Below are positions 1-64,000 of a stretch of DNA of 64,000 nt, one piece after another (within the stretch, counting starts at the first letter, position 1; every line of letters starts with the position of its first letter). The stretch is from contig NC_042997.1 in assembly GCF_006345805.1 (NCBI RefSeq), positions 22,196,001 to 22,260,000 on the forward strand, given 5' to 3'. A program made the translations under genes and the position numbers. This DNA is from Octopus sinensis. Lineage: Eukaryota. Below the pieces are notes generated by a model. It ran no database searches, was not told where the DNA came from, and saw nothing but the letters and a program-made list of their open reading frames with translations.

Positions 1-944
1 GTAATTAAGTCCAGGAACCAGTTTCTATATTAATCCAAATTGTATTTTCTTTTCTTTTTGTCATAATCAGGTGTATGTTCAGTTTGAACGTCTGTATGTT
101 GGCAGCTGCTGGAAAACCGTGGGTGGCTTACTTTCTGAGGGTGAAACAAAGGAGGGATACATAAAGCTGGGAGTTCAGAGAAAACAGGCTGTAATGATTG
201 GATAGATGCAGGGGTTGTAAGCCCGAGTTCGTAGTTTGCCAGATGTTGAGCAGTTCTCCAGTGAGGGTCTCTGTAGAGAGTCAGCAATCGATACGCTGGC
301 TTTGAAGGGGGAAACTAGTTTTGTGGCGTGCTGCTGTGGCTATTATTATTATTTGTTTAGGATCATAGTAATGCTTAGCATTTACGGTGACTGATAGTTT
401 TATTCGTCGTCCAAGACCAAAGATACTGAAGTATAAGATTGTTTCCTTTTCCTCGATATTAGCAGTGATTGTGTATTTATGATGTCGAAACCATAGAGAT
501 ATCTCCATTAACCTTCTTGCTAATACAAACTTCCTCCATTTTTAAATATAATCATTAAATAACTCCATAAATGTCCATCGGTAATGTTTCCTTTTTTTCG
601 TTGTTTCGTTTTGTTTGCTTGTTTTTTCGAACATATCTTTACGTTGAAAAACATTTAGTACATTTTGATTCTTAACTAGGAATCGAATTGGTTAAGATCT
701 CAAGTAAACTTTACCGTTTCAGCTATTTGCCGAGAACATAATGTATACAAACGTAGCAGCCTTTGCCCATTGATTCATCTCGCCTCACCTCACCCCATCC
801 CTCTTTTGATACCCCTCTCTCTCTCTGGATTGATTCTTCTTCTTGCCAAGTGTCGGATTTGATTTGTATTCCTATATGGCAACCAGACTAGGAAGGTTGA
901 AAGCAAGGACGTCATTGACATTTAAACTTAGACTATAAATGTCC

Positions 945-1140
945 TATCAGAACAAAAATTTGGTGTGGAGGTGGTAAGGATCAGTTGATTATGTCAACCT
1001 CAGTACTTTATTTTATCTACCCCTATAGGATGAAAGGCAAAGTGACCTCGACAGGGTTTGAACTCAAAATACATAGAGCCAGAACAGATACTGCAAGGAA
1101 TTTATATTTGTTCGACTCTTTGGCGTTTCTACCTCTCCAC
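945..1140 (-). mobile_element. Degenerate tRNA-derived SINE, family B
   Basis: Contains GGATGAAAGGCAAAGT..ACCTCG..TTTGAACTCA, matching the intact family-B copies elsewhere in the window. Confidence 0.7.
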
Positions 1141-2017
1141 TCTCCTAAGAAAGTCTGTCGTTCTTGCAACTATGCTATGTATGTTGACGAATTCCACCAA
1201 ATAATGATGATTCATAATGATTTCTTTCATAGACAGTAACTCAATTTATAAGAGAAGTGTTTAAAACGAAGAATTTCCTTACTTTCATTATGTTTTTTTA
1301 ATTAAGCACTTACAAGTTTTTTGTTTTTGTTTTTTTCGCATCTCCAGTAACTTCATTTACTCATTTTAATTATTTTACTGCTTGATCTCATCACGACCCC
1401 GAACATAATTCATTCTTTTAAAGTTTTTAAAAGTAAACAAATGTTCGGGTTTGTATGTGATGGGGTATTCATTTTCATAAAATAAAATAGCTATATTAGG
1501 GGGACGTATTTCAACTTGTAAAATGGACTAACATCAACAACGTCAATTTCTATCCAACTAACAAGCTCAGATTTAATCGAATGACTTATTTGATTTACGC
1601 CGATAATTTCGCTATGAGAAAATTTCCATAAAATTATTCAATTGTGTCTTTTGACACTTTAACATGGCTTCAACGTAGGAGCCTCACTAAGGTGGTTGGA
1701 GATGCTTGATATAGCGACCAAATAATTTACAATTTACATTATTAATTTAAATTAGGGATACTTTAGTTAATCCTGGATTAAATCTGCTTAGCTCAAGCCT
1801 AGCCGGTGATAAACATCAATTATTTAAGTTTGTTTTGATTCCGACTCCTGAATGCAAACATAATTAAAAATGGTTTAATATTCCCACACATAGAAATAGA
1901 ACTTCTTTTGAGGGTGTGAAAGAAATAAGCTATTACCGCTCAATCTATTTAACAAAAGCTTGTCTCTCTCGTTACAACCACTAATCGTTATACCATTTTT
2001 TTTTACTTGATTTGGTT

Positions 2018-2344
2018 CAGGGTTCTCAACCATTTTTTATCCATGGATTCCTTTGATTACTATTTTATTTTGGTGGACTCCCATAGCCATTCGATGTTTA
2101 AAAACTAGTTTTATAGCTACTTCTTTCAAAATTCCTATTCTGTTTTTCACACAAACTTTTATAAGCTGAACTCCATAAAATGTTACAGAAAGAGACCTAG
2201 CTGTTTCTTGCCATATATACCAATACATATATTTAAATCAGAATTTTCTCAGGGTCCCGTAAAATACTATCGTGGATCTCCAGCTTACTATTTTGTTTTG
2301 TGAACCCCCCAAAATCTTATATGGACTCCGCTTGAGAACCACAC
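2018..2344. mobile_element. Possible hAT-like MITE
   Basis: Ends CAGGGTTCTCAAC ... TTGAGAACCAC form a short imperfect TIR resembling hAT/Charlie termini; no 8-bp TSD seen. Confidence 0.4.
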
Positions 2345-2359
2345 TTTTAGTCTGTAGAC

Positions 2360-2490
2360 TGCTGCCATGTTGGGACACCGCCTTGAAGAATTTTAGTTGA
2401 AGGAATCTAATCCAGTGCTTATAATATTTTTCATTAAGCCTGATACTTATTCCATCGTTACTTTTGCCGAACTGCTAAGTTACGGACGAG
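2360..2490 (-). mobile_element. SINE family A 3' fragment
   Basis: Matches the A-family tail (TACTTATTC..ATCG..CTTTTGCCGAAC.GCTAAGTTACGG). Confidence 0.6.
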
Positions 2491-2899
2491 AAACTATTAC
2501 ATATCACACAGCTATTCTTTACTAGGAAGTAAATACACTTAAGTTACATTTAAAACCCGCTATTCTTTTCGAAAACTCCCATAAAACCCAAGATATTTAG
2601 TCATGATTTAAAATTTTACTAGAGTTTTATTATTTAATTTCATAACAGTATTTACAATATTGGATAAATGATATACCCACATTAAATAGACGAAGGTCAG
2701 TTTTTTTTCTGATTTACGAAATACTTAGACCACCGAGTGTCTTTATTATAATATAATCAAGTTGGAGCAGGAATACATGGTACTCCAAAAGGATATAAAA
2801 TGCATTACTTGCACTTATCTTTAGGAAGTATCCACGTGTACGAATGACAAATTATATGAACAAGCGAGTGTTTACTTAACCCTCACACCTCTACTACTC

Positions 2900-4770
2900 A
2901 ATATATATTACACCCATTACAGTATTGCGCTCTTTTACGTCATCTCTTTCACTCCGTATTTCGCACGCTCTCATTCTGTCTGCGTGTGTGTGTACTGCAT
3001 ATTGCGTACTCTTTCCTTTGTACACCCAAAAGCATGGATGCATGGTATAATATCTATATATGAGAGAAAGATCAACATATATACGTACATATATGCCCAC
3101 ATATCTATCTATCTATATAGTTATAAATTTCTGGTGGTATTTAGTTGAAGCGAACAGTTAGTTAGAAGCCCCAGCATATTAAATACGCACATAATTTCGT
3201 ATTTTAATGGGTGTGACATTTCGAAATTCTTCTTCTGCTTCGCCCCCACAAAATGATATGAAATTCATAAAAGAAGAAAACGCAAGAAAAAAATGGAACA
3301 TTGGATTTAATCTCCTCGGTGTCACTCCTATTATGCTGGTTAATTATTATGAGAAAAAGTCCCCCTCCCTCTGGAGGTGGGGTACAAATTATTTACCGAT
3401 AACTAGGTCCATTCGTGATAAATATCTTTGTTTAAGATTCACGTTGCCGGGTGACTCAGTGTAGTTTCACTACGGAAGCCCGTAGCGCTTTTAAGAGCTT
3501 TCTATTGACTCAATGCTGTTGTTGTTTAGCCCCCGGTCAGCTCTGCTGGAACGTACCTCTAATAAAAAAATTTTTTTTTAAATTCCTAACATTTTCTTTA
3601 TTTTTTGGTTACAGTCTATCAGGAATGATATTATTCAATAAATCCATTTTCAGGACAATATAAGGAAATTTGGCAGCTGTTTCTAGCAGATCAGAAGACC
3701 ACGTAATGACTTCAACGTTGCCTCTGAGTTAGTGTATATGTTGTTTACAGGAGAGAGAAAATGTGTGTATAAGTGTACCTGTGAGGAAGAGTGTATTTAA
3801 GCTGGATGGGAGACTTCGTTCTTAGTGTGCGACAGAGTGTAAATATGTGAATTACTACAAATCCTATTCGTATCAGCGAGAAGATTTTTTTCTTCTTTTG
3901 AACAGAAAATGTGCCATTTTTTTTTTTACTATAATCTTCAAACACTTTTCTTAAACTTGTTCTCAACGATACCACACCCACTCTAGTATTGTAAATAATG
4001 ATTTTGACTAGGAACGAGAAAGACTGGAAAGAAAGAAGAAGCCGTAATTTTTTTTTTCTATACCAAGTACGAGTAGTGGAGAAACGAGGTGGTCGGAGGG
4101 GTGCTTGTGTTATTTGTTTTATAGACTGCAGAAGCTAAAGTTAGTGTGTGTGGTTGGCGGATTTTAAAATAAAATTATTAGTAATGCAGGAAAAAAAAAA
4201 TTTTTATCTTTACTTTTAATAATGTTTTGTTATTGGTCTATGTAAATCGAATTTAGACATGACTCTTTTGATTTCTTCGATATTATCCATATGATAATAG
4301 AATTTGATGTGGTCATTTTTGATATAAGCTGAGATAGTGAAATAAAGTAGTTGTTGTTGCTGCTGTCTGTTCTCTATTGCTGCAAGAAGAGAAAATTACT
4401 TCGTATCTTGTCTCTTCTAAATTGATTATCTATGGTCTAGTGTATGTATATATATATATATATATATATATAGCGTACATATGTGTATATATGGTATAAA
4501 AAATATAAAATACACGAAGATGAGTTTAAAAGAAAAGACAGGGTGTACAAAGTTGACGCATATACACACATACATATATATACGCGCGTACGCACACGTG
4601 TAACACTGCGTATCGTTTTGGGAAGATTGAAGCATCAACCTGCTTATGCCAGAGCACTTGTCTGTATAGCAGTCTCTTAACTACGTGACTGAATTTAACT
4701 ATAGAATTTTCAAGTAGTGCAGAGGATTCTTGACAACATGCTTCAGGTTTGTACGTATGAAGAAAGTAAG
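2900..4770 (+). promoter_or_regulatory. Putative CpG-retaining promoter / 5' exon region of a + strand host gene
   Basis: CpG is frequent in unique DNA up to ~5.2 kb and nearly absent in unique DNA downstream. Motifs: CRE-like TTACGTCA (2935-2942), AP-1 TGACTCA twice (3452-3458, 3506-3512), ETS core CGGAAG (3473-3478). Candidate donors CAG|GTTTGT (4746/4747, after ATG CTT CAG at 4738) and AAA|GTAAGA (4765/4766). Inference only; no TSS data. Confidence 0.4.
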
Positions 4771-5222
4771 AAAACTTTCTACTACAAAGCATTTTTTAAA
4801 AAATTACATAATTTAATCTTAGGAGAAATTATGATCCCGACCATTGTCGGCATCCTCCAGATAAGTAAATAACGGTAGCTGATAGCCAGCTTTAACATCT
4901 CAAAGTCAATAGCCTCGGGAAAAACGTGTGGGGTAGGGAAAGCTAAAAAGAGACTGGGCATCTGCTTTGAATGATTGTAGCTAGGTGAATTCTGTCAGGG
5001 GCAGCCAAGGACGTTTTCTTACAAAATATTTGTAAGGGTGATGTTAAACTGGACTGTGTATTAAGTTGACAGAAACTATAGTGCGCTGCACAAAAGGCCT
5101 TAAAGTCTTCGAGGCTCTGTGGAATGCATCTCCCAGTCTTCGAGACTCTGTGGAAAGGTTACTGATGCCGACCTTCCTCGTTTAAACCATGGGGGAGAAA
5201 AAAAGAAAGAAAAAGAACTTAT

Positions 5223-5595
5223 AGGCGTAGGAGTAGCTGTGTGGTAAGTAGCTTGCTTACCAACCACCGGGTTCCAGGTTCAGTCCCACTGCGTGGCACC
5301 TTGGGCAAGTGTCTTCTACTGTAGCCTCGGGCCGACCAAAGCCTTGTGAGTGGATTTGGTAGGCAGAAACTGAAAGAAGCCCATCATATATATGTATATG
5401 TTTGTGTGTCTGTGTTTGTTCCCCCAACATCGCTTGACAACTGATGCTGGTGTGTTTATGTCTCCATAACTTAGCGATTCGGCAAAAGAGACCGATAGAA
5501 TAAGTACTAGGCTTATAAAGAATAAGTCCTGGGGTCGATTTGCTCGACTACAGGCAATGCTCTAGCATGGCCACGACTGAAACAAGTAAAAGAGT
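5223..5595 (+). mobile_element. tRNA-derived SINE family A (tRNA head, CORE-like block, (TA/TG)n, A1 tail)
   Basis: A-box-like TAGCTGTGTGGTAAG, B-box-like GGTTCAGTCCC, CORE-like GGCACCTTGGGCAAGTGTCTT, tail ending ACTGAAACAAGTAAAAGAG; near-identical copies at 16659, 30672, 47349. Confidence 0.9.
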
Positions 5596-7481
5596 ATACT
5601 TGAATGCCAAAGTATGGTAAATTTTTCTCCCCATCTGAAGTGACCACCTTGTGCAGTCTGCACACTTCACAGAGTTCGTGTTCTGCCACTAAAGGGGCTA
5701 AATTCCTTAGATTTCTTATAGTAAGAGGAAATAGAAAGATATATCCCTTGTCTTTGCTACAGTATTAGTGGCATAAATGAAGTGAAACTGTTATAAATGG
5801 GAATGGAATCAAAGTGAAAGAAGTCACCACACGCACATATTGAATATCATCTCTCCCAGATGTAACAAAATAAGTTCCAGCAATTTGCTATGGTCAATTT
5901 TATCAAATCCACCCCCCACCTAACTCATAAATAAATGGCATTTTGCTTGTGCAAGAAATCGATATTTGGATATTTAATGAGGAAGGAGTGATGGTTAAGG
6001 GTATTGTGTCAGACAAATCATTATAAGCTCTTTTTCTTCAGTAAGATAATTTTAATTCAATTACTCAGCTGATGTTACTCAGGAAAAATATGAATGATGC
6101 ACCAGTCCACTTTCTCTTCTCTATAACAGTGTTAATACTCAAAGTATTTCATGTGTTGTGCATTGTGATGTTTTGATTTTGACTCCTTTCCCAGTTAGAA
6201 CAATTTCACTTCATTCATGCCTCTAACATTGTAACAAAAAGAAAGAATATGACTTTCTATTTCCTCTTGCTACAAATCTAAGAGACTTAGCCCCTTCGGT
6301 GGTGGAGCATGAACTCTGCAAAGTGTACAAAGTGGCTACATTGGTTAAGGGGACAAGCATGCAACGTAGTTTGACATTCAAGTACAAGTTCTTGTGTTTA
6401 TTTTTTTTTATGACTTAGATAAGGAAAAACAGCATCCATAACATTTTCCCAGGGTCTCGATGACTGGCGGAGGACAATGGCAGGTGAGATCTTGTTATCA
6501 TCTTACCAGAAACCTGATCTGAATGCTTGCCGAGAGATAACAAAGAAAAAAAAATCAATTAGATTCTTATCACATGCTGTCTAGAGACTGACACCTGTCT
6601 ATGTTAGATAAAGTGATGCTGTGGCAGAATTCCAGTATAGTAATAGCTGACCAGAGGTCTGAAGAACTAGAGCTAATATTACTCTTATGACATACACTCT
6701 ATTTTGAGTTGAAAATTATTTGTAAATTCACTAAGATAATTTACCATAAAATTTCTTACTTTTAATTAATTTAATTTTGATTTAAGATATTTAAGAGAGG
6801 ACTCATCTTTAACCTTGTGGAAAAACTAATCCAGCAAATGTAATTACTTGGTAAAGTAGCAGCTCATCAAATCACACTCTACTGTCTTCAAACATAAAGA
6901 ACGCAATAGTTATTATGATCTTAGGATCTTAGATACACTGTGCTTGGTAAAGAAAATATAGGTTGATTATGACTGGAATTGATCTTAAATCTTGTTTTAT
7001 AACAAGAATATTTAGGAGCAAAAAAATCACATGGTCTTAGACACATCATATCCAGGGAGTGCAGAAGGCTTAGATTTTTATTGTATCTAGAACAGTTTTC
7101 TAGAATCCTTGGCTTGGAGAATTTTCATACTGTCATTTTAAATTTTATTAATTCTTTTACTGGTTCCATTGTAGAAATACTGGAACACCACTCTCAATGG
7201 TATAATTGATTATATCGATCTCAGTTCACAAGTGCCTGATTCAGCTACAAGACATGGATAACACAACTTTTCGAAATTGCACTCTACTATTATTTCAAAT
7301 TCAAATTTTAATTTTGAAATATCAGATTAAAGTATCAACTAATTTAAGTGGAACTCAATGTGTGTGTGTGCCTAGAAATTATGCCAAAGCCAACAACAGG
7401 GCCTGACACAGTTTTGCTGCTTGATGGACCCTATCAAGCTATCAAACCTGTGCCAGGATAGAAAACAGGTGTTAAATGATA

Positions 7482-7705
7482 ATGATGGTAAAAGCAGTGA
7501 ACTGGCAGAACCATTAGCATGCTGGTAAGAAATACTTAGCAGCATTTTGTCCATATTTACTTTGCAAGTTCAAATCCCACCAGGGTCGGCTTTTCCTTTC
7601 ATCCTTTCAGGGCTGATAAATTAAGTACCAGTTGAACTCTGGGATTGATTCAATCAACTTACCCACTTCCCTCAAACCTGCTGGCCTTGTGCCAAAATTT
7701 AAAAC
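7482..7705 (+). mobile_element. Degenerate SINE family B
   Basis: Head GTGAACTGGCAGAACCATTAGCA, B-box-like AGTTCAAATCC, and CCTTTCATCCTTTCAGGG as in other B copies. Confidence 0.75.
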
Positions 7706-8599
7706 TAAATAATGATTATAGTATATACAGAGTGGGTGGTTAAATGAATCCTTTGAGCTTCAGAAAAATATCAGCCTCTTTGCATTCTACATTCACACCT
7801 CATCAAGGTCAACTTTGCTTTCATTCATTATTCAATAAATAAATACCAGTCAAGTATTGAAGTGAAACTTTCTCTCACTCTTTTTCTTCTTCAGAATCAG
7901 TTGCACTACCTTATAAGGGGATTATGAGGGATCACTTTCAATGTCCCCTAGTTTAGGGATAGCAATATCTTCTCATTTAACATGTTACAGAAACCAGACA
8001 AAGAAACCATAGAAGAATATAGCAGATGTGGGTGGACTATGATATAGAATTGTCTTTCATACACACACACACACACACACATATGCAAAGTGAAATCCAT
8101 TGCATCTTGTACATAATTTATAGTACATTTGCTTCTCTCTCACATTGTATACTATTATGAGCAGCTGTGGCAGCTGATCAAATATGAAGGTGTATGATTT
8201 AACAATGGGATATGTATCTGTGTCAGTCATTGTGTGTGTATGTTTATGTAAGTGTGAGTATATGTTTGTGCATGTATGTGTGTATGAATATGTACATTGC
8301 AGGATTTGTTTTTTTCTGTCATACTGTTTACGTTAATTATGTTCTGTTATACAGAATTACTGAGTGCACTGGTAATTTGTTGCATAAAAATACATTTGTG
8401 TATGTGTGTGTGTGTGTGTGTGTGATGATAATGGAGGTGTGCAATTTGAAACTCCAAAACCAGTAATCAACCTTTTCCTTGTAAAAGTTGGATAAACTAG
8501 TATTCTAGTAAAAAAATAGCGAGTAAATATTTAGTTTTAGTTTAATGTTAAATTGTTTTTTATATAACTTAACATGAGAACAAACACTGCTCTCTCTCT

Positions 8600-8614
8600 C
8601 TTTCTACATACTTA

Positions 8615-8661
<47 letters not shown>

Positions 8662-8700
8662 ATATATATATATATATATATATCATCATCATCATCATCA
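8600..8700. repeat. Compound microsatellite (TCTA)n(TA)n(CAT)n
   Basis: Directly visible; the (CAT)n part is the tail of the adjacent family-C element. Confidence 0.95.
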
Positions 8701-9068
8701 TCGTTTAACGTCCGTTCTCCATGCTAGCATGGGTTGGATGGTTCGACCGGGGTTCTGGGAAGCCAGAAGGCTGCACCAGGCTCCAGTCTAATCTGGCAAT
8801 GTTTCTACAGCTGGATGCCCTTCCTAACGCCAACCACTCCGTGAGTGTAGTGGGTGCTTTTTACGTGCCACCTGCATAGGTGCCAGGCGGGGCTGGCAAC
8901 GGCCACGGTCAGATTGGTGTATTTTATGTGCCACCAGCACGGAAGCCAGTCGAGGCAGTGCTGGCATCAGCCACGAGTCGGATAGTGCTTTTTACGTACC
9001 ACCAGACCAGGGATCCTGGCTGGTTCAATTCGATTTCGATTTCGCTTGCCCCAACATGTCTTCACAAG
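8684..9068 (-). mobile_element. Family C element (RTE-type 3' end with (GAT)n tail)
   Basis: Reverse complement of GGTTGGCGTTAGGAAGGGCATCCAGCTGTAGAAAC...CGGACGTTAAACGATGATG; ~10 copies in the window. Confidence 0.85.
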
Positions 9069-9161
9069 CAATATATATATATAAAACAGACACACAAAAA
9101 CAATTTATATATATACACACAATCTCTCTCTCTCTCAATACATATATATATATATATATAT

Positions 9162-9760
9162 AACCTAGCAAAAACCAATGTCTTAGTAAGTAGGAAGGCA
9201 GACAAATCCCAAATCCCTTCAGGTTGATGGCCCTACTCGATCTGTAGAAGAGGCATAAGTAGAAACCCTATAAGATGTACCTAGTGTAAGCTATTTACAC
9301 ATAAGAGGTGCAGCAATATCAGAAGAAGGTTAACAGGGAAAATAGCTTTTGTGTGTGGAAAATGCACAGGTACAATACTCACCGAAAATGTACAGAAAAC
9401 AGACTCCAACTACTTATGGGGTAAGCTAGAGGTAGTAGATAGCTTCCGTTATCTAGGTGACCAAGTTAATATTGGAGGTGGATGCCCCAAGAGTGTGGTT
9501 GTGAGAATAAGATTAGGTTGGACAAAGTTCTGAGAGCTCCTGCCTCTGCTGGCAGCAAAGGGCATCTCCCTCAAAGTGAAAGGTAGATTGTATGGTGCCT
9601 GTGTGCGAATAGCTATGTTACACAGCAGTGAAGCATGGACTGTGACAGCTGGGGACATGTGTAGGCTTGAAAGAAATGAAGCCAGTATGCTTGGCTGGAT
9701 GTGCAATGTCAGTGTGCATGTTCAACAGAGAGTGAGCATCTTGAAGGAAAATTTGGGCAT
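9162..9760 (+). mobile_element. RTE-clade LINE, decayed fragment of the post-RT region
   Basis: Translates as NLAKTNVLVS...VCGKC...LEVVDSFRYLGD...RIRLGWTKF*ELLPLL...KGRLYGACVRIAMLHSSEAW...LERNEASMLGWMC, typical RTE ORF C-terminal motifs, with stops. Confidence 0.9.
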
Positions 9761-9772
9761 TATATATATTAA

Positions 9773-9976
9773 TCCTTTAGCATTTAAACCAGCCATATAT
9801 TCTACTTGTTTAATGCTTGAACTGACCAGAACCAGCCTCTCACACCTACTCTGCAATGTCATTTAAAAGTAAGCAATCACATCATTGAAACCTCAAAGTT
9901 ATAATATAAGCCATCATTAATTCAAAACAATGAATAAATAAGCATTGCATTTGATGATGACCTGAATGCTAAAGGA
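9773..9976. mobile_element. piggyBac-like MITE
   Basis: TTAA|TCCTTTAGCATT ... AATGCTAAAGGA|CTAA; second copy in opposite orientation at 35203-35405. Confidence 0.6.
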
Positions 9977-10068
9977 CTAAAGTCATGTCAACTTTGGAGT
10001 ATTCTTCATTCCTGAGATTATCTCCCCTTCTTATATGGTGTTGGTCTAATTGCTATTTCATAATTAGT

Positions 10069-10390
10069 GAGGGCGCGTGGCTTAGTGGTTAGGGCATTCG
10101 GCTCATGATCGTAAGGTTGTGAGTTCGATTCCCGGCGACGCGTTGTGTCCTTGAGCAAGACACTTTATTTCACGTTGCTCCAGTCCACTCAGCTGGCAAA
10201 AATGAGTTGTACTTGTATTTCCAAGGGTCAGCCTTGTCACTCTCTGTGTCACGCTGATTATCCCCGAGAACTACGTTAAGGGTACACGTGTCTGTGGAAT
10301 GCTCAGCCATTTGCACGTTAATTTCACGAGCAAGCTGTTCCGTTGATCGTATCAGCTGGGACCCTCGTCGTCGTAACCGGCGGAGACTTT
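10069..10390 (+). mobile_element. tRNA-derived SINE family D (CORE-like)
   Basis: A box TGGCTTAGTGG, B box GAGTTCGATTC, CORE-like GTGTCCTTGAGCAAGACACTT; CpGs intact, so a young copy. A SINE rather than a tRNA gene because of the long non-tRNA body. Confidence 0.85.
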
Positions 10391-10767
10391 AATTTTATAA
10401 TTATGACATATCCCCTTGTGGTGGAGATGATATTCATAAATCAAGAAACCTTTATTTCTTAACATATATATATATGTGTGTGTGTGTGCACGTGTGTATT
10501 TGTATGTATGTTTGTATGTGTATCTGCCAATATGCGGGCCAACCCTGCATGAGATTTTCACCTGGTTTGCTCCTGCTATATTCTTAATTTTCCCTCATCT
10601 TCCCTCCTCTTAATCCCCATCTCTGCATCATATTCCAAAGAAGGACAATATATAACCATTTCTCTTAGTATCAAAATTATATATTCTGATCATGAACTCA
10701 TCCTCATCTTGCTACTTGTTCTTTGCTGTTTATGTCTGTGTGTATATGTGCATATATCATCATCATC

Positions 10768-10801
10768 ATTTAACGTCCGCTTTCCATGCTAGCATGGGTT
10801 G

Positions 10802-10843
<42 letters not shown>

Positions 10844-11010
10844 CTATATATAAATGTGTGTAGTATATATATATATATATACTATATATAAATTTGTGTA
10901 GTATATATATATATATATGAGCATATGTATATTGTGTCTGTATGCACATATGTGTGCATGAGTGTATGTATATATGTATATATATATATATATATGTGTG
11001 TGTGTATGTG
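10768..11010. repeat. Truncated family-C tail followed by a long (TA)n/(TG)n microsatellite
   Basis: CATCATCATTTAACGTCCGC... then (TA)n and mixed dinucleotide repeats. Confidence 0.9.
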
Positions 11011-11589
11011 TGCACATGAATGCATAGCTTTTGTTTATTTTGTGGTATAAAAACATAAAGTTACTTAATACAGATTTGAGTGGGAAATGCGCAAAGTGTG
11101 ATTTATGTGTTTATATAAATGTGAGATATACTGGTCTTCTGTTTATCTTCCTAATTCACAATGAAGCAACAATGTCCACATTACAAGTATACCTTATTAA
11201 TCTAATCTCATAAACTTATAGATTAGTCAAGTGCATTCATATCTCAACATACTATCTAAACAACAGATCAAGAGGAACTTAATTAGCATGGTTTCAAATA
11301 CTATAATATTCAACAGAGAATCTTTTCCCATGTTTAATCATTTATTTTAAGGTTTATTGATAGAATTACAAGGAAGCATTTTACAGTTAGTACAATCTTG
11401 TTATGCCTCTTTGTTGTGTCTTTTATAAACAACCATTTTTGTGTTAGACGTAGAAACGGCAGTTCTTAATTCTAAAAACACAGGATTTACTTATTACTAA
11501 AGCTTTTAAAAAAATAATAAGGACTGCTTTATCACTGATATGAACTCAATTGCTTTCTGTGAAGATGCAATCTCTCTTAGAAAATGCAT

Positions 11590-12002
11590 GCAGCTATTAT
11601 TGCTAAGATGCATTGGGTCTCTCAGAGGCAAAGTGGCTGAGTTCCTTTTGAGTGTTGGACCTCACGGAGGCAAAGTGGCTGAGTTCATTTTGAGCATCAG
11701 GCCTCACAGAGGTAATGACTAAGACCTTTGGCTTTATGTCATACTTGAGAAGAAGAACTATCAAGCTGAGAAAAGTCGCAGTCATGGAAGATAACAGTGT
11801 CACGCAAATGACACCTGTGCCAGTGGCACGTAAAAGCACCCATTACACTCTTGGAGTGGTTGGCATTAGGAAGGGCATCCAGCTGTAGAAAACCATGCCA
11901 AATCAGACTGGAGTTTGGTGCAACCTCCCAGCTTACCAGTCCTGGTCAAACCGTCCAACCCATGCCATGGACAATGGACGTTAAATGATGATGATGATGA
12001 TG
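11590..12002 (+). mobile_element. Family C element with internal ~42-bp tandem duplication
   Basis: GAGGCAAAGTGGCTGAGTTC occurs twice (11625-11690); standard C tail ending (GAT)n. Confidence 0.8.
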
Positions 12003-13167
12003 GTTTCAAACAATCATAAGATTTCTAAAGAATAAATATCATGTTAGATTCTGAACCAGTATTTGTTCTTTATGTGTGTGTATATGTGTCTTTAAAAAAG
12101 TTTTCACCCTACCAAATTAATGAAAACAACCCAGAAAGGGAGTCATTGTATGATCATTCATTCTAATAGAAATAGCTGCTAAATCACCACAAAATCACAC
12201 CTGCTATGTTTAAGAAAGAAGTACACATAAGATAATATAATCCAACATGTTTCTAAAATGACATGATGGTTGCAGCTTAATTTTTTTTTTTATCATAAAT
12301 CTCTGCTTAATCAAGGTCAATTTTCAAACTTGACAACAGCATCACAAACTGATATCCTTGACTAAATCCAGAACAATAGAAATCAACTAATTATCAATAA
12401 ATCCTCCTAAACTGACTCTCTTCAATCTTTCAGTCACTAGACTTATGGATTTATTTTGTTGTAATGTCTGCAGTCAGTCCTTCTGAATATTTTAAAACTA
12501 CATATATATTTATGTATCATTGATTATATACGCAAAATTTATAGTGCTCACTTTTAATTAGAATAGATAATGTACGAAAAGAAGATAAATAACTGTATTG
12601 AGATGTACTGGCTGTTGCTTGAATTTTCTATGGAGATGTTGATCTTTAAACATCTCACTATTTTAGAAATAAAATGACTGAAGATTGACACCTCTTTTGA
12701 GATACCATGAAACTACTAATACATCTCAGTTCAGTTAAATCATATGTATTTCTCTCTCTCTCTCTCTCTCTCTCTTTCACACACACACACACATTAATGG
12801 ATAATTGTAATTACATTTTATTACGACAATAATATATTTGTTTCTAAATTGTTCAGAAATAAGATATTTTACTGACAGAAGATGGAGAATGGCAGCAACT
12901 AGTTATTTATTCCCAAGACTGATATCTTTGTAATGTTTTAGTGCACAGGATTAGGGTTTCATAGCTACAAGGTCAAGGAATTATTTAAAAAGACTTAACA
13001 TTAACTGAAGAAAAATATTAAAGAAGCATTTCTTTTCTTAAAGAGATGAATTCAATCTCTTATTTGTGCTGCCTTCCTTTGAAGCTAATTAATGTTATAT
13101 GTCTAACAAGCTGTGTTAACCCCCTCCTATCCTTTCTATCCATTGTCATTCATCCTATCTTATTACC

Positions 13168-13398
13168 TATTTCTTTACTACCCACAAGGGACTAAACACA
13201 GAGGGGATATACAAGGACAGACAAACGGATTAATTCGATTATATCGACCCCAGTGCGTAACTGGTACTTAATTTATCGACCCTGAAAGGATGAAAGGCAA
13301 AGTCGACCTCAGCGGAATTTGAACTCAGAGTGTAAAGACAGACAAAGTACCGCTAAGCATTTCGCCCGGGTTGCTAACGATTCTGCCAGCTCACCACC
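13168..13398 (-). mobile_element. SINE family B, full length, 19-bp TSD
   Basis: Flanked by TTCATCCTATCTTATTACC at 13149-13167 and 13399-13417. Confidence 0.95.
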
Positions 13399-13547
13399 TT
13401 CATCCTATCTTATTACCTTGAACAATTCAGTCTGCCTATCTCACACTTGTAAACTTGTAGGTGTTGATCATTTTAATCTCAAAAAATTTGTATCAATGAG
13501 TTTCACAAAAAAGATGTTTCAATCTTGGAAGAATAGCCTAGAATCCA

Positions 13548-13591
13548 ACACTATTAGAATAGCCTAACACTATTAGAATAGCCTAACACTC
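13548..13591. repeat. 19-bp tandem duplication
   Basis: AACACTATTAGAATAGCCT twice plus a partial copy. Confidence 0.9.
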
Positions 13592-13699
13592 AAAGTGTTA
13601 TATAGTTAAAGAGAATGCAAAAATTCCAATGTCATCTATGAAGGGATTTTGACTAATATGCAGTAATGCAATAGGTTAGAATTTGACACTATATATTCA

Positions 13700-14230
13700 A
13701 GAAAACAGCAGAGTACATGAAATAAGCAGTTGGATCTCTGGCAGGTTGATAGAAGACCAAAGTGTCAGATGTGCAGAAGTAGCTGGCATTGTACTCAATG
13801 ACAATACAGCTTCCATGAAGTCTCTTAACTTATGAAAGAAGATTGAAACTACACCTTCCACCTTTAAAAAATGGGCACATCCATTGTATTATTGGATAAA
13901 TTGCATGAAAGTAAAATGGAACTATTATGGCTAGAACACTTTAAGCATAAGCTTTATTCAATCGAGATTGACCTAGGACAAAACAACAATCATAAAATGA
14001 AATCAATGAACTGTTCATGCAGCTCCCAAGATATAGTTGATGGTTTATGTTGTCTACATAATATAATTTGTGATGGGGGTGCATGTAAGGAAACTATGGT
14101 AACTAGAGTAAAGAAGCCGTTCAAGAATTTGGACCTGGAGATCTCCATTTCCAGCGACTTCGAGGGCCACTTCCTAGTGGTGTCGGGTGTCAACAAAGAG
14201 CCCTCAACTACAACAAAATGACCAAAGTTA
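13700..14230 (-). mobile_element. Possible highly decayed LINE APE-endonuclease fragment
   Basis: Minus-strand peptide LVTIVSLHAPP resembles the APE motif ATIISAYAP seen in the intact RTE at the window end; the rest is weak. Confidence 0.3.
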
Positions 14231-14522
14231 TTTTTTTTCCAAGGTCTGGGGTCTCCCGCCCCTAAGCCCTAGACCGTCACCTAATCACCCTTACCCGTCT
14301 TGTTGCTTAACAACAAAAAGTAAAGAAAGCTGGAATAGGTTCCTGTTGCTGTTACGTCTTTTGATAACAAAGGAATTTTTCTGAGTGTGTAGTAGATAGA
14401 GTGTAAGTGTATGTAAAAACTGAAGTCTTCATGGTAGTAAGCCATGAGCACTGAATTTTGACAATTTATGGAGATCAAAGGGAAATTAGCATAAGATGAT
14501 TCATTTTTTATTGTTTCATTTT

Positions 14523-14922
14523 AGGTCCAGGTGTGGCTGTGTGGTAAAAAGTGTGCTTCCCAACCACATGGTTTCAGGCTCACTGTTTAGAACCTTGGAC
14601 AAGTGTATTCCACTATAACCTCAGGCCAGAAGTCTGTCATGTTTGAGTGTGTGTTTGTACATGTTCATACAGTGTTATCATTTGCTTACCTTGGTTTCAT
14701 GTGATAATTATCAACAAGTGTCACCATCTTACAAGCAGTATCCTTCATTTCCATTCTTTCATGAAAACATGTCTGGTTATGTGGAAATACAACCTTTCTT
14801 GGAAACAGATGAGGGTTAGTATCAGAAATGGCATCTGGCTGTAGAAAATCCATCTAACAACTTCTGTCCAACCTATACAAACATGGAAAAGTGGACATTA
14901 AAATGTTGATAATGATAATGAT
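14523..14922 (+). mobile_element. SINE family A2 (family-A head with RTE-type C tail)
   Basis: GGTGTGGCTGTGTGGTAA head and CCTTGGACAAGTG core, then a GGCATCTGGCTGTAGAAA...GGACATTAAAATG tail; similar copies at 17670-18510, 18745-18990, 37519-37918. Confidence 0.75.
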
Positions 14923-15394
14923 TCGCAAAGTAATACAGCACAAATGAGGAATTAAACATAAACCTCTCTATAAAGAAATGTTTCTTCAATTTTTTTTCTT
15001 CAATTAATATTAATGTCTTTTAATAATGCCTTGACCTTATTCCAGGGTAATGTATAAGCCTAATCATGTGCACTAAAACACTGCAAAAGACATCAATCTT
15101 AGACTAAACTAAAACGCTCCATTCTCTATGTTCTATCAGCAAAAATATCTAATTTCTGAATAATCAAGAAACTAATTTATTATCATTCTAATCAAATGTA
15201 ATTACAATTGTCAATTAAATAATGGTATAATTAGCTAAGATTGCACTAATGATGCCATTTAAAGTCAATAACAAGATGAGAAAATGAGGAAAATACAGCA
15301 AGTTATCAGGGGAAAAGGATTTTTTGGTTAATATTTATCTGATTCCCTTACAAATCCTTTGTTCTTCTTCATCTCTTACATTACATATATATCA

Positions 15395-15870
15395 TCATCA
15401 GCTTCATTTAAGTCTGTTTTCCATGTGTGCATGGATTGTATGATTCCACAGGATCCTATAGATTGGAGGATCATTCTTACTGCATTGCCTTAGTTTTGGC
15501 ATGGTTTCTATTGCTGGATGCCCTTCCTAACACCAACCACTTTACAGAATGTACTGGGTGCAATTTTTTCAATGGCACCACCTATTTCTTTATTACCCAC
15601 AAGGGGCTAAACACAGAGGGGACAAACAAGGACAGACATAGGTATTAAGTCGATTACATCGACCCCAGTGCGTAACTGGTACTTAATTTATCGACCCCGA
15701 AAGGATGAAAGGCAAAGTCAACCTCGGCGGAATTTGAACTCACAATGTAACGCAGACGAAATACCGCTAAGCATTTCGCCCGGCGCGCTAACGTTTCTGC
15801 CAGCTCGCCGCCTTCAATGGCACCACCACTATTGAGATTGTCTTGCTATCATGTAAAACCTAAGAGCCCT
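15395..15870 (-). mobile_element. Family C element interrupted by a SINE B
   Basis: C-type motif CTGGATGCCCTTCCTAACACCAACCAC; interrupted at 15583-15812. Confidence 0.75.
15583..15812 (-). mobile_element. SINE family B, young, 15-bp TSD
   Basis: TSD TTCAATGGCACCACC at 15568-15582 and 15813-15827; CpGs intact. Confidence 0.95.
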
Positions 15871-16658
15871 CTCAATCCCTGCTTCAATAAATTACCAACC
15901 ATTTGCTGAACGTGGTGGGGGAATCAATTTGTTGTACACAAAGTGAAACAGAGCCCCCTGTGATGGATGGAACAGATCTGTGGTGAGTAGTAGAGGGAAT
16001 AACAGGGGGAAGTGTGTTGGGGTGAGAATAATGGAGAAGACAGGGAAGAAGAAAATTACTGTCAAAGATTTGTATGAAAGAGAGTGAAGGACAAAGTTGC
16101 TGTGGTGATAGGGTGGGTTTATATAGGTGGGCTAGTGATAAGGGAATTTGGTCCACTTTCTTTGTTTCTATGGGTTGGACAGTTTGCCAGAGTCCACAAC
16201 AGTTCTTATTGAAATTACATAGATTTATTGGTGAGAGAAAGTAGTGTGGTGTGAGTCTAGCAGAGACAGTATAAAGGAAGTGGATATATTTCTTTATTTT
16301 TAAAAAGATATGTGGATAATAGAATTAAAAGGGCAAAATAATATCAGGGGTTAATAAAAGAAAGAATTAGATAGTAATTGAGGGTGGTAGGAAAGACTTT
16401 CAGAGGCAGTGTAAAGAAAGGAGTTAATTGGAGGGGAAAGGAAAAGCAGTGCCACAAGGTAATTTTTCATATCTATGCCTGTACAAAGAATATGTTCATT
16501 CTCTGTGTTAACATGAAGGATGGAGCTTCTTTGAAACTAACTAGAACCACAAATTGTTTAATCATAGGTTATTGTTGTTGTTGACTAGCCCAGATCAATC
16601 ATGATTGAACAAACAATCCAGCTTTGACTATCCTGTCTTTTGTTCAGAAAGAACATAT

Positions 16659-17048
16659 ACTCTTTACTCTTTTACTTGTTTCAGTCATTTGACTTTGGCC
16701 ATGCTGGAGCACCACCTTTAGTCGAGCAAATCGACCCCAGGACTTATTCTTTGTAAGCCTATTACTTATTCTATCAGTCTCTTTTGCCAAACCGCTAAGT
16801 TACGGAGACTTAAACACACCAGCATCGGTTGTCAAGCGATGTTGGGGGGACAAACACACACATATATATACATATACATATATACAACGGGCTTCTTTCA
16901 GTTTCCGTCTACCAAATCCACTCACAAGGCTTTGATCGGCCTGAGGCTATAGTAGAAGACACTTGCCCAAGGTGCCATGCAGTGGGACTGAACCCAGAAC
17001 CATGTGGTTCGTAAGCAAGCTACCTACCACACAGCCACTCCTATGCCT
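16659..17048 (-). mobile_element. SINE family A, full length
   Basis: Reverse complement of the 5223-5595 element, including head and tail. Confidence 0.92.
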
Positions 17049-17669
17049 ATATCTACAAATGCATTATCCAAAGTATTCTCTTTTTTCTAAGATAGGAGAT
17101 CGTGCTTTGAGAGACAATTGACTACTATTTCTAACCACATACAGACACTCTCATTGGCTTATTTGATCATGCATATATATTTCCTATTTTTGTTTCTTAA
17201 ACGCCAAATCAGTCCTGATAAAGCAGATCTATGATCAAATACATTTCTACCATGTACACAAAATCTATTTTTTTCTTCTGCTATAATGTATCCAGGACCA
17301 CATTATCAAATATGTCCTACATCACCGTCAGCATCTGACATAACTTCTTCAGGCGCAGATCCATGGACTCTCGAGACTGGCAGATGCCTACTAGATGCTG
17401 TTATATCTAACACATCCTAGAGTTTGAAGTTATACAAGACACTGACATTAGATTCTACAATACAAAACTTCTTACTTGAAAATATATTCAAATTAAAGCA
17501 TTCTTTAATTATATGTGACACTTATAATACATAGTATGTTTTAGAATTGGCTCGCCTAAAAAAATTGGTCTCAGAGAGGACAATTCAGCCATAAAACATT
17601 GTCCTATGAAGTCTTGTTCAATCTATGTCATCAAGGAAAAGTGAATGTAAAATGCTGATGTGTTTAAGA

Positions 17670-18510
17670 AGTTTTGAGTTCATTTTCGAACATATGGTTT
17701 TGACTTCAGTCCTACTATTCAGCACCTTGGACATGTGTCTTCTGCTATGGCCCTGGATCAACTAAAGCCTTGTGAGTGGATTTGGTGAACAAAAGCTGAA
17801 AGAAACACATCATATGTGTATGTGTGTGTATGCACATACATGATGTGTGTACACACACACATATATATCACAATCATGATCATCATTTAACATTCGTTTT
17901 CCATGCTGGCATGGATTAGATATGAGCTGGCAAGTCAGAGAGTTGCACTAAGCTCTAATTGTTTGTTTTGACATAGTTTCTATGGTGGGACGCCCTTCCT
18001 AACATCAACCACTTTACAAAGTGTACAGGTGCTTTTTACAGAGTGTACAAGTGCTTTTTACATGTGTGTGTGTGTCCTTATTTTCATATCATGTGGCAGA
18101 TATAAATGAATGTCACTGTCATACAAATGGTGTTATTCATTTTCAATATTTTGCAAAAACATGTCTGTCCATGAGGAAATATTATTTTCTACTCTACGCA
18201 CAAGGCCCGAAATTTTGGGGGAGGGTACCAGTCGATTAGATCACCAGTACACAACTGGTATTTAATTAATCAACCCCAAAAGGATGAAAGGCAAAGTCGA
18301 GCTCAGCAGAATTTGAACTCAGAACATAAAGAATGCCGCTAAGATTTTCACCCAGCATGCCAAAGTTTCTGCCAGCTCGCCACCTTGCTATGAGGAAATA
18401 GTACCTTACTTGGCAACAGATAGAGTACTTGACTATCAAATATCTACCACAATAAACTCCATCCAAATCATACAAACATGGAAAAGTCAACATTAAAATC
18501 ATGATGACAT
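17670..18510. mobile_element. Nested SINE cluster: A2 (+) containing family C (-, 17872-18060) and SINE B (-, ~18195-18387)
   Basis: A2 head, middle and tail separated by the inserts; ATGAGGAAATA repeated on both sides of the SINE B insert. Confidence 0.7.
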
Positions 18511-20901
18511 TTCCGTAAAAGCATAGATATGTATTATCACCTCTTAACCTCTATTTTTCCATGCTTATGTGAGTCAAATTCAGATAAAATCTTTCTGTCA
18601 GGAATGACAAACAACAATGGATTTATTTAAGTATATATCAGCCTCTTCCAGCACCTGCTATTTACAATGTTGTTATTTAAAACAGTGTTGTAAATTCCAT
18701 GATGAAATTCTGAAAACTGATGCTGCGTTTGAATATCAGGGTTTTGTTTTTTTTGTGAGAAGTTTGCTGCTCAGCCACATGATTTTGGATTCAATCTCAC
18801 TGCATGGCACTTTGGACAAGTATCTTCTTATAGAGCCCCAGTAAATATAACCTTACTTGGAAACAATTGAGGTTTAGCAACTGGAATGGTATCAGACCAT
18901 AAAAAAACCTGCTTCAACAAAACTCCATCCAACCCATCCACGCATAGAAAAATGGACATTAAAACAACAATGATGATGATGATGATGATGGTTTTTGGTT
19001 GTTTAGATTCAATAAAGTCCTGTGTTCTATGTCTTATATAAAAACACTTGCATCTTCTTCTCCATGGGAGTGCAGTCTTTTCGTCTGGTATGAGAGAATG
19101 CTATTCATACTGTATTGATGCGTATCTGTAGGTGTGTGGCAGTTTGTACCAAACAAATTATCTAAAAATATCAAATTTTTATCATAAAATAATACTTAAC
19201 TGATATCGTGTAGTCATTTACTAAGTGGTCAAGTGAATCTCAAGTCGGTACATGGCTCACACATTATGAGTTACTATTTTTAAGTCACAACTTTTTATTG
19301 GCTTGAAATGTAATCTTCGTCACTTAACCTCTTCCTCAAACATGAAACATTACAGTGCTTTTTCTTTTAATTTCCTTGATTCTGTTTTTTCGCTTTCTTT
19401 TGTTCCTTCATCTCTCTCTCACCCTCTTTTTCACCCCCCTCACTCTCTCTCTCTCTCTCCCTCCCTCTCTCCACCGAATTAATATATTTTTAGATTAATT
19501 GACTGCAAGGCCTAATCTGTTGTATCAGTAACTAACAATACAGCCAGGCTGCAGACAGGATCAGAAATTAGGATTATCTTTTAATAGTAGTCAATAAAAT
19601 TGTATTAGAGGCAATTCACTTGGAAAAGAAAGGCTTATATTTGTGTATCTGAGACTGAAATTAAACTGACCTTAGATATAAATTGTATGTCACCACCCTC
19701 TCATCTCCCATCATCACTCCACATTTCTTTTGTTTATTCTCCATCTTTTTCTTCAGCTTTACTTTCCTTTTCATTTTATCTCTCCATCTTTTTTTTCAAC
19801 TTCTCTCTCTGCTTCAAAATCACCTACTTTCTCATTTTTAATCATTTTTTCTTTCTTCCATCTAACTTCCCTTCTCTTCCTGTCATCTCTTTCTTCTCTT
19901 CTTTTTTTTTTCCCTCTCCCTCTTTATTATTTGTTCTTTCCATCAAGGCCCAGTATACTAACTGCCTCCTTATTACATAATTTACCTTAAATTTTAATCA
20001 TTAGAAATTTTGAAAATTTTCACTTTTACTCCCTTGTGAGAATAAATGTTCATTAGCACTAATATAATTTTCTTCTCATTATATTTATAACTATTTTTGA
20101 TTCATCATACCATGTATGGTAGCCTACACTTAATGACAGAAAATAGTTTTATCGTGTTTCTACTCATTAACCTGGCAGCCTGTTCATGTAACCTTGCTAA
20201 GAGATATAATTTTATTTCATCATTACATTTAGATATCTCAGAAAGCACATCATCATTTTCATTATAATCTCTTTTGTCATTACCATTAGTTATTAACCTT
20301 GTTGTTATTGCAGTTGTCATCATCTTCTCTATAAAACTTGATAAATTACTTATCAATGAAAACTATTGATTTGACTATATACGAAAATTAAAAGATTGCA
20401 AATACAAAATTATGAACTTGGTCATCTTTTCCATCTCTGCCTGTTCTATTAATTAAACTCTTCAAACGTATTTCCAGTCATACAAAAGAACACTCCTTAA
20501 CACTTCTTTTTCACACAAACAATTAGAATTCAGCTCTTCTCACATGAAATTCTTGTATTATGTAAACTGTAGCAACTGTAACATTTCACAGGAAACATGT
20601 GATTTACTTCACATGCCAGATGTTACAAAGTAATACCATCATCATCATTACCACCATTTTTAACATCCTTTTCATGCTTGCTATGGAATTCATTGAGGCA
20701 GATTTTTCTACAGCCATTGAAGCAGATTTTTATATCAACTGCACTCACCTGTTTCCTAGTACATTATAATATTGAGGATATTTAATGTGTAGTTACTATG
20801 TACACACAAGACATTACACTTAAGAAGTACAAAGTTAATTTATCTAAACATTATTGAATATGATTAACAAGTACAGAACAAAGAATATATATATATATAT
20901 A

Positions 20902-21043
20902 TTCATTTAGAGATAGTAGGCCCCTTCATCTCAGCATATAAAATGTACCTCAAGAAACATGTGAGCCAAGTTATAAAGTAGTAAGTATTTAAATTTAAAT
21001 TCTTTTATATGGTGAGATGAAGAGGCCTACTATCTCTAAATGA
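20902..21043. mobile_element. Small MITE / inverted repeat (~42-bp arms)
   Basis: TTCATTTAGAGATAGTAGGCCCCTTCATCTCAGCATATAAAA versus its near reverse complement at 21003-21043; flanked by (TA)n. Confidence 0.8.
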
Positions 21044-21120
21044 AAATATATATTTCCTCATTGAGAATAATTTGAATACCTGTTATGCCGGAATTTTTAT
21101 TCCCTAACAAATAAAATTAA

Positions 21121-21143
<23 letters not shown>

Positions 21144-21151
<8 letters not shown>

Positions 21152-21441
21152 TAATTAGGGTTCAGCAAAAAATTTGCTTCACCACATACCGAAAATTTAG
21201 AAATAGCAGCCAAACACCAAGCTATTTCCTCTACTGTAAGAGAATCTCCCAGATAACATATACTCAAATTACTGGGTGAATTTCGTTGTTTTTTCTCTTT
21301 ACCATCGTGGATTGTTTTTGAGTATATGTTATCTGGGAGATTCTCTTACAGTAGAGGAAATAGCTTGGTGTTTGACTGCTATTTCTAAATTTTCGGTATG
21401 TAGTGAAGCAAATTTTTTGCTGAACCCTAATTATAATTATA
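21144..21441. mobile_element. Fold-back MITE, 125-bp arms, 48-nt spacer
   Basis: 21144-21268 and 21317-21441 are reverse complements with only 2 mismatches (by eye). Confidence 0.9.
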
Positions 21442-21544
21442 CTCATAATTATAAAAAAATTGTTTTTTAAGTTTTTTAACATGCCAAAACTACTTGGTAA
21501 TAATCAATAATTATTAATTAATTAATTAATTTTTCCCTTTATTA

Positions 21545-21585
<41 letters not shown>

Positions 21586-22454
21586 TTCTCTCCTCTTATG
21601 AAACGGAGCATTGTTAGTAGAATTGCTTGCAAATTGATTGTGTTTGATAGTATAGGATTCTATTCTTCTGTAACTAAGTCCCTTCACCTTCAAAAAACCT
21701 TAACTTTGACCAACTTTATACATATTAGTAAATCTGTTATTAAAATCAGCATACACTCAAGAAATAGTTAATTTTTTTTACAAATGTTGTGAGATAGTAA
21801 GTCACTCTTAATTTTGGATATTATCTAGAAAATATTCAATAAAATGAAGAAGGAAGAAAAGCAGTAGATATGTTATAAAGGGAGTATGTAATAGTTTAAT
21901 ATTAGTTTGTATAATCCAGTTCTGATGTACATTTCCAAAAATTTTGTAGCTACTTGTTGAAGTATCTGTATTTATTGAAGATCTCTGATTCATAATTAGA
22001 TAATACACATAATTGTTGATGTTATTCAATATGAAGCTGTTTTCAGCTGTATATAAATTGCACTTTTTATCCCATTGATATAAAGTTTGTATCTCCCTAA
22101 AACTTCCCACTTGATGTCAAATTTAGAATCATGCTCTTTTAAATGTTTCATAAATTCTGCATTATTTGACTGATTAAATTAGCATTATGTAATGTTTCTT
22201 CATGTGCAGTTAATCTCTGTTAATTTTATTGATTTATGTCATATAATATTTTTCAAGTTGGGAGTATATTTGTCATTCACTTTCAAACAATTGCTGTTCA
22301 TTAGTTTTATGCAGCAGTAGTTAATGTGAAAATGCTTACCTGTTAAGTTTAGGAAATTTGGAGCTGTACTTAACTTAAGGGTTAAATCTATAGGTGGGTG
22401 ACAAATGTCAGTATTAACCTACTCTATTACTTTAATTGATTTATTATAAAGTTT

Positions 22455-23540
22455 GTATTTATCTGGGATTAACTTTAGTATGGCATCTAAGAAATATATA
22501 TTAATGATTCCTTTTATTGACCACAATGTTAATAAGAATTGTAACTTTTAGACCAAAATTTTTTAAGGTGTTAATAAGACCTTTCATATAGGTATCTAGT
22601 GTATACTCACTGGCATATTGTGAAATGTCCAACCCATCATGTATATATAGTCTAGTGTTTGATGTGGGAACATTCTTATTTAATGAGTCTAGTATATATA
22701 GGCCAACAGGATTACAAATCTCTGTGCTATCACACAGCCCCATACTGACGTTGAACAAACTTGTGAGATCTGCTTCTTTTGATCCAACCCTAATCCTTGT
22801 CAAAGATGAGTGCTTCAAGCATGCATAGTGATACTGATGTCATCATCATCTATACAATTATATTCTTTTGAAACCTAGAGTGCGAATGATAGAGATTTAG
22901 AAATAGAAGGTTAAAATTCAGTGATGTCAAATGTAATATGCTTAGAGTCATTTTTATAGTTAATATTATTGAACCAACTAATTACTGTATTAAAGTTATT
23001 CCTATGCTGAGGTGTATGTGTCGTTCTAATATTATTATCAAGTATTTTTAAAACATTTCTTCTGATTAATTTCATTTCTGCTTTTCCCAGATTAATTAAT
23101 CTACATTTTGGATTGAAGTTTAAATTCTTTTTATGATCCTTAGTCGAACATATACTTCATGTTTTGCCAAGCATTGTAACCTATTTTTAAATTCCCTTTC
23201 TTAGTTACATTTTAGCGTTTATATTATTTTAAATGTTTATGTTAGTCTTTTTGTAATTTCAAGTAATATTTTTATTATTTAGTTATTTGTAGGTGCTGTT
23301 TTCTTTTTCATAAAGGTCAATGGTTTTGTTAGAGAATATAAAGCTGTTTTTGAATTCTTAATATTCTTAATGTCAGATATAAGGTTATTTTGAAAGGTGT
23401 TGGTGTACTTATGAAAGCATGTGTTAGCTATCATATCTAAAAGGTTGAATTCAAAAGGTTTAAGGTCTTCAATACAAAGTGTGGTTTTTCATATTTTCAT
23501 TCCATTATTTGTGGTATTAGATTTGTATCCACAAACAAGT
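22455..23540 (-). mobile_element. Penelope-like element (Naiad-type motifs), decayed RT fragment
   Basis: Ordered motifs EDLKPFEFNLLDMI, DHKKNLNFNPKCRLINLGK, VISWFNNI, ITFDITEF*PSIS, FNVSMGLCDSTEICNPVGLYIL, LYIHDGL (YRDDG-like), FGLKVTI, FLDAIL match the PLE RT pattern [22 protein letters not shown]...YRDDGL; many stops and frameshifts. Confidence 0.85.
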
Positions 23541-23589
23541 ACTTAAGTGCCATCCTCTTGGTGATATTTCACAGCATAGTAAAACACTG

Positions 23590-25275
23590 CTGATGATGAA
23601 GAACTATAGTGTTAATCATGGATCTATACATTGTAACATAATCATTGAAGATTATTCTTACTCCAAATAATAAATGATGAGGCTGTTAAAGACATGCAAA
23701 TGCTCTCTTGCTAGCAAACTATTGGATCAGTTCAAATATGACCTCTTCAACCTAGTAATCTTACACCAACACTATCAAAGAAACTCTCAATAATAGCATT
23801 ACAAAATTTCAGAAACACCAAGAATGTATTTATTCTGTCAAACAACATGAACAGCTGTCACAAAATTGACAAATATATTCGTAAATGGCCCTTCTCTAAC
23901 AGTATAACAAATACACGTAAAATTTAAGAAAAAAAATATTTAACACTACAAAACTCCATAAGTCAAGAGGGTAAAATAGACTAGCAATGGAATTAGATAT
24001 AAACAACAGGACTGAATAACTAGCACTCTGCACATCTCACATAACACTCACGGACCATGAATCAAACTTCTTAATAGCATACAGGTAGGAGTTATCGTCT
24101 GCCTGTATGCTATTAAATCCCACTAAAACCAGTTGCAATAAATATGATAATCCAACATACAAATTACTGCTATAGTATTACAAAATCAACATACTTATCC
24201 AAATGAACAACACTGCATTTATGACTGGATGATTTACAGATATCAATAAGTGCCCGTAAAATCTGCAATATTTGAAAGTCGTATTCACTTTTCAATAATC
24301 AAGCTCCTATTTGTGAATATACTCACAATCACTAAAAACGACATGACACTAGCAGATCAAAAACTTCAGGTCATAACTGACATTAGATGATAATTGTGGG
24401 TTTTTTTGTTTACAAAGTACTAACCAAGATTTGTGAAATCAGAGGACTCTACACATTACATGTATGAGACACAAAATACAGTAACCTGAAATGTGGCCTT
24501 TATTGTAATGATGGGCTCATGGTATTAAAAGGATGTAATAATGGGCTCATGGTATTAAAAGGCGGCGAGCTGGCAGAAACATTAGCATGGCGGGTGAAAT
24601 GCTTAGCGGTATTTCGCCTGCTGCTACGTTCTGAGTTCAAATTCCGCCAAGGTCGACTTTGCCTTTTATCCTTTCGGGGTCGATTAAATAAGTATCAGTT
24701 ACACATTGGGGTTCGATATAATCGACTTAATCCGTTTGTCTGTCCTTGTTTGTCCCTTCTGTGTTTAGCCCCTTGTGGGTAGTAAAGAAATAGGTATTAA
24801 AAGGACATGAATGATTGCTAACTAGATAAATTAATCTTCAGGTGAAACATCTTTCAATAGATAATCTCAGCACTTTGATGACACACTAATGCTCAGTAAC
24901 TTCAAGTAATGACCTAAGCCCTTATAAACAATGCAAATATAAGGTACTATGTTTTATCCTCACCCTCCAACACACAACCCAAACAAACCTTATCAGCAAT
25001 TTGTTATATACCAAGTATGTTTGAAAACAACTGTATAGCCAAATCCTACATTGGTCTGGAAACACTTTTTAAATCAAGATTCTTGCAACATACTCCTTCC
25101 AAAACATAATTTGAAGAACAGACACAAACTTGTCGAAATAACTATGGCCACTAAAAGACCAACTAAACACTAAATATAACATCAAGTAGAGGGTCATTGA
25201 TCACAATGAAACATACAAGGAAAAATGAAGACTACAACCTGTGTACTTCAGAGAAAACAACCATATTGTTTTTAC
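23590..25275 (+). mobile_element. Second Penelope-like element, decayed RT plus GIY-YIG endonuclease
   Basis: HITLTDHESNF, CMLLNPTKT, KICEIRGLYTL, GLYCNDGLMVLK (RT motif C, ~24496), then KSYIGL..FKSRF, LSK*LWPLKD..YNIK*RVI, YNLCTSEK (GIY-YIG, ~25045-25265); interrupted by a SINE B. Confidence 0.8.
24563..24792 (+). mobile_element. SINE family B, 12-bp TSD, with an adjacent 30-bp tandem duplication
   Basis: TSD GGTATTAAAAGG (24551-24562, 24793-24804); TGTAAT(G/A)ATGGGCTCATGGTATTAAAAGG at 24504 and 24534. Confidence 0.95.
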
Positions 25276-25384
25276 TTGCGCCACCTTGAATTTACAATTT
25301 AAGTTGATCTCCTCTTTCATGCACAGACCTAAGTATCTACTGAAAAATTTTCAAATAAATATAATCCTTTCTACAGAAGACACA

Positions 25385-25580
25385 AGCCCTTTAAATTTTT
25401 GGGGAGGGGACTAATCACTTACATCAACCCCAGTGTTTCACTGGTACTTAGTTTATTGACTCTGAAAGGATAAAAGGCAAAATCACCCTTGGTGGAATTG
25501 AACTCAGAATGTAGCAGCAGATGAAATACAGCTAAGCATTTCGCCCAGAAGGCTAACAATTCTGCCAGCTCACCACCTTA
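25385..25580 (-). mobile_element. Degenerate SINE family B
   Basis: CTGGTACTTA..GAAAGGATAAAAGGCAAA..GAACTCAGAA..GCCAGCTCCACC. Confidence 0.8.
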
Positions 25581-25620
25581 ATCTTCAAATAAATATGATA
25601 ATAATAACAACAGTTATACC

Positions 25621-25949
25621 TATTTCTTTACTACCCACAAGGGGCTAAACACAGAGAGGACAAACAAGGACAGACAAACGGATTAAGTCAATTATATCGA
25701 CGCCAATGCATAACTGGTACTTATTTAATCGACCCCGAAAGGATGAAAGGCAAATCTTATAATGTTCAGCTTCCCTCTCCGTGTTTAGCCCCTTGTGGGT
25801 AGTAAAGAACTAAGTACTTATTTAATCGACCCTGAAAGTATGAAAGGCAAAGTCGACCTCAGCAGAATTTGAACTCAGAACATAGCGGCAGACGAAATAC
25901 CGCAAAACATTTCGCCCAGCATGCTAACGTTTCCTCCAGCTCACCACCT
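25621..25949 (-). mobile_element. Rearranged SINE family B
   Basis: Minus-strand copy with a 38-bp internal duplication flanking 20 nt of filler and an inverted 36-nt copy of its own tail. Confidence 0.85.
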
Positions 25950-26004
25950 AATAATAATAATAGTTATATCATCAAACAAGTCATGCACCAAAGCAATCCA
26001 ATAA

Positions 26005-26158
26005 TGACAAAGTTGGCATTAGGAAGGGCATCCAGCCGTAGAAACACTGCCAGATCTGACTGGGCCTGACGAAGCCTTCCAGCTTCACAGACCCCAGTTG
26101 ACCTGTCCAACCCATGCTAGCATGGAAAGCGGACGCTAAATGATGATGATGATGATGT
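26005..26158 (+). mobile_element. Family C tail
   Basis: TTGGCATTAGGAAGGGCATCCAGCCGTAG...CGGACGCTAAATGATGATG. Confidence 0.85.
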
Positions 26159-26849
26159 ATATGCCCACATGCACAGAACATTCTGCTTTGCAGCATACAG
26201 CCTGCAGAGCTTCACCACCCTACATTCTGTACCAATTGTTGTAGCACTCACATCTAGTACATTTCATACCACACATTTCAGGTACTTTTGCTCCACTAAG
26301 TACAATTCTGTCCCACATGCCTGCATGTCCTTGCTCAGATTCTACATGCTTATAATTACACATACATAAATCATTATTCATGTTAGAACCACCATAAATC
26401 AAAAATTAACTATTATTACATGTTCATAAACACTATATTCAGTTTGTATTATATTGAATTATTCATTCTGTTATTTTTATATTTTTGCACACATAAATTC
26501 ATGAATTTCTAATTTTCCTGTTAATTCATTATTTTGATAATGTCTCCAGTGACAACCTTTGCAATTTTCATTTTGTTATTGGAAATTCTATTATAAACAT
26601 TACAAATTCTAACGAGTTGCCAGCCCATTCTCAGTGCCAAAACAATTGTTAAATGGACTGTAAATAATTGTTAAATGATTTTTCTCTAAAACCTTCATTG
26701 CTTGTTAATCTATAATCATATGATTTTTCTATACACCCTGTATTTCGAAATCTTCATTTTATCATCAGCATCATACAGAAGCTATTATATGCTAGTTTAC
26801 TCAGCAGGAATATTATATTATCCTGAGATTTGGTGACAACACATCTCCA

Positions 26850-27250
26850 CAAATCTTTCTTCGAATTCTTGTAGAATACAAGTCAGTGCTTATGTGCAAG
26901 TCAACAATACGTGCCTCAATTTGAAAATACTTCAGCTCCTAAGGTAATAGTTTGGGAATTGTGCCAAGTATATTAATTACCTCAGGAATAATTTTCATCC
27001 TTGTAATCCACAATATCTCTGTTTCTCTGGATGAGTTGTGATATTCATCAATTTTCTCAAATTCCTTGATATACACTTTTTCTATCATATGGAATTGCGA
27101 AGCCACTGATCTCACACTGTTCTTTCTCTTTTTCATGATCAAATCTGGTCTTCTTGTTTGAGTTGTATGATCAGTTTAGAAATTCTATAAAAACTCATAA
27201 CTTCCATTCACTGTGGAAGTCCTTGGTTCAAATCACTTTTGTGTCACTTC
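26850..27250 (-). mobile_element. R4/Dong-like LINE, C-terminal restriction-like endonuclease fragment
   Basis: TDHTTQTRRPDLIM...VAS...KEFEKIDEY...LW...IIPEVINILGTIPK matches the TDH..RRPD..KE.EKI.KY..IPVVIGALGTIPK pattern of RLE-type LINEs. Confidence 0.75.
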
Positions 27251-27417
27251 AAATCCACAGACTTGGTCAGCATCCTTATTCACTCCTTTACTGACAGTCA
27301 TGTCTATGTTTATACTCTTATTGTGCTAGCTTACTATCCTTACTTAAGAGATGGGCAATACTTTTGTCCCACCTTTTCCACACATTCTGTATTTGGCCGA
27401 TTGAGTTTTATCAATCT

Positions 27418-27885
27418 ATTATTATTATTGAGTGAGAGAGCAGTGCATGCCATCATAGTGACACTGGGGTAAAATATACGAAGCCCAGTATACCCATCAT
27501 GACTACCCGTCTGATAAGGGTACACTAGGCACATGCATCACAACCATATGTGCACGACATGGTGATTTCATATCAAGATAAACAGCACATGATTTGCAGG
27601 CGGGGCCCAGTTAGAATTTTTCTTCTGGTTGAGTACCCCATCCCGCTCAAAAGGTCCCTGAATAATGGTTGTTTAAGGATGTTGAGCAAAACACCCATGT
27701 TTCCAGAGGTGAATTATTCAAACCCCAAAGAATCCCTCTCAACACATGGCTTTGATGCCCCCGCCCCACTACTTCTGCTTGTGATCAGAGATGTACATAT
27801 CGTCAGCCACTAAGGGACATGCTCAGTTGGTTAAGGTCAAACAACTGACAGGCAAATCTGTGGTATTGAGCAGAATATTTTCTGT
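27418..27885 (-). mobile_element. Unclassified retroposon (LINE 3'UTR or SINE) with (TAA)n tail
   Basis: Moderately GC-rich block bounded by ATT-type microsatellites, ending in (ATA)n on the minus strand; family not assignable from this window. Confidence 0.5.
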
Positions 27886-27902
27886 TTATTATCATTATTA
27901 TT

Positions 27903-27937
<35 letters not shown>

Positions 27938-27980
27938 TATTATCAGTAGTAGTAGTAGTAGTAGGAGGAGGAGGAGGATG
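27886..27980. repeat. Compound trinucleotide microsatellite (ATT)(ATC)n(AGT)n(AGG)n
   Basis: Directly visible. Confidence 0.95.
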
Positions 27981-28185
27981 TGAGCTGGCAGAATCACTGG
28001 CATGCTGGCCAGAATGTTGAGCTGCATCTCTTCCAGCTTTATATTCTAAGTTCTAAAGCTGCCAAAGTCAACCTTGCCTTTCATATTTTCATGGTCAATG
28101 AAATATGTATTAGTTGAGTACTTGAGACAATGTAATCAACTATCCACCTCTCACCAAAATTTCAAGCCTCATGCCCATAGTAGAA
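27980..28185 (+). mobile_element. Degenerate SINE family B
   Basis: GTGAGCTGGCAGAATC head; AAAGTCAACCTTGCCTTTCAT. Confidence 0.7.
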
Positions 28186-28762
28186 AGAATTATTATTATC
28201 ATTATTGTACTTTACGCATACTAGCCTGTACATACATATATATATATGTGTGCTTGTGCGTATGTACATTTGTATGAAGACATATACATGCGTATACACA
28301 CAAACACACACACACACAGTTGTTGCTTACCACCAGATCAACTCTCATGGAGCAGAAATTTTTATGGTCACAGCTTATAGGATTTCAGCATAGTTCTGTT
28401 CAGTAAGAGCTGATCTGAGTGTAAGCAACAACTGTTTCCAAGCAACTGATTTGGAGGGAAAAACAACAAAAGGCGTGTCATACAGGTAAGACCTATTAAT
28501 TGATAAGTGAAATTATAAACACTTTCTATCTCACTCTAAGTACACACATGCAGTCATAAAAAAAATTAACAATACACACACACATAAATTTATACACTGA
28601 CACACACATTCACAGATAGATACACATAGTACCTTAGATATTTAAACAAATACACCTGATGTCCATATATTATAGCTAGATGCATGAACACATGTATACA
28701 TGTCTGCGCACGTGTGTGTGTGTGTGCAGGTATATAGACACATACTCACATGCACAGTCTTT

Positions 28763-29238
28763 GGCGAGCTGGCAGAATCGTTAGCACGATGGGCGAAATG
28801 CTTAGCAGTATTTCGTCTGCCACTACGTTCTGAGTTCAAATTCTGCCGAGGTCGACTTTGCCTTTCATACTTTCAGGGTCGATTAAATAAGTACTTATTT
28901 CTTTACTACCCACAAGGGGCTAAACACTGAGAGGACAAACAAGGACAGACAAAGGGATTAAGTCGAGTACATTGACCCCAGTGCGTAACTGGTACTTAAT
29001 TTATCAACCCCGAAAGGATGAAAGGCAAAGTCGACCTCGACGGAATTTGAACTCAGAACGTAGTGGCAGACAAAATACGGCTACGCATTTCGCCCGGCTT
29101 GCTAACGCTTCTGCCAGCTCGGCGCCAATTAAATAAGTACCAGTTATGCACTGGGGTCGATGTAATCAACTTAATACCTTTGTCTGTCCTTGTTTGTCCC
29201 CTCTATGTTTAGCCCCTTGTGGGTAGTAAAGAAATAGG
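28763..29238. mobile_element. SINE B (+) with a complete SINE B inserted antisense (28895-29127)
   Basis: 13-bp TSD ATTAAATAAGTAC at 28882-28894 and 29128-29140; the outer copy resumes exactly after the TSD. Confidence 0.95.
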
Positions 29239-29832
29239 TTTATATGCTTCCCAGTTTCTGAGTACAAATAATCATGCATGTGCATTTAGATTTATATGTA
29301 TATACTACATGTAGATAGGGAAATACATTGTGAAGTGTTTTATATTATGCAGTGATAATGCTTATCAGTGAATAACGAGGAATAAGCTGCACTTGAGATT
29401 TCTGTGTCTGTATTATTTCAAAAAGCATGAATGTTGTGTCAAAAGTAAGACTTAGTGATTGAAAAATGTTGATCTATAAGAATAAGTACCAAGAGGAAAT
29501 AAACACTGAGACTAATGTAATCAGCCAAACCCTGAAACCAGCATGAGAATAAAACATATATAAAATATGTGTGTGTGTGTTACTTAAGTTTCAAGTGAAA
29601 TTACTCCAATTAAGGAAACAGATAAATTTGATAAGTATCCTTCTATATAGACAATATCTTTATCATCACTTTTGACCTAGATAAAAATTCTCTTTGCTGA
29701 GTGTACTGTGAACTAGATGTTTGAGCAACTTTTATTGTGGGTTACAAGAAATTTGGAAATTTTCTCAATAGTATCACTTTTTCTTTTAATAAATTGTTTC
29801 TCTGTAACATCTCATATTTTGGAGAGTCTTTT

Positions 29833-29864
<32 letters not shown>

Positions 29865-30007
29865 TATCATGAAGTAAATTTACCTCTTAAATGTGGCTAA
29901 CCCTTAAGGGTGGATGCTACTGTAGCTTGTAGCCCCAGGAAGACACCTCCTCCAGCTGACTATTGACACATTTCTGTACCGTATCAGTATAATACCTTGC
30001 TCAGAGA

Positions 30008-30012
30008 TTTAT

Positions 30013-30058
<46 letters not shown>
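30008..30058. repeat. (CA)n microsatellite
   Basis: Directly visible. Confidence 0.95.
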
Positions 30059-30671
30059 GTCTTCCTAAAAAACTAAATATTTTGAAAGAGAGATTTTTCA
30101 CTGCTCCTTATGTACCCACCTTAGTTGCTTAATTGAAGACGTTATACTGTAGGAAAATTTGAACCTGACAGAGTTTAGAGTTTATCGTACTTCCTAGATA
30201 TGTCCAGACATAGAAAGAAGTTGAAAACTAAATAGAATCGTTGATAGTTGTTATAAACACAGAAGCTTTGTGTTAGCCTATTAAGATTATGCAGGTTGGA
30301 TTTTGTCCAATAAATTTGATGTATATAAAACATTAAATGAATTTGGGAACAGCCTTATACAAAAGATCTGATGTGAGATTTGCCAAGAATGAGGAGTCAG
30401 TGAAGATTAAATTATCATTTGGTCTTGGTTCAGATCTGAAATCTTCATCAAGTAGTATTTACAGTTATCAATGTTTGAGTAAATTCATTGAGAGCAACAA
30501 ACAAAAGAATGGACTCGAGTAGCAGAAGAGTTATAATGACAGTGATAGAAACTTGAATCACATTTTTGTTGGTTTTAATAAAGAATCTCTGCAAGTTGAT
30601 AAAAGAGAAGTAAACTACATTGTATTACTTCTTTCATAAAGCTATGGTTTATCTAGAACCATTTACTTATT

Positions 30672-30895
30672 TACTCTTTTACTTGTTTCAGTCATGTGAC
30701 TGTGGCCATGCTGGAGCACTGCCTTTAGTTGAGCAAATCGACCCCAGGACTTATTCTTTGTAAGCCTAGTACTTATTCTATTGGTCTCTTTTGCTGAACC
30801 GCTTAGTTACGGGGACGTAAATTTACCACCTTCGGTTGTCAAGCAATGTTGGGGGGTACAAACACAGACACACAAACATATACACACGCACATAC

Positions 30896-30954
<59 letters not shown>

Positions 30955-31637
30955 TATATACGATGGGCTTCTTTCAGTTTCTGTCTACCAAATCCACTCA
31001 TAAGGCTTTGGTTGGCTGAGGCTATAGTAGACGACACTTGCCCAATGTGCCACGCAGTGGGACTGAACCCAGAACCATGTGGTTTGTAAGCAAGCTACTT
31101 TATTTCATGAAAATTCGCCATTAAGGCATTACATAGAGGGGACATACAAATACAGACAAATATATAGGGTGTAGTAGCTTAAAACGTTTTAGTATTTACA
31201 ATATAATGTGCACAGTATTTACAATATAAAGTTTACAAATTTAATATCACATAGTAGGGCAAGGAACCCAGCCATCTGGGTAGAACCTTTACTTCTTGAT
31301 CCGGCCACACTTACCTGGTGCCAAATATACCCAGCTTGCAAGCTACAGACTTCCATATTTTCACAAACATATCTCGTGACAGACACCTCTTCTCCAGCCT
31401 GATCTTACTACCGAGGTGGTAACTGAAGAAGTTGACCAACCCCTGGCCGGATACAAAGGTACCTGTCACTATACCTTTCGTACATGTCTTCCATATGGTT
31501 TCTTTCAGTATGGCTACTATGCTGGAAAAACAAGCCTTCCTTTCCCTGCTGAGGAACTGAGGTGGCACAATCTCAATGATAGACTCCGCTGATAGCTGTA
31601 CTCTTCCACTCACTGACACAGCCACTCCTACGCCTAT
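30672..31637 (-). mobile_element. SINE family A split in its tRNA head by a LINE fragment
   Basis: Body 30672-31100 ends ...AAGCAAGCTACTT; remaining head ACACAGCCACTCCTACGCCTA at 31616-31637. Confidence 0.9.
31101..31615 (-). mobile_element. L1/Tx1-like LINE 3' fragment
   Basis: Open ORF end ...IVAILKETIWK...FFSYHLGSKIRLEKR...FVKIW...* resembling the Tx1 C-terminus, AT-rich 3'UTR, terminal AATAAA, no poly(A) tail. Confidence 0.65.
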
Positions 31638-33139
31638 TTGATAATCTTAGTTATTTAATGCTTCTTCTTCTTCTGCATGTGTCCCTTCAAAACACATATG
31701 ATGGTTACATAGCATCTCTCCACTTCTCACAGCTCTTTGCATTTTTATTGTTGTTTGCAAGGTCTTTTGAACTGCAAGTGTTAGCTTATATATATCTGCC
31801 TGTTTCTTACACACGGAGTTAATATGTCTAAGATATTTTAACTGGCTGCTACCAAGTAGCATCCAACAAAAAGTTATTTGTCTGGTAAGCAAACTCACAT
31901 CTACATTCAATAAAATTAAAACATTATAAAGAGCTAGGGACACACAAATCAAGGGTTTGACCAAGATTCAGTCTCCTAATCAGAATGTTTACTTCAATGT
32001 CCCAAACATCTAAAGAGAGGAGTTTAGATTCTCAATTCCTACAAGTATTTTGATAAAGGTCCTCAGAAGAAAATCATTCATCTATTTTTAGTAATTCTCA
32101 TTTGTCTATCTGATTCATTCTTCACTGCATCATGTCCTATAAGAATCTTTATTTCTGGAGCAAACAAAACAGCCCTCCAAGTGGTCCTGGGCCTGCTAGA
32201 AAATATTGTGTAATATATATACATATATGCATATATATATATATAGTTATAGATAGATAGATAGATAGATAGATATAGTACATACCATCATAGTTAAAAA
32301 TTACAATCATGATGGTTAACCATGAATTTAAAGAAGATAAAATAAAACAAAGACATCAAAATACAAAGCTGTAATCCTAATACATCCTAATATTTCAAAA
32401 AAGTAAGGGCACAATTTATCACGTGATTAAAAATCCACTGTCTAAAACCAAACATTAATGAAAAAACCAGAAGAGATATTCATGGCTGGCTTGACTTTAA
32501 TCATAAGTCTGGAGAAGTAAAACTGACCTGTGGTTAAACAATAGTGTTTATTACCAATAACCATGGCACTTCTCATCATTATAAACATCATCATCATTAA
32601 CTGCATGTACTTTCTTGCCCTCATTACTTTGCTGGCCTTCTCTCTATATGGCATTCCTTGAGAACTATATCTGTCCTCAAAACATTAGAATGTAACATAT
32701 TAAATGAGTCATTAACAGTTTTATTTCCATTAAGATTACTTTTTCTTTTTATGTTTCATCATTCTTATACAAGTATATTTGCATCTGATAAGTTTTGTAC
32801 TCTTAATAACTGAAATTATTTATCACTGAACTTATTGCTAATTATTTTTGATGTCTAATTTTTCATATATGACATATTCTTATTGCATATTGATTGCTAT
32901 ATCTTCTGAATCTATAATATATCTTAAATTAATTTGGGAAATAGCTCCCAATAACTGTAGCCTCTAATCTTTCAGTTTGCATTTAATGTAATTATAAATT
33001 TTTCCATTTAAATTATTGTAACCATACATAACAATGCTGGTTGTGCCAAAGATCATGCCCCAGCATCTTCATAAACATATAGCTGAAACCTACACAAAAG
33101 CCTTCTCTTGAAAGTACCATAGCCCATCCCCTCTCAAGT

Positions 33140-33330
33140 TATTGGTTTCAAATTTTGGCACAAGACCAGGTGGGGAGGAGATAGTTGACAGGTACTCTAT
33201 TGAGCTTGAAAGGATGAAAGGCAAAGTTGACCTTGATGGTATTTGAACTCAGAATGTAAAGTGCCAGAAGAAATGCCACTAAGTATTTTGTACAGTGTGA
33301 TACTGATTCAGCCATTCACTGCCTTAATCC
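33140..33330 (-). mobile_element. Degenerate SINE family B
   Basis: GAAAGGATGAAAGGCAAAGTTGACC..TTTGAACTCAGAA. Confidence 0.75.
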
Positions 33331-35202
33331 CCTTCAAAATTATTTTGTTGTAATAATTGAAATACTTCCTCCTTTTTACTATCACTTTCTTAATATTCTA
33401 TTCAGTTTTTTTTTCTTACTTTACAAACAGCTCCAAGTAATTACTAAATGTCATTAATTAGGCAGTTGGATACAAAAGCAATTTCTGTCAAAGAGCCACA
33501 TAAGCCAGCTTTCTGTTATAATTGCATTCATATCTAAAATCCTTTATAGGGATGAATATAAATCAATTCAAGTACTTGACTTACTTTATCGACAAAATTG
33601 ACCTCATTGGGATTTTAATTCAGAACATAAAGAGATATAATTAATGCCAATGGGAGTTTTGCTTGATGTTCAAATGATTCTGCTTATCCAGCATTGAATT
33701 GACTCCATTTTGTGATTGGAACTTAGTTTATTAATTCTGTTAAGTAAGGGGTGACAGTCCAAGCTGGTTACATCAGTGTCTGATTTTGGAGCAAAGAGAA
33801 ATCCAAAATCTTAACACAGTGTTCCACATGCTTGAATATCTTTACCTCATAAATCAAAATTTCAGCCTCCTATTTTGCTATTCCATGTTGATATGCAGAG
33901 TTTATATGTACAACTTATTTTTTCCATTCTGATTCAGCATTAAATCGGGGTGGAGGTGGAGGTGGATGACAATATATTGAAAATATAGCAATATTATTTC
34001 AAAGAATTTTGATTTACTTATCGCATATAAAGATTTTTGTTATTCTTGAGGAATTCTTGAGACTCTTTGGAGCCTCATTGTTGTAATAAAAGAAATATAT
34101 AACTGGCTGCTGCCAGTAGGATGCTAATTGCTACATGAAACAGCCTCTGGAGAGATCTATATAACCAAGTTATTGTAGCCAATAACAATTATTGCTTTCT
34201 TTCTATAATGTTCTGATACAGCTCACAATGTATTTCTCAAAATGAACCACTTGTATCAGTAATGATTACAGCTTTGTATTCTGATGTTTTTGTTTTATTT
34301 TATCTTCTTTAAATTCATGGTAAACCATAATGATTGTAATTTTTAACTACAATAGTATGTACTACATATATGCATATATGTATATATATCACACAATAGG
34401 AGAAAAAACAATCTAGTTACATGTCTTCAGTTTTTTTTTTTATTTATTTACTTTTTTTTTAATGTTATAAGAGTTGTTTAGTCTAACAAGTTTCCTCACA
34501 AAAGAATGCAGTCATTTTCAAGTGATGGGCGTCCAGTAAAATGGCTGTTGAGTCAAGTACTTCAAACTGAATAGATCTTAAATGTAATCTCCATTTCTTT
34601 TTATAAGCATCATTTATTACAGAGTGGCAGTAACCATAGCAATGATATGTATGCATGAAAAATAAGAAAAATATAATAGAATGATAATGTAATTGCATGA
34701 AAAGAAATCAAATTAAATTATATATACTCAATATTTAAATTAAATAATAGGAATCTATTTATATAAATATCGATTTACTTCTTAAGCATAGGGACAGAAA
34801 TAAAATTTATTAGAAAACGTGTGAGATTATATAATGTTCATTCATCCCTGTCTCAAGATTACTAATAATGTACATAGAGTATATTAGTCCACCCAGGGCC
34901 CCCACGCATGAATACTGTCTTAGATTGCTATTCATTATATACCTGGCTTTATAATTGATGTAAATATTAATAAATGTTGCAGGTAATTGGGAAAAATAAA
35001 TTTGAAACACTTATTGACATAATTTTTTCCATAGGATTGGGGATTGATTTGTTGAATTAGCAGGGTTTCAGACAAGGTACCTTCTACTATTTGGTTGCCA
35101 CCCTTTGCATTCTATGCTCAAATCTTGTAGAGATCAGCTTTGTTTCTCAACCTTCAGAGGGGGATCAGAACAAAGTATCAGTCAAATACTGAGTTAATTC
35201 AA

Positions 35203-35405
35203 CACTTTAGCATTCAGATTACTCTGTCAAATGGACTCCTTATCTATTCATATTACTTTGAGTTGATCATGCATTATCTCATAGCTTTGAAATTTCAATG
35301 ATGAAATAGCTTATTTTTCATATAATGTTGTAGGTTAAGATCAGATCTGTCCAGTTTGAGCATAAAACAGGTAGAATATTTTTGGCCAGTTCAAATGCTA
35401 AAGGG
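35203..35405. mobile_element. piggyBac-like MITE, second copy
   Basis: CACTTTAGCATT ... AATGCTAAAGGG|TTAA; interior resembles the reverse complement of 9773-9976. Confidence 0.6.
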
Positions 35406-36718
35406 TTAACCAACTTCTCTTTTTCCTAAAATTTGTTACCTTTGTAATGATATTTCAATATGAATATCAGTTTTTTGGAAACCATCATTGTTTTGGGGGA
35501 TTTTATTTGTTTCATTTATCTATTTGGTACCAAAGTACTAGAGATACTTATGTATTTTCTTTTTAGTATCATCAGTAGATGTCCTTCATCCTGTTTAGCT
35601 CCATTCCATAACCCCTGAGTGTTTTTAGGAGTTCACTCTGTTGCAAGCATTCAGACTAGATCTTCAGTCTGGTTGTTAATTCCTTCTTTTCTCCCACCAG
35701 AACCACAGATTCAGAAAAAAAGTTCATCAGCTCTGCCTTTTCTGCTCCAACAAAATCATTCAAAGAGCAGAAAAGTGCAGTCACCTTAATTGTGTTTAAG
35801 TAGAAGTGAATCAATAGTTAAGTAAATATACAGAAACGCACATATGTTAACACAGAGAAAAATTTTTTTTTTCTTACTGCCTATTTTATTCTACTTTCTC
35901 TTATAAATACATCATGCATTAAATATGTCGGCATTTACTTACCCACTATTTATCATGCAGATTGTGTTTCAGTAATATCTAATTTCTAAACAATTCTATC
36001 TTGCAATACCAACAAATATACATTTTTTTATTGACTAACTGTTGCTAATGCAGAGCAGCACCAGTTTTTTCAGAAGCTGGATTTTTTATCTACATTTCAG
36101 TTTATTTACTTAATGATTCATTTACTGCTGCTTGGCAAGCTATTGTGGCATGACTGCTCTTCTGCTGAGGATACTTAAAAAAAGTAGAATTACATCCACA
36201 TTCTCTCTCTTTCACTAACCCTTTTTTACCAGGAGAAAATGAATACATGTTACACATCAACAAATATTATTTTCTCTCAACATGTTTCATTTACTTTATC
36301 CATACATTAAATATATTGACACCTATTTATCTACTACTTGTCATATGGATGACATCTCAGAATTATATACTTTCCAAACAATTCTCTTTGAATAGCCTTA
36401 ATGATGACCACTCAGGTGTAAAGCTAAAGAGGTTGTTTCACAAAGACTTTTACATAAAAGCTGGATCCACTTAAAGAAGTAAAGGAAGGAAATAAGGGAA
36501 CACAAAAGTGTTTCTCTACTTCTATAGCTCTTCTCAACCCTGCAACTTAACTTGTTATCCTGTTATTCATACCTCTTAGAAATTACTGCTCTCTTTGATA
36601 TATGGCAGCACTGCACAATAACAGCTAATTCTTTTTCACTATTATTACTTTAAATGACCCTATAAAGTAAACTTTTGGTCCACATTTCTTGCATACACAC
36701 TCTCTCTCTATCTCTCTC

Positions 36719-36766
<48 letters not shown>

Positions 36767-37020
36767 CATCAGTAAATCATAAATCTGAAGAAGAAGCATG
36801 CTCTAATTTATAGAACAGTAGGGTATATAGATAAAGATAGATGTGGCCAGTCAATGGGATTACTCGGGGTTTCACATCCATAAAGCTCTTCTGACCCTAA
36901 ACCCATTGGCTGGCCATGTTTATCTGTGTGTGCAACAGACTTCTTTCTATTCACAAGGCTTGGAACAGCCCAGGACTATAGTAGAAGACATTTACTCAAG
37001 GGATCACAGCCGTGCCTGTG

Positions 37021-37071
<51 letters not shown>

Positions 37072-37075
<4 letters not shown>

Positions 37076-37345
37076 TCATCATCATTGTTTAACGTCCGTT
37101 TTCCATGCTAGCATGGGTTGGATGGTTCGACTGGGGTCTGGGAAACCAGAAGGTTGCGCCATGCTCCAGTCTGATCTGGCAGTGTTTCTACAGCTGGATG
37201 CCCTTCCTAACACCAACCACCATCATCATCATCATTTATTTTCCATGTTGGCTTGGGTTGGATGATTTGACAGGAGGTAACAAGTCAGAAGACTGTGCCA
37301 GGCTCTGTTGTCTGCTTTGGCATGGTTTGTATGGTTGGATGCCCT
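37072..37345 (-). mobile_element. Two tandem family C tails after (TA)n
   Basis: (CAT)n-TTTAACGTCCG... at 37072 and a second (CAT)n-started, more degenerate copy at ~37219. Confidence 0.8.
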
Positions 37346-37518
37346 TAGAAAGGAAAGAAAGAAGGAAGATTTAATGTTTTGAGCGGAGCTTTTTGTCAGA
37401 AACATAGGAAAAGGAAAGATCCAAGGAAGGGAAGACGGAGGAAAAAAAAATCGCCAATGATACACACGCGGTCACATTTTGACATATATATGTACATACA
37501 GCTAGACAGATAAAGGGA

Positions 37519-37918
37519 CAGGCATAGCTGTGTGGTAAGAACACAGTTCTGGATTCAGTCCTGCTGCGTGGCACCTTGGGAAGTTATCTTCTACTGTAAC
37601 CCTGGCCTGACCAAAGCCTTGTGAAAGAATTTGGTAAACAGAAACTGAAATAAGCCCATTGTATGTATTTGTATATATATTTGTGTGTGTGTGTTATTGT
37701 CTTCTTGCTTTGGCATCACATGATAGCTGTAAACAAGTATCATCTTTATGCAAGGTAAAGTCTTTTGTTTCCAATCTTTTGTGAAAAACATGTCTACCTG
37801 GAAACAGGTGGTGGTTGGTGACAGGAAGGGCATCCATCTATTAAAAATCTGCTTCAATAAATTCCATCTGTCTCATGCCAGCATGGAAAAGTGAATGTTA
37901 AATGATGATGATGATGAT
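37519..37918 (+). mobile_element. SINE family A2
   Basis: A head and CORE-like block, (TG)n, then GGTTGGTGACAGGAAGGGCATCC and a (GAT)n tail. Confidence 0.8.
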
Positions 37919-38273
37919 TGGTAATATAATATTGTTTGTCATTTTACCTTTATATTTCTTTGAGTGTTTACTTTTTCCTACCACTAATTATTCGAGTGTG
38001 ATGTGAGCAACTTGTTTGTAACAGCTGCTTTTAACTAATTAATTGGATCATAACACTCTAGTTGTTCAAGTGTGTCTGAGTGGTAGAAACCTTAACCTCC
38101 CTTAAATATCTTTAAGCATTTTCTGGTAGGTGGGGAGTGGGGAGACCTATTTTTATTGATTGTGGTTGTTGTTCTTTAGCACCAGATCAGTTCTGGCAAA
38201 GCAGATCTATGATCAAAAGCATTTTAGTCATGGCCTCCCCATCGTTCTTTCAGGTGTTATGTATTGAGAACTA

Positions 38274-38486
38274 TGAGGGGTTGCTGAAAAGTTCCTGGCT
38301 TTGAGTAAAAGAAAATGCAGGAAGATCAGTTACTTATGATTTCACTCAACATAATCCCCTCTCAGTTTCACACATTTTTGCAGCAGTCCCTTAGTTTTTC
38401 TAAGCCCTGGAAAAGAACTCAAAAAGTTGAGCCTCCAACCAGGCCTTTCACAATACCATTAAAGCCAGGAACTTTTCACCCCCTTG
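38274..38486. mobile_element. Mariner-like MITE
   Basis: TA|TGAGGGGTTGCTGAAAAGTTCCTGGCTTT ... AAAGCCAGGAACTTTTCACCCCCTTG|TA; TIR plus TA TSD. Confidence 0.8.
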
Positions 38487-39690
38487 TATGTTATTTAATG
38501 CAACCTTCTCTTTTTAAAAAGTAGGAGTAGGATTTAAGAGAGATTTGACTGCTGTGTCTAGCAGGTTGAGCTACCATGCAGAGTTTCCCCATTACTGGCT
38601 CATTCTTTTTATGGATCTTCTAGGTTGCAAGCTACTATGTTTTAACTTCATTTTATTCTACCTCTAGCTCAGCTCACTTGATACAACCATCTTGCTTTCT
38701 CTCAGCACCTTCTACATTGTCTCACCATTTATGCCTCTGCACTAGATTTTTTTATCCAATCCTTCTTAGGACTTCATTCTTCTGGAATTTCCTCCCAACC
38801 TACATTTTTGCCTACAGATGTTGGCTTATAGATGTTTAAGCCAAACACCATCTGCATCAATCTCAGCATATTCAAAGTACTTGCATTTACTATGATTATA
38901 GCTACTTCTTTCTGACTAAGCTATAATGTATCATGTCAAATACACTCACATCCAGCTGACCAATTTCCTTCATGCTTCCTTGTCCTCCAACGTCTCTAAA
39001 AGTCAGTTATTTTTTTGTCAAGGTTTATGTCTCTAACAATTATTGCACACATATTTGATAAGCTCTACCTCTTCTTCTTTCACAATGTTATAATTCCCAA
39101 TATAATAGTTGATTTACAACTTCATCTTGTCATTGCCAGAAGTGTCCTACAAGCTTAAGTATGTATTGTTTGATGGTTTCTGTTAATAATTGTATATTTT
39201 CGTATAATACACTGTTCAATAAATGTTGTGCCAAGAACATTGTGATATAAACAAAAAAAAAAAAAAAAAAAAAAGAAAATTACAAACCATCTCATTGTTC
39301 CTTTGCCAGTTTTCTGAATCTTGAATATTTTGTGCTCAGTGATAAAAGAAGTTCTTATCAGGTGTAGTATTTATGATAAATGGAAGAACTACTTACATTG
39401 GTGATAACACTGACCAATAATAAAACTAGCAAAAGTCACTTACAGCAAGGAATAATAAAAAAAAAAACAAGAGGCTCAGATTTAAAAGAACAATGTAACA
39501 ATGATGTCATTGTTATGCAAATCATGTTAGCATTGCATATAAGTTGATCAAAACTATTTAAGAACTGCAAGTAATGACAGCTCGACTTCTTGAATAATGC
39601 ATTATGACGCAACACAACATCAAGTAAATAGAAGTGATATTAATAAGATTCTATCAGAACCGAGCCATATTCCATAAACCCAAGAATATA

Positions 39691-40026
39691 ATTCTGTTGT
39701 GTCTGGGGAGAGTCATTTTCTTTTTTTTTTTTTTCTTGTGCCTTATAATGTAACATACTCACCAGTAAAATTTCCACTTTTTTTTCTTATTTTCCTAAAA
39801 TTTCCGTTGCATCTTGCAATCTTTTCAATAGTCTTGACTCTTATAACATAAATAACGCAGGGTAAATAACAGACAGAGTCAAGATTATTGAAAAAGTCAC
39901 AAGATGCAACGAAAATTTTAGGAAAATAAAAATAAGAAAATAAAGTGGAAATTTTACCAGTGAGTGTGTTACATTATAAGGCACAAATAAAAAAAAGAAA
40001 ATGACTCTCCCCAGACACAACAGAAT
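39691..40026. mobile_element. Fold-back MITE, ~150-bp arms, ~33-nt spacer
   Basis: ATTCTGTTGTGTCTGGGGAGAGTCATTTTC... versus ...GAAAATGACTCTCCCCAGACACAACAGAAT. Confidence 0.88.
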
Positions 40027-41569
40027 ATGCTTCAACACACGAACTCACATAAAGAATCTTGCAAACCAAATCCAAAAACGCAATACAAGAATATAATAAA
40101 ATTAGCTAAAGGAAATAAGTCACATGGACCTATAACAGAAATTTAGATGAGTAATTTAAGGGATTATTTATTGTTTCCTTTTCCTCTAAGAGACATCCGA
40201 TAACTTATTTCTCAAAATTCATGCTATTGGCTTATTTGAAATATTTCCTTAGCTCATTCTATCTTTTAATTATACAAATTACAATTATATGGTTTATTAA
40301 TGCAAAGGCCAAAATCTTTGTTTTTCTACATGTTAAAAACTTTTGTCAGTTTTGAAGTTGCTTATGCTTTACTTATAAGATTCAATAAGGCTGAAATTTA
40401 CCTGTAGCTGCCACTTTACATATTAACAAAAACTGGATTTTCTTACAAACATATAAATTTTCTTTGTGAAATTAATTTTTTCACAAAATTATCTTCCCTT
40501 CTGTTGGAGAGTTGCTAACCACTAGTCAGAAGGAAAGTGACACATTTTGTTATTAAAAAGGAAATTTCAATTCATTTTTGTATGTGTCATTTTGTATTTT
40601 ACAACAATTTATTTATCAGGCTTTTCGTAATATTGCAAAGCACTTGATTTTGTATCCTTCAGGATTTTAAGGGTTTTTAAAAATCTTTTATCTAGCTGAA
40701 TGAGATTAGTGATCAGGAGTCCTGAGAAAATTCCATTTGACAGATTTGCATTTTATCTGCTAAAATGTTTCATTCACTGATCCATTTAATACTCAAGAAA
40801 TCAAGGTTAAGAAGCAGTCATAAGGTCACCTTGTATGTTGTGAAAGGTTTGAGGCTTTTAACTAATTTGGCCTGTCTTAAACTATATTATCCTAACTATA
40901 TGGAAAATGTCTTATAAGCTGCAAGGGCCTATAAAGGCTATGAGTTATCCCACTCCTACCTTCTTTCAGACCAAGCTAATAAAAGGGGATGAAATACTTT
41001 AAAACATGTAACTCTAAGAACAAAATGTTCTTAATCTATATAATATTGTTTAAGGAGAAATAAAATACGTCATCATAAAAGAAATTACAACTGTTGATTT
41101 CTTACCATCATTCCTCACTGCATATATATATACATATATAAACACACACACATACATGTGTGTATATATTGTATGTTTTCATGTATTTGTGTGTGTCTGT
41201 GTATGTACTGTACTTAGAATTTGGAATTAGTCTTTAAGAGTGATAGTTTTCTCACTGTAATGATTATGTTAATAAATAGCTTTCTTTCGATATGTCAAAA
41301 CCTGAGGGTGTGCCAGCTTTGCGCTCTCAAAGGATTTCCTCTAATGGAAATTCTTAGAAGCATTAGTAATGAATGAAGTAAAATAAACAGATAAATAAGA
41401 AAAATCTATAAAGAATTTCTTAAAATAAACACACAAAATGAATAAAAGAAATTATAAGTAAAAACAAAAAGCAAATGGAAACAAAATGTACTGAATGTGT
41501 AAAATGAATGTTGAAAATTTATAAATATTAACATTCATTAATTTTAACATTTTTCATTCTATTTTGTTA

Positions 41570-42700
41570 TTTAGAATTGCAGATGTCTTCTCTCTACCCT
41601 CATCTTTGTGTTCTCCTTCTCTGTTCTTTAATCTTCATTTTCACCAACTTGTCTTTTTTCTCCTACTTTCACTTTAGCTTGTGTCATCTCCTCCTGATTT
41701 CTTTCCATTACAATTTTCTTTTCTTTCTCATTCTTTCTGTTCTGAATCTAACAGTTCTTTCTTTCTTTCTTTATGTCTGTCTTCACTAAAATGTTGTGAA
41801 TTTATGTATCTTATCCATTTCTGCATTCATCAATCTTTCATCTGCTGCTACTGTCTCCTCCAAATCACATCCTTCAGTATCGACTCCTCTAAAATGCCTT
41901 CTCCAATATTACATTCTCCAACACTATCTCATACATTTCCGTCTTCAAACACCACATCTTCTAGTATTGTGTCCTCTAATATTACATTATCTAATTCTGT
42001 CCTCCATCATCGTATTCTCAGATACTGTGATCCTTCATCCTCCAGTATAATATCGTCGTTATATACTCTAACATCACATCTACCAGTAGTGTCTTTTCCA
42101 GCTTAACATCCTCCAGTACTGTGTCATTCAGCATCCTCCAACATTCTCACTTCCAATGTAATATCCTCCATATATATATATATTCATTAACATCACATCT
42201 TCCAATAGTGTCTCTTCTTTCTCTTAACATCCTCCAATTCAATCTTCTAATATCACATTTGCCATGTATACTTCCTATAATATCCCCAATTCTGTCCAAC
42301 AACACATCCAACCTATATCTACTTCCCAAACCTCTCTCTCTCTTCCCTCCTACTTTCCATCATTACTTTCTTTTCCATTCTGTAAATTACTCCTCTTCCC
42401 TTCTAAAATCACTGGGCAGTATAATTATAGAGATACAGAACAATGGGATGACCACAGTTGGGAAGCAGTAACTCTACTACATATTTTCCTCTTCTCTTTC
42501 TATCTTTCTCTACTTTTCTTCTCTACATTAATTTCTATTGTTTTATTTTTTTCTCTTCTTTTTTTCATCTTTTTGTGTTTTACTGTATCTCCTCTCCTTT
42601 CTTTGAATTATTCTCTTTTGTTATGCCCCCTTTCTTCCTCTGCACTCCTCTACTTTGTTTTCTACCCCACCCCCACCATCTTTTACTTCTATTTCCTTCA
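41570..42700. repeat. Pyrimidine-rich low-complexity tract with imperfect sub-repeats
   Basis: T/C-rich + strand; TAACATCACATCT.CCA.TAGTGTCT...CTTAACATCCTCCA recurs at ~42069 and ~42188. Confidence 0.7.
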
Positions 42701-44149
42701 TAAATGAAACAATGTGAAATGTACAAAACATGTGAAAATAAGCTTAAAATAACTAAAAATTATAAAAAGTCCAAGGTAAATCAGTTTACATAACAGGATT
42801 CATTTGTATACCACATGCCAACAAAAGAGCCTAAATACAGTTGCTTTACCTGTAATAAACAGCAGCTAAATTTTCTTGAAACCACATAGTACCATTTTTA
42901 GAAAATGGAAAACATTGGATAGTTTTGTCTTTGGTATACTTTCTAGTAAAAGGTAATAGGATGGTCCAGTGTAGAACACTTTAATCATGTCTGCTTGATT
43001 TCAAAGCTGACTTGAAGCTAAGCAACAACTACAGCAACAATTTGTATACCATAGGAAAAAGAAAAATGAGGAGAATAGAGAGGAAAAGCATTCTGATGTT
43101 TCCAGGAATAGCTTAAGGGTTCTGTTTACAGTTACCAGTCAATAACCTTATCATTTCTTTCTAAAGAACAAACAGCCTTGCTTGAAATGTTGGAATTCCT
43201 TTCTGCTCATAGACAGACAGGATAAACATCTATTTTTCAAGGTTGTATAATAATAATCAGATTAATGAATTCTGAAATTTTTTTCTTCTTTCTTCTTTTT
43301 TTTCTTTCTTTTTGTCATATTTATTCAAAACGAGTATCCATCACCAAGGAGAGACCATAATAAGGTTGAAACGGCATGGTCTGATGGTCTCAATAGCTGG
43401 GATGGTAGGCAGTTCTCTCCCCATTTGCAATATATATTAAGTGCAAAGTGCACTGTTAACCAGCTGGGAGAGGCATCCTCCTGGGGTTAAAATAGCTACA
43501 TCATCTGTTCTTAGAGAACACCTATGTTTAGATAGCAGTAAATATTCAAAAAGGAACTACTGACAATTGAAACATGTCTAAATTAAGTCATTTACACACT
43601 AACTTCTTGCAAAAGGACTCACACCTACTTTCATAGTCATTTGATTTAATTGTACCCGAAGTAGCTACTATATGGAAAATAGGTCACTGAGGTTAATTGT
43701 TCAGAGATGCTACTCACATAAAGATATTAGTTAAGTTAACATATAACATAGTGAGTACTGAAAATTTAACTAGAAATATGTGTGTAATGAGGAAGAAAAT
43801 TTGCTTCAATAGTTAATATTACTTTAATCACTTTGATAAATAAGGGATACAACTCTGGTCATGTTCTGGTCTTATTAGACCTCCTCAGTGAAACACAGAC
43901 CTCACCATACTTGCTATAGGCATGAAATAATTCCTTTACTGACTACTTTTTGATTTCAGTTTTAGATTATTCAAAGATTTTCTGAAGTAGAACTAGCCAG
44001 AACTGAACAACTTTTATTCAAATAAATAATTTCTAGATTAAATGAAAAAATTAGGGAAACATAATTAAATAAATAAATATTGGACAGATAAATTAAGTTT
44101 ACTTGTAAAATAGTCAGTTTAAACTAAGTATTTCAAGTGTGGTAATTGG

Positions 44150-45110
44150 CCAGTTGTATAAGATGAATCAAGTGAGACATTGGACAGGGTGAAGCACTTT
44201 CATGTTTTGTGGGAAGGGGCGTTTTCATCAAATATGGTTGGTGTTTATATTAAACTAGGACGGGCATTTGATCAAACAACTATTATAATTGGAGATGATG
44301 TTTTCCTACCACCTCCTCTAGACTGGTTATTCATTGTCGACAAGTAATTATGACCCTACCTCAAAATGACTGCAGTATTACACTAACAGCTCATAGCTTT
44401 AATTCTACTGCAAGTGTTATATTGTACATATTTGGAAGATACACTTAATTTTATACATCTCTGTTCACATAGCAATAGATAATTGACATCAAATAATCTG
44501 GTAAAGTTACCTGTTAGATTTATGCCATATCTAGCTTCAGATTTATTTCTTAACTGCTTAATGTCATGAAACTAGAACTAAGAACTAGCCCAGAAAAGTT
44601 TGTTGCCTTCCAAGATAATTTGCATCATTACAGGGTCAACATAAAAATATCAAAAAGTAGTTTATCAGAAAATAGATCATACAATTGTTAGTAGTTGGTA
44701 AAGATCCCTATTAATGAGACAATATTATCTCTATGAAGGAGTTGGTGTGTTGTCTGAAGAAGCATCAATGCAATTAATTTGAATATCTCCTAAATATTCT
44801 ACAACCATGACTCTATGGTACTAGAATGTGTTTGCGACCAAGAATTATTATACATCAAAGTGAAGGTGAAAAATTTATGAAGAGCCAATATTTGTTTGAA
44901 GAAATGTAGTTTGATCATCCAAGTCGGAATAAGTCGTGGGGTCTGAGAGGCAATTTAGATGCTTCAAAATAACTAGTTTGGACACCACTTAAGAAGACCA
45001 CTGACATCATTACCAGATGGGTGAGGGTGTGATGGTTAAAAGAAGTATTTCAGTACTTCCTGCAGCAGTCTCCTTTCAGAGTCAGTTGGATAAAGAAGAA
45101 TGATAAAAGA
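44150..45110 (+). mobile_element. Highly decayed RTE-like LINE RT
   Basis: VGVYIKLGRAFD (RT DxxKAFD-like), LYGT (LLYGxE-like) and GHHLRRP (WFGHxxR-like) remnants in the expected order. Confidence 0.4.
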
Positions 45111-46039
45111 CAGCAATGATTGTTAGTTTGTAAATTGTATTATCTATGTTTCTATTCTTGTTATTGTTCAAAGAACTTTGTCTACACTATAACTGGGTTT
45201 TTTTGTTTTTTGTTTTGATAATGTTAAAAACACTATCAAATTTATTGAACGAAAAGACTAAAACGGAAAATAGGAATAATATGTAAGCTTGGTATATATT
45301 AATCTTTTATTTTCAAAAATAGAATGAATTTCATATGTATGCTTGAATTCAGACATAGTTTATGAAAAAAGAATTCAATTTGTTTTTATAAATAACATTT
45401 TTATTTGCTTTTGAGTGGAATATTTTCAAAAACTTGCATGGTTCCGACATTGTGAATCAAAATAACTAATATTAAAATCTTATTCAGAAATATTTTAAGC
45501 CTTGTAAGCATAAATTATTAAGAGGAGTCTTTCAATGAGTGGATGATTCAAACAGTTCATAGATATTTCATATTCAAAATTTTCCTAAAACCATTAAGCA
45601 GATATTTAATCAATTTTCTGTAATTGATTCATGGGTAACTATTCAAAGATCCTTTAAAATATGCATTCGAAATTTTGCTGTTTTGAATAAAATTAACCAG
45701 CAACAAAAGTGATGGTTCTTGAGTAGCCCCAGATCAGCCTTCACTGAATTGATCTCTGAGTAAAAACCATTCCTTCATGACCATCTCATTGATTTTTTAT
45801 TTATTTATTTATTTTATATCGAGACCATTCTGTATTTAAGACTGCATCATCTAAGTTCTTTTTAAAGATTATAGGGTGTGATTTGAATGAAGTTTTGGCT
45901 ATTATTGCTAATAAGCTAAGTGACCAAATAATAGCTCCCTCATTAACTCAGTTTTGCAGCAATGTAACCTAATTGAGAATTTGGCTAGAAGACAGAACAT
46001 TTTTATCTTCTATTACATCATCATCAATTAAACAAACTT

Positions 46040-46330
46040 GTTTTGTCAGAAATTTTCTTTTTGTTCATTAAGCAAACTTGTGATCAAATGCACTCCAATT
46101 ATGACAACTTTGACTATTTTCTGACTTTGTGGATCTAGAATTATATTTTCAATTGTGCTCTTCTGTTTTTGTAAGATTAGTGTTTTATTATTTGAAACTG
46201 TTCTGGCTGCTATTTCTAACAGATCCATCGACCACTTGGAGACTGCTTTGTTGGCCTGTTTTAAAAATTTGTGCATTTGAAAGATATTTAGTTTTCCATA
46301 TCAAACTTGGCTTTCAATAAAGCTATCATT
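46040..46330 (-). mobile_element. Possible R4/Dong-like LINE endonuclease remnant
   Basis: LLEIAA..SNN...QKQKS..IENI...KIVKVVIIGV..IT resembles IDIA.P.D.N..KE.EK..KY..IPVVIGALG. Confidence 0.4.
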
Positions 46331-46676
46331 TATTTGATAAGCAACATAAGACTAAGTTAATTAGTATAGACTGAAATAATATTTATATATTGGTAGCATT
46401 ATATTGCTTGTCCTAAAATATATTAAAGTGATGTGGAAGGAATTGAGGATGGCAGCTCAATATTGTTAGTGTGATTTTTGCTTTAAATAGTAAGTATAAA
46501 AGCTGATTGAGGTTAATATTATGTTCAATGAGGCAGAGTTGACATAGTTACCATATAATAATGGAATGGAATAATAGGATGGAATGAAAGCTAACTTAAT
46601 ACAATGCTTCTGTATGTGTGGAGAGTTGAAACCAGAAATGTTTGTAAATTTTACCAATCATCTTGATACTACATTA

Positions 46677-46736
46677 AAAGAAAAGAAGAAAGCAAATATT
46701 TGAAGTAAAGAAAAGAAGAAAGCAAATATTTGAAGT
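46677..46736. repeat. 30-bp perfect tandem duplication
   Basis: AAAGAAAAGAAGAAAGCAAATATTTGAAGT twice. Confidence 0.95.
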
Positions 46737-47348
46737 TTAATTTTCAATAGTCAAACAATTAATATTAGTATAACATTGAAGATTTCTTTCTTTTTTTCAT
46801 GTAATTTCAGTATCATAACAAGTACATTGTGACTTTCAAGTATTTTTAATAGCAGATAGTAACTTTACAGTTCTCGTAGTTTTGTTTGTTTCAATTACAG
46901 TATTAGATATCATGTTGGTAGTTCATAAAGATTTTTTTTGATTATATCAGATACTGAAGAAATATACGAAACAAAATAACCAGAATTAGAATACAAATCC
47001 TTCAAATTCACAACTTGCTAGCAGCAAACATAGTTTGATCAATAAATTAAATTAGTCTTTAAATACTCTGGTTTCTGATCAATAACATAAAATATCAATA
47101 CCAATATATATATGTATGTGTATATGTATATATGTGTGTGTGTGTGTAAATTTATGTATGTACGTGGTAGTATATGTATGTATATTGAGAATATTAGTCA
47201 TGCATAAAGTTTATTTTGTTCTTTAGATATTAAATTCTTGTGTTACAAGAATAGGGTTTTGTTTAAAAACTCACCCATTTTTTAACCAATAGTAGTGTTA
47301 CAATATTCATAGTTTATGCTGGGATCATTGTATAAAATTTCTCTATAC

Positions 47349-48250
47349 AGGCACAGGTGTGGCTGTGTGGTAAGAAATTTGCTTCTCAACTACATGGTTC
47401 TGGGTTCAGTTCCACTGCGTGGCACCTTGGGCATGTGTCTTCTACTATAGCCTCAGGCCAACCAAAGCCTTGTGAGTTGATTTGGTAGGCAGAAACTGAA
47501 AGACGCCCATGATGAGATCTTTGGAGATATGCTGTGACTGAGAAGACCCATCAAGTAAAGTGAGTCATAGCCATGGCAGATTCCAGTGTCACATAACCAG
47601 CCCATTTAAAAGCACCCTTGAATCATCAAACAATATGCTAGGCTTAAGAAGACCTGCTGAGTCAAGCGAAATTGTAGTCATTGGCACCTGTGCCGGTGGC
47701 ACATAATAAGCACCTTTTGAGCATGGATCAATGGCAGTGCTGCCTGACTGGCTCCCCATACCAGTGACACATAGAAAGTACCATTCGAACGCAGACAAGG
47801 CCAGTGACCCTGACTGATTCCCGTGCTGGTGGCACATAAAAAGCACCCACTACATTCTTAGAGAAGTTAGCATTAGGAAGGGCACCCAGATGTAGAAACC
47901 TTGCCAGATCAGATTGAAGCCTGGTGCAGCCTACTTGCTTGTCAATCCTCAGTCAAACAGTCCAACCCATGCCAGCATAGAAACCGGACGTTAAACAATG
48001 ATAATGATGATGGTATCATCATCATCATATATATATATATATATATATATGCTTGTGTGTCCATGTGTCCACCCACCATCACTTGACAACTGATGTTGGT
48101 GTGTTTACGTCCCCATAACTTAGTGGTTGAACCTAAGAAACTGATCAAATAAGTACTAGGCTTACAAAGAATAAGTCCTGGGATCAGTTTGTTCAATTAA
48201 AGGTGGTGCTCTAGCATGGCCACAGTCAAATGACTTAAACAAGTAAAAGT
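47349..48250 (+). mobile_element. SINE family A with a long family C element (47508-48013) in its central microsatellite
   Basis: A head 47349-47507, C element ending (GAT)n, then (TA)n and the A1 tail to 48250. Confidence 0.85.
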
Positions 48251-48289
48251 ATAAAAGGACTCTCCTTTTTCTTTTTGCATATCATGATA

Positions 48290-48720
48290 ATACCAGCGTT
48301 TTGTCTTCTTTTAGTCTTTGCTAAGTTTATTATGAGGCCTCTTGATTCTAATATGTGCTTCTATGTCAGGAATTCTTCCCCTTAGTCTTCTACAGATCTG
48401 AGTAAAAGAAACCAGCTCATCAGTATGCAGGAGTTCCCATAGGTAGCCAGTCTTAGACTCTTCTGTTATGACCTATTGTTGTTTATTTCCAGAGCATCTC
48501 CTTTACCCTTGTATTTGTTAATAGTGATACTAGCAGTTCTTGGGTATGACACTTCCATAACTGACCATGCTAGTGACTAGCATGTGGCCTACAGTTTTTT
48601 CAGCAATGTTCATGAAGTACCAGTTGCTTTCTCTTTTTTTATATCCTTCATTGCACTTACAATCATTATTGTTCATTTGAACAGCTGTTGTGCTATTATC
48701 ATTGCAGATGCATTTCTCTT
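48290..48720 (-). mobile_element. RTE LINE RT fragments, internally deleted
   Basis: KGKGDALE..N and WELLHTDELV (WELLYADDLV-like) on the minus strand. Confidence 0.65.
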
Positions 48721-49304
48721 CGGTGTCTAAGATTTTTCTTGTAGACTCTTGTTATCCAGAATATTTTTTCTCTTCGATGTTTATGGCACTAAACATTTAC
48801 AGACCTCTTACATTTTACTTCTAAATTTATGTTCAAGAATTTGTTCAAAAGGTAAAATAGTTTATGACTACAATAATATATATATAAAGTATTATATAAG
48901 AATAAAGGGTTCAACATTGGTTCAATGTCAGCATGTGTATATAAGAATTTTTTGCATAATAAACCCTTTATTCGCAATATTACCGAATCTGAAACTTAAC
49001 TATGGTCTGTCTATAGCACTTATTCAGCATTACCTGACACCTTTGGGTCTCAATGACACCATTATCTCTTATAAAGTATTATATTTATTGTTCTTATACA
49101 AGAATGTTGACAGTAACTTCAAAGTTTTGGCCATCTAAGCCACAGTCTAATGATAGTTGACTAAATCTTCAAAGTCCCACTGTCAACAACCTTGTTGAAT
49201 AAGAATAAAAAAATTATACTCTACAAAAGTATAGATTAACCCATTAGGTTCATGTAAAATTGTTTTTATTATAACTGAACATAAACCAAGCATTAATATA
49301 AAGT

Positions 49305-49359
<55 letters not shown>

Positions 49360-49560
49360 GTATATATGTAGCCAACCCATGCCAGCATGGAAGGTGGATG
49401 TTAAACGAAACAATATGTAACTATCTAGGGGTTTAGTTCACTGGTGATCTAAATGAATAGGTATGCTGTGTAAGTGCTATAATAGATCATCTGTTAGGTT
49501 CCAAGTTCACAGCTGAGGCTGGAGCTCGGGATCCACAGTAGGCTTCTGAGTTAGCAGGCA

Positions 49561-50262
49561 TATATTAGAGGAAAAAAGGACAATAAAATCCAAGGCAGGA
49601 CAAGTATCTCAAATTATTTAGAGTATTTAATTAGAGTAAGGCGAATTTGAAGTAATTAATTAATTAGTTAATTAATTATTGGATGTTTTACAGCTGTTTC
49701 TGGGATATCTCAAGTGATAGGTTAACATCTCCATACTCTGGGTATTTCGTCATTAGAGACAAGGTGTCTATGTATGAAAGTTCTAGACATGGAATTATAA
49801 AAGAATAAAATAGTAGATAGAAGAATAAAGAGTAAAAGAGTAGAGAGAAGAATACAGACAGGAGAATAAAGTTCACAGCTCATCTTCTTCCAGAGGGTAT
49901 GGCTATTGGTTTCATGGAAATACAGACCAGCCTCCATACCCTCTTGAAGAAGTTGAGCTGTGAACTTTATTCTTCTGTCTGTACTCTTCTATCTACTATT
50001 TTACTCTTTATTCTTCTATCTACTATTTTATTCTTTTATAATTCCCTGTCTAGAACTTTCATACACACTTTCCTTGTATCTGATGACAGAATACTTCAGG
50101 GTATGAAGATGCTAACCTAACACTTGGGATTTCCCAGAAACCACTGTAAGACCTCCAATAATTAATTAATTATTTCAAATTTACCTTACTCTAACAGAAC
50201 ATTCTAAATGACTTGAGATACTCATCCTGCCTTGGTTTTTGTTGTCCTTTTTCCTCCAATAT
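49561..50262. mobile_element. ~700-bp fold-back element with TA-flanked termini
   Basis: TATATTAGAGGAAAAAAGGACAA... and ...TTGTCCTTTTTCCTCCAATATA; arms stay complementary to a ~30-nt centre (49901-49933). Confidence 0.88.
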
Positions 50263-50266
50263 ATAT

Positions 50267-50297
<31 letters not shown>

Positions 50298-50299
<2 letters not shown>

Positions 50300-50930
50300 G
50301 GGTCATCCCATATATAATATGGTTTTTTTATACTTCTTTTATTTTTCAAAATTAAGATTAAAAAAAGTTCTTTTTCAATCTAAAATATGCCCTCTTTCTA
50401 CTTTGGGACTGAATAGAGATTTGTGATAAGAAATGGGTTCTCTATAAAAATGTCAAGTGTTGAAGACAGTGGGTAGGGAAAGGAGAAACACTGGCACCCC
50501 AAGCTAAAGGTCTTCACTCCAGGGTTTACAGGACATCTTTGTCAAGCTCTACAGAAATTCCAGGATGAGGTTTGTCTTCTAGGCTGTAGTTTCTGGCTTG
50601 AAATTTCTGGAACCACCATTGACACTGGCTTACACTTATTGTCTGATCCCCATATACTGCATTAATATTCCTTGCATTCTCCATTGTGTTGTTGCCTTTA
50701 TTGAACTCATAAAGCAAAATGTGCCAAATATGCTCCTTTGTCACTTCTGTTATAGCTTTGTAAAAATAACTGTTAAAATCGAACTGCACTCTTCAAAACT
50801 TGCACTAAGAATAAGTACAAGGTAAAATTACTACCTGCTTTTATAGCAAGTTGATGCAGGTAGTTTATCCTGTTCCCCTCTGACTTTTAGTTCATGCAAT
50901 TGAAAAAAACCACATTATGGGATGACCCAA
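50298..50930 (-). mobile_element. Internally deleted mariner transposon with transposase N-terminal remnant
   Basis: TIRs TTGGGTCATCCCATA...TGGTTTTTTT with TA TSDs; ORF 50526-50789 (HILLYEFNKG...ARNINAVYG...QWWFQKF...SLEDKPHPG) matches the mariner HTH region. Confidence 0.93.
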
Positions 50931-51394
50931 TATTTGTGAGTGTAATATATACATATATTAATACATGTAAAAATATATATCCACACATGCACACACAGCA
51001 GTTAAAATCATTTTTTAACTTCAGTAGTGATGATTTTATCAGTTATAACAGTAGTCTGATGATCATTTGTGTTCCATTGCCAAATGTAAACAACGCTTTC
51101 CAAATATAGCATTAGTGTGCTGCTCATAAAGATGGTGAATCTGAAATCATTTTGATTTCATTCAGATGGTGAGTCTAAGAAGGTTATAATATATTAATGA
51201 CAAAGAAATACTATTGCTCCAAACTAAAATTAAGATATTAATAAGAAAATTTAGAATATTCTTAATAAAGAAAAATTCAAATGAAGTTGTGTTTAAAACA
51301 CGAGCTGTTCCCTATTTTCATAAATAATATAGATACTTGCATATCTAGTTTACTGTTCCATTATAGAAAGGATCAACAGAAAAAGTATTTTATT

Positions 51395-51650
51395 TAGTGC
51401 TGGTAGCACGTAAAAAGCACCATCCAATCGTGGCTGTTTGCCAGCCTCGTCTGGCACCTGTGCAGGTGGCATGTAAAAAGCACCCACTACACTCACGGAG
51501 TGGTTGGCGTTAGGAAGGACATCCAGCTGTAGAAACACTGCCAGATCAGACTGGGCCTGGCGCAGCCTTCTGGCTTCCCAGACCCCAGTTGAACCGTCCA
51601 ACCCATGCTAGCATGGAAAACCGACATTAAACGATGATAATGGTGATGAG
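51395..51650 (+). mobile_element. Family C element
   Basis: GGAGTGGTTGGCGTTAGGAAGGACATCCAGCTGTAGAAAC...ACATTAAACGATGAT. Confidence 0.88.
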
Positions 51651-54254
51651 AGATAAATATATATATACAATTTCAAAAAGAGCTACTAATAGTTTCATAC
51701 TGTTGAGATGCAATAATTTGGCAGATTTATATAGCATGCCATGTATCACCAAGCAATCTTTTTAGGTTCAGTGCATGCTGTTAGACCTATTTGAAAACCA
51801 GTTGGCCGGTCTATGAGAAAAATAGAAAGAAAAATGTGAAGGTTTATGCAAAATGTAGAACATAAAGAAAGAAAAGAAAGTAAGAAAACGAAGATCATAA
51901 TTCCCTTTGTCAGTAGAAATCATAATTAATCTAGCTGGTATAGAATAATATAATGGAGAGGAGACCATTTATATTTGACAAGAAATTTGTCCATATGCTA
52001 GCATTTGCTAAAAATTTTGGATCTGGAATTAAGTAGTGCAGTCGAATACTTGGATCTAAAAAGAATATGTTCATTTTAAAATTTGTGTATATTAAATGAT
52101 ACTTGTGTGTGTGTATGTGTGTCTATTCAATATATGTATTGAAATGGCATTAAATTAAAATAGCCATTTATGTTTGATACTTAATGTATACATACCATCG
52201 AAACATGTCTGGCATTCTTGTGAATCACTGCTGTGATATATGTTGTGTTTTTAAAAACAACTTCTCTGAAAAATGATTTTTTTCAGACAAAATCTACAGC
52301 ATCCTACTTCAAGTCTCATCTGAAAACATACATAATGTACTTTTGAAACATATTCAACACTTGTTTTGCTTAGATGAGTCTATAAATTTAGCCGATTGCA
52401 TAGAATCTTGTAGAATGTACAAATATGGATGAATTATTTTCTTTCCATCAACTGTCAGAGTATGGCTATGCTTCAATTAATCTGAGTTTTAAGCCAGTTT
52501 GATTCCCAGTTGTGGATATTTTATTTTACTTATATCACTAATACCCTTGAGAAAGTTAAGAACATCAAACAATCTCATTTTCCTTTTCCCTAAAAATATA
52601 GTCTTGTGGTGGTTGTAAGCAACCTGTGTTTATTTTGTTAAGTTTGATTGTTTACTGTTCTGAGTTGGAAATATCTCCCACAATAGTAGCTAACATCTTA
52701 CGGTATGCTATTCCCTGAGGAAACAAACAACTAAGATCCACAAACATGCAGCTCAAGTATAAAGGCTTTTGAGCTGGAAGAGTAAAACTGTCGATGTATA
52801 CTTATGCAGCATATAGTTTAAGCTCTTCAACATATTTGGGGTTTTATTTTGGTTTGTTTTTAGTATTTTTTTTACCATTTTACTTATACTGGTTGGATGG
52901 GTTGGTAAATCTAAGCATTTAAATATATTAGGAAAATGTGTTTTTACAGCTGAATTTCTTTCTTTTCATTTGCCACTTTATCACAGATTATTTATTGTTT
53001 TAGTTAGATAATTTATTTTTATTATTATTATCACTGCCATGTTACCAAGGGCTGAGTTTTTGTTTTATTTGTTTATGCCACATTTTTTGGCAGTAATATT
53101 GGTTATTTCCCTCAAGGCTTCTGCATAACTGCAAACTTCACTTACTTTTTTGTTCCACTGGAATACAAAGATAAAATGAGATGAGTTATGTATTTCAACC
53201 AATTGTCTATTATTATTTAGTGGATGTATCAAAACTCTCTAATATTTTTCCAATGATCCTAACAACTAGGGATTTGTAATTCTAGGACTGTAATATGTGA
53301 GACTACCTTTTTTGTATATCAAGAACTATATTATTTGCTGTCTTACCATCTTTGAGATAATAGGGGATGATCTAAGAGATATTTGGTTTCAGGTGATGAT
53401 AAAGATAGAATATTACAGCTATTTTTTTCTGTGTTCTTTTATGGCTAAAGTAAAATTTCAGTTGTTAATTTGAAGATGATTTATTTTAATCATGTTGGTA
53501 AAACATCTATATGATTTCAAAGACTTCAGTAAAATGAATGTCATTTGTTTTTGCTTAAATTTAACCATTTTGATACCAACCTGCCTGAAGCCACTCCTAC
53601 TTTTATGATACAAATTTCTGGTTTTAAAATAATCTAATTTAAAATTTTCCACCAAAATTTCAGGTTAATTTATATTCCAAACACCAATTTAATAAATGAC
53701 AGTTCTTGAGTAAATTTTTCATTATTTTTAAAATTCATTAAAACGAAGTTGGTATTTCAATAGAAATATGTTAATGAAAGGGTGGATACTTTAATTCACA
53801 AGGCCTTTGCTAATTATCTAAATCTTCTTTGCTTTTAATATAAGCTCTGCATACTTCATGATACATACTTACAGTCAGGTTCAGTGAGACAGTGAAAGTT
53901 AAGTGTTTTGGTCATGATACTAGTGATGGAATATAATCAGACTCTCAAGCCAGTGTGCCAACATCCTAAAGAACTCAACCAGATTTTACAACATTGTCTT
54001 GGAATAGAAACATTTCTCTTGCCTGCTCTCTTTTTCTCTTTCTCCTCATCCTACTACTTACTAGATTATTATTGATTTCTCATTACGGTGCAAGCTTGCA
54101 AATTCCTAAGGAAGAGGTATATAGTTAACTTTATTGATCTCACTATGTGCTTGTTACTTATTTTAACAATGCTGGAGTGATCAGAAACAAAGTTAATGCT
54201 GACATGATTTGAATCCAAAATATAAAGAAATGAAACTAAATAATTATTTCTAAT

Positions 54255-54450
54255 TTAAGTGCAGGGCCAGAAATCTAGAGGAAAGGGTTATCTAATTATA
54301 TCAATCCCAGTTCTTCATTGGTCCTTTATTTGTTTCATCTTTGAAAGGATGAAAAGAAAAGGTGACCTTGGCAGGATTTGAACTTGGAACTTAAAGAAAC
54401 AAAACAAATACTGCAAAGCATTTTGTCTAATGCTGTTGCATCGCTATAAA
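54255..54450 (-). mobile_element. Degenerate SINE family B
   Basis: GAAAGGATGAAAAGAAAAGGTGACCTTGGCAGGATTTGAACT. Confidence 0.65.
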
Positions 54451-54644
54451 TTCTCACCCCTGACAAAACTAAATAACAGTAAATATTTAATTCAACAGTT
54501 ATATACCTTTTCTTTCCCAGCACTGCTTCCATTTCTTTCCAAGCCTCACATTTATCTTCTGGTGGAAAAAAGTTTATGATTATTATGATGTTTGTATGTG
54601 TGTTTATATATATATATATATTTATAAATAGACACACACGTATA

Positions 54645-54745
54645 CAGGGGTTGGACAAAATAATGGAAATACCTTAAAATTTCAAACAAATTTATTTTAA
54701 TATGGGGTAGGACCACCTTTGGCAGTAATTACAGCTTCAATTCTG
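54645..54745 (+). mobile_element. Tc1-like transposon terminal fragment
   Basis: TA|CAGGGGTTGGACAAAATAATGGAAATAC is a typical Tc1 end; no partner TIR in the window. Confidence 0.55.
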
Positions 54746-54749
54746 GCTA

Positions 54750-54995
54750 TCATGTTGATGGCATGCAATAAGCACCAGTCATGCGTGGGTCGTTGCCAGT
54801 ACTGCTTGACTGGCTCCCCATGCACATAAAAAGCACCATCCAAATGTGGCTGACTGGCTCCTGTGCTGGTGGCATGTAAAAAGCACCCACTACACTCTCG
54901 GAGTGGTTGGCATTAGGAAGGGCATCCAGCTGTAGAAGCATTGCCATATCAGATTGGAGCCTGTGCACCCTCCTGGTTTGCCAGTCCCCAGTCAT
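54750..54995 (+). mobile_element. Family C element, truncated
   Basis: Two ...AAAAAGCACC modules and GGTTGGCATTAGGAAGGGCATCCAGCTGTAG. Confidence 0.8.
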
Positions 54996-55431
54996 AGAGT
55001 AAGGGAACTATGGACACCCCATAGAGTAAGGGCAGTATGGGTTACCTTCAATATGGCCTCTCCAGTTTATGCCAACCAAATTTTAATAAAACTTTTGTTA
55101 TGGTGGAAGGTATTTGCCTAAAGTGTCATGCAGTGAGATTGAACCTCAAAACATGTAATTGCAAAACAAAATCTTTAACCACACTTATGTCCACAGCAGT
55201 ACAAGAGTCCCAAGTCCAGCTGGAACTGAAAATTGAAATGGGATTATGGGCTTAGCTCATGTAGTGGGTTTATATTCAAGAATATTTCTCAAGTAAAGCC
55301 AGTGAAAAAAAGACATTATTAAATATAATTGTGTAAGTATGGCTTCTTGGTGAATGAAGTAAAATGTTTTTGATTTAAATTGAATATTGTCTTTTTATTT
55401 ATTTAATAAAAGGAAAAAACAAAAACAGAAT

Positions 55432-55537
55432 TCTTAACCTACACATTTTTTCTTTCTCATTTTTCAGGTAAGTGTTCTGGACTGATTGATATCTTAAAGT
55501 TCCATTAACCATCGATCACCTTCTTTGTCTGGTAAGA
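55432..55537 (+). promoter_or_regulatory. Candidate recursive splice site with cryptic RS-exon
   Basis: TCTTAAC (55432-55438), polypyrimidine tract, CAG (55465-55467), GTAAGT (55468-55473); second donor CTG|GTAAGA at 55531/55532. Confidence 0.55.
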
Positions 55538-55645
55538 TGGAATTGATTTTAACTTTTTCAAGACTTATTTAAAATTTGAAAGTTTTAAATATCAGTTACT
55601 ATTCTAAAACGAACAATAAAAATATTATACTTAATATTTCAGTTG

Positions 55646-55750
55646 CTATAATTATTATTATTATTATTATTATTATTATCATTATTATTATCATTATTAT
55701 TACTATTATTATTATTATTATTATTGTTATTATTATTATGTCTTGTTGTT
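55646..55750. repeat. (ATT)n microsatellite
   Basis: Directly visible, with occasional ATC/ACT/GTT variants. Confidence 0.95.
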
Positions 55751-57294
55751 ATTAAATGGTACTGTTTCATTACTCCACTTAACTAAAGCATTTCATCTTG
55801 GACATTTGCCTTACAGGTTAATGTAATTGGCCATTACTTACATTAGACAATAATTTTTTTGTTAACTATTTCCTCATATGTTGAAAATTTTTCTGTTTCA
55901 AATTATAAGTCAGATATATTCTAAAATTATGCCTTCACACTTGTTCTATATAGTTAATATCAAAGAATGAATCATCGTCTGTTATATTTTTGCTTTATTA
56001 TTTTCCTTTACTTTTTTTTCTAAATTTTCTACACATTCCTTCTCTTAAAACAGAAATTCAGAATAGGCTTTCTGTCAGTTTTAACAAAGATTAAACACTC
56101 TCTATTTTAATTGAAGATATCTTTAACAGATATTCAATATATATTTTTATCAAAAACAAATAGTTTGATTAGTTTCCTTTTAATGTTGTTTTTCAGGATT
56201 TTGATTTCTTTCAAATTCATTTAGAATTGGAATTAGAAGCTACCCTTAGTTAAAACTTAAAAAAAAAAAATAAATAAATTTTATTCTTTATTTCAGAATG
56301 TTTAACAACTCAATTTCCTGTTTTTTTTTTTTTTGTTTTGTTTGATTTTTGTTATTTTCTTAGGTTTTTTTTACATCCCTTTGGTTCAAGAGGATTAAAA
56401 ATTTTAATTTAAGATTTTGTTTTAAGTTTCAGCTTTGATATAAGCATATTACTTTTCATAATACTCTCATAGCTAGAGAGAAATGATAGAGAGTGTTTCA
56501 AGAAAATTACATGATATATTAAGTATAAACATATGAAAGATGTTTGTATTCAATATATTTATATTCAAAAGTTAACATCAATAACACCAGATGATTTTAG
56601 TTGTTCTTGATACAGCAATGTAAAAATTTTCACTCAATACAGTAAACATATTTCCTTGAATGTCTTACTATCACTACTAAAACTTAAGTTAGCTTGCATA
56701 CAAGCTTTTTTAGCTTCCTTTAAATTTTCAATATTATACTAAAAATGTCTTTGAGACTTGTCCATTTTTATTAACATTATAAAAGTCAGAATATCTTTAT
56801 ATTGTTTAATATTTTCTTTACTTTTTGAAGACTCTAGTCATAGTTTTGGTGAAATTTGATCAATACTAATCTGGTAGTAACTTGAGAAAATATTTATTGA
56901 TAAAAACTCATATATTGTGGCTCACTTAACTAAAGACATTTATTGAAGAATATTAAGGATAAAAGTTACAAGAAATTACGCAGAAAAACTTCTGAATCTT
57001 TTTATTTTACTTACCTTTTCAAGAATTTTAATGGAAATGAAAATCTAAAAATTCTTGACTCAAAATATGATTTCAGTTGAGGAGTTGATGATAAATTCAA
57101 ATCAATCAGTACGTGTGACGTACAGGTTGTTACTCTTTACTACAAGCTTATCAATACTAAAACCAGAGAAGATACTTTTCAAAAAGTTAGATGAATCCTT
57201 TCAGATCCATACTGATTGTAAATTCAATCTTTGCTTTTAATGAATTAATAAAAAAAAATGCATTTTCTTATTTAAACCATTATTTCTAAATGTT

Positions 57295-57408
57295 ATTAAT
57301 AGTTATCACCGAGCTAATATAGCAGTCCAGAAATATAGGACAAATGCTGCCAGCAGTATTCGTCCTATATTTCTTGACTGTCATATTAGCTTGGTGATAA
57401 CTATTAAT
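57295..57408. repeat. 114-nt hairpin/palindrome (55-bp arms, 4-nt loop)
   Basis: 57295-57349 versus 57354-57408: 49 Watson-Crick pairs, 3 G:U, 3 mismatches (by eye). Confidence 0.9.
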
Positions 57409-58380
57409 ATTCAGTAATGCTGCCATAGTCTCCTCTAGAGATATTTAGAAATATTAATATTTCTATTTCTAAATGTTGTTTTTAATATATCATAACTTCA
57501 GCATTAAGATTTTAACCTACTTCAGAATATATTGGTACAAAAAAACATGAGCCACATAGAGACATTGAGCAGGTTAAAAATAGGTAACAATATTTTGATT
57601 CAGTTGGTTAGAAAAAAATACTAATGGCATGAATAATAGTATGTACTTAACAAATGGTCAATTATTGGTACAACCACAAAAGAATCCCTCTAATCCTTTA
57701 GTTCCAACCATTTCAATGCTCCACATTTCTTTGAAATGTTTAATTAATTTTTGCATCCCCTAAAAATGTAATTATTTGAAGAAGGAAAAGTCAACCTTCT
57801 AATATCTGTTTATCTCTGTTTTATTAATGGAACCACATACAGTATTGTGGGTAAATGAATTTAACTCAAAACCTAAGCTTTTGACTTGGTGAATAAAATA
57901 CAAATGTAAATTGGGTCTGTAGAAAAATTCCTGTGAACTGAAATCAATCACAATTGTAAACAATGATTTCTTTTGTTCCTGCTTCTCATTCACGTGAATA
58001 TCAAGATGTGAAACTTCCTTCTTAAGATTCTTTGGTCTGCTTGGGAATCCAGACAAATTCCTAGATTTTGTTTTGGTTGGCACAAGAGAACTAAATCCAG
58101 ATTCATATGAATATTTCATTGTATATGGAATAAGAAAACAGCTCTTGGTCATAATCTCATGAGAGAGAAATCAACATACGTAAAATAATGAAGTTCATGG
58201 CATGTGATATGTTTAACAGAATAAAGTTCCTTTTAAGAGTTTGTTAATAATTTTATTCTTAAAAGTGATTTAAATATGTGTATTCTTTCCCTTCTCTGTC
58301 ATACCTACTGAAATGCTATTTTGGCACCCACAAGGGATATGAGCATTCACAATTTGAAACCACTGCACAGCTCAATGAAA

Positions 58381-58416
<36 letters not shown>

Positions 58417-60080
58417 CATTCTTTCCACTCTGTAGTAGTTTTAATTTATTGTGAAACTTTAAGCATTTACTAAAATGATTGGTGTATATATATTTCTGGG
58501 TGTTTTTTTTTCTAATAATATAAATGTTAATTATAAAGTAGGAATTGTACTTATGTTTAAATTGAGGTAATTGACCAAGTGGATTAATAAAATATAATCT
58601 AAAAACATTCAGCATCTAATTACTGATTATGAAATTACTATTAAATTTTATTCCTTTTTTTTATTATTTATTTATGAATTTTATGTTTTTAAACTGATAT
58701 CTATTTTCATTCTTTTCTTTTTGTCAGATATATATGTCCATATTTAAACATAAAAGAACAAAACTGAAACCTGTTTTATTTTAAAAACAGACACATTGCT
58801 TAGCTTCCTTTTGTATTCTATATTTTAACCTATAAATTTGCATATATCTAACATTTATATTATGAAGGAATTTCAATTCAAACGCCTATGACACTTTAGC
58901 TTCAGATTATATTGTACTTTCAAGCACTTTGTCCTATATTTTGATTGTAGAAACTAGACCACTTAATAAATTCTATTTTTATAGGAAATGAATCATAAAT
59001 ATAACATAACTACTTGTAACGTAAGTTACATGGAGGCCAAATCCAGATGTTTCATTAAGAAATTTCATTCATATTTATATCTTAGTTAAGATAATATTAT
59101 TGTTATTTTGCATCTATGTTATATGCTTACATGTTATCAAACGTTTACAAGTTGGCTACAAGTTTGATGTCTAGGAACTAGCTATTCAGTTGACTAAAGT
59201 TTCTAGACATAATGGCTCACATGTGACTAAAGCTTTAGTTGGGACAAGCCCAGTATGACACAACAGTGGGGTTGTCATTTAATGACAATCAGTTTCAACT
59301 CATTGACACAGATTCCACGAAGGCTAAGCTGAAATGCTTTGCTATTACTCAGAAATGGAAAAACTTCTGAAGACTAGTGAGGATAAGGAATAATAGTCTT
59401 TTCTTTATTTACTTGTGCAAACCAAATCAATGATGGTGGTGCAAAAATTTTATGTAATGGTAAAAACACTGGAAATTTTAAAAATTTATAATGTTGTGAA
59501 TTAATTTCCAAAAGAAATTAATAATTACAAGTAAGGTCAGATTCTTATATATATATCGAAATCTGTCTGCACCAATTCAAATATATTCTCAGAGATGACT
59601 TGAGTCAGCTTAAAAAATTGGAGCGAAAGTACAAAGTGCTTTTGTGGATATGAACTGTCCTGGATTTGTTAAAATTTCTATTTAATGTGGAAAACTGAAT
59701 CCCTTTCAGGCTTACAAAAAGGTTACAAAAAGAAGAAATTTAAGCTGTTGAAAATAAATATTAAGCAAGTATTTATGAAATTAGTCTAAATATCCTAATA
59801 ATACTGTGAAATTTAAAGTTAGTGTTAAGATAAAAGTTGGTACTTGCAGCAAGTAACTATTTTGAATAAACCAATATTGAAATGTAACTATCATATCATT
59901 TTGATGTCCACTTTCTTATGCTTGCATGAATCAGCCATAATTCATTGAGGCACATTTACTACTGCTAGCTGCCTTTCCAATTGCCAAACCCCACCTATTT
60001 CCAAGCCAGGCAATATTTCCCCTTGGTCAGACATGTTTTCACAGAAGACTAGAAATAAACGATATATATATATGTATATG

Positions 60081-60114
<34 letters not shown>

Positions 60115-60115
60115 T

Positions 60116-62221
60116 CTCTGGCTTTCATTCAGTCATTTATCTAATTAATTATTTTTCCCCCTCAAATATAGTATTCAAACTAGTTGCTTCGATTCTCTCT
60201 CTCTCTCTCTCTCGTGTTTCCGTCCCCTTCCCTAATTCCCTTATAAAAGCCAGCGTGCGATCGTATCTGATCCCTATTCACTCGCTACACCTTCAGAGAA
60301 AACACAGACTTCCAAAAATGGCCAGCTAAGTCAATTTCATCCTGCTCTTTTCATATTTTTAAGCGTTTTGTTTGGATAGCTTGATCTGTTCTCCCTTCGT
60401 TCCCCTATTCTCTAAACATGGCGACTTCACGCATTGCATTTTTAAAGTTTATCCATTCTCCTCCGAAATATGCCCCCTCGTCTCTTACCGTATTTTTTTC
60501 ATTATTTATCTATTCTCATTCTCTACCGTATTTTTTTCATTATTTATCTATTTCCATTCTCTACCGTATTTTTTTATTATTTATCTATTTTCATTCTCTC
60601 TCTGGCTTTCATTCAGTCATTTATCTAATTAATTATTTTTCCCCCTCAAATATAGTATTCAAACTAGTTGCTTCGATTCTCTCTCTCTCTCTCTCTCTCG
60701 TGTTTCCGTCCCCTTCCCTAATTCCCTTATAAAAGCCAGCGTGCGATCGTATCTGATCCATATTCACTCGCTACACCTTCAGAGAAAACACAGACTTCCA
60801 AAAATGGCCAGCTAAGTCAATTTCATCCTGCTCTTTTCATATTTTTAAGCGTTTTGTTTGGATAGCTTGATCTGTTCTCCCTTCGTTCCCCTATTCTCTA
60901 AACATGGCGACTTCACGCATTGCATTTTTAAGTTTATTTTCCTTCAGGGCCATCTTCGATGTTTATCCATTCTCCTCCGAATATGCCCCCTCGTCTCTTA
61001 CCGTATTTTTTTCATTATTTATCTATTCTCATTCTCTACCGTATTTTTTTCATTATTTATCTATTTCCATTCTCTACCGTATTTTTTTATTATTTATCTA
61101 TTTTCATTCTCTCTCTGGCTTTCATTCAGTCATTTATCTAATTAATTATTTTTCCCCCTCAAATATAGTATTCAAACTAGTTGCTTCGATTCTCTCTCTC
61201 TCTCTCTCTCTCTCGTGTTTCCGTCCCCTTCCCTAATTCCCTTATAAAAGCCAGCGTGCGATCGTATCTGATCCCTATTCACTCGCTACACCTTCAGAGA
61301 AAACACAGACTTCCAAAAATGGCCAGCTAAGTCAATTTCATCCTGCTCTTTTCATATTTTTAAGCGTTTTGTTTGGATAGCTTGATCTGTTCTCCCTTCG
61401 TTCCCCTATTCTCTAAACATGGCGACTTCACGCATTGCATTTTTAAAGTTTATTTTCCTTCAGGGCCATCTTCGATGTTTATCCATTCTCCTCCGAAATA
61501 TGCCCCCTCGTCTCTTACCGTATTTTTTTCATTATTTATCTATTCTCATTCTCTACCGTATTTTTTTCATTATTTATCTATTTCCATTCTCTACCGTATT
61601 TTTTTATTATTTATCTATTTTCATTCTCTCTCTGGCTTTCATTCAGTCATTTATCTAATTAATTATTTTTCCCCCTCAAATATAGTATTCAAACTAGTTG
61701 CTTCGATTCTCTCTCTCTCTCTCTCTCGTGTTTCCGTCCCCTTCCCTAATTCCCTTATAAAAGCCAGCGTGCGATCGTATCTGATCCATATTCACTCGCT
61801 ACACCTTCAGAGAAAACACAGACTTCCAAAAATGGCCAGCTAAGTCAATTTCATCCTGCTCTTTTCATATTTTTAAGCGTTTTGTTTGGATAGCTTGATC
61901 TGTTCTCCCTTCGTTCCCCTATTCTCTAAACATGGCGACTTCACGCATTGCATTTTTAAAGTTTATTTTCCTTCAGGGCCATCTTCGATGTTTATCCATT
62001 CTCCTCCGAAATATGCCCCCTCGTCTCTTACCGTATTTTTTTCATTATTTATCTATTCTCATTCTCTACCGTATTTTTTTCATTATTTATCTATTTCCAT
62101 TCTCTGCCGTATTTTTTTATTATTTATCTATTTTCATTCTCTCTCTGGCTTTCATTCAGTCATTTATCTAATTAATTATTTTTCCCCCTCAAATATAGTA
62201 TTCAAACTAGTTGCTTCGATT
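60116..62221. repeat. Tandem array of a ~484-517-bp unit (4 full copies plus a partial)
   Basis: Unit starts (CTCTGGCTTTCATTCAG) at 60116, 60600, 61113, 61630, 62143; each unit has (CT)n and three ~37-bp ACCGTATTTTTT..ATTATTTATCTATT sub-repeats. Confidence 0.97.
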
Positions 62222-64000
62222 TTGTCGCCCGCCCTCCCACCCCCAATACCGGAAGTTTCTACCCTAATACCGGAAACTACCCCCTCCCCCACTAGCACCT
62301 ATGTAGGGTTTATCTGAACATATAGCGCAAAAATTGTGAAAAGTATGCAGGTTGTAGTCTAGAGTTTCCATATGAAATCTGCCAAATGCAAGCTTTCTTT
62401 TCAGGTACATGACACTGCTGTCCCTCGTCCCAGGGTCTCTGATGCCCACACCTCCCAAACCCTCAGAGTTGGCACGCTCAACGTTGGCACATTGAAAGGT
62501 AGGTCTGGAGAGATTGTAGAGCTGCTTGAACGGAGACGTGTGGATGTATGCTGTATCCAGGAAGTAAGGTGGAGAGGAGGTTCTGCTAGGCTCCTCACGG
62601 GCAAGGAACACAGGTACAAGATTTTCTGGGCAGGGAACATTGACGGTGTCGGGGGCGTGGGTATACTTCTCGCGGAGAAATGGATAGGTAAGGTAATCGA
62701 GGTAGTCAGAATAAGTGACAGAGTAATTAAAATTAGATTAGTTCTTCACCATAGGACAGCTACCATCATCTCGGCATATGCCCCTCAACCAGGGCTACCG
62801 GAAGGACAAAAAGACCAATTCTATGACACCCTATTGCGGACTACCTCATTGACAAATGACAGTGACCTTCTCTTCGTGGCAGGTGATTTCAATGGACATG
62901 TTGGACGACATGTCAGGGGCTTCCATGGCATCCATGGAGGCCACGGTTTTGGCTCTCGAAATGAGGAGGGAACCAGGCTGCTGGAGTTCTGCGATGCAAA
63001 TGACCTTATGGTCTGCAATACCCACTTCAGGAAACCACCTCTCACCTAGTCACCTACCGTTCTGGCAGACACACCAGCCAGATTGACTACATCCTTGCCA
63101 GAAAAAGGGAAAGAGGGCTGATTATAAATGCCAAAACCTTCCCAGGCGAAGAATGTACTCCCCAACATAGATTAGTAGTTAGCGACTTCAGGATCAGAGC
63201 TAAATGGTCGCCCAGAAGAAGACCAGCTTGGAGGAGAAGGGTCTGGAAGCTTAAAGATCCTGCAAATGCACAGAGATTTAGAGACATACTACTCGAAGCC
63301 TCTGACGAAATAGAAGGGGATATAGCTTCACTTAATGTGGAAGACAACTGGAGATTCCTACGGGACAATCTGCTGACAGCCACTGACCAGATCTGTGGAT
63401 GGAGCAAAGTACCATCTCGACCCAGAGTAACATGGTGGTGGAACACGGTGGTTGACGGGGCTATTAGACAAAAGAGACAGGCTTGGAAGGACTGGAAGAA
63501 CGGTGGTAGCAGGGAATTGTATCAGACAGCCAAAAAAGGGAAGCTAGGAGACAGGTTTATATAGCCAGAGGGGAAGCGGATAAGAAAAAATTTGCCAATG
63601 TTCTGAGCCGTGAGGATGAAAGACTTGAGGTATTTCGTGTTGCAAGACAGTGTGTGAGAGAGAATCGTGATGTGGTAGGAGAGAAGTGTGTTCGCATGGA
63701 TGATGGTTCACTTGCGCTAAATGAGGATGCAAAGAGAGAGGTTTGGAGATGCCACTATGAAAGTTTGCTGAATAAAGAAAATGAATGGGATAAAGAGAGT
63801 CTGCCAAATGTTGACCCAACAGAGGGACCAGCTATCCGAGTTGATAGTTCCGTAGTAGCTAAGGCAGTTAGAAGCATGAAGACAGGGAAAGCCCCAGGCC
63901 CATCAGGAATTACTGCAGAGATGCTCAAAATATCTGGCAGTGTCGGCTATAACCTAGTCACCCGTATAGTCAACCAGGTGATACACGAAGGAGTCATACC
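62222..64000 (+). mobile_element. Young RTE-clade LINE, 5' region: APE endonuclease and start of RT; two frameshifts; truncated by the window edge
   Basis: LRVGTLNVGTL, DVCCIQEVRW, GVGILL, IISAYAPQ, VAGDFNGHVG, NTHFRK / QIDYIL, QHRLVVSD, TWWWN, KAPGPSGITAEMLK; frameshifts near 63045 and 63540. Confidence 0.97.

Follow-up and report, generated by a model that had tools for sequence, protein, structure and literature searches.

The DNA analysed here, a 64-kb stretch referred to below as the window, carries at 55432–55537 of its + strand an element that matches the sequence-level hallmarks of fly and vertebrate ratchet points. We suggest that this element could function as a ratchet point, or recursive splice site, whose cryptic RS-exon measures 64 nt, and could lie within a very long intron of an Octopus gene on the + strand, a reading to which we give somewhat less than even credence. 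The original prediction of a recursive-site layout held for its sequence-level part, namely an abutting acceptor and donor, T at −5 and −6, a short out-of-frame RS-exon, single-copy sequence and rarity; the remainder of the recursive reading, that is, transcription, the strand, membership in an intron, use of the site and the outcome of its use, is what we infer.

Structure of the candidate site and its likeness to known ratchet points

The element opens with a branch-point-like TCTTAAC (55432–55438, +), in which A55437 fits yUnAy (TTAAC) and stands 30 nt ahead of the acceptor AG. It is followed by the polypyrimidine tract TTTTTTCTTTCTCATTTTT (55446–55464, +), in which 18 of the 19 positions are pyrimidines, and the 3′ splice site scores 10.67 bits. 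T occupies −5 and −6 and, moreover, the whole of −4 to −8. The zone 55429–55465 is free of AG, the closest AG further upstream being at 55427–28. The putative ratchet-point core CAG|GTAAGT is found at 55465–55473 (+), with the acceptor AG at 55466–67 and the donor GT at 55468–69. All positions of this 9-mer can pair with the 5′ end of U1 snRNA. The putative cryptic RS-exon (55468–55531, +) is 64 nt long, would shift the reading frame and contains stops in all three frames; it is closed by the donor CTG|GTAAGA (55529–55537, +; GT at 55532–33) with a score of 5.1 bits. In the genomic context, the ratchet donor scores 8.7 bits versus 5.1 bits for the RS-exon donor, and GTAAGT and GTAAGA differ only at +6; the 8.7-bit value uses the genomic −3 to −1 positions, while the real ones would come from the upstream exon.

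The positions given in the original prediction for TCTTAAC and A55437, the AG-free tract, the CAG ending at 55467, GTAAGT at 55468–55473 and the second donor were all correct. We also confirmed that the 64-nt interval between the two donors has stops in all three frames and a length that is not a multiple of 3. No structured RNA or known RNA family accounts for the site: the RNA structure of the candidate region was unremarkable (fold z = −0.55), and neither Rfam families, even as weak matches, nor tRNAs were detected there.

The candidate sits in a single-copy island of ~400 bp (55250–55640), flanked by a SINE remnant upstream and by an (ATT)n microsatellite (55647–55739) downstream. When the island was compared with the remaining window and with other Octopus loci totalling 95.6 kb, nothing similar was seen; the site as a piece of a repeat was thus ruled out over ~160 kb of Octopus sequence. 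Four ORFs near the site were looked up as exact proteins, with the aim of retrieving overlapping contigs from this or a related species, and none gave a match; the ORF calling on Logan contigs is selective, so a non-coding ORF would go unindexed. Exact 24-mers were absent from the metagenome contigs scanned.

Recursive splicing is documented in Drosophila and in vertebrates, and in the latter the sites are located in long introns of neuronal genes. In flies, a ratchet point consists of an acceptor and a donor in tandem within a long intron, with a very well conserved core and a cryptic RS-exon of ~50 nt that a downstream donor delimits; the cryptic exon is skipped when the ratchet donor outcompetes that of the RS-exon, and in fly reporters mutation of the ratchet donor switches it to full inclusion (PMC8605326). 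T is carried at −5 and −6 by 196 of 197 fly ratchet points (Duff et al. preprint, 10.1101/006163), and 63–70% of fly introns longer than 40 kb hold recursive sites (Pai et al. 2018, PMC6110457). The octopus candidate resembles the Drosophila sites in Ubx, kuz and Bx (10.1101/006163, PMC8605326, PMC6110457) in the juxtaposed AG|GT with an optimal GTAAGT donor, the prominent pyrimidine tract, T at −5 and −6 and the position within a long exon-free stretch. The RS-exon, too, is short (~50 nt in flies against 64 nt in the octopus candidate) and not in frame, with a downstream donor weaker than that of the ratchet point, here by its score in the genomic context. The host, on the other hand, is a cephalopod mollusc, and the fly sites were defined by intron, strand, conservation, junction reads, sawtooth patterns and lariats, whereas the candidate was recognised by its sequence. 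Conservation is the strongest computational discriminator of ratchet points in flies.

The vertebrate sites (Sibley et al. 2015 via PMC8605326) share with the candidate an RS-exon defined by a downstream 5′ splice site, two competing donors and disruption of the frame when the RS-exon is included. The ratchet points noted definitively in mammals as intronic and fully suppressed number only nine (Joseph & Lai 2021, PMC8605326), so the presence of a good motif is no guarantee that it is used; in contrast to the candidate, these nine came from RNA data and conservation and not from the motif alone. The annotated RS-exons repressed by the EJC (Blazquez et al. 2018, PMC6224609) similarly open with a 5′ splice-site motif and recreate a donor upon ligation, but they are expressed, mostly constitutive and coding, whereas the 64 nt of the candidate cannot code. 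Finally, poison, decoy and cryptic exons of long introns (PMC7373989, PMC7997972) are also short non-coding pseudo-exons with good splice sites deep in non-coding DNA; unlike the candidate, they need no donor abutting the acceptor, and this abutting donor is the statistically remarkable feature here.

Frequency of the motif by chance

Loose versions of the motif were not significant. The CAGGTAAGT pattern occurred 2 times in the window versus 0.46 expected, and Y7NCAGGTRAGT with 1 mismatch was attained in 29% of shuffles. Therefore, every AGGT on both strands was scored on the full composite of an acceptor matrix (−20 to −3) and a donor matrix (−3 to +6), these matrices being a rough and generic metazoan consensus of our own making, with octopus outside the training. 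The candidate reached 19.4 bits (10.7 + 8.7) and ranked at the top of the 370 AGGT sites on both strands of the window, the runner-up having 10.5 bits; the highest AGGT in 95.6 kb of other Octopus loci had 9.0 bits. In simulated windows generated by Markov chains of order 1, 3 and 5, all trained on the 64-kb window itself, 19.4 bits was attained in 0/300, 0/300 and 1/300 cases, respectively.

The empirical counts were considered as well. An acceptor context as good as that of the candidate was present at 5 of 7627 AG sites in the window and at 4 of 11,336 in the other Octopus loci, and GTAAGT follows straight after AG in ~4 cases per 10,000 in the window and in ~2–4 per 10,000 over the two sets. 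As an empirical product, the chance rate of the core is ~0.002 per 64 kb from the window and ~0.0005 from the 95.6 kb of other Octopus DNA, these rarity figures applying to a window that was chosen after reading. A donor of at least 5.1 bits lying 20–150 nt downstream has a chance probability of ~0.05–0.07, with 23 such donors on the + strand of the window, and the chance rate falls ~20-fold once this donor is demanded. Next to nothing is gained from the branch motif or from the stops, because random sequence commonly has both: a yTnAy motif lies 18–40 nt upstream of 44% of AG sites (a strong pentamer, of 9%), and stops in all frames are found in 36% of random 64-mers, which makes the latter feature uninformative. 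Consequently, the designation of the 64 nt as a "poison" exon was borne out as to the presence of the stops, but the label leans on a property that 36% of random 64-mers share.

The earlier statement that no other site of equal strength is present agreed with our scan, in which the one other CAGGTAAGT of the window lacked a pyrimidine tract and had a 3′ splice-site score of −2.3. For a window of 64 kb, the candidate core is truly exceptional statistically. The octopus genome is about 2.7 Gb in size, and by our estimate of the rate it would hold tens of chance cores this strong.

Proposed splicing pathway and alternative explanations

Based on the known systems, we suggest the following pathway for the candidate. 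The acceptor ending at 55467 and the donor at 55532 would first be recognised together across the short exon (exon definition). The upstream exon would then be joined to 55468, and the first part of the intron would leave as a lariat branched near A55437. This ligation would regenerate a 5′ splice site composed of the end of the upstream exon and GTAAGT, which may beat the weaker CTG|GTAAGA donor. After that, the 64 nt would be excised together with the remaining intron, and the mRNA would keep no trace of the event. If the downstream donor were used instead, a 64-nt frameshifting insert would truncate the reading frame, provided that the intron interrupts coding sequence.

The same letters may also represent a functionless chance motif, in which a T-rich tract, CAG and GTAAGT came together by accident in AT-rich DNA, either untranscribed or transcribed from the opposite strand, with GTAAGA being coincidental; we consider this explanation doubtful but a real possibility. 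It would be consistent with the lack of significance of the loose motif versions, with the tens of such cores expected by accident in a genome of a few gigabases and with a branch motif and stops at the level of random sequence. The other CAGGTAAGT of the window is demonstrably accidental, lying inside a LINE remnant, and no host gene or sign of the transcribed strand was seen in the window (see below). Against a chance origin stand the per-window probability of ~0.0005–0.002, ~20-fold less with the suitably spaced second donor, and the fact that the sequence hallmarks of true ratchet points all occur together. The probability of the candidate hangs on the number of real sites: at a fly-like frequency per long intron, they would outnumber accidental sites of this quality and the candidate would probably be real, and at the low frequency of the definitive mammalian set most such sites would be accidental.

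It is also conceivable, though unlikely, that the element is spliced in an ordinary, non-recursive manner, either as a non-coding, 5′UTR, lncRNA or regulated poison cassette exon (55468–55531) or as a cryptic terminal exon using the AATAAA located ~145 nt downstream, at about 55613. A strong acceptor and a reasonable donor 64 nt apart would suit such an exon, and exons opening with a 5′ splice-site-like motif are frequent in mammals, more than 6,400 expressed RS-exons having been suggested (PMC8605326). A start at exactly GTAAGT is nevertheless an event of ~2–4 in 10,000, and the coding capacity of the 64 nt is nil. As for a terminal exon, AATAAA is indeed present downstream of the acceptor, but it is uninformative, because this hexamer occurs about once per 800 nt on the + strand. 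Finally, the 55467|55468 junction might be the donor that ends a longer exon, with an acceptor or a transcription start further upstream and a pyrimidine tract that is exonic by coincidence. CAG|GTAAGT is a perfect donor, and the reading frames upstream of 55467 are open for 10, 19 and 29 codons, leaving room for a short exon. We hold this to be very improbable: the sequence upstream is A/T-rich and low in information and adjoins the SINE remnant, no notable ORF, Pfam match or CpG-rich promoter-like sequence was found there, and the top-ranked acceptor context would be left unexplained.

With regard to the recursive reading, the candidate is at present a credible, unproven single prediction based on the motif, and as it stands it is a good target for primer design rather than a discovery. 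Full-text literature searching yielded no account of recursive splicing from cephalopods or any other mollusc, consistent with the original view that such sites are uncharacterised in cephalopods. If the reading were true, recursion through RS-exons would occur in lophotrochozoans besides insects and vertebrates and would therefore probably be ancestral to bilaterians; cephalopods, whose genes have very large introns, would gain a stepwise processing route. Confirmation of the site would thus add a third major lineage of animals, one whose introns are very long, to those in which the mechanism is documented, and would provide a concrete locus at which to ask whether cephalopod introns are removed stepwise and whether a frameshifting cryptic exon is regulatory.

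Gene content and strand of the window

Judging from its sequence, the window is Octopus DNA. Its SINE and LINE families match a chromosome locus of O. bimaculoides at 70–90% identity, and the best relatives of the endonuclease ORF (62372–63046, Pfam Exo_endo_phos) are annotated as "craniofacial development protein 2-like" in O. bimaculoides (80%) and O. sinensis (67%). The G+C content is 34%, and 19% of the window consists of in-window repeats.

The search for a host gene began with Pfam on 10 chosen ORFs and was then widened to 296 ORFs (stop to stop, 45 aa or longer). The latter set returned only Exo_endo_phos, which belongs to a LINE (62298–64000, +), and HTH_48, which belongs to a mariner fragment (50529–50792, −; Pfam E = 1e-18). 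A scan for ORFs flanked by splice sites yielded no convincing exon, the candidates being LINE-internal or otherwise unconvincing, and neither Rfam families nor tRNAs (0 of each) were found across the window. Hence, all ORFs with homology in the window derive from transposons, and Pfam together with the splice-flanked ORF scan detected no recognisable host-gene exon in the 64 kb on either strand. The window is therefore either part of one giant intron or intergenic DNA. The region 5600–60000, ~54 kb in length, has no recognisable host exon and is AT-rich and CpG-depleted, with SINE, LINE and DNA-transposon remnants; such an exon-free window fits a giant intron, and intergenic DNA looks equally so. 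Annotation assigns the greater part of the O. bimaculoides genome to intergenic sequence (PMC9476566).

The second CAGGTAAGT of the window (31309–31317, minus strand) is the terminus of a LINE ORF2 C-terminal remnant (31309–31967, −), which consists of two ORFs in one frame with a single stop between them and ends exactly with CAG|GTAAGT. The minus-strand ORF 31314–31967 was considered as an exon of a gene on that strand and rejected: it is assigned to the tail of a LINE ORF2 because of the in-frame stop, the 73 mostly fragmentary relatives and the zf-RVT domain in the longer of these. The remnant illustrates that a perfect donor 9-mer can originate within a transposon.

No usable strand signal was obtained from T/A and G/C skew, AATAAA asymmetry, CpG depletion or transposon orientation. 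On the + strand, T exceeds A (+3.9%) and C exceeds G (−4.4%), and both skews are within the range over which four other Octopus loci vary. The + strand has fewer AATAAA hexamers than the minus strand (79 vs 122), and composition alone predicts most of this gap. In O. bimaculoides, CpGs that are methylated cluster within the bodies of constitutively expressed genes (PMC9476566), and CpG depletion was therefore examined as a gene-body mark. In unique sequence, the CpG observed/expected ratio was 0.07–0.28 across about 5.6–60 kb, and the median was 0.26 in the window vs 0.25 in 23 bins of four other Octopus loci. CpG depletion was rejected as a gene-body discriminator, because depletion also prevails in the four comparison loci.

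A sharp step in the CpG ratio was noted near the left end of the window, from 0.74–0.79 in 1–6 kb to 0.07–0.28 in 6–60 kb. The switch occurs at about 5.2–5.6 kb, at a SINE; the part to the left is not a repeat, and a similar step is present in an O. bimaculoides locus (L001). This step may mark the edge of a germline-methylated domain, for example, a promoter or gene-body boundary, and no exon was found at ~5.2–5.6 kb.

Several other elements were recorded. A Tc1-like terminal repeat with a transposase C-terminus was recognised by eye at 54640–54800 (−), and the ORF 57802–58170 (−) presumably resembles the C-terminus of a hAT-type transposase. Two near-perfect, hairpin-like inverted repeats, at 49742–50094 (arms of 161 nt, 90% identity, gap of 31 nt) and 21125–21460 (arms of 144 nt, 93% identity, gap of 48 nt), look like MITE-like or foldback elements. 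The decayed ORFs 9285–9863 (+), 22504–23488 (−) and 26942–27175 (−) are retroelement-like by eye, with no Pfam match at E ≤ 0.01. In addition, a tandem array at 60080–62240 contains ~4.2 copies of a ~513-bp unit, 89–100% identical, with three 38-bp sub-repeats per unit. The array lies directly against the 5′ end of the LINE (endonuclease ORF from 62372 on) and could represent monomers of the LINE 5′UTR or an unrelated satellite; a related LINE copy in the same O. bimaculoides locus L001 is alignable only from 62298 on.
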